IMG/VR virus record: IMGVR_UViG_3300045454_000087
Direction: 5' to 3' (one strand)
From: a virus
Length of the DNA stretch: 35,207 nt
This document shows, in pieces, positions 1 through 35,207 of this stretch. Below the pieces are notes generated by a model. The model was not told the origin of the DNA. It did no database searches and saw only the letters and a list, made by a program, of their open reading frames with translations. Numbering within the stretch: position 1 is the stretch's first letter; every line of letters begins with the position of its first letter. The position numbers were made by a program, and so were the translations under genes.

Positions 1-127
1 TAACGTTCTATGGATTACAATGGTAAAATAGATTAATTGAAAGTCAAAATTCGATTAATCCAAGAGGTAAACCAATGTCGCCAAAAGTAATAAACCTTGC
101 CTGCCCTACCTGCGGAGGGAAAATTGA
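1..127 (+). repeat. Terminal direct repeat, left copy (circular-contig overlap)
   Basis: Identical base for base to 35081-35207. It includes the RBS and first 53 nt of the ORF starting at 75. Confidence 0.95.
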
Positions 128-683
128 TGCTGGCAATCAAAGTGGTCAATGTGTTTGCTCATATTGTGGGAACCAGTTACAAATATCTGAGAATGAGGGG
201 GAGCTTACATTAAAGCCATTTGTTGAAGTAGCTAAAACCATAGAACACAGTATGAATTTTGCCGCATCTGAAATGGCCATCAAAAGAATTCGAGTCGAGC
301 TCGAAAAATTGCATCATAAAAAGCAGTCCTATTCGTTGAACTGGGATAACCTGAAGAAGATTCAATCCAAAAGATCAAATTACAAACGTTCAATCATTAT
401 CTTTATAGGTATTATGCTGGGAAGTTTTCCTCTTTTCATTATTGCAGTAGCTGTAGATTTAATATGGTTAGGCATACTCTGTGTATTTGCCTTCGTAAGT
501 GCATTTTTTGCAATTTTATATACCATTTCGAAAAGCATTAGAAGAAAAATGCTTGACAAGGATTATTTGAAATTGTCAGAACACATAATTCCCTTAGAGG
601 AACAAATTTTCAAAAAGGAAAAGGAACTGGAAATGCACTTACGATTGGTCGAAAATTTTCAAGATAAACAAATTCAATATTAA
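75..683 (+). CDS. Zinc-ribbon membrane protein, function unknown (moron between repressor and attP/int)
   Basis: ATG at 75 with AAGAGG 7 nt upstream. N-terminal CPTCG...CSYCG zinc ribbon, two long hydrophobic helices (IIIFIGIMLGSFPLFIIAVAV; LGILCVFAFVSAFFAILY) and coiled-coil-like K/E-rich flanks. Clearly more AT-rich than the rest of the genome. Confidence 0.75.
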   Translation: MSPKVINLACPTCGGKIDAGNQSGQCVCSYCGNQLQISENEGELTLKPFVEVAKTIEHSMNFAASEMAIKRIRVELEKLHHKKQSYSLNWDNLKKIQSKRSNYKRSIIIFIGIMLGSFPLFIIAVAVDLIWLGILCVFAFVSAFFAILYTISKSIRRKMLDKDYLKLSEHIIPLEEQIFKKEKELEMHLRLVENFQDKQIQY

Positions 684-812
684 CAAATCGCACTGTAATC
701 CAAAACGCTCAACTCCATCGGACTAATGGAAAAATATCAAACTTACACCCCATATATGCCGGTCGAACCTCGATTTTAGCCTATATATCGCCCCTTACGA
801 TTATTTCCTTAA

Positions 813-870
813 TCCGGACTTAAAATCCGCCGGTGGTGACACCTTGTGGGTTCGATTCCCACCCGCCCCA
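813..870 (+). other. attP core: copy of the 3' portion of a tRNA-Leu(UAA) (anticodon loop to discriminator)
   Basis: Anticodon stem-loop CGGA-CTTAAAA-TCCG (anticodon TAA). Long variable arm GGTG-GTGA-CACC. T-arm GTGGG-TTCGATT-CCCAC. Acceptor 3' strand CCGCCCC plus discriminator A. No matching 5' acceptor or D-arm lies upstream, so this is a fragment. It sits directly upstream of the integrase. Confidence 0.7.
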
Positions 871-943
871 TATACAGCATATACAGGGTGTGAAAGAGCT
901 TCAGCCGGCACATATGGGAGTATCCCAGAAAGGCCGGTTTGTC

Positions 944-1843
944 ATGCAAAATAAACTACAGCGGATTTTTGTTAAAGACGTTGTCCAAAAATTCATGATG
1001 GCCAAAGAGTCAGAGGGGTTAGCTTCCGGATCTCTACGCTTTTATCATCAGAAACTGGAACCATTTATAGCATTTTGTGAAAAGTGTGGCTGCCCAGAAA
1101 TACTCAGTATTGAGGGGGATTTGATTCGGCAGTTCTTGCTGAGCTTGCATGAAAAGCATTCACCTGGCGGTGTTCATTCGTTTTTTCGTGCTGTCCATGC
1201 TCTGTTCACCTGGTATGATACTGAGTATGAGGGGGAGAATTGGCGCAACCCCATATCCCGAATCAAAGCTCCCAAAGTGCCTGAAGAAATATTGGACCCT
1301 GTTTCAGAAGATACGGTTCGAGCGTTAATAAGAACTTGTAAGGATGATTTTTACGGCGTTCGTGATAAAGCAATTTTGTTATTGCTGGACAACACCGGAT
1401 TACGCGCCTCAGAACTATTAAATCTTGATCTTGACTCTGTAGATTTACCTTTATCGGTTTTATATGTTGAAAGGGGAAAGGGCGGCCATCCACGGGCAAT
1501 AGATTTTAATCGAGAGGTGAAACGTTCCCTGCGATCATATTTAAAACAACGGTTATCAACTGACACTTACGCTTTTTTCATTAATCGATATGGTGAAAGA
1601 TTGACGTATGACAATTTACGCAATATGCTAGCGCGGCGAGCCAAATGTGCAGGTATTTTTCCACCTACATTGCATTCATTTAGGCGCAAACATGCGCTTG
1701 ATTTGCATCGAGCCGGAGAATCATTATTGACTATTCAACATCGATTAGGGCACAGGACTGACCGGGTATTGAAGAGATATATAAAACTTACTCGTGAAGA
1801 TATGATAAAAAGTGCCCGCAGATTGAAAAAGGCTATCCGATAA
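944..1843 (+). CDS. int: Tyrosine recombinase / phage integrase (XerC/D-like)
   Basis: Catalytic-domain signature: TGLRASELLNL (Arg I), HSFRRKHA (H-x-x-R) and LGHRTDRVLKRY (His...Tyr). N-terminal SAM-like core-binding region. The ORF is open from 833, but that extension only reads through the tRNA fragment. ATG 944 (or 914) is the likely start. Confidence 0.9.
   Translation: MQNKLQRIFVKDVVQKFMMAKESEGLASGSLRFYHQKLEPFIAFCEKCGCPEILSIEGDLIRQFLLSLHEKHSPGGVHSFFRAVHALFTWYDTEYEGENWRNPISRIKAPKVPEEILDPVSEDTVRALIRTCKDDFYGVRDKAILLLLDNTGLRASELLNLDLDSVDLPLSVLYVERGKGGHPRAIDFNREVKRSLRSYLKQRLSTDTYAFFINRYGERLTYDNLRNMLARRAKCAGIFPPTLHSFRRKHALDLHRAGESLLTIQHRLGHRTDRVLKRYIKLTREDMIKSARRLKKAIR
1100..1110. repeat. 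Iterated palindrome ATACTSAGTAT, perfect copy
   Basis: ATACTCAGTAT followed by TGAGGGGGAT. It lies inside int and is read as ILSIEG. Confidence 0.95.
1218..1228. repeat. Iterated palindrome ATACTSAGTAT, perfect copy
   Basis: ATACTGAGTAT followed by GAGGGGGAG. It lies inside int in a different codon phase and is read as DTEYEGE. Confidence 0.95.
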
Positions 1844-1860
1844 TTACTATCCGATAATTA
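1833..1860. repeat. Tandem 14-bp duplication CTATCCGATAATTA x2 spanning two convergent stop codons
   Basis: Read directly: 1833-1846 equals 1847-1860. The first copy holds the int stop (TAA 1841-1843). The second holds the stop of the minus-strand gene (CTA 1847-1849). Confidence 0.9.
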
Positions 1861-2470
1861 TTACTTGAAATTCCCCGCCTGGCGGGATAAATGTTATCTC
1901 CAAATAAGGTCTCTGTGCTACCGTGCTGTGTTCGCGACTCGAAAATTGATAGCGGTCGTTCAACTCCGTGCGCATCCTCAGGATGTACCCCTCGTACACG
2001 ACTGAGCCATTGACGATGTTTTGCAGATCGGTGATGCCCGCCGCCACAAACGCTATCGGTTTCCATCCCACCGCCTCGGTCGCCGAAAATGAGCGGCTGC
2101 CCAAAACCGTGTTGACAAAATCGGTTGTGGTCGAGCCACAACCCGCAGTGCCCCAGTTGACGCCCGTGCGGGCGATGTTCCAGGTCGCTTCCATCTCGAC
2201 CCACGGGCGGATGACACGGAAAATGTCCATTGTGCGGGCATTGTCGGACGCCTCTACATCCATATGTAAATGCAGTGTGGCCGACTGAATTGTTGATCCT
2301 GCAGGAACATGAGTCAAAATATCAAACCAAATCAACGATCTAGACAGCCACCCCGTACCGGCTGTCGATTCACCAACACGTAAACCGGTAAAACTCCCGT
2401 GATTACCTGTCGCTTCATGTTGATGAATATCGGTGTCTCTCCCAGGACTAATGTTGACCGTTACCGTCAT
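1847..2470 (-). CDS. DNRLRE-like domain protein (last gene of fibre cluster; carbohydrate-binding type accessory)
   Basis: Pattern ...SRSLIWFDILTHVPAGSTIQSATLHLH...IRPWVEMEATW...NWGTAG resembles the DNRLRE/CBM-like domain. It has a 4-nt overlap with the upstream fibre gene. Confidence 0.5.
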   Translation of the reverse strand: MTVTVNISPGRDTDIHQHEATGNHGSFTGLRVGESTAGTGWLSRSLIWFDILTHVPAGSTIQSATLHLHMDVEASDNARTMDIFRVIRPWVEMEATWNIARTGVNWGTAGCGSTTTDFVNTVLGSRSFSATEAVGWKPIAFVAAGITDLQNIVNGSVVYEGYILRMRTELNDRYQFSSREHSTVAQRPYLEITFIPPGGEFQVIIIG

Positions 2471-3078
2471 GTGCGCCTCACTACCAGAACGAGCGTGACC
2501 TGCTGGATGGTCGCCACCGAGTCCACGTTGAACGCTAAAATGTCACCTGCAGCAAGCGTTTTTGTCCAGCCGGTAAGAGTAGTATCCTGTGACTTTTGCG
2601 CGCTGCTAAGCGTCGGCTTGGCTGTACTGCAAATTGAATCAGTTACTGTTGGCGGAGCATTACTGTAAGTATCACGCCAAATGTCCACCACAATCGAGCC
2701 CGATATATTCGCTAATAGCGTGACACGCTCGATCTCGCAGTTGTACGGTATTTCCAGAAAACCCTTGATGCCGGTGGTGATGACCACCGAACCATTGCCT
2801 AAAATGACATTGATCGTTGAGCGAATAATGAGGTCGGGCTCATTTTCCAATATAGTTACACGTCCATTCAAAGCAGCAATATCAGTATGGGCAGTATCTA
2901 TGCCAGTCTCGATATTATTCATTCGAGCAGCCGTAATTGTAGTGCCCGCCTGCACAATAGCAGGGACAAGCTGCAACACAGTATCTGGCAATAGTGTATT
3001 CCCACTGACATCCTTGATGTGATATGTCTCATCGCCAGCCAAAATTTCATCGACCCAGGTAGTCTTTGTGTAAGGCAT
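2467..3078 (-). CDS. Tail fibre protein (paralogue of 4371-4961)
   Basis: The N-terminus MPYTKTTWVDE...ITAARMNNIETGID parallels MQKQYVKTNWIDE...ITATRLNNLENGVD of the other fibre gene. It lies in the tail-fibre cluster. Confidence 0.6.
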   Translation of the reverse strand: MPYTKTTWVDEILAGDETYHIKDVSGNTLLPDTVLQLVPAIVQAGTTITAARMNNIETGIDTAHTDIAALNGRVTILENEPDLIIRSTINVILGNGSVVITTGIKGFLEIPYNCEIERVTLLANISGSIVVDIWRDTYSNAPPTVTDSICSTAKPTLSSAQKSQDTTLTGWTKTLAAGDILAFNVDSVATIQQVTLVLVVRRT

Positions 3079-3094
3079 AAGCGTTACTCCACTC

Positions 3095-3514
3095 TTATGA
3101 TAAGCGCATAATGAATACCAGCTTAATGTGCCGGTTCAGATTCGATGCTGCTCCGGTTTGCCCGATCCCATGCCGGTGTGCGCCGCCAGAATACACCAGG
3201 AAACCAGCGTCATGATTGTGATTAGCAGCGCGAAAGACATTCGTCCCAGACGGGCCTTTATCAGCAGATACACCTGAATTCGACCACGAATGAAGTACCG
3301 AGTGAACATGCGCTCCATTTTCGCTGGTGGCATTGGTTGGATAGGTATGCGTGTGTGTAGCAGCCCCTCCGGTCGTTTTCAATTCTCCGTCATTGGCAGC
3401 GCCTTTCGGCATCCTGCCGCGTATATCGGGTGTGCCATTCTGTCCATCACACAACACCCAACCTAACGGGATATCCGCGTTTCTCCAGGCAATGATAGTT
3501 CCTATTTCAAACAT
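3095..3514 (-). CDS. Tail-collar-like fibre module with four G/A-x-H-x-H motifs
   Basis: IPLGWVLCDGQNGTPDIRGR (tail-collar-like P-x-GW-x-CDG...D-[IL]-RG), followed by ATHTH, GAHVH, ANHNH and GAHRH. Confidence 0.6.
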   Translation of the reverse strand: MFEIGTIIAWRNADIPLGWVLCDGQNGTPDIRGRMPKGAANDGELKTTGGAATHTHTYPTNATSENGAHVHSVLHSWSNSGVSADKGPSGTNVFRAANHNHDAGFLVYSGGAHRHGIGQTGAASNLNRHIKLVFIMRLS

Positions 3515-3516
3515 CT

Positions 3517-4374
3517 TTATCCTTTCTGTATGAAATAGACTAATGCAAATGGAGGTTCATACGCAGCAGCATTGGTATCAACCACGTCATGATCATGTGC
3601 TCCACTACTGGATGTTTGTCCACTGGTGGAATGGGTATGATTCCCGGCTGCGACGGAATGTACACCGGTCGAGAAACCCTGATTGGCAGTGGCTGTGGCA
3701 TTGGACAATGAACCACCGTATGAATGCGTATGACCTCCGCCGGATGCAGCTTTACTGTTGCTATGCTGGTGATTGGCGGCTCCCGCACTTTGACCAACAT
3801 CGCTATCAAGGTTAGCCCCAAAGATAAATTGGCCGCGCAAATCGATTCTCCCGCCTAATCCGTCACAAATATTCCATCCCGCTGGAATTTGTGCAATGGG
3901 CAGCACAGTCATGACAATCACGCCATTGGGAATGGCGCTGCCTGATACTCTCCGAATCCAATACAAACGCTTCGATGGCGGCAAACCCATAACAGTATTG
4001 GTATCCAACAAGGTGTGTGAGTGATTCCCTCCAGAGCCGGTGGATGCCAACCAGCTCGAATGGGTATGTTCACTTGCGATCGATGAGCCGCCTCCAGCAG
4101 GACCAATCTCTACGATCGAGCTTGCGCCGCTTTGTGTGCCCACCTCAGCCGTGTGTGTGTGATTTGCAACGGCATTCATCGTTGGGTTTGTGTGAAGGTG
4201 CGTATTCTCTCCGATTGGTGTTTCGACAATATCATCCGGTGTTGCACCCAGAATATAAGCATCCTTTGTCGGAGCATAGATCGACCAGTCTGCAGGCAAC
4301 GCAGATGCCACACCATGCCATAGTACAATTGCGTCAATCAGGCTACCAGAAGAAGGGTTTTGAATGACAATCAC
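3517..4374 (-). CDS. Tail fibre protein made of two tail-collar-like / HxH modules
   Basis: Internal duplication. Each half has a W/GW motif (LPADWSIY; IPAGWNICDGLGGRIDLRGQ) followed by four HxH motifs (HLH, HTH, HTH, HSH / HQH, HTH, HTH, HDH). The protein is Gly/Ser/His-rich. Confidence 0.6.
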   Translation of the reverse strand: MIVIQNPSSGSLIDAIVLWHGVASALPADWSIYAPTKDAYILGATPDDIVETPIGENTHLHTNPTMNAVANHTHTAEVGTQSGASSIVEIGPAGGGSSIASEHTHSSWLASTGSGGNHSHTLLDTNTVMGLPPSKRLYWIRRVSGSAIPNGVIVMTVLPIAQIPAGWNICDGLGGRIDLRGQFIFGANLDSDVGQSAGAANHQHSNSKAASGGGHTHSYGGSLSNATATANQGFSTGVHSVAAGNHTHSTSGQTSSSGAHDHDVVDTNAAAYEPPFALVYFIQKG

Positions 4375-4961
4375 GGCAACTCCGCTAAAATGATAACATC
4401 AAGCCCGCGTACACCAGTACCGGCGCCATCTACATCTACTCGTATTCTCTCGCCCGTAACCAAATTCTTTTGGGCAGCAGCCACTACAGCAGGCACAGCA
4501 GCAGTGTAGCTGTTAAATTCTCCCTGATCGATTGTAGCCGGAGTACTCAGTATGTCGGAGGAGCGGGAAAGATTATGCAACTGGACAGTAACTACACCTG
4601 CGGATGATGGCGTATAAACTGCAATATGCACCGAGGTAATATTCATACCATTGACAGCCGCAGGAACAGTGAAAATCATTCTCCCGTCGCCTACACTAAG
4701 CGAGGCATCATCAGACAACACTTTCAGGTAGATCGTCTCACGAGATACATTCACCATGAGAGTATCCAATGAATCCACGCCGTTTTCGAGGTTGTTCAAC
4801 CTGGTGGCGGTGATAGCTGTACCCGGTGTTGTGATGGTGGTTGCCGGAGTGATTTCCACTTCTGCATGAATGATCGATGCACCCTCAACGATACGATATT
4901 TCACTGGCGTCGAAGCAGGTATTTCATCGATCCAGTTCGTTTTCACATATTGCTTCTGCAT
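4371..4961 (-). CDS. Tail fibre protein (paralogue of 2467-3078)
   Basis: Shares its N-terminal motif with 2467-3078 and is translationally coupled to its neighbours. Confidence 0.6.
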   Translation of the reverse strand: MQKQYVKTNWIDEIPASTPVKYRIVEGASIIHAEVEITPATTITTPGTAITATRLNNLENGVDSLDTLMVNVSRETIYLKVLSDDASLSVGDGRMIFTVPAAVNGMNITSVHIAVYTPSSAGVVTVQLHNLSRSSDILSTPATIDQGEFNSYTAAVPAVVAAAQKNLVTGERIRVDVDGAGTGVRGLDVIILAELP

Positions 4962-5521
4962 TACAAATACCTCCGATGGGCATTCTGGCGTCTCATGCCA
5001 GTTCCGGCTTGTGTAACACCAGTGCGAGGTCTGCGAACCGGCGTTGGAGCATCAGGTACAAACGCAAACATCCGAAATCTAATCTGCCACATACGGCTCT
5101 GGCCGGCTGCGCCGACGCCGGCATACACGAGATAGTGCATTTGCCGGAGAATAAATGACCTCATTATCTCTATGTTGCGTTCAATTTCGTTGATGTCTTC
5201 GTAATTTGGGGATGTGCCGCCTGCCCCCTCAACATACTGAGTATTGGGGGACGATAGAGAAGCATCAACGTACTTTTCCCATTTTGCAACATTGATTACT
5301 TCTAAAAAGTGATTGAATTCAGTAACGGTAGGGATGGTTTGACGGGTAGGCTCTGGTAATGTTTCATAGTCAATTCCGGCATTGTGTAAAAAATTGATCA
5401 GCGCTGCCACTACGGATGCATTACCATAAATGCGCACCCAATCAACGACATTGAAAAAAGCCTTAGAGGTGCGATTAACAATGTCTTCACTGGTGCGATC
5501 CGTAATCGGTTTAAGCCACAT
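4961..5521 (-). CDS. Baseplate/fibre-associated structural protein, function unknown
   Basis: ATG 5521 has GGAG 8 nt upstream and overlaps the upstream stop (cATGTGGCTTAA). The ORF track extends to 5566, but that part overlaps the previous gene. The C-terminus is Arg-rich. Confidence 0.55.
   Translation of the reverse strand: MWLKPITDRTSEDIVNRTSKAFFNVVDWVRIYGNASVVAALINFLHNAGIDYETLPEPTRQTIPTVTEFNHFLEVINVAKWEKYVDASLSSPNTQYVEGAGGTSPNYEDINEIERNIEIMRSFILRQMHYLVYAGVGAAGQSRMWQIRFRMFAFVPDAPTPVRRPRTGVTQAGTGMRRQNAHRRYL
5234..5244. repeat. Iterated palindrome ATACTSAGTAT, perfect copy
   Basis: CCCCCTCAAC-ATACTGAGTAT-TGGGGGAC, with G/C runs on both sides. The minus-strand gene reads NTQYVEG. Confidence 0.95.
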
Positions 5522-7205
5522 GTTCCACTCCAATAATTTCTGTGTTGACAATGAAACCTCGCGCAAGATCGGTATCCATTTTTTCGATCACGCCCCGTAA
5601 GGTTTTACCATACATTGTTTCGATGTTGACCACATCACCAGGTTGTACGGATGGCGCAAACAATTGAACTTTTTGCAGGTATCTTTGTTGATAATAATCG
5701 TACAATCGCTGCGTAATTTGGACCAGGTTGTTAGGATTGACCAAATAGGCATCTTTTACTTCCAACACATTCGGCTTGACAGATATGCTCAATCCTGGCG
5801 TGTGTATGGCATGTCCACGGGTGATTTCATTGTACGTCTGGCCGGTCAAGATTACCTGGCCTGATGTAGCTACATTTATAATGGCATAGTTTGCGCCGCT
5901 CTCGGCAATCGTGCCTCCACTAATACTGAGTGTATGCATAGGCTGGCTAAAAAGAATTTCATGTAATCCTGCCGGCAGATTATCCTTAAATAGCTCCTTG
6001 CTCTCCGTAGATGGTAAATAAGAGTGTGCAATTACAGTAACACCAGTAACCAGCGGGCGCATGGCAATCGATTGATTCATACCCTTTTCGGAACGAGTTA
6101 TGGTTGCAGCAGCCACTTCTTGTGCTGCGATACGTGAACGATATATTTTGATTGTCCATGATCGGGAACAATCCACTGCTGCGCCGGCAGCGAAGGCAAT
6201 CTGCTGTAATGTTTTTCTCAGGGTGCCATAAGGTATCCAGCCGCTGATTAACACATTATTTAGGTTGGGATCCAATTGATAGGGTATTGATGCAGCGCTC
6301 ATGATGTCGTACAGCAAATCTTCCAGGCGTACAGCAGTATACATACCTCCACGATGAGGAATACTATCCAATACACCTGCCATGTCTATTGCTCGAAATT
6401 CAATTTCCTGTTTGCTCTTGTTCTCCCAGGTGTCCAGATAGAATTGCCCTATTAGATTGATTGCTCCATCCACATATAGATATGCAGCAATTGGCTGACG
6501 GGTTGCCAGCGCCGCAAATTCACCGGCAGGATTTAAAATCGAAAATTGCTCATCTTCTGAGAATAATGTCAAATTAAATGCATTAACTCGTAATGATGTG
6601 CTCAAAGGATCAACTTCCTCTATTACAGCCGCGCTTTTGATACTCTCGCCGGTGAACGTGATAAGTTTTCCAAAATCAATCCCCAACAAACGAAAATAGC
6701 GATAAGGACGAGAGGTTTTCTGAAATGTTATGACAATTCGATTAAAACTCGATACAAATTGGTTTGCAGAAAATTCTACATCTGTCGGGAAATATGTGTT
6801 GGATATAATCAAAGCTGCGCCATTATAATAATCAACTTTGATCTCTGATGCGTAATCGCCAGTGTTCAAGGAGAAACGAAAACCAATTCCATCAGTATCA
6901 TGTAGCTGGCTAAATGTGATCTCTAATACAGGTGGACTGATAAACCCACCACTGGCATTGCTCATCTCTAATGACATCATGCCCACCAACGCCTTGGAAG
7001 GATCGACAGGGATAAAACGATAGCGCCCATCTAAAACCCAGTAATCAGGCTCATACGTGATCGATGGATACAGTAATACATTGTCCGTTTTCAAATTGGC
7101 AACATTAGAAAATGGCTGTAATGCGGTTGTTGTAGAAATAGTGGCATCCTGTTTGATCTCAATTACATATAAACCAAACGAAATGCGTGGTGTCGTTACT
7201 GGCAT
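5511..7205 (-). CDS. Tail tip / baseplate hub protein (Tal-like minor structural protein)
   Basis: 564 aa, positioned two genes after the tape measure, as is typical for siphovirus Tal. No catalytic motif recognised. Confidence 0.5.
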   Translation of the reverse strand: MPVTTPRISFGLYVIEIKQDATISTTTALQPFSNVANLKTDNVLLYPSITYEPDYWVLDGRYRFIPVDPSKALVGMMSLEMSNASGGFISPPVLEITFSQLHDTDGIGFRFSLNTGDYASEIKVDYYNGAALIISNTYFPTDVEFSANQFVSSFNRIVITFQKTSRPYRYFRLLGIDFGKLITFTGESIKSAAVIEEVDPLSTSLRVNAFNLTLFSEDEQFSILNPAGEFAALATRQPIAAYLYVDGAINLIGQFYLDTWENKSKQEIEFRAIDMAGVLDSIPHRGGMYTAVRLEDLLYDIMSAASIPYQLDPNLNNVLISGWIPYGTLRKTLQQIAFAAGAAVDCSRSWTIKIYRSRIAAQEVAAATITRSEKGMNQSIAMRPLVTGVTVIAHSYLPSTESKELFKDNLPAGLHEILFSQPMHTLSISGGTIAESGANYAIINVATSGQVILTGQTYNEITRGHAIHTPGLSISVKPNVLEVKDAYLVNPNNLVQITQRLYDYYQQRYLQKVQLFAPSVQPGDVVNIETMYGKTLRGVIEKMDTDLARGFIVNTEIIGVEHVA

Positions 7206-7582
7206 CAGGGCTTCCTCGCCGGCTCTTTGGCAATGAAACGTGCCGAAAGTTCTTTCCAGTACGGTTTGCCATCTTTAATTCGATATAGCGCATCTTTCAC
7301 ACTGGAGATGTAGCCGGTAAAACGATAAACAGCATTCGTGCCCGGCACTTCGATAGTATGAAAAGCTGTCGGCTCAGTAAGTTTATTATAAAGATTAAAA
7401 TATAACGATTGATCGAAAATTTCACCAAAGGTGATGCTATAGTTGTAATAAACGCCAATGATTTCACGCCTCAGACTGCCGTCCTCAGTGCGTTCCGCGT
7501 ATTTGTCCAACACATCCGCCTGACGTTGCACATCCACATACGGCACTTGATAGATCACGCCATCGATCTTGATATAGTTCAC
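7205..7582 (-). CDS. Small distal-tail protein candidate
   Basis: 125 aa, overlapping the TMP stop and the next gene's start. The call rests on position only. Confidence 0.35.
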   Translation of the reverse strand: MNYIKIDGVIYQVPYVDVQRQADVLDKYAERTEDGSLRREIIGVYYNYSITFGEIFDQSLYFNLYNKLTEPTAFHTIEVPGTNAVYRFTGYISSVKDALYRIKDGKPYWKELSARFIAKEPARKP

Positions 7583-9720
7583 CTAATAAGCCCTCCACTT
7601 ATCAGACTTGCGCCAACTCGCTGCCCTTCCTGATCGATATACGGTTTCATTTGACGTACCAGCTCGGCCATCGATCCTGTAAAGTGCACTTCGACTCTGA
7701 TTGGTTCGCGTTGTCCTAATTCTTCACGGATAAGTTGACGCAATAGCGCTTCGGGTGTTTCGATGTTGCGCCCGCTGCGCTGATCACCTAAAAGAGCAAG
7801 GAACTCCGAATTTGCAGGAATTACCGCCCCGGTAGCCAATCGAGGTATTTGCCTCGCCACAACAGAAGGCAGATTCAATCCCCAGGTTTGACCGCCAAAT
7901 TGAGGCACCCAAGACGGAATCTCGATCTTGAAACTATTCAGGGCATTGATAATGCCATTCAAAGCGCTGGCAATCCCTCTTAAAAGCGCATTCAGAAAAT
8001 CGATAATTCGATTGACATTTGACCTTGCCCATTCACGCACTGCAAATAATGCGGCATCCGTCGCCTTTGGTATCCAGTCAAATAACGTCTTGAATGCCTT
8101 TTCGATTGGATCAGTGACATTAGCTTTAAACCACGCGCCTGCTTTACCCCACTGTTCAACAATCCAAGACCAAACTTCACCCGCTTTTTCTTTGACATAA
8201 TCCCAATTTAAAATCAATAGGGCGATAATCGCAATCAGAACGCCAATAGCAAGCACCGCCAAAAAGATCGGTGATGTCAAAAAGGCCATTGCTGCGCCAA
8301 ATGCCATCGTAACTTTTGCAGCAATCAACGCACCCAATGACCATAAACCAGCGATGCCCGTCAGCAGCAGCCAGGCGGCAGCAAATGAACCCAAAATCAC
8401 AATGATATTGCGAAAAGCAATAGGATTTTCTCTAATCCACTGGCCTAATTCAACTAGCCGGTCATTTATCCATTTCAGCGCATTAATAAATGCGGTCGCG
8501 GTCCAGCCGCCAACAGGCACAAGAATATTCTGGTAAATCCATAATCCCACAGGTTTAATAAAGCGATCTAAAATGAAATATAAAGTCTTGAGATGTGGAT
8601 CAACAAATTCCCTCACTTTCTTCTTGAGCTCTTCGATGCGCTCCCTGAACTCATCCGGAATTAGATCCTCGGGTGGTTCAATGCCCAGTTCCCCTAACCC
8701 ACCCAAACCACCTAAACCACCTGGTACAGCGCCGCCACCACCGCCGGTGTCCTGCTGCAAGACATTCAAATCGTCAAATGCCGCCAGCGACCCCTTCGCA
8801 GCCTTGCCCGCTTTACCGGTTGCGCCTGCTAAGTTTTCTTGCGCATCTGCAGCGTTGTTAGTAGCATCTGCCACAGCCTCCATCCCGGCTACACTCGCAC
8901 CAACATTGACGCCAAACAGCAAGCTCATCACCCAGGCGACTCTTTGCGCAAACCAGGTCAAAGCGTCAACTGCCATTTTGATGTAAGGCATGATTCTGGA
9001 TACAATTGGAATAATAGAATTGCCTACAGCAACCCGAAAATTCTGGAAACTTGTGCCCAGCGCCGCAACCTGACCGGCATATCCACCTGACAACTTGGCG
9101 GCATCTCCAACTTGATATTTGCTCTCCTCTAAAATGCCATTTAATTCTGCCTGTATTTTCTGTTGCTGAGTCAACTTGTCAGCCGTCGTTCCGATGCTCC
9201 GTGCATACTCTTGCCACATCTTGGCAACATTCTTGGTAACGCCGGCATTATCGACTAAAATGCTATTTTCATTCTTCAAACCCTCACTTGCGCTGCGTAT
9301 GGCCTGACCCATCGTCATGGACGCCTGCCGGCCAAAAGCTGATGCATCCTTGAGCGCAATTAATGTTTTCTGAATTTGGGACGTATCATATCCACGTAAT
9401 GCCAGATTTTTATATGCGATAATAGCATCGGTTGCCGGCACCAGGCCATCAGCAATGTAATCATCAATGAACGCCTGGGCGCCCGAAAAACTCTGTCCAG
9501 TACCCTCCAACACACTCCGCAGCCCAACCATGGCTGAAGCCAGATTCGAGGCCGCACCGACAGCAGTTCTCCCGAAGTTGACAATTGCCGCTATACCAAA
9601 TGTAATACCAATGGCAGCCGCCATGTTCCCAAGCGCGGTTGTCATCCGCTGAATGCCGGCGTTGAAGCCCTTACTATCCAGGCTGGTATCTATTCGAATG
9701 CTGCCATCATAACCGGGCAT
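7579..9720 (-). CDS. Tape measure protein
   Basis: 713 aa and the longest tail gene. Ala/Gly-rich helical N-terminal half, a GGGGGAVPGGLGGLGGLG tract and hydrophobic helices. It lies downstream of the tail chaperone genes. Confidence 0.85.
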   Translation of the reverse strand: MPGYDGSIRIDTSLDSKGFNAGIQRMTTALGNMAAAIGITFGIAAIVNFGRTAVGAASNLASAMVGLRSVLEGTGQSFSGAQAFIDDYIADGLVPATDAIIAYKNLALRGYDTSQIQKTLIALKDASAFGRQASMTMGQAIRSASEGLKNENSILVDNAGVTKNVAKMWQEYARSIGTTADKLTQQQKIQAELNGILEESKYQVGDAAKLSGGYAGQVAALGTSFQNFRVAVGNSIIPIVSRIMPYIKMAVDALTWFAQRVAWVMSLLFGVNVGASVAGMEAVADATNNAADAQENLAGATGKAGKAAKGSLAAFDDLNVLQQDTGGGGGAVPGGLGGLGGLGELGIEPPEDLIPDEFRERIEELKKKVREFVDPHLKTLYFILDRFIKPVGLWIYQNILVPVGGWTATAFINALKWINDRLVELGQWIRENPIAFRNIIVILGSFAAAWLLLTGIAGLWSLGALIAAKVTMAFGAAMAFLTSPIFLAVLAIGVLIAIIALLILNWDYVKEKAGEVWSWIVEQWGKAGAWFKANVTDPIEKAFKTLFDWIPKATDAALFAVREWARSNVNRIIDFLNALLRGIASALNGIINALNSFKIEIPSWVPQFGGQTWGLNLPSVVARQIPRLATGAVIPANSEFLALLGDQRSGRNIETPEALLRQLIREELGQREPIRVEVHFTGSMAELVRQMKPYIDQEGQRVGASLISGGLIR

Positions 9721-9852
9721 TTACTTGCGCTCCCGGCAATACTGAGTATAGATGCCCTGGCTGACCAAAAGTTTCTTGAACCACTCCACCATCTCCGGAG
9801 TCATCTTTGCAATTTTCTTTTTTATTTCCGGTCGGGCAAGCAGCTCATTCAT
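9721..9852 (-). CDS. Small ORF (43 aa) between chaperone and tape measure
   Basis: ATG 9852 to TAA 9721 (MNELLARPEIKKKIAKMTPEMVEWFKKLLVSQGIYTQYCRERK). The stop abuts the TMP ATG. It was below the ORF-track length cutoff and has a weak RBS. Confidence 0.3.
   Translation of the reverse strand: MNELLARPEIKKKIAKMTPEMVEWFKKLLVSQGIYTQYCRERK
9739..9749. repeat. Iterated palindrome ATACTSAGTAT, perfect copy
   Basis: ATACTGAGTAT, with minus-strand flank TGCCGGGAG. It lies in the small ORF just upstream of the TMP start. Confidence 0.95.
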
Positions 9853-9862
9853 AATTCGAGGA

Positions 9863-10459
9863 TCAACTTTGGTTTGCACGATTTCTTTCTCCTTCTGTAA
9901 CCAGCCGTAAAAATTCTGCTTCTTGCTCTTTCTCTTCGAGTGATCGATTATCGATTTCCGGCACCTCGAATAAATCTCCCATTTCTCGAGCCGCCTGGCG
10001 TTCTTCTTTGGTGGCCTTTCCTGTTTTTACTCGCTTTCGCAGCGCAACCAGGTTACAAAACGTTGTATTTGCTCCTAGATCAGAGAACAAAGCCAAAAAT
10101 TGCCACCAATGCAAATACTCAGTATTGGGGAGGTCGAGCCCGTGGGTCTGCTGAAAAGCGGCCAGGATGAAATTGGCATCTTTGGCAAAACTGTATAATC
10201 GCGGTGATGAATTATCCTCTTCACCAGGTTGCCCGCCATTTAAAAATTTCAATCCCTGAATGAAGGCTTCCTGAGTATCTTTTGGCGGATCCGGATAAAG
10301 GTTATCAATCAAAATCATCTGCTTTTCGATTGCACTCAAAGCATTATCCTCAAATGCCAGTATGACCCGCAGGCAATCTCTGAAGTTCGTGTTGATCTTA
10401 ACTTCTTGACTGTGGATCATCACCGCAGTGGGCAGCTTTTCGAAAAGAATATTCACCAC
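9863..10459 (-). CDS. Tail assembly chaperone (Gp15-like)
   Basis: GTG start 3 nt after the previous stop. Positioned between the tail tube gene and TMP. The sequence style (MVNILFEKLP...INTNFRDCLRVILAFED) resembles the Gp15 family of Firmicutes siphophages. Confidence 0.55.
   Translation of the reverse strand: MVNILFEKLPTAVMIHSQEVKINTNFRDCLRVILAFEDNALSAIEKQMILIDNLYPDPPKDTQEAFIQGLKFLNGGQPGEEDNSSPRLYSFAKDANFILAAFQQTHGLDLPNTEYLHWWQFLALFSDLGANTTFCNLVALRKRVKTGKATKEERQAAREMGDLFEVPEIDNRSLEEKEQEAEFLRLVTEGERNRANQS
10115..10125. repeat. Iterated palindrome ATACTSAGTAT, perfect copy
   Basis: ATACTCAGTAT followed by TGGGGAGG. It lies in the Gp15-like chaperone (NTEYL). Confidence 0.95.
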
Positions 10460-10461
10460 AT

Positions 10462-10899
10462 TTATTTCATCACCTTTGAGCCAGGGCGCTTTCGCGTATA
10501 CTTCGCGATCATTGGCGAACGTGATTTCTGAATGATCGGTGTGATCCCTTCAAAAAACTGGCAAATTGCCTCTAAGCTAAGTACATCTCCAAATGCCTTT
10601 TGAGATGTTCCGGCGCCAAAGAGACTATCGATCATAGTGCGCATAGATTCACAAAGCTCACGTACAAACGTCAATCGTTCAGATAGGTTTTCTGGCAAAC
10701 CAAGTTCATTGAGGGATGAAACCTTATCAAGTTCCTTCGCTTTCCGCTGATACTCAGCATATTTCTGGTCAAACTCGTGAATCAGCATGTAAAATCGATC
10801 AGCAAATGCCACTTCGCTTGGGTTAAACTCGATCACTCGATTTGGATCATCATTGATGCAAACTTGTTTCTTTCCAACATCGATGCGAATGCTTTCCAT
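10462..10899 (-). CDS. Tail assembly chaperone
   Basis: ATG 10899 (MESIRIDVGKK) is more plausible than the TTG at 10917. It is the first gene after the tail tube. Confidence 0.5.
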   Translation of the reverse strand: MESIRIDVGKKQVCINDDPNRVIEFNPSEVAFADRFYMLIHEFDQKYAEYQRKAKELDKVSSLNELGLPENLSERLTFVRELCESMRTMIDSLFGAGTSQKAFGDVLSLEAICQFFEGITPIIQKSRSPMIAKYTRKRPGSKVMK

Positions 10900-10913
10900 A
10901 AAAAACAGCCTTT

Positions 10914-10945
10914 CCAAAAATACCCGTCAAAATTGAATTGACGGG
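10914..10945 (-). terminator. Intrinsic terminator/attenuator after major tail gene
   Basis: Minus strand: CCCGTCAA-TTCAATT-TTGACGGG (8-bp stem) followed by TATTTTTGG. Confidence 0.6.
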
Positions 10946-10953
10946 CTCGTAAG

Positions 10954-10964
10954 ATACTCAGTAT
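10954..10964. repeat. Iterated palindrome ATACTSAGTAT, perfect copy
   Basis: ATACTCAGTAT followed by GAGGGGTC. It is intergenic, between the tail tube gene and the terminator hairpin. Confidence 0.95.
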
Positions 10965-10999
10965 GAGGGGTCAATTCAAAGCTTATTAGAAGAGCAACA

Positions 11000-11482
11000 T
11001 TATGACCCAGTAAATGCCAGTGTAACCGGATTGAAGGTTCCAGTTACCGGATCACCCACGAAGTTAATCGTGTAGTTGATCTTCGCCGATGTGCCGCCAT
11101 CGCCGCCGAAGCTGTCGATCTGGATGGATACTGCCTGCTTTTCAGCAGGATAAGCGCCTGTCACTGGAGCTTCATACAACCATACATTTACAATCTCCGT
11201 CCTGGCTGCGGTCAGCACTGCGCGAGCCTGGCGCAAATTATCGATGTAATCAAATACCGCATCGCCAGCTTTGCAGGTTCCTTCGATGGGCATGGTCGGT
11301 TTGTAACTCTCAATCTCGGTAGACCCGCTATCCTGATGAATATAGACCTCTTCCAGCGTTTGCGGGTTGTAGTTGATCGTCCCGGTGGTAATGCCATCGC
11401 CAAGCAACGACCATACCGGAGTTGCAACAGTGCCGGTGTTCAAAAAGGTTTTGAAATTGCTGCGCTTTACTGTAGTTGCCAT
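11000..11482 (-). CDS. Major tail (tube) protein
   Basis: 160 aa, positioned between the head-tail joining genes and the chaperones. It is followed by a terminator hairpin. A GGAAC RBS-like sequence lies upstream. Confidence 0.65.
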   Translation of the reverse strand: MATTVKRSNFKTFLNTGTVATPVWSLLGDGITTGTINYNPQTLEEVYIHQDSGSTEIESYKPTMPIEGTCKAGDAVFDYIDNLRQARAVLTAARTEIVNVWLYEAPVTGAYPAEKQAVSIQIDSFGGDGGTSAKINYTINFVGDPVTGTFNPVTLAFTGS

Positions 11483-11491
11483 AGTTCCTCT

Positions 11492-11914
11492 TTATGGTTC
11501 TTGCATATAAGTTAACCGGGCTTGAATTTGGTAAATGCCGGTTTCTGAATTTCCTTGTTCAAACAAAAATGCCCAATTGAGCGCTTCGAGTGCAATCGCA
11601 GTCTTGCCTGCATCTAAAACTGGCAAATTGTCATTTTCAGTCTGCTGCTCAAACCAATCTGCTAAGGCCTCATAAAAACCACTGGTCTCTAATCGTTCCA
11701 GATCGTCGGCTGTAGATTCCATTGACTGGAAGGCAAAGCTGAACTCACGCAAGCTGCCGCCATTCAAATAACGCTCAACGATTCGTCCTCCGGCAATTGG
11801 GATAATAGCATACTGCGTCGGCTCGGAACCCAGATAATTCACCCAGACTGGAGCGCTCTCCGCTAGTTCTGTGTAGGTCCTTAGGTAGTTTCGCAGTGAC
11901 GCTATGATGCTCAT
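11492..11914 (-). CDS. Head-tail joining / tail completion protein
   Basis: Called from position in the connector cluster. Its start abuts the upstream stop. Confidence 0.45.
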   Translation of the reverse strand: MSIIASLRNYLRTYTELAESAPVWVNYLGSEPTQYAIIPIAGGRIVERYLNGGSLREFSFAFQSMESTADDLERLETSGFYEALADWFEQQTENDNLPVLDAGKTAIALEALNWAFLFEQGNSETGIYQIQARLTYMQEP

Positions 11915-12340
11915 CTAACCACCTCTTCCGGCAATCCTACGGGCGCCGGCAAGAATCCGTTGGCCGTGGACTTGCACCATACGGGCAAACCAAAACGGTC
12001 CGCGTTGTGGTCCTGTCTGGCTGCCGGGTTTGCGTTTAGCGTAGTACTGCGCCCTGGCGTATGGCGCTATCCAGGAAACTTCGCCACTGCCTATGTCCGT
12101 GCCCAATGTGCCCGATTTAACCAGCATGCCGGTCAGCAGAGGGGTAAAGGGTTCAGACAGACGCAAAACCTCACTATCAACGAATCGCTGGGCAGCGGAA
12201 TAACGGGCTTGCCACTTTGGTTGAAAATTTGTGTTCCAAACCAGTCGTGCCTTCCCGCCTTTGGTAGTGACTATTTTGCCGCGTGGCGTGTCAATAGTTG
12301 GACCTCGTTTCTTTGCCATCATGCGCATCCTATCTGCCAA
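11915..12340 (-). CDS. Head-tail joining protein (minor capsid protein 2-like)
   Basis: Basic N-terminus (MADRMRMMAKKRGPTIDTPRGK). Positional call. The start is uncertain (ATGs at 12340, 12328, 12322 and 12319). Confidence 0.45.
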   Translation of the reverse strand: MADRMRMMAKKRGPTIDTPRGKIVTTKGGKARLVWNTNFQPKWQARYSAAQRFVDSEVLRLSEPFTPLLTGMLVKSGTLGTDIGSGEVSWIAPYARAQYYAKRKPGSQTGPQRGPFWFARMVQVHGQRILAGARRIAGRGG

Positions 12341-12675
12341 TGCTGCAAATGTCGCCCGCCATAGTCCATGCGGTCCACGCTGCGAATGCTAACTACATCT
12401 GGGTATTTCTTCTTCAACGCGGTAATGGTAAATGCTGCGCTGATTTCATCGGTCACTAACCCCTTTACCAGGATATCACCAGATTTGAACGAAAATACAC
12501 CGCGCGTAAAGGGAATATAAATTGCAACGCTGTCTGCTTCGAGTAATCCTGACCGCTGCACATTGACCGCTTTCCGGTCTTCCCAGAATACATCCCGGAT
12601 TTGAGTTCGTGTCCACGCTTCAACGCCATTAATCACACTCTTGTTATAAAGCGTGCAATCACTGTTTGTTTTCAC
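12319..12675 (-). CDS. Head closure / head-tail joining protein
   Basis: Positional call, with a 4-nt overlap with the upstream gene. Confidence 0.45.
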   Translation of the reverse strand: MKTNSDCTLYNKSVINGVEAWTRTQIRDVFWEDRKAVNVQRSGLLEADSVAIYIPFTRGVFSFKSGDILVKGLVTDEISAAFTITALKKKYPDVVSIRSVDRMDYGGRHLQHWQIGCA

Positions 12676-13025
12676 AGCTCACCCCGGTACATCAAGCCAG
12701 TATTCCAGAGATACCGTTTTGCTGCATTCGCCAATCTCACTTCAGCAGGCACTTTAGATAAATATGTTATCGAGTAACTACCCACTCGTTCACTTTCAAC
12801 CGCGCCACCGGCTTCTTCCAGGCCTTGCATCTCCTCAGCTACCGCACATGCTGCCATCTTAATCTTGTTGATGATCAATTCATCAGTAACAGCGCCAGCC
12901 TGGTCAAATGTTACCTGGTCAATGACTTCAGAAGCGCGTAACGCTAATCGATCAAAATTGACAGCGGCTATGGCAGTCCCTTTAAACTGCTGAGTATAAA
13001 AACTGTAATCTACATAGACTGCCAT
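12672..13025 (-). CDS. Head-tail connector (gp6-like adaptor)
   Basis: MAVYVDYSFYTQQFKGTAI...LALRASEVIDQVT is typical of gp6-like DNA-packaging/adaptor proteins. It is the first gene after the capsid gene and has a GGAAGGA RBS. Confidence 0.55.
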   Translation of the reverse strand: MAVYVDYSFYTQQFKGTAIAAVNFDRLALRASEVIDQVTFDQAGAVTDELIINKIKMAACAVAEEMQGLEEAGGAVESERVGSYSITYLSKVPAEVRLANAAKRYLWNTGLMYRGEL

Positions 13026-13073
13026 AGCGCATGTCCTTCCCCATAGAGGTTGATCACCCCCTTTCGGGATAAC

Positions 13074-13967
13074 TTAGCTGGCCTTGATGTGTGAGTAAAT
13101 GCCCTTCACCTTGTTGTCATAGACAAAGGCATCATGGTACAGGCGATATTGCACCTTGTAAGCATCCGCGTCCTGATTCTCATCAGGCGTAAAGATTTTC
13201 AGTGCAGCCAGCTTGGTTGCTTGCAGCACAGCGCTGGGATGCAGCAACAGGAAGTTGATATCGCGTCCGGTTGTCGCCGTCTTAGTGTATCCACCGGCTG
13301 TACTGGTAGCGCCGGCATCCAAAGTGATACCTTTGTAGAATCGAGTCTGCGGAACCATAATGATAGGCGTATTGTCCAACGCCAGTACCCGGCGATCAAC
13401 ACTGGTCTCAGATGCCAGCGAACGTGTAACGGCTGCCTTGATAAAACTGTCCACGGTATCAGACACAAACAGCAGGCGCCCTTCTGCAGGAACTTCATTT
13501 GCGTTCAACACTGCATGCGCAGCATCAATAGCCGCCAGCACGGTACCGCTGGTCAACGTTGTCGGAGTACCGACCTCTGTGATGCCCGACCAGGTTGCAT
13601 ATCTTGAGAAGCGATAGGCATCCACTTCCGGCGCTACCTGGGTACGGATGAACTCGCCCGCCAGGGAACCAAAAGCCATCCCCAGCGTTTCGTCATCATC
13701 CATGCGGTCGATAGAAAATTCACGCCCACGGGATGCTCCGAGAGTCATCGTTTCCCAAACCCCGGTCACATCACCGACCGGATAACCGCCAGAGCGGGAA
13801 TAGTTACCCAGGCCAACAGTGGATATCTTAAAGACTCTGACCACCGCAGCCCCGGCAAAATCAACCGGTTTCGTCGGCGCATCCATGCGAGCCGTCAAGC
13901 TCTCACGTCTGTAGATTTCATCCAGAATCGGCTGAAATTTGGTTACAAGATCAATTGTATTTGCCAT
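13074..13967 (-). CDS. Major capsid protein
   Basis: 297 aa, directly downstream of the scaffold gene. Motifs GNYSRSGGYPVGDV...FSIDRMDDDET are typical of this capsid family. Confidence 0.75.
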   Translation of the reverse strand: MANTIDLVTKFQPILDEIYRRESLTARMDAPTKPVDFAGAAVVRVFKISTVGLGNYSRSGGYPVGDVTGVWETMTLGASRGREFSIDRMDDDETLGMAFGSLAGEFIRTQVAPEVDAYRFSRYATWSGITEVGTPTTLTSGTVLAAIDAAHAVLNANEVPAEGRLLFVSDTVDSFIKAAVTRSLASETSVDRRVLALDNTPIIMVPQTRFYKGITLDAGATSTAGGYTKTATTGRDINFLLLHPSAVLQATKLAALKIFTPDENQDADAYKVQYRLYHDAFVYDNKVKGIYSHIKAS

Positions 13968-13970
13968 GTG

Positions 13971-14528
13971 TTATTTCTCCTCGGTCGGCAATCCAGCCGC
14001 TTTCCGGGCAGCCAGAATTACCGGATCATTGATTACGGATTTATTGTTTCCCCCAATCACAATCTTGGGGGGGTTTTCGCCACTATCGAACAGGAAATCA
14101 TTCTCGGATTGGATTTTTTCGAGTTGGTCTTTCAGTCCGGAGATCGAGCCATCCTCAGCCAGTTTCAACAGCTCAGTATTGAGCAGAGCACGTACAGCCT
14201 TCACATTTTTGGCTTTCGCGCCGGTCAGAGCGCCGGTCAATGCATGTTCGAAATGGAGCTGCTCAAGCTGCTTTTTGGCATCGATCTGTACCTGCTCAAA
14301 TTTAGCTTTGTACTCGTCGGCGCTTTTCTTAACGCCTTCGATATCCATGCCCTTGAAGTTCTCGATCTGCTTATTGGCTTCTTCGAGCTGCTTTTTCAGC
14401 GTGTCGGCTTCGGTTTTTACTGCGGTCAGATCCGTTTTGTGCTTCTCGATATCTTTACCATGTTCAGCCATGATTTTATCGATCTGCTCAGCAGTTAAAC
14501 CCAACTTTTCCAAATCTTCCCTTTTCAT
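13971..14528 (-). CDS. Scaffolding protein (GP20-like)
   Basis: 185 aa, highly charged and helical (MKREDLEKLGLTAEQIDKIMAEHGKDIEKHK...). It lies immediately upstream of the capsid gene. Confidence 0.75.
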   Translation of the reverse strand: MKREDLEKLGLTAEQIDKIMAEHGKDIEKHKTDLTAVKTEADTLKKQLEEANKQIENFKGMDIEGVKKSADEYKAKFEQVQIDAKKQLEQLHFEHALTGALTGAKAKNVKAVRALLNTELLKLAEDGSISGLKDQLEKIQSENDFLFDSGENPPKIVIGGNNKSVINDPVILAARKAAGLPTEEK

Positions 14529-14713
14529 TTCCTATTCCTTTCGCTATCGCACTACGTTGCTTTTACGTGTCACGAACACATGGTGTTGGCTAGCGTACGT
14601 TCTAACCCAACGATTAAAAAAAGACCGCTCGATGTAATAGCAAACAAAAAATCATTTGCGACTACACCGAGCGGCCAACTTCGGTATCAGGCCGTAAGTA
14701 TTCAATTACACAC

Positions 14714-14741
14714 ATTATAACAATATCACTGCAAAATGCAA
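14714..14741 (-). promoter_or_regulatory. Near-consensus sigma70-type promoter for scaffold/capsid operon
   Basis: Minus strand: TTGCAT (14741-14736), a 16-nt spacer, then TGT-TATAAT (extended -10; TATAAT = 14719-14714). It leaves a leader of about 175 nt before ATG 14528. Confidence 0.55.
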
Positions 14742-14884
14742 GAAATTTAATGTGTTCGATTTTGATTAATTGCTTCTTGAAATGTAAATCGATCTGTGCT
14801 AAAATAAAAACGTCCTGAGGTGGGAAGGCACCCCCCACGCCCTTGAAAGAGGAGAGATGCTGACGTAGTGCCAGTGGACGGGAC

Positions 14885-14909
14885 AAAAGACCGGAAACGG
14901 TCTTTTTTT
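14885..14909. terminator. Bidirectional intrinsic terminator at the end of the MuF gene
   Basis: AAAAGACCG-GAAA-CGGTCTTTTTTT, a perfect hairpin with an A-run on one side and a T-run on the other. It overlaps stop codon 14908-14910. A second hairpin (GTGGG...CCCAC, followed by TTTTTATTTT on the minus strand) lies at about 14795-14850. Confidence 0.7.
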
Positions 14910-17085
14910 ATTTGATCTTGAGATATTTAGATTTAAGTGTTCCATCGGCATAAAATAAATCTTTCCAGTTTGCTTCGTGAATCGTAGTAATTTGATGAAA
15001 ACCACTTGGTGTTTTGCTCAAGCTAACCGCCACAATCATGAACCGGTCTTCTATTTTCCCACCAGGATATAACTCGGAAACAAGCGTGATTGAATTATAA
15101 CCATCTCGTCTTTGACGAATCGTCTTCTCAATAAAATTGGGCGATTGTATCGCTTTTACAAGTCCTTCTTGATTCTTTTCGAGCCATTCCAATCGATATC
15201 TATGTTTCGGATCGGAAAGATGACTCGCGGAAAACTTATTATAAATAACCGGTTTTGGTGTAATAAATTTCTTCCCCGGTTCCATTTCTGAAAAATACTT
15301 AGAAACATCTCCCAAATCTGTAACCTGTTGATATTCCCCTGACCGAAAATCAATCTTCGGAGCTTTTATTGACACATTTGGATGATAGCCAATTCTTTCC
15401 CGTTCATACTGCCTTCCCAACCTCGTTTGTTTCGTGAAATCCCGCATTCTGGCTTGCCACTCTCGCACCTTGCCCCACTCATACTCAGTATCAAGCTGCG
15501 CCGCCTTCAATGCCCCTTCTTGCCGTTTCCAGTAACGAATCTTTCGCTCAATTTCTCGTTGTTGCTGCGTTGCCTCATAAACGCTAATTTCCTGACCATT
15601 ATAGGTAACGGTTTTGTTCACATAACTTTCAAGCTCAGCTTTTGAGTAAGCATTCTCAGAAATACCCTCGAAAAATGGATAGAAACTATGACGGCAATTA
15701 TGGATTACAATGTCATTAGCAAAGTACCAGCCACCTTCTGTTTCGAGGTTATAAACATGGACAAAAGAACCTTGCGTAGATTTCCGCTCGATGAAAATGA
15801 TGTTATCCAACTCTACAATTCCGGGGTATCCACTACAACTATCAAGGAGAAATACGGGTGTTCCCTGAAAGCGGGAATTGAAGCAATCCCGCAAAAAGCC
15901 ATCTGGAAATATAACATCGACCTCGCCATTGGAAACGTCGCCGTGGAAGTAACCGGCAGAGGAAGGAAACCGGACTATATTCCCATTTACAGAGAGAGAA
16001 TCAAATATATCTTGAATTCTGGTTTCTCCCTGGTCTATATTTGGGCTTCCACCGCTTATCCGGTCAAAGTAGGAGCGGCAGATTACATTATCTCCTTTTG
16101 TCAGCAGACCAGCCGCGATCCATCCCTTGTTGGTCAATATAGGGTGATTGGGTGTACAGGAAAGCTCCTTGCCTCCGGCAGTGTGCAGGATAATGATTTC
16201 ACCGGAATATTCACGGCGATACCCGGCACATATAGCCGGACCTGACACAACCGTTTCGCCAACGACACAGTTCCAACCCATCAACCCTTCACCGCTGCCA
16301 TAACCCGTTTTCTCGATAAAACTCGGATATTCAGCATGAGTGCCTGACCTGGAATAGACTTTTCCCTGCCACCCCTCGTGATTGGCCGGCCCCGTTCCAG
16401 TATTACGAGCGCCGATGTGAGCAGATACAGCAACCAGATCGATCCCCATTTCATCAGCACGCGCTTCCTGGAGCTTTCCAACTGTTTGATTGACTCCGGT
16501 CAATACAGTTCGCCGCATGGCAACATCCAAATGGTCTTGACGACCACTAAAATGGATCACCGGTAATCCTTTGTCAGCCACATCCTTAACTGCCTGACGA
16601 ATTGCCGTATTGTAATCAAAAGCCCCACTGGTTATTTGCATATACGCCAGGTCAGCAGCATCAATAAAAGCATTTTGTCCGCTAATTGCCGTAGTCATGG
16701 TCAAGTTTTTCATAATGCCCTGGGTTTTATTCAATCCAGCAGCCAAAACTTGTTTCATCGCCGGGGATAAATTGAGAGGAATAGGCTGAAGGCCGGCAGC
16801 CTTATAAATTCCATCGTCAAATGTCATCGCTTTTACACCGGCTTTTTCAAACATGGCTTGTAATTCCCCACTTGTTTTGCCAGTCAAAATCGTCAGCTCA
16901 GATAAAATGTTTTCGTATAACTTGCCGCTCTCCGATAGCCGTTGCATCTGCCAGGCCGCCGTAGAACTGGCAAAATCCAACTTTCCCAACCGCCGCGCAA
17001 TATCTATAATGACCGAATCAGCATACTCAGTATAAAGGGTAATCAGGCGTTGCGGCAGCGCATCGAGCTGGTCGGAGGTGAGCAT
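14908..17085 (-). CDS. Head morphogenesis protein (SPP1 gp7 / Mu F family) interrupted by an intein, with a long C-terminal extension
   Basis: ATG overlaps the portal stop (TAATG). MuF-type motifs ...SAHIGARNTG...HEGWQGKVY... and GLMGWN|C...HN|CRHSFYPF are present. Removing residues 273-463 restores GWNCRHSFYPF. About 260 aa follow the MuF core. Confidence 0.85.
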   Translation of the reverse strand: MLTSDQLDALPQRLITLYTEYADSVIIDIARRLGKLDFASSTAAWQMQRLSESGKLYENILSELTILTGKTSGELQAMFEKAGVKAMTFDDGIYKAAGLQPIPLNLSPAMKQVLAAGLNKTQGIMKNLTMTTAISGQNAFIDAADLAYMQITSGAFDYNTAIRQAVKDVADKGLPVIHFSGRQDHLDVAMRRTVLTGVNQTVGKLQEARADEMGIDLVAVSAHIGARNTGTGPANHEGWQGKVYSRSGTHAEYPSFIEKTGYGSGEGLMGWNCVVGETVVSGPAICAGYRREYSGEIIILHTAGGKELSCTPNHPILTNKGWIAAGLLTKGDNVICRSYFDRISGGSPNIDQGETRIQDIFDSLSVNGNIVRFPSSAGYFHGDVSNGEVDVIFPDGFLRDCFNSRFQGTPVFLLDSCSGYPGIVELDNIIFIERKSTQGSFVHVYNLETEGGWYFANDIVIHNCRHSFYPFFEGISENAYSKAELESYVNKTVTYNGQEISVYEATQQQREIERKIRYWKRQEGALKAAQLDTEYEWGKVREWQARMRDFTKQTRLGRQYERERIGYHPNVSIKAPKIDFRSGEYQQVTDLGDVSKYFSEMEPGKKFITPKPVIYNKFSASHLSDPKHRYRLEWLEKNQEGLVKAIQSPNFIEKTIRQRRDGYNSITLVSELYPGGKIEDRFMIVAVSLSKTPSGFHQITTIHEANWKDLFYADGTLKSKYLKIK
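15481..15491. repeat. Iterated palindrome ATACTSAGTAT, perfect copy
   Basis: ATACTCAGTAT, with minus-strand flank GAGTGGGGC. It lies in the MuF C-terminal extension (DTEYEWG). Confidence 0.95.
15697..16269 (-). mobile_element. Intein (191 aa) in the MuF NCRH motif
   Basis: Cys1 (TGT 16269-16267) in CVVGETVV. Block B is SCTPNHPILT (T-x-x-H). The C-terminus is FVHVYNLETEGGWYFANDIVIHN, followed by +1 Cys (15696-15694). A linker of about 90 aa has no LAGLIDADG or HNH motif. Confidence 0.85.
15757..16245 (+). CDS. Candidate antisense homing endonuclease nested in the intein (HTH + Vsr/DUF559-like PD-(D/E)xK)
   Basis: The ORF is open from 15688-16245. The internal ATG 15757 has GAGG 8 nt upstream. 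HTH-like: DVIQLYNSGVSTTTIKEKYGCSLKAGIEAI. Nuclease-like: YNIDLAIGNVAVEVTGRGRK...YRERIKYILNSGFSLVYIW (compare DUF559: D-x8-10-E-x-DG...R-x3-L-x3-G-[FWY]-x-[VL]-x-x-[FI]-W). The recognisable core (15790-16044) falls exactly inside the intein linker (15792-16074). Confidence 0.4.
   Translation: MDKRTLRRFPLDENDVIQLYNSGVSTTTIKEKYGCSLKAGIEAIPQKAIWKYNIDLAIGNVAVEVTGRGRKPDYIPIYRERIKYILNSGFSLVYIWASTAYPVKVGAADYIISFCQQTSRDPSLVGQYRVIGCTGKLLASGSVQDNDFTGIFTAIPGTYSRT
17023..17033. repeat. Iterated palindrome ATACTSAGTAT, perfect copy
   Basis: ATACTCAGTAT followed by AAAGGGT. It lies in the MuF N-terminus (YTEYA). Confidence 0.95.
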
Positions 17086-18491
17086 TACACACCACGAAAT
17101 AGATCGGCAACTTGAGGTTGTTCAGCCTGAATCTCTGCTATTTTTGCTTTAGCAGTTATTTCATCCTCATCCATATTACGCATTCGAAATTCGATTTTGC
17201 TCATCAACCCTTGCTGCACCAATCTCATGTCCTGTTGAAACCGGGCATCTTTGTCGATGATTACACTGTCATCAAAGGCAAAAATGGTTGAATATGACCC
17301 ACGTGGCGCTAGATTGCCCAAAGTCGCCCATATATCCATTGCCCAAAGCAATTGTTCTAACGCATTCTGAAGCGTCTTCTGAGTATCAACGATCGTTGCA
17401 TATGTGCGCTGGCGAGATATCTTGATTTCGGTTGCAGTCTTATCAATCTGTTGTGGATCACTCAAAGTGCCATAAGCAAGCCCGCAAGTGTATTCGATCC
17501 GTTTTAGAATTGCATCCAGGCCGGCTAAATAATTTTGTTCTCGGATCGTAGGCGTCCATTCGTGAAACATTTCTTCATCAGAAACCTGGCCACCTTGATT
17601 TAGCGTTCGATATAAGCGCTTGTTGGGAAGAATAGGCTTGCCTTTTTCATCTTTACCAAAAGCCAGCACGTCTACATACAATGCCCGATTACCGCTTTCG
17701 AACTCCCACAATAAATCAGACCATAATCCGTCTGCTTGTTTGATTAAGTCAATGGCACGAGCATAACAGGACACACCTAACGGGCTGGTTGGATCGATAT
17801 TGTTCGCCTGTGGAAACCGGAAATAAGCAAACAACGGTTGATCGACGCCCGTAATCATTGCCTCTGGTTGAATATCTGCCCATTCCGCAACCTCACCAAG
17901 CGGAATTTGTACCCCCAAAGTATCCCGTGAGGTGCTTCTGAATGCCATATTTCTAATTTCGCATCCGGAATCGGTCATGGCATGAGATTCCAGACGCGTA
18001 TAATACCTATTACCTGCTATCTTTTGATCGACAAACACACACGCGGTGATGTTGCCATTGGAATCAAATCTCACCGGGTAAAACATATCAGCCTGAACGA
18101 AATCGACAGCGATCTGGTTGCCATCGATATATGGTTTAAGCATCAACCCACCTTTAGCGCAACCATATTCCACCTGCTGCCGCAATTTAGGCAATACTCG
18201 TTCAAACTGGAGCGCTAAATAGTCTGCTCGGGGGCTGCCTTCGATGGTCACATCCATTTCAATAGTAACCGCCCGCGCAATTTCACCGGCGATGGCCGCT
18301 GCCAGGCTCAAACTTTTCACATGGGTATCCAGCCAGGGCGCTTTATTTTCGTACATCGCCGACCACAATTGCAATGCCTCAGCCATAACTGACGACACTG
18401 CAACATCAACTTTTAATGCGGTTTTCACAGTTGACTGAGTAAACATCTTTTTGATGACCTCCCGAATGAAATCTAAAATCCTCTGGAACAT
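17085..18491 (-). CDS. Portal protein (SPP1 gp6-like)
   Basis: 468 aa, between the terminase and MuF genes. ATG lies 3 nt after the terminase stop. Confidence 0.8.
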   Translation of the reverse strand: MFQRILDFIREVIKKMFTQSTVKTALKVDVAVSSVMAEALQLWSAMYENKAPWLDTHVKSLSLAAAIAGEIARAVTIEMDVTIEGSPRADYLALQFERVLPKLRQQVEYGCAKGGLMLKPYIDGNQIAVDFVQADMFYPVRFDSNGNITACVFVDQKIAGNRYYTRLESHAMTDSGCEIRNMAFRSTSRDTLGVQIPLGEVAEWADIQPEAMITGVDQPLFAYFRFPQANNIDPTSPLGVSCYARAIDLIKQADGLWSDLLWEFESGNRALYVDVLAFGKDEKGKPILPNKRLYRTLNQGGQVSDEEMFHEWTPTIREQNYLAGLDAILKRIEYTCGLAYGTLSDPQQIDKTATEIKISRQRTYATIVDTQKTLQNALEQLLWAMDIWATLGNLAPRGSYSTIFAFDDSVIIDKDARFQQDMRLVQQGLMSKIEFRMRNMDEDEITAKAKIAEIQAEQPQVADLFRGV

Positions 18492-18493
18492 GA

Positions 18494-20278
18494 TTATGAT
18501 CCTCTTCGTCGCCAGATAAGATTTGTGGCGTACCTGGTTGCATCAATGAAGTGGTTATCCCGATCTGGATATTCACTGATGAAATTGCCATCCGGATCCT
18601 GCTCCAGCTCATAGTTGATAAACTCTTCAGCAGCATACGGACAACGCTCATGATCAATCACAATCGCAGCCAAAGATTGCAGCCACTTCATGGAATATTT
18701 AACACTCTCAGGACCTTTCTCAGCGCCGCGGCAGGTTAGGCCATACTCACGATAATCAGCTACACTCTTTGGTTCAGCCGAATCCGAAATGATCAAGTCC
18801 GATGGTAATACATGCTTATCGCTGATCAACATATCGGCTGTTTGACGATTAGACGCCTTAAGCGCACGCAGCTCATCATAGATATACAGCGTCAACCTGG
18901 CTGCATCATAATGGCATTTCACCCATGCATACGGATCCGGATAATAACCCCAGTCGTTACCCATTAGAACATGGTCAAACTGAGAGATTTCATCATCAGT
19001 AATTTTGCGGAATTGGACATTTTCGAAGACCAAACCACCAGTACCATTAGCAATTCCCAGGTATTCGTGCTCGTAGGCTTTAGGATTGATCACCTTCAAA
19101 TGATCAGCTTCTTCCAAGAAGACTTTACCCAACCATTCAGGAGGAACTTCCAAATAGCAGCTCTGATGCTGATACTGAGTATTCTTGGGGATTTTTACGT
19201 ACTTATTTGCCCAATTCGCTGCTGTCCGTGGCGGGTTGAATGATTTGAAAATATAGGCCAGGTCTCCGCCACGAATTACGCTTTGCTCGATCTTGCGAAT
19301 TGCCTCTTCACCATGAAATTGATCGAGTTCTTCGAACCATAGGATTCCGATATAGCCAAATGCCGGCTTTATTGATTTAATCTTCCCTGGATCATCCGCG
19401 CCTCGAAAATAGATTTTCTGGCCAGTAGGCAAGTATGTTATTTCCAACGGCGAAAGCGTGCACTTGAACTCATTATCTAACCCCAATTCGCTGATAGACC
19501 ATAGAAATTGGGAATAAACACTGTCTTTGAGCGTATTGGCCACTTGACGAGCTGCCAGCGCATGCATCTCTGGATTATTTTTCAACAAATAGAGAATAAC
19601 CAGTGAGACAAATGTTGATTTTGTCGAACCTCGCCCGCCATAAAATAGATACTCAGTATGTTGATGGTCTCGGATATCCCGATACGCGTTGAGAAATTGC
19701 GGAGAAATCAAATCAGCGGGAAGAGAAAACGAAGCTGCGCCAGCAGCCAGCCGTTCTTCATCGGTGAAAATCCGCATGTGTTTTCCGAGCATCATCATCG
19801 CTGTTTGTGGATCGTGCAATCCCAAACTGACAGAATTCGTTTTTCCTGTCGATGTGGCAACTCGCTTGACCAGGTGCCCGCGCTCTTTCAACGCCCGTTC
19901 GTTGATATAAACCATACGCCCACCTTTTTCGGTCTCCACAAAGTCACTGATACTAGCTCGTCCCATTTGTGAAAGCCTGGCAAGCAATTCTGCCTCCCCC
20001 ATTATCTGTTCACGCCACTTCTTATCAGCCTGATCGATGACCCATTTATCCCAGGCTTCAGCGCGAGGCCACCAATCATCTTCGTCGGCCATTCGCCGCC
20101 AGGACCCAGGAGCATTCTTGCCTGGTATTTTTCCCTGCTGCGCCCGCACCAGTTTGTATGCACCATTCAATGTCCGTCCAGGTCCCATCAACCGGAAAAT
20201 ATTGAACCACGAATGCCTGACGTATGCCTCCCCATCTCGCCGATCCCAAGGTTGACGCTCATCAATATCGCGTGACAT
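18494..20278 (-). CDS. Terminase: small-subunit-like N-terminal domain fused to PBSX-type large subunit
   Basis: Walker A is FYGGRGSTKST. Downstream nuclease-type acidic motifs are present. The N-terminal 190 aa or so carry TerS-like motifs (FRLMGPGRTLNGAYKLV...WWPRAEAWDKW; SLGLHDPQTAMMMLGKHMRIF). No separate TerS ORF lies between the endolysin and this gene. ATG 20278 is used (the ORF is open from TTG 20287). Confidence 0.85.
   Translation of the reverse strand: MSRDIDERQPWDRRDGEAYVRHSWFNIFRLMGPGRTLNGAYKLVRAQQGKIPGKNAPGSWRRMADEDDWWPRAEAWDKWVIDQADKKWREQIMGEAELLARLSQMGRASISDFVETEKGGRMVYINERALKERGHLVKRVATSTGKTNSVSLGLHDPQTAMMMLGKHMRIFTDEERLAAGAASFSLPADLISPQFLNAYRDIRDHQHTEYLFYGGRGSTKSTFVSLVILYLLKNNPEMHALAARQVANTLKDSVYSQFLWSISELGLDNEFKCTLSPLEITYLPTGQKIYFRGADDPGKIKSIKPAFGYIGILWFEELDQFHGEEAIRKIEQSVIRGGDLAYIFKSFNPPRTAANWANKYVKIPKNTQYQHQSCYLEVPPEWLGKVFLEEADHLKVINPKAYEHEYLGIANGTGGLVFENVQFRKITDDEISQFDHVLMGNDWGYYPDPYAWVKCHYDAARLTLYIYDELRALKASNRQTADMLISDKHVLPSDLIISDSAEPKSVADYREYGLTCRGAEKGPESVKYSMKWLQSLAAIVIDHERCPYAAEEFINYELEQDPDGNFISEYPDRDNHFIDATRYATNLIWRRRGS
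19172..19182. repeat. Iterated palindrome ATACTSAGTAT, perfect copy
   Basis: ATACTGAGTAT followed by TCTTGGGGA. It lies in the terminase (NTQYQ). Confidence 0.95.
19649..19659. repeat. Iterated palindrome ATACTSAGTAT, perfect copy
   Basis: ATACTCAGTAT in the terminase, immediately before Walker A (HTEYLFYGGRGSTKS). Confidence 0.95.
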
Positions 20279-20290
20279 GGCAATCAATCA

Positions 20291-21268
20291 TTACACAAGA
20301 TGTGAAACACCATCAAAGCGCATCGCTGACCAGCCACGTTCGTGGCGTACCCATATTTCATCCCCACGAACTGTATCGCCAGCCGAAAGCATGCCTGTTA
20401 CCGGATATCGTATACCTGGTCCTGACCGCACACGTAGATTGTCGGTCACAACTCGCAGCGCTGAGAATTCGCTCGTCTGCTGTGGTTGAGATGCTGCCGG
20501 AGTTGGAGTTGGCTCCGGAGCTGGGCTGATGCTCCAACGATAATCTCGAATCACATCCCACAAATCACTGTGACGACGAGTATGTTCCCACACCCAGAAA
20601 TTGCATCCCTCGCAAGTTTGTTGAGCTGTAATCATAAACTCCAAAATCTGATTTGCGGTTGGCCGCCAGCCGTGTTCCTGAAATGCCGCCCCAGTCGGGA
20701 TAATCGGTCGCTGCACCAGGCTTGCCTGTCTAAACTGACGGATTGACTCACGCAACTGTGCACCCGAATTGGTCGCTCGCATCCAGTACACCTGGGGAAG
20801 ATTAAGGTCGCAATGCTCCAGGAAACGATTGAATGGAAACTCCCGATGCAAATTAGGAAAACGATAGCTCGACAATCCTATAGGCAGGTCTCTCAAACCC
20901 GCTCGCAGCCGGCGCATATAATGACCCGCTTGTCCAGGCCGATTTTTATACTCCACTTCGGCATTTACTACAAAGCCATCCACGCCCAATTCCAAACAGC
21001 GCCGGATGGCAATATCCGCTTCACGTTCGGGGTGTTGCCCATACACATATTGCCAGCCCCACACATGGATGCCTGCAGATTTCAACACATCAACTACTGG
21101 TTTTGTTGGGTCAATCTGCATGTATGGGAAAGAACGAACACCATCCGCAATTTTGACCAAAACATGAGATAGCCCGGCAGATCGAGCAGTAAACGCAATT
21201 GTCTGTGCATTACCGTTCTCACTCCGGCTGATGTTCCACATGTACATACCTTTACCCAGTATCATCAT
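20291..21268 (-). CDS. Endolysin: TIM-barrel-like glycosidase domain + P/T linker + C-terminal SH3
   Basis: Strong RBS (GGGAGGAAAATG). Linker PAPEPTPTPAASQPQQ. C-terminal LRVRSGPGIRYPVTGMLSAGDTVRGDEIWV (bacterial SH3 pattern). It follows the holin-like genes. Confidence 0.65.
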   Translation of the reverse strand: MMILGKGMYMWNISRSENGNAQTIAFTARSAGLSHVLVKIADGVRSFPYMQIDPTKPVVDVLKSAGIHVWGWQYVYGQHPEREADIAIRRCLELGVDGFVVNAEVEYKNRPGQAGHYMRRLRAGLRDLPIGLSSYRFPNLHREFPFNRFLEHCDLNLPQVYWMRATNSGAQLRESIRQFRQASLVQRPIIPTGAAFQEHGWRPTANQILEFMITAQQTCEGCNFWVWEHTRRHSDLWDVIRDYRWSISPAPEPTPTPAASQPQQTSEFSALRVVTDNLRVRSGPGIRYPVTGMLSAGDTVRGDEIWVRHERGWSAMRFDGVSHLV

Positions 21269-21635
21269 TTTCCTCCCAATCGCCTGGCTCCCAACATGGT
21301 TTCGCGTTCATCTCACCAATTTGCCGGATCAAAATTCCAATCCCATTCATCAAATCAAGCACACGATGCGCATACCGGGACAACTGCCGCTGCAATCGCT
21401 TAATTTCGCGGTCCTGCCTGGTTACATGCTGTTCAAGTTCCGCTAAACGCGTTTTCAGTGGTTCTAGTAACGATACGGCAGCATCAGCGATCGCATCTGC
21501 AGCATCCGCTTTATTTTTTACCCGAGTGGACAGGTATACAAGCAACCCACCAAAAATTGCGCCGACCGCCCCAATGATCATTTCGATGATTTTTTCTGAC
21601 ATAGATTTACCCGTAGGAGCGTATATCATGTTCAT
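21252..21635 (-). CDS. Lysis-associated membrane protein (N-terminal TM + coiled coil; holin partner or spanin-like)
   Basis: TM helix IIEMIIGAVGAIFGGLLVYL followed by a heptad-like segment LEPLKTRLAELEQHVTRQDREIKRLQRQL. Confidence 0.45.
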   Translation of the reverse strand: MNMIYAPTGKSMSEKIIEMIIGAVGAIFGGLLVYLSTRVKNKADAADAIADAAVSLLEPLKTRLAELEQHVTRQDREIKRLQRQLSRYAHRVLDLMNGIGILIRQIGEMNAKPCWEPGDWEENDDTG

Positions 21636-21969
21636 TCACCTCCCGCTGCCTGGCCGGGAAATATGTGCCGATCAATTGGTGTATGTAACTTGCTCCCATA
21701 CCAATCGATACTCCGGTAACAATCACTCCAAACGCGGTAGGTTTGACCGGTGTTTCAACCACCTGGCCGGCCAGATAGATCACATCAAATTGATAGACCC
21801 ATGCGCCAGCAACTCCGGCTGCTACAGCCAAATAGACCAGCGCCCATTTATACGGCTGCAATACCGGCACATGATCAACAATCCGGCCAAACAGCGCCTC
21901 TACCAGCGTTTCAACCAGAAAGGCCAGCAGCAAAATAACGCCCAAAGTGCCCATAACTTCTCCAAACAT
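21607..21969 (-). CDS. Holin
   Basis: 120 aa with three hydrophobic helices and a charged C-terminus. RBS GAGAGGAG. It is the first gene after a terminator and lies upstream of the endolysin. Confidence 0.6.
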   Translation of the reverse strand: MFGEVMGTLGVILLLAFLVETLVEALFGRIVDHVPVLQPYKWALVYLAVAAGVAGAWVYQFDVIYLAGQVVETPVKPTAFGVIVTGVSIGMGASYIHQLIGTYFPARQREVNEHDIRSYG

Positions 21970-21983
21970 ATCGATCTCCTCTC

Positions 21984-22037
21984 AAAAGAAAATAAGAATG
22001 CCCGGCACATGCCTGAACGTCTCAAGCGTGTGCCGGG
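21984..22037 (-). terminator. Intrinsic terminator separating the replication operon from the lysis/late operon
   Basis: Minus strand: CCCGGCACA-(19 nt)-TGTGCCGGG (9-bp stem) followed by CATTCTTATTTTCTTTT. Confidence 0.5.
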
Positions 22038-22102
22038 CGGTCAACTTCGGCTCTGTCACATTGTGACGACCGTAGAATCACCCCCACGTGTGTGGGGAAA
22101 AC

Positions 22103-22345
22103 TTATTCAGTTGCACCTATTCTAGCACACCTTATTCGATAAATCAATTCATGCAAACGATAATCGCGGCTGTCGAAGTGGAACAGCTTGCGACATACCC
22201 CACAAACACCATGCACATAAGCAACATCGCTAACACCAAGTCGCAGCCATACCCGCTGACGAACACGGATCAATTGGCCTATTTCTGAGCCACACTCACT
22301 ACATCTCAAACTGGAATCCAATGCTAGCAAATTCTCATCACTCAA
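22103..22345 (-). CDS. Small zinc-ribbon protein
   Basis: CSECGSEIG...CGVCRKLF (two CxxC pairs). 80 aa. Confidence 0.5.
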   Translation of the reverse strand: MSDENLLALDSSLRCSECGSEIGQLIRVRQRVWLRLGVSDVAYVHGVCGVCRKLFHFDSRDYRLHELIYRIRCARIGATE

Positions 22346-22357
22346 TTAGACCTCCAT

Positions 22358-23242
22358 TTATCCCTTCGATAAATAAAATATCGCCTCACGATTGGTAATG
22401 CCGTAAAGCCGGGAGTAAAGATTGATCACATCTAATGGTTTCGAAGTGCAACCGGCATAGCAGCCGCAAATCCCACGATGGATATCGATCCAAAAAGACG
22501 GATTATGGTCATCATGAAAAGGGCACTTATCCACATACCAACGGCTATTGCTCGAAGTGCTTTCAGCTTGCGGAAAGAACTCCAAAAGGGAATGTTTCTC
22601 ACGCGCCTGGTCAACGAGCGCACGAGTGGGATCAGGCACACGTTCCGCAGAAGCCCACGGATCGGAATTTGGAACTTGAACAGTATTAGCAAAAAATGCC
22701 GGTAGATACTCAGTATTGGAGAGGAGCAGAGATGCTGGGATGATATCGGATAAAGCCTCTGCCATAACAATATGGTTGTTAGGATTTATGGGCTGATAGT
22801 TAATTCCGGACGGGTGCACTGAAGGCGGTATAAGCACATAACCATTTCTGGCCTTAATATCGATTCCGGGCAGTTTTCGGTTTTGATCTGCCTGGGGTAA
22901 ATAGACATAGATGTGGATGCCTCTTGCTGTTTTGACCTGGTATGTTCGTTCGGCAATAAATTGGGAGATGCCACCACGTTTAGAGGTCCACAATAGCCAG
23001 TGGGTATATGTAGAAAGGTTATCAAAATCGATCACGACTAGATTATTCCAGCCAACTATGAGACCGATATTATGTAAATTTCCGGTGAACCACCGTTGTA
23101 ACTCAGTATAAGAGGGGAGCCGTGTTTTGAAATCGTGCCAATTTAAATCCGGTTTTTTGTCCCGGAATTTAATAGGGATGGTTGCGATTCCGATATTTTT
23201 CCAAAAAAGAGCTGTTTCAAGAATGGTTGTCATGATTTTCAC
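22358..23242 (-). CDS. Bifunctional primase-polymerase (prim-pol) with C-terminal CHC2 zinc finger
   Basis: GIATIPIKFRDKKP...LVVIDFD...TARGIHIYVYL...GYVLIPPSVHPSGINYQ (prim-pol N-terminal domain pattern). C-terminal CPFHDDHNPSFWI...CGCYAGC. Confidence 0.8.
   Translation of the reverse strand: MKIMTTILETALFWKNIGIATIPIKFRDKKPDLNWHDFKTRLPSYTELQRWFTGNLHNIGLIVGWNNLVVIDFDNLSTYTHWLLWTSKRGGISQFIAERTYQVKTARGIHIYVYLPQADQNRKLPGIDIKARNGYVLIPPSVHPSGINYQPINPNNHIVMAEALSDIIPASLLLSNTEYLPAFFANTVQVPNSDPWASAERVPDPTRALVDQAREKHSLLEFFPQAESTSSNSRWYVDKCPFHDDHNPSFWIDIHRGICGCYAGCTSKPLDVINLYSRLYGITNREAIFYLSKG
22706..22716. repeat. Iterated palindrome ATACTSAGTAT, perfect copy
   Basis: ATACTCAGTAT followed by TGGAGAGGAG. 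It lies in the prim-pol gene (NTEYL). Confidence 0.95.
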
Positions 23243-23281
23243 TTATCAAAAAGCCTAACTTTCTTTCATCGTGAAAGAATG

Positions 23282-23547
23282 TGTACCAACTGTACCAACC
23301 TGTCCAACCTTTTCCTATAAATTTATAAATTACTACTGTTACTAGAACATAATTTACAGCTTTAACAGCATTTAGGTTGGACGGTTGGTACAGTAAGGTA
23401 TAATTTGAGGCATAATTTTTTTATCATTCTTTAACATTACTCTGGTGGAAACCCTTTTTTTGCTCATTATTTTCTAGAAAAAACCTGTACCAACCTGCGC
23501 ATAGCCAGACCCAACTTTCGCATAGCCAGACCCAACCTGTACCAACC
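23282..23547. repeat. Iteron cluster (putative origin / operator region) followed by an AT-rich tract to 23812
   Basis: TGTACCAAC(C) at 23282, 23291, 23486 and 23538. Variant TGTCCAACC at 23301. Inverted GGTTGGACGGTTGGTACAG at 23375-23393. An 18-bp direct repeat CGCATAGCCAGACCCAAC at 23498-23515 and 23519-23536 (21-bp period). DNA of roughly 75 percent AT spans 23630-23800. Confidence 0.6.
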
Positions 23548-23812
23548 TTGAAAAACAACTGTTCTAAAAAAGCAATAATTACGGTAATTACACCTTCGAG
23601 TATGCTAAAATAGCGCAATTTCTTCATAGAATATTAGTAAAATATAACCAAAGTAATAAAATCATAACCGAATAGATAGCAAAAACAAATAAATATTGCA
23701 TAATTAGAACAGTAAATAACAAAATCGTGTTATTTAAGTTATGTAATTGATATAAATGTGCAAAATATTGGCAAAATGCAAATAAAATATGCATGGCGAT
23801 CCTTTTTTTGAC

Positions 23813-25471
23813 CTATGGCACCACAATCGGAGCTATTTTGATACCGGCATAACCCCAAGCTCGTTGACCCAAACTATTCGTCCTTTTACGCCTCTGCAAA
23901 CCTAATTTTGTAGCTACCGCTGCTAACGCCATAGCATTCCCGCGGCTGTTTCCCTTCAAATTGCCCTCCGTTGGATTTTCAAGAACAGAAAGAATATCCG
24001 TTGTAGCTGTCCATTTTGTCTGATCCGCCGGATCAATGATGAAATATTTCATCAGCAGATTTTCGATCGGGTCGATAACCCCGTAATATTCGGCAATTTC
24101 ATTTGCTTTTATCTGTTCATCCGGAGCAATGCGATAATCTTCTTTGGCCAGGTACGCCGCCATTGCCTCCGCCCAAAGAAGACCGGGATCGAGCCCTGCA
24201 TATCCCCAATCAATACTGAGTATGTTACTGACGAGAAAACGGCGATTGCCGGTTGGATCAGAAAAAATGCCGGTGCTGTTGTTGATGGTGCCAATAAAAC
24301 TTGCCATTGCCGGCTTTATGATATCCACCCGCCCATAAGGTTTTCTGACCGTAATTTTTCGAGTAGTCAAAAACGACTTCAGCGCCTCATAATCCGCTTT
24401 GCGGGTAGTCGCACCGAGCTCTGATACCTCCCAAATCCAATATCTGGCCAATCGAATGATGCAATCTTTATTGTTCGGATCGATCGAGCCTTCGGTAAAA
24501 TAAGCGGGCAGCGGTTTCGCCAGCCAGCGTACAAATTCACTTTTGCCAATGCCCTGTTTTCCATCCAATATCAACATCGGATTTTGTTGGGCCTCGAAAA
24601 CCTTTGCACATGCGCCGATTAGCCATTTTCGCAGCCATATCGAAAACATCCCGAATTCATCTGTGAAATAATCACAGAGATTTTGAATATATGGCTGACC
24701 ATCCCAGGATAGTGAAGATAAATAGTCCTTTACTGGATGATACCGATGCTTCCAGGCATAAGCTCGATATGCTTCCTCGCCGGTAGTGACCTGGTAAAAG
24801 CCGGCATCTCGCAATTGAGAACGGATAGTATCGATGTGGCCTTCTTCCAGAGGTTCCCCATTGATTTCGATCGTGTCATCACATTCGTTTAGTTTAAAGT
24901 CATAACCAAACCGCTTCAATTGGGTCAAGTAATCTTTGGTTTTGAACCGCTTCTTGTTGCCTTTTTGCTGCTCGAAATCGAGTATCTTTTTGATTTGAAC
25001 ACTTAAAGCTTTTGTCAGAGAGACTTGCACATCCCCCGAATACGCATGCAGTGAGTTTGAATATGCCGTATCGATATCAACCCCTGAAGAAACCTCCTGA
25101 AACATGTGTGTAAATATGTTTTTCCAGGGCTGCCCAATCGGAGCCGCCTGGTTAGGTGTTTGCTTCAACGCTAACCAGGTAGCAATTAATTCCATGCCCT
25201 CGATAAAATCGACTTCTTGATTGAAAACCTGCTCGAGAACCGTTGCATCCTGGGGGAGAATGCCAGAATTGATGAGCGATGTGAAAAAGTTAGTCGTCAT
25301 ACTTCGAATACTGAGTATTGGCTGTGATTTTGCATTCTGGGCAACCTTTGCGATCCGAAGTGCCAAAGCGATGCCGCGCCCAATCGTTCCAGGCGTCCGC
25401 AGCGCTTGCACTGTGAGGTGTTTCTGTTTCGATCTGGCAATACCGCTCATATAGAGCTTTGCCGACCTCAC
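23813..25471 (-). CDS. VirE-family / D5-like primase-helicase (P-loop NTPase)
   Basis: Walker A is LDGKQGIGKSEF. VirE motif: WIWEVSELGATTRKADYEALKSFLTTRKITVRKPYGRVDIIKPAMASFIGTINN...DPTGNRRFLV. Confidence 0.85.
   Translation of the reverse strand: MRSAKLYMSGIARSKQKHLTVQALRTPGTIGRGIALALRIAKVAQNAKSQPILSIRSMTTNFFTSLINSGILPQDATVLEQVFNQEVDFIEGMELIATWLALKQTPNQAAPIGQPWKNIFTHMFQEVSSGVDIDTAYSNSLHAYSGDVQVSLTKALSVQIKKILDFEQQKGNKKRFKTKDYLTQLKRFGYDFKLNECDDTIEINGEPLEEGHIDTIRSQLRDAGFYQVTTGEEAYRAYAWKHRYHPVKDYLSSLSWDGQPYIQNLCDYFTDEFGMFSIWLRKWLIGACAKVFEAQQNPMLILDGKQGIGKSEFVRWLAKPLPAYFTEGSIDPNNKDCIIRLARYWIWEVSELGATTRKADYEALKSFLTTRKITVRKPYGRVDIIKPAMASFIGTINNSTGIFSDPTGNRRFLVSNILSIDWGYAGLDPGLLWAEAMAAYLAKEDYRIAPDEQIKANEIAEYYGVIDPIENLLMKYFIIDPADQTKWTATTDILSVLENPTEGNLKGNSRGNAMALAAVATKLGLQRRKRTNSLGQRAWGYAGIKIAPIVVP
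24213..24223. repeat. Iterated palindrome ATACTSAGTAT, perfect copy
   Basis: ATACTGAGTAT, with minus-strand flank TGATTGGGGA. It lies in the VirE helicase (NILSIDWG). Confidence 0.95.
25308..25318. repeat. Iterated palindrome ATACTSAGTAT, perfect copy
   Basis: ATACTGAGTAT followed by TGGCTGTG. It lies in the VirE helicase N-terminus (PILSIR). Confidence 0.95.
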
Positions 25472-25827
25472 ACAGTTGATATACTATCATCGGCTTCCTC
25501 TAGCAGTGCAATGGCATACTGTGGAATTGAGTAACCCATAGCCTTTAATTCCCGGAGAAAGCTCGCGCACTCATCTGACGTATTACAATAAAAGGTCATT
25601 CCGTCATACGGCAATCCGATGATTTGCTGGTTTGCATTCCGGACCCATTCACGTGTTGCATCCCAATAGGCAAGCCAGGCTTTTACATCGGTTATTGGAG
25701 GCTCGATAGGTCTTGGTTGATCACTTACATATCGAATTTTGGCGATATTGATGACAAAGGCATCATAACCCTCGTATACATATACATCCGACTGATAACA
25801 ATCTGACGACCAACGGCAGTAGCTCAT
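25468..25827 (-). CDS. Hypothetical protein
   Basis: 119-aa ORF translationally coupled on both sides. No motif recognised. Confidence 0.5.
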   Translation of the reverse strand: MSYCRWSSDCYQSDVYVYEGYDAFVINIAKIRYVSDQPRPIEPPITDVKAWLAYWDATREWVRNANQQIIGLPYDGMTFYCNTSDECASFLRELKAMGYSIPQYAIALLEEADDSISTV

Positions 25828-26396
25828 GGTTTACTTCCAAGCAATAGCCGTTCGATGCCTGCTTTTAACTCTTTGGCGCGGTCGATCGTGATCGATTGCC
25901 CGCCTGTAGCCGCAGCTAATCGCTCCAGGAAGTCTCTACCTGTGGGATTTGCTTCTGGTCCGACATAAATGACATTGATTTTATTTTGAAACGTCTGAGC
26001 GATTCTGAGCGTGTTCTGGGGGTCATCCGGTTGGCCATCACTGATCAGAAAGAATTGCATTCCTGGAACATCGGCAATTTTTGCAAATGATAGTGCTTTG
26101 TCCATTCTTGTGCCGCCGTTGAAATTTACGGGCGTGCCGCTGGGACAGAATTGCACGTCGTCGCTAAAACTGATCACCGCTATCTTACCCGGCAAAGACT
26201 GCTGCAGAGCCGCCAGCTCGTCTGAGGCAACTTTATATCGGGAACGCCCACCTCTGCTATCCTTGGTTGCCATAGAGCCGGATGTATCGACAAGGATCAC
26301 ATAATCCACATTGATAAACGATTCCGCAATACTTCTGTTGTTTTGTTTGGCCAGGGATGAAATGGATCCTGGCACAATCTGATACTGAGTATTCAC
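25824..26396 (-). CDS. von Willebrand factor A (vWA) domain protein
   Basis: MIDAS motif VILVDTSGSMATKD. Downstream ...GGTRMDKAL... and ...FLISDGQPDD... match the vWA pattern. Confidence 0.75.
   Translation of the reverse strand: MNTQYQIVPGSISSLAKQNNRSIAESFINVDYVILVDTSGSMATKDSRGGRSRYKVASDELAALQQSLPGKIAVISFSDDVQFCPSGTPVNFNGGTRMDKALSFAKIADVPGMQFFLISDGQPDDPQNTLRIAQTFQNKINVIYVGPEANPTGRDFLERLAAATGGQSITIDRAKELKAGIERLLLGSKP
26382..26392. repeat. Iterated palindrome ATACTSAGTAT, perfect copy
   Basis: ATACTGAGTAT overlapping the first codons of the vWA gene (MNTQYQ). Confidence 0.95.
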
Positions 26397-26417
26397 TGTG
26401 ACCTCCTCTTGTATTTT

Positions 26418-27167
26418 TTACCTTTGCATGACGATGGTTGTTGTGTACTTTTTCATCGAATTTACGTAGCATTCACGCGAGCAGTATGACTGGTACTGAC
26501 GTTTTCGCGGCAGCCGAACGCCGCATCTACGGCAGACACTAGTCAGTACTGCGTAGCCCAACTCGCGATTGATCCGATCGACATCCGCCATGCCGCTGCG
26601 TTCGCGCTTATGCTCTGCGATTCGCTGCCGGTTGGCTTGGCGGCAGGAACGCCTATACTCCGCGAGCCGCTGCCGGTTGGCTTGGCGGCAGGAACGCCTA
26701 TACTCCGCGAGCCGCTGCCGGTTGGCTTGGCGGCAGGAACGCCTATACTCCGCGAGCCGCTGCCGGTTGGCTTGGCGGTAGGAACGCCTATACTCCGCGA
26801 TTCGCTGCCGGTTGGCCTGGTAGTAGGAGCGCTTATGCTCCGCGATTCGCTGCCGGTTGGCTTGGCGGTAGGAACGCATATACTCCGCGATTCGCTGCCG
26901 GTTGGCTTGGTAGTAGGAACGCATATACTCCGCGAGCCGCTGCCGGTTGGCTTGGTAGTAGGAACGCATATACTCCGCGAGCCGCTGCCGGTTGGCTTGG
27001 TAGTAGGAACGCATATACTCCGCGAGCCGCTGCCGGTTGGCTTGGCGGCAGGAACGCCTATACTCCGCGAGCCGCCGTTTGTTACACTCTGCGCATCGTT
27101 TCGGTCGAGGTCCATATTTGCTCGATTGGTCAAACTCTACGCCGCAATCAATACAGATCACACCCAC
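26418..27167 (-). CDS. Zinc-ribbon protein with about 10 tandem 15-aa repeats (RLAEYxRSxxQANRQ)
   Basis: N-terminal CIDCG...CAECN and C-terminal CRRCG...CSRECY flank a basic helical repeat array encoded by 45-bp repeats. Confidence 0.7.
   Translation of the reverse strand: MGVICIDCGVEFDQSSKYGPRPKRCAECNKRRLAEYRRSCRQANRQRLAEYMRSYYQANRQRLAEYMRSYYQANRQRLAEYMRSYYQANRQRIAEYMRSYRQANRQRIAEHKRSYYQANRQRIAEYRRSYRQANRQRLAEYRRSCRQANRQRLAEYRRSCRQANRQRLAEYRRSCRQANRQRIAEHKRERSGMADVDRINRELGYAVLTSVCRRCGVRLPRKRQYQSYCSRECYVNSMKKYTTTIVMQR
26613..27062. repeat. Tandem repeat, 45 bp x 10 (plus partial units at both ends), in frame within CDS 26418-27167
   Basis: Units start at 26613, 26658, 26703, 26748, 26793, 26838, 26883, 26928, 26973 and 27018. 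They are near-identical. Three variable blocks (gagccg/gattcg; cggcag/cggtag/tagtag; cct/cat) occur in a mosaic pattern. Confidence 0.95.
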
Positions 27168-27979
27168 CTCTCCACCAATTTATTAGCGCCAGCCGGCCAG
27201 CTAGTGACGAGAGTTTGGTCGCCACGAACAATATCATTCCACGCCAGTATTTTTTCAACTGTAAAGCGTCCCATTTTTTCTTGACCGTTTGCCATGATGT
27301 AGCCACAACGTAGTGGAGATCGATAACCATATCTGGTTACAGGCTGATCCTCGATCTGCTGTTTTCCCAAACTTGCAGCCATAGCCAATCCCGCATCATA
27401 TTTTCTTCGCATTTGCGGATCGCTCAGTGTTTGATAGGCATAATTGATTTGTTGAAATTGTTGCGTCGCATCGATTTCATGGCATACATCTGGATGCCAT
27501 TGTCTGGCAAGCCTGCGAAAGGCGCTCTTTAACTCATCAGCGCTGGCTTGATGACTAATCCCTAAAACGGCATATAAGGTTATTTCTTGGGTTGGTGTGG
27601 GTGGACCGGCTTCGAACCAGTCTCGTAAAACTGTTTCGGGGAAGATAACAGACCACTGTCCATCAACCATCCCATATGCCGAGCGCGTGCCATCACCTCG
27701 ATCTTTTGTGCTGCCCACGTAACGCACTTCAAGCAGCCTGATTTCAGATTTGCTAATCGCAGCGTTGATTTGAGGGAGATGTACCGATTCCCCTAAATAT
27801 TTCTGGCACCAGTTCACTAAGTAGTGTCCGTGCTTGGGGTCGATCAACCAGGCTTTGCGGTTTGCATCCCACCGGCGATCAGTATTTGGCAATGATTTAA
27901 TGAGAGCTACCAATGTCGAATTGTATGGGCTATAAAAAACGTATACTCCTTGATCAATGCTAATTTGAACACTACTCAT
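27158..27979 (-). CDS. J-domain (DnaJ-like) protein with unknown N- and C-terminal domains
   Basis: Central LYAVLGISHQASADELKSAFRRLARQWHPDV...QQINYAYQTLSDPQMRRKYD, with an intact HPD tripeptide. Confidence 0.75.
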   Translation of the reverse strand: MSSVQISIDQGVYVFYSPYNSTLVALIKSLPNTDRRWDANRKAWLIDPKHGHYLVNWCQKYLGESVHLPQINAAISKSEIRLLEVRYVGSTKDRGDGTRSAYGMVDGQWSVIFPETVLRDWFEAGPPTPTQEITLYAVLGISHQASADELKSAFRRLARQWHPDVCHEIDATQQFQQINYAYQTLSDPQMRRKYDAGLAMAASLGKQQIEDQPVTRYGYRSPLRCGYIMANGQEKMGRFTVEKILAWNDIVRGDQTLVTSWPAGANKLVERWV

Positions 27980-28012
27980 GGTTATATTCCTTCCGCAATT
28001 TATGCCGCCCTT

Positions 28013-28339
28013 TTACACGAGCTTCTTTAACATTTCTATGCAAGTTTCCAGGTTATTTTTAAGAAAGGTCAAATGAAGTTCAATTTGCTCTAGCCGGTCT
28101 TTGCGATTAATAGAGCACACATAAGCATTACCTTCCCATTCAAAAAAAGGTAAATGAACTGCGTTGTCAGCTCGCTCACCAAGCGCCGCAATTGCATGAT
28201 CTAAATACAATGGCATTGACACATTTAAAGCCAGATGTCCTAGTTCGACTTGCACATCCGCAATTTTGCGCACAAATTTAACTTCGAGCTCATGATCGAT
28301 AGACTCTGTGTTTTCTACTTCAATAGTGTTTTTAACCAT
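28013..28339 (-). CDS. Hypothetical protein
   Basis: ATG 28339 overlaps the upstream stop (tATGGTTAA), with GAGGAAAA upstream. The longer track ORF (to 28441) would overlap the Cas4-like gene by 110 nt. Confidence 0.5.
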   Translation of the reverse strand: MVKNTIEVENTESIDHELEVKFVRKIADVQVELGHLALNVSMPLYLDHAIAALGERADNAVHLPFFEWEGNAYVCSINRKDRLEQIELHLTFLKNNLETCIEMLKKLV

Positions 28340-29105
28340 ATTTTCCTCTGCAGCGCGCCCAATATCCGCAGTAATTAGAACTGCATGCCCAACTGGTCGG
28401 ATTCTCAGGATAGATGCCTGATTCGATTGCTTTCCAGACATTTCGAACCATCTGAAATAACCACATAAGTTGGCCAGGATTATGGATATGCTCGATCACT
28501 TGAAATTGTGGTGTTTTGGTCTTGACAATAACAAAATGAATAAAACGCCACTCTGGATTCTTGACGATCCCCAACTGGTTGAGCATAGCCAGGTAAAACA
28601 GCGGCTGTATTTCTGTGAGCGCCTTATCCGCAGACCAACTTGATTTGCTTGTTTTGATATCCCCAGGTATACCGTGTTCGGTAACTAAATCGATAAAGCC
28701 TGTGATCGGAATCGGAACGCCAGGCACTTTCAATGCTACTTCACGCTCGATCAGCGGCCCATTTGCATCACGCATCACCCGAACACTGAGTATCCCTTTT
28801 TGCACTTCTGAATTTGATAGTATACGAATACCTTCATTGCAATAGTGTTCCGGAGTGTTTGTCCCCCAGTCGATATTCTTGTCTTTTTCAAGCTGCTCGG
28901 TCCATTTTTGATTCCACAGGCCGATCAGGCTGTCCTGGTGGTTATTGGCAATGAATGTTTCGACTGTCCCATGCACAGCGCTGCCCATGACTAATTCCGG
29001 AGATGTGGGCGTCTTGATCTTATCGATGTATTTCATTTTCCAGGACGCGCTGCACTGAAGAAATAAACTAATACTTGAATATGAAAGGTGATCAAGCTCA
29101 AGCAT
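28332..29105 (-). CDS. Cas4/RecB-like PD-(D/E)xK exonuclease
   Basis: LSYSSISLFLQCSASW..., GSAVHGTVE, GFIDLV...GDIKTSK (D...D/E-x-K) and a C-terminal Cys cluster CSSNYCGYWARC. Confidence 0.75.
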   Translation of the reverse strand: MLELDHLSYSSISLFLQCSASWKMKYIDKIKTPTSPELVMGSAVHGTVETFIANNHQDSLIGLWNQKWTEQLEKDKNIDWGTNTPEHYCNEGIRILSNSEVQKGILSVRVMRDANGPLIEREVALKVPGVPIPITGFIDLVTEHGIPGDIKTSKSSWSADKALTEIQPLFYLAMLNQLGIVKNPEWRFIHFVIVKTKTPQFQVIEHIHNPGQLMWLFQMVRNVWKAIESGIYPENPTSWACSSNYCGYWARCRGKYG

Positions 29106-29982
29106 TGTTCACCTGCGCTGCCAATTTATTGGCTATGGCTGCCAATTCTTCATTTGTTCCAGGAATGCGTCCTTCGTTGGCCATCATCACAGCTTCAGCG
29201 CCGAACAAGTTGACCAATTGCTCCAGGGTGATCAGCGGAGTTTCTTCAGATTGGGAACTAATTGGGGTTTCCGGCATCGCATACCTAATCTCCGGACTGC
29301 CGGCATTCAGCCATTCGATTACCGGGCGTAAAAATTCGGGACCAGGGCGCTCCACAATCATATCGGCCACCGCGCTACAGCGGCTCTTAGATACATTCAT
29401 TATGTGCGCCCAATCGATATCACAAACCAAATCAAATTCATATTCCGTTCCGGGCCGCTGAACCGGAGCCATGCCCACTTTGCGAACTACGATTCGGCCT
29501 TTATCATCAGTCTCTTGCACATATTCCATGCGGGATCTCATGGTAGTAATGACATGACAGGGACTTTGCAAAATCGCATCGATCATACGGGTATGCACCG
29601 GGGTCACATGCCGCCAGGCAGACCAGGCCTCACCCAGGCGCTGTTTCATCTCTAATGCTCCGCCAGCGCCTTCCCAGGCATGACTCAGACTATCAATAAC
29701 CAATACTGAGTATCCGTGACGGCCTGCAGCATTGATCGCTTCGGTATACTTTTCGGGCGAGAACTGGAAAAGCTCGAGCACATCAAATTGCCAAGGAATT
29801 CCATCTGGAGCTTCCCCAACATATTTAGAAGCAGATCCTCGTTCCGTATCGATAAAGGCGATCTTGCCGCCATTTGCCAGGGCATGCGCAAAGCGTAAGG
29901 CCGTGTAGGTTTTACCGGATCCCGCTGGCCCATCTATCGTCATGCGTAACTTGGATTGGGTTTTGGTTGCAGTACGAAACAT
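29098..29982 (-). CDS. RecA-fold ATPase, AAA_24 / Sak4-like recombination protein
   Basis: Walker A is IDGPAGSGKTYTAL. FIDTERGS. Walker B-like VLVIDSLSHAWE. Confidence 0.7.
   Translation of the reverse strand: MFRTATKTQSKLRMTIDGPAGSGKTYTALRFAHALANGGKIAFIDTERGSASKYVGEAPDGIPWQFDVLELFQFSPEKYTEAINAAGRHGYSVLVIDSLSHAWEGAGGALEMKQRLGEAWSAWRHVTPVHTRMIDAILQSPCHVITTMRSRMEYVQETDDKGRIVVRKVGMAPVQRPGTEYEFDLVCDIDWAHIMNVSKSRCSAVADMIVERPGPEFLRPVIEWLNAGSPEIRYAMPETPISSQSEETPLITLEQLVNLFGAEAVMMANEGRIPGTNEELAAIANKLAAQVNNA
29703..29713. repeat. Iterated palindrome ATACTSAGTAT, perfect copy
   Basis: ATACTGAGTAT in the Sak4-like ATPase, in the third codon phase (GYSVLVID). Confidence 0.95.
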
Positions 29983-29983
29983 A

Positions 29984-30733
29984 TTATTGATCTCCTATTG
30001 ATACAATTTTGAGCAGTTCTGTGTCAGTTGGACCTTCATTGTCATCATCTGTGTGAAGAACCAACTGTTGATCATTCTTTAGTCCGAGCGCAGCTCGTAT
30101 TCTGGTTTTTACTCCTTGTCCAATGCCAGGTATCGAGCTGGTTGGATCGGTGAGTGCCACCAGCGACCAGGCTGCAGTACCACAATGTGACATTACGGCC
30201 TGTAGCCGTTCGATACCGATGCCCGGTAGCGATGCGACAATCGCTTCCTGAGCAGATAAAATTTTGGGAAACTTCGGAGGTGCTAACAATAACTCCGGTT
30301 TACGATCTCGGTTGCCAATACGCAAAATGGTTGATTCAAAAGCCATATCATTGGCGCAATGAACCACAAAAATGCCCATTTCCTGAATAGTAAGCAGGCT
30401 GCCCATAACCGCATCCCAGTTCCAACCGGTTTCGCCCTGGTCAGTGATAACTTTATTCCCCGGACCTCGCAGAAAATCACCAGTTACAATCAGATATGAC
30501 CAACGAGTAACCAGGAGCATTTCAGCAAGCTGAGGAAAAAGCCGGCCATCTCGCAATGTGTTGAGATAGTCGCCTGGAGTCTTGCGTTCAAAGAGCAGGA
30601 TATTTCCGTCATCGCAGGCGGCCATTACATCACCATACTCCAGGTAGGTCACCACTGTGGGGATGCCGCCAAAGGCGAGCTGCTTAATCCAGTTTGGCTC
30701 TCTTATGTCAATTAATGTCGCCACGATACTCAT
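29984..30733 (-). CDS. ERCC4 (XPF/Mus81-like) structure-specific nuclease with C-terminal HhH
   Basis: LLFERKTPGDYLNTLRDGRLFPQLAEM (ERK...D...GR...Q motif). LPGIGIERLQAV (helix-hairpin-helix). ATG 30733 forms an ATGA overlap with the HNH stop and has GGAG upstream. Confidence 0.7.
   Translation of the reverse strand: MSIVATLIDIREPNWIKQLAFGGIPTVVTYLEYGDVMAACDDGNILLFERKTPGDYLNTLRDGRLFPQLAEMLLVTRWSYLIVTGDFLRGPGNKVITDQGETGWNWDAVMGSLLTIQEMGIFVVHCANDMAFESTILRIGNRDRKPELLLAPPKFPKILSAQEAIVASLPGIGIERLQAVMSHCGTAAWSLVALTDPTSSIPGIGQGVKTRIRAALGLKNDQQLVLHTDDDNEGPTDTELLKIVSIGDQ

Positions 30734-35207: not shown

Follow-up and report, generated by a model that had tools for sequence, protein, structure and literature searches.

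An antisense Vsr-like homing endonuclease gene, truncated by an in-frame deletion, opposite the intein of a phage MuF gene

An intein interrupts the MuF gene of a phage sequence, and the strand opposite that intein is open over nearly its whole length. Is the antisense frame a gene and, if so, what does it encode and in what state is this copy? The window, a stretch of 35,207 nucleotides of viral DNA (IMG/VR record IMGVR_UViG_3300045454_000087), holds the maximal antisense ORF at 15688-16245 on the plus strand (185 aa) and the intein at 15697-16269 on the minus strand. Coordinates and frames confirmed the proposal of the first-pass annotation that the two are nearly co-extensive and have their codon boundaries in common. 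The TGA stop of the ORF is the reverse complement of intein Ser9 (TCA), and its first ATG is that of a C-extein His codon. Openness by itself is unremarkable, since five further antisense ORFs, 157-232 aa long, occur in the window; the annotation had rightly cautioned that such ORFs can be spurious, and none of the five has family matches.

The host gene (14908-17085, minus strand) encodes a 725-aa precursor of a MuF-type minor capsid/head morphogenesis protein (Phage_min_cap2 in Pfam, E = 1e-102) and has an SPP1-like portal gene on one side and scaffold genes on the other. The sequence gives a class-1 intein of 191 codons (GWN|CVVGE...TPNH...VIHN|CRH), with Cys1 at 16267-16269, TPNH in block B, a terminal HN and Cys at +1. 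It matched the Pfam Intein_splicing profile (PF14890) at E = 8e-7 and 29.4 bits, against a gathering score of 35.8, and two of four full-length relatives reached 36-37 bits. Alignments of intein-less relatives to the host protein run continuously over the junction: with the extein alone as query, phages of C. difficile, Faecalibacterium and the gut gave alignments unbroken at residue 272/273, and at one related locus (L037) the MuF gene is free of an intein and reads …SCRC…. The extein is nearest to C. difficile and Faecalibacterium phages, so the source phage is a relative of Firmicutes phages. A Megablast search of phages with the MuF gene as query returned zero matches, and a homologue search with the sense intein as query returned only four proteins. 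Within the intein, the N-terminal Hint subdomain (16090-16269, minus strand; sense codons 1-60, blocks A and B) is constrained in the sense frame. The linker (15766-16089, minus strand) is a stop-free sense read-through of the antisense gene and has no domain of its own. Blocks F and G of the C-terminal Hint part (…SFVHVYNLETEGGWYFANDIVIHN) occupy 15697-15765 on the minus strand, where sense periodicity resumes past codon 304/305.

The antisense reading frame from the conserved start MDKRTLRR (15757-16245, plus strand; 162 aa) has 53-72% identity to its 16 close homologues (P0001-P0016), several of which start at the Met encoded by ATG 15757. The GAGG reported 8 nt before this ATG is present at 15745-15748, a Shine-Dalgarno-like site made of the Asn-Leu sense codons of block F. 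Most relatives have GAG, GGAG or AAGG at the matching place, and in 11 of 14 loci CTC encodes the Leu of block F, compared with a background use of 14%. A promoter scan with a sigma-70-like consensus, which may not be that of the host, found no site 5' of ATG 15757, and its only plus-strand sites lay inside the antisense ORF itself. Searched alone, the window translation had no significant match in Pfam or among PDB sequences (RE_ApaLI, E = 0.17) and nothing usable in PHROGs. The identity of the ORF emerged only through the homologue search and not from single-sequence searches.

We found 84 homologues at the profile level. The close ones are proteins of about 300 aa with two helix-turn-helix (HTH) domains followed by a Vsr/DUF559/MTES_1575-like nuclease, and one of them, P0005, is 62% identical to the window ORF. 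Profile searches with these longer proteins succeeded where the window translation had failed, firmly for the HTH part and weakly for the nuclease. HTH_7 (best member E = 2.9e-10), Sigma70_r4_2 and DUF433 scored above the Pfam gathering score, and GerE and HTH_40 fell below it in the sole homologue tabulated for them. MTES_1575 (E = 1.3e-3; 6 of 17 proteins) and DUF559 (E = 0.028; one protein) also stayed below the gathering score. The family profile matched the tandem-HTH protein 2lvs at E = 9e-7; distant members carry precomputed PF18741 and PF04480 matches, and several are named "very-short-patch-repair endonuclease" by JGI. An AF2 model of full-length P0005 had a pLDDT of 75 overall and 80-92 in the nuclease and tail. 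Its best PDB match by Foldseek was 3r3p, the catalytic domain of I-Bth0305I (probability 1.0, TMt 0.57-0.58), followed by 2lvs and then by the DUF559 protein 3hrl (probability 0.93); BFVD matches were phage Vsr/DUF559 endonucleases. The Vsr-type fold is seen on the full-length P0005 model. In place of the canonical Asp … Glu-x-Asp/Phe-Gly-x-x-His, the window clade has an invariant D…E-V-T-G-R-x-R-K, while two relatives (L037 and L039) have E-I/V-F-G-G-x-[WF]-H. Together, profile matches and the predicted fold support the view that the antisense protein of full-length relatives is an HTH plus Vsr-like, I-Bth0305I-type homing endonuclease.

When this architecture is laid over the window, the first-pass claim of an HTH and a nuclease stands as a family assignment. 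What had been called an HTH-like segment is only helices 1-2 of a first, HTH_7-like motif (15799-15873, plus strand), which aligns with the HTH_7 region of the homologues and is cut off at 15873|15874. Beyond the cut lies a Vsr/DUF559/MTES_1575-like nuclease core that lacks its first helix (15886-16044, plus strand; IPQKA…NIDL…AVEVTGRGRK…LVYIW), an assignment supported by the family-level PF18741 and PF04480 matches and by the Foldseek matches to 3r3p and 3hrl. A C-terminal helix-and-hairpin tail (16045-16245, plus strand) completes the protein; from 16090 onwards it is dual-coded with the N-terminal Hint subdomain, and its frame is open in all relatives. The annotation had judged the end of the ORF over these Hint blocks featureless. 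The P0005 model instead places a confident helix and hairpin there (pLDDT 85-92), and TTA, CTA and TCA codons are avoided on the sense strand.

Codon-position and pN/pS tests on 14 diverged full-length relatives indicate which strand is under selection. Codon periodicity flips at sense codons 60/61 (Wilcoxon, 1e-7) and again at 304/305 (Wilcoxon, 8e-23), P values that are indicative only, given nearly saturated synonymous sites and the shared ancestry of the loci. In the Hint blocks, variability is greatest at sense position 3; in the linker, it is greatest at sense position 1, which is antisense position 3. Both results hold with either frame as the guide for the alignment. Linker pN/pS was 0.45 in the antisense and 0.95 in the sense frame, and Hint-block pN/pS was 0.35-0.44 in the sense and 0.72-0.87 in the antisense frame, with sense values of 0.29-0.44 for the N-terminal Hint subdomain. 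The check that the annotation had proposed, for an open antisense frame under purifying selection in homologous MuF inteins, thus came out in favor of the gene. In its sense frame the linker of full-length relatives shows 34% amino acid identity, and the only Pfam matches are to Hint. Codons that would make a stop numbered 0 on both strands, compared with about 105 and 24 expected. A broad set of 16 sequences, cultured phages among them, gave a matching pattern. We take these tests to show that, in the full-length relatives, the linker evolves as antisense and the Hint blocks as sense coding sequence.

These results bear directly on whether the ORF is just a chance open frame, as the five other antisense ORFs in the window and the empty Pfam and PDB searches with the window translation might lead one to think. 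The five others lack family matches, while 84 homologues were found for this one, together with HTH domains that score above threshold, a Vsr-like fold, antisense periodicity and the low antisense pN/pS of its relatives. A free-standing relative also exists, and the spread of homologues over many studies and cultured phages excludes an artefact of a single contaminated assembly. We consider a chance frame vanishingly improbable. On the combined evidence of homology and of the strand-specific flip in codon periodicity and selection, the antisense endonuclease gene of this family is a real gene, the two-strand arrangement is genuine, and the linker is an open read-through of a reverse-complement HTH and Vsr/DUF559-like gene, as the annotation had proposed from the window alone.

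The arrangement is also uniform. Among about 40 related loci, where recognizable N|C…[HS]N|C inteins are present, the protein lies antisense within a MuF intein in all but the one free-standing case, which adjoins an intein-less MuF gene. Scans of viral and genome sequences found the strand opposite the match open in 30 of 30 loci and codon-aligned in 29, the exception being L034, which scored off-register. One candidate, P0068 at L039, was left out: this 462-aa protein joins a DNA-ligase N-terminus to the C-terminal half of the endonuclease, lies opposite a MuF gene whose intein lacks the C-terminal blocks, and resembles a chimeric assembly or a rearrangement. Records of cultured phages with the family number 124, phages of Salmonella, Pseudomonas, Klebsiella and E. 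coli among them, and in more than 100 cultured phage genomes the endonuclease/intein pair is not annotated.

Shared codon boundaries in 29 of 30 loci could also mean that the endonuclease segment is an invertible cassette, in which case the antisense state would be one of two switch phases or come from misassembly, since inversion by whole codons would give an in-frame fusion. Consistent inverted repeats flanking the segment were found neither in the window nor in the two relatives compared (L006 and L002), and we dropped the idea for this reason. Every independent locus, complete cultured phage genomes included, has the same antisense orientation, and the endonuclease has a conserved ATG and Shine-Dalgarno site of its own. 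An invertible segment is accordingly a most remote prospect in our estimation; the codon-aligned register is simply the easiest to hold open on both strands, because only TTA, CTA and TCA have to be avoided.

The first-pass annotation implied an intact endonuclease, and this is where the window copy departs from its family. Compared with the relatives of about 300 aa, it lacks 136 codons in frame at 15873-15874, seen as a 137-column gap in alignment A1 (columns 63-199) and as the absence of sense-codon columns 134-269. Gone are both the recognition helix of HTH1 and the whole of HTH2, along with the helical connector and a further helix (P0005 residues 185-196), with which the MTES_1575-like core begins. 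A single in-frame event thus cost one strand part of its filler and the other part of its gene; the intein shrank from about 325 to 191 aa with all of its splicing motifs kept. A second sample, L022, has the identical deletion and, within a patch of clustered changes, a G-to-D replacement at an otherwise invariant position, which suggests that constraint was relaxed in the deleted lineage.

Could the shortened protein of 162-185 aa still act as a homing endonuclease or as some other functional nuclease? Its ORF, ATG and GAGG are all intact, the invariant D…EVTGRGRK…K residues are kept, and the deleted form recurs in L022. Point-mutational decay was not evident in the window copy either, as 6 of 63 conserved positions deviate in the retained part, within the range of 1-9 seen in intact relatives. 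The protein has nevertheless lost the DNA-recognition elements and the first core helix listed above, the L022 replacement points to relaxed constraint, and the short architecture occurs in none of the 84 homologues, fragments at contig ends aside. We regard continued activity as unlikely. The verdict that the window endonuclease is probably dead rests on the deletion alone, since what is retained is not visibly more decayed than in intact relatives. Read from its sequence, the window copy is most likely an intein that can still splice but whose endonuclease is dead, en route to a mini-intein. We would annotate the locus as a MuF gene that contains an intein, probably able to splice, and opposite it a truncated pseudogene of the endonuclease.

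The reading we favor, with a probability of roughly 0.88, is that the family represents a mobile intein at the N|C-R-[HC] site of MuF/minor-capsid genes whose homing endonuclease has its gene on the other strand instead of forming an in-frame domain, and that the window holds a deleted copy. In intact relatives, the two-HTH, Vsr-like nuclease of about 300 aa would be translated off the antisense strand from a start codon and Shine-Dalgarno site placed within the Hint block F codons. It would presumably cut intein-less MuF alleles in co-infection, and recombinational repair may then copy the intein together with the endonuclease gene into the cut allele. On the sense strand, the same DNA serves as filler, free of stops, at the point where endonucleases are usually inserted into the Hint fold and would leave with the intein through protein splicing.

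Endonuclease and intein may be tied more closely still. The last 40-50 or so codons of the endonuclease, modelled as the helix and hairpin, run antisense through Hint block B, and in this overlap TTA, CTA and TCA account for 0 of 106 sense Leu/Ser codons, compared with 23 of 64 just beyond it. We see an even chance that this reflects true dual coding, with selection acting on both strands at once and interlocking the two genes. In that case neither could be lost or moved without the other, which would account for the joint spread of the pair through MuF genes in phages of Proteobacteria, Actinobacteria, Firmicutes and Chloroflexi.

More generally, long antisense ORFs in structural genes of phages can be genuine, and a flip in codon periodicity offers a simple test for them. 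The annotation knew of no endonuclease encoded opposite an intein, and precedents have in fact been published. Antisense LAGLIDADG endonucleases in inteins, such as that of Synechocystis DnaX, have been described (Gorbalenya 1998; Gogarten et al. 2002); as in the window, the endonuclease is reported to lie opposite a contiguous intein with a sense read-through, but the nuclease fold and host genes differ from the Vsr-like PD-(D/E)xK fold and MuF genes seen here. Fractured genes, in which a free-standing Vsr-like endonuclease gene lies between the halves of a split intein (Dassa et al. 2009, PMC2677866), likewise place a separate Vsr-like gene at the block B/F boundary, but with host gene and intein divided into two ORFs and trans-spliced; in this family, the stop-free sense frame keeps the intein contiguous. 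I-Bth0305I, the founding Vsr-like homing endonuclease (Taylor et al. 2011, PMC3239194; PDB 3r3p), also comes from a phage and, as in our family, has its DNA-binding region at the N-terminus and a Vsr-like catalytic domain at the C-terminus. It differs in being encoded on the sense strand of a group I intron in recA, in sequence, with an identity of about 16%, and in its catalytic motif, which is E-V-T-G-R-x-R-K in the window clade. The in-frame loss of endonuclease sequence with intact splicing blocks resembles that of mini-inteins, whose decaying endonuclease domains form part of the homing cycle described by Goddard and Burt (1999), except that the sequence deleted in the window was coded on the other strand.

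The closest match is a class of inteins with an "Anti-sense VSR-like HEN" in the MuF-like minor capsid genes of actinobacteriophages (Gosselin, Arsenault, Gogarten, bioRxiv 10.1101/2025.01.02.630785). As presented in the preprint, these share with the window the type of host gene, the N|C-R-[CH] site, a contiguous class-1 intein and an endonuclease ORF in the -1 (codon-aligned antisense) frame, and the structural relatives given for their endonucleases are, as here, Vsr and 3R3P. Its supplementary table lists Malisha, Vivi2, Angelicage, Affeca and Fosterous under "VSR -1 ORF"; P0005 is 29-36% identical to the proteins of these five phages (E = 1e-29 to 1e-37), and our Gordonia phage homologues are those published MuF inteins. 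The window copy differs in coming from a relative of Firmicutes phages and not from an actinophage, and in being a decayed derivative whose 136-codon deletion leaves no full-length endonuclease ORF. In the parts of the preprint available to us, the phase flip, the pN/pS values, the stop-codon avoidance and the 124 cultured-phage records do not appear, and the present analysis adds selection-based evidence to a class argued up to now mainly from predicted structures. We conclude that the window element is a decayed new example of this published antisense VSR-like MuF intein class, and the distribution of its relatives indicates that the class reaches far beyond actinobacteriophages, into well-studied phages of E. 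coli, Salmonella, Klebsiella and Pseudomonas in which it has gone unannotated.

Almost all of the window's genes lie on the minus strand, arranged as a temperate siphovirus-type module that holds an integrase (833-1843, +), VapE-like and primase genes, a large terminase (18494-20287, −, 597 aa), an SPP1-like portal (17085-18491), a scaffold gene (13971-14528), and a MuF-type minor capsid gene (14908-17085, −, 725 aa; Phage_min_cap2, E 1e-102). The terminase has a ~200-aa N-terminal extension, residues 87-178 of which are weakly similar to the small-terminase family Terminase_2 (E 8e-4), and this ORF may be a fusion of small and large terminase. Between the scaffold and MuF genes, ~380 nt (14529-14907) contain no long minus-strand ORF; a comparable gap is present in L001 and L002, two contigs with homologues of the antisense ORF considered here. 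A class-1 intein of 191 codons (15697-16269, −) interrupts the MuF ORF, and all class-1 hallmarks could be read directly from its sequence (GWN/C1VVGE, block B TPNH, and VIHN/C+1RH). The window exteins have their nearest relatives (~40% amino acid identity) in MuF genes that lack an intein, from C. difficile, Faecalibacterium, and human-gut phages, so the intein occurs only sporadically in this lineage.

The first-pass annotation had proposed that a plus-strand ORF antisense to this intein (15688-16245, 185 aa) encodes a homing endonuclease with HTH and Vsr/DUF559-like parts. The ORF is indeed in codon register with the intein, and the ATG at 15757 has an upstream GAGG at 15745-15748. The accompanying caution that this genome holds other antisense ORFs was also justified: the window contains five more of 157-232 aa (13939-14637, 21526-22125, 26610-27284, 33254-33802, and 13134-13607, all +) opposite structural and replication genes, none with a credible Pfam match. 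These five look spurious and were used as negative controls; the openness of the intein's antisense ORF is, by itself, not beyond chance. The expected profile hit did not appear when the 185-aa translation was searched alone, with nothing significant in Pfam (best, RE_ApaLI, E 0.17), PDB, or PHROGs.

Support for the HTH and nuclease identity came from homologues. A large protein collection yielded 16 at 53-72% identity, all about 300-320 aa, to which both ends of the window copy align with a 137-column gap between. The ~300-aa homologues matched HTH_7 (best E 2.9e-10), Sigma70_r4_2, and DUF433 above the gathering score; GerE and HTH_40 were significant but under it in the one homologue tabulated, and matches to the PD-(D/E)xK families MTES_1575 and DUF559 were weak. 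Against PDB, the homologue profile matched the tandem-HTH protein 2lvs (E 9e-7). A profile search enlarged the family to 84 proteins, many with PF18741 or PF04480 and several bearing the JGI product name "very-short-patch-repair endonuclease." The AlphaFold2 model of P0005, a full-length homologue (pLDDT 75 overall, 80-92 across the nuclease region), matched best in PDB to the catalytic domain of I-Bth0305I (3r3p; prob 1.0, TMt 0.57), followed by 2lvs and by 3hrl, a DUF559 protein; its best viral structure matches were phage Vsr/DUF559 endonucleases.

We then examined DNA of the homologue loci (6 homologue-encoding contigs, 23 viral contigs, and 7 genome contigs). The strand opposite the homologue was open over the entire match in all of them, codon-aligned except in L034, which scored off-register, and encoded a MuF-type protein with an intein bounded by N/C… and …[HS]N/C-[RGT]. 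In the sense frame, these ~325-aa inteins matched only the Hint model, confined to the two ends. A tblastn search with P0005 found 124 cultured phage records, including Salmonella (62), Pseudomonas (15), Gordonia (11), Klebsiella (8), and Escherichia (6) phages as well as Vibrio and Acinetobacter phages and Aaphi23. Among the 30 listed of these 124, 27 had an annotated feature beneath the match, in each case a gene for a minor head protein, a MuF protein, or an unnamed protein. In all four cultured phage loci inspected (OR525703.1, 2784-4754; NC_004827.1, Aaphi23p32; NC_069151.1, PF623_gp55; and MH976506.1, gp15), the match lay antisense inside an annotated minor head or MuF gene and was itself unannotated.

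Selection was assessed in 14 diverged full-length inteins, for which sense-guided and antisense-guided alignments were identical. In the Hint splicing blocks (sense codons 1-60 and 301-328), sense position 3 varied most (0.41-0.55, vs. 0.17-0.31 at position 1; Wilcoxon P = 1e-7). In the linker (codons 61-300), the most variable position was sense position 1, which is antisense position 3 (0.38-0.68, and at least 0.51 in 11 of 12 blocks, vs. 0.25-0.50 at sense position 3; P = 8e-23). By the cumulative curve, the pattern switches at codons 60/61 and again at 304/305. Nei-Gojobori pN/pS was 0.95 sense and 0.45 antisense in the linker (amino acid identity 34% and 55%) vs. 0.35-0.44 and 0.72-0.87 in the Hint blocks (68% and 51-53%); with synonymous sites close to saturation and loci of common ancestry, the within-alignment contrasts between regions are the robust part of these values. 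A broader set (n = 16 at ~30% identity, including E. coli, Salmonella, Aggregatibacter, and Gordonia phages) showed the reversal as well. The codons TTA, CTA, and TCA have stop codons as complements. Among Leu/Ser codons, they made up 0/467 in the linker's endonuclease frame (~105 expected from extein usage), 0/106 in sense codons 10-60 (~24 expected), and 23/64 in sense codons 1-9 plus 305-328. Both strands thus avoid stop-making codons, and the endonuclease ORF is maintained open through Hint block B. We conclude from codon-phase diversity, pN/pS, and stop-codon avoidance that purifying selection acts on the linker as an antisense gene, the linker's sense frame being selected for openness only. 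The proposed check of homologous inteins came out in favor of the antisense reading.

Translation signals agree with this. The endonuclease start ATG is complementary to the His codon of block F, and in 11 of 14 loci the Leu of the block F motif "YNL" is encoded by CTC (vs. 14% background usage; binomial P = 1e-7), a choice that provides the GAG in a Shine-Dalgarno-like sequence. The C-terminal tail is antisense to Hint block B (window 16090-16245, sense codons 10-60), where synonymous diversity in relatives is somewhat lower (pS 0.50 vs. 0.57-0.74 in other Hint parts); together with the 0/106 count, this hints that the tail is truly dual-coding.

The initial reading was right in substance but overstated the integrity of this copy. 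Sense-codon columns 134-269 of full-length relatives are missing from it (136 codons; junction 15873/15874), corresponding to approximately residues 61-197 of P0005: HTH1 helix 3, the whole of HTH2, the helical connector, and helix 185-196, where the MTES_1575-like core begins. The 725-aa MuF ORF and splicing motifs are undamaged. The same deletion occurs in IMG/VR contig L022, 97% identical to the window copy. Most differences between the two fall in a 27-nt patch of sense-unconstrained DNA (16054-16080, ~11 changes) that in L022 alters an otherwise invariant endonuclease Gly, which points to either relaxed constraint or a short conversion tract. In the retained part, 6 of 63 conserved positions deviate, within the range of intact members, and the deletion is therefore probably recent. 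Judging by the deletion alone, the window endonuclease is most likely inactive and the intein most likely heading to a mini-intein, which would make this copy a decay product.

A free-standing relative, P0085, is one of two tandem paralogues (L037:2321-3690, +), both carrying the canonical E-I-F-G-G-x-H motif. The pair is convergent with a MuF gene that has no intein (L037:3695-4543, −) and whose stop lies 2 nt past that of P0085, the nearer paralogue. The MuF protein terminus, …HVSCRCSYRIVIQ, is just beyond the usual …SCRC… insertion site. This layout offers a possible ancestral arrangement and reason for the antisense orientation and fits the published idea of a free-standing endonuclease gene invading an intein. 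Separately, L039 carries a 462-aa ORF (1579-2967, +) joining a NAD-ligase adenylation domain to the endonuclease C-terminal half, opposite a MuF gene (2245-3540, −) whose intein has N-terminal but no C-terminal blocks; this reflects either a chimeric assembly or a genuine rearrangement.

Genes for Vsr-like endonucleases were earlier described between the halves of split inteins (Dassa et al. 2009, PMC2677866), and I-Bth0305I has been characterized (Taylor et al. 2011, PMC3239194). The arrangement itself, whose novelty the first-pass annotation overstated, is already in a preprint (Gosselin, Arsenault, and Gogarten, bioRxiv 10.1101/2025.01.02.630785, version 2025-10-20). It describes "anti-sense VSR-like HEN" inteins, reports only non-canonical endonucleases in minor capsid protein inteins, and cites Gorbalenya 1998 and Gogarten 2002 for antisense LAGLIDADG endonucleases. 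The parts of the preprint consulted yielded no codon-phase and pN/pS evidence, stop-making codon avoidance on two strands, Shine-Dalgarno site and ATG inside block F, dual-coded tail over block B, free-standing convergent relative, or broad occurrence beyond actinophages, and these family-level features deserve pursuit. The preprint's table lists Malisha gp5, Vivi2 gp14, Angelicage gp15, Affeca gp15, and Fosterous gp12 as "minor capsid, MuF-like, class 1, VSR -1 ORF." These phages are exactly the Gordonia matches of our P0005 search, which places the window element in the same family, as an internally deleted member of a recently described kind.
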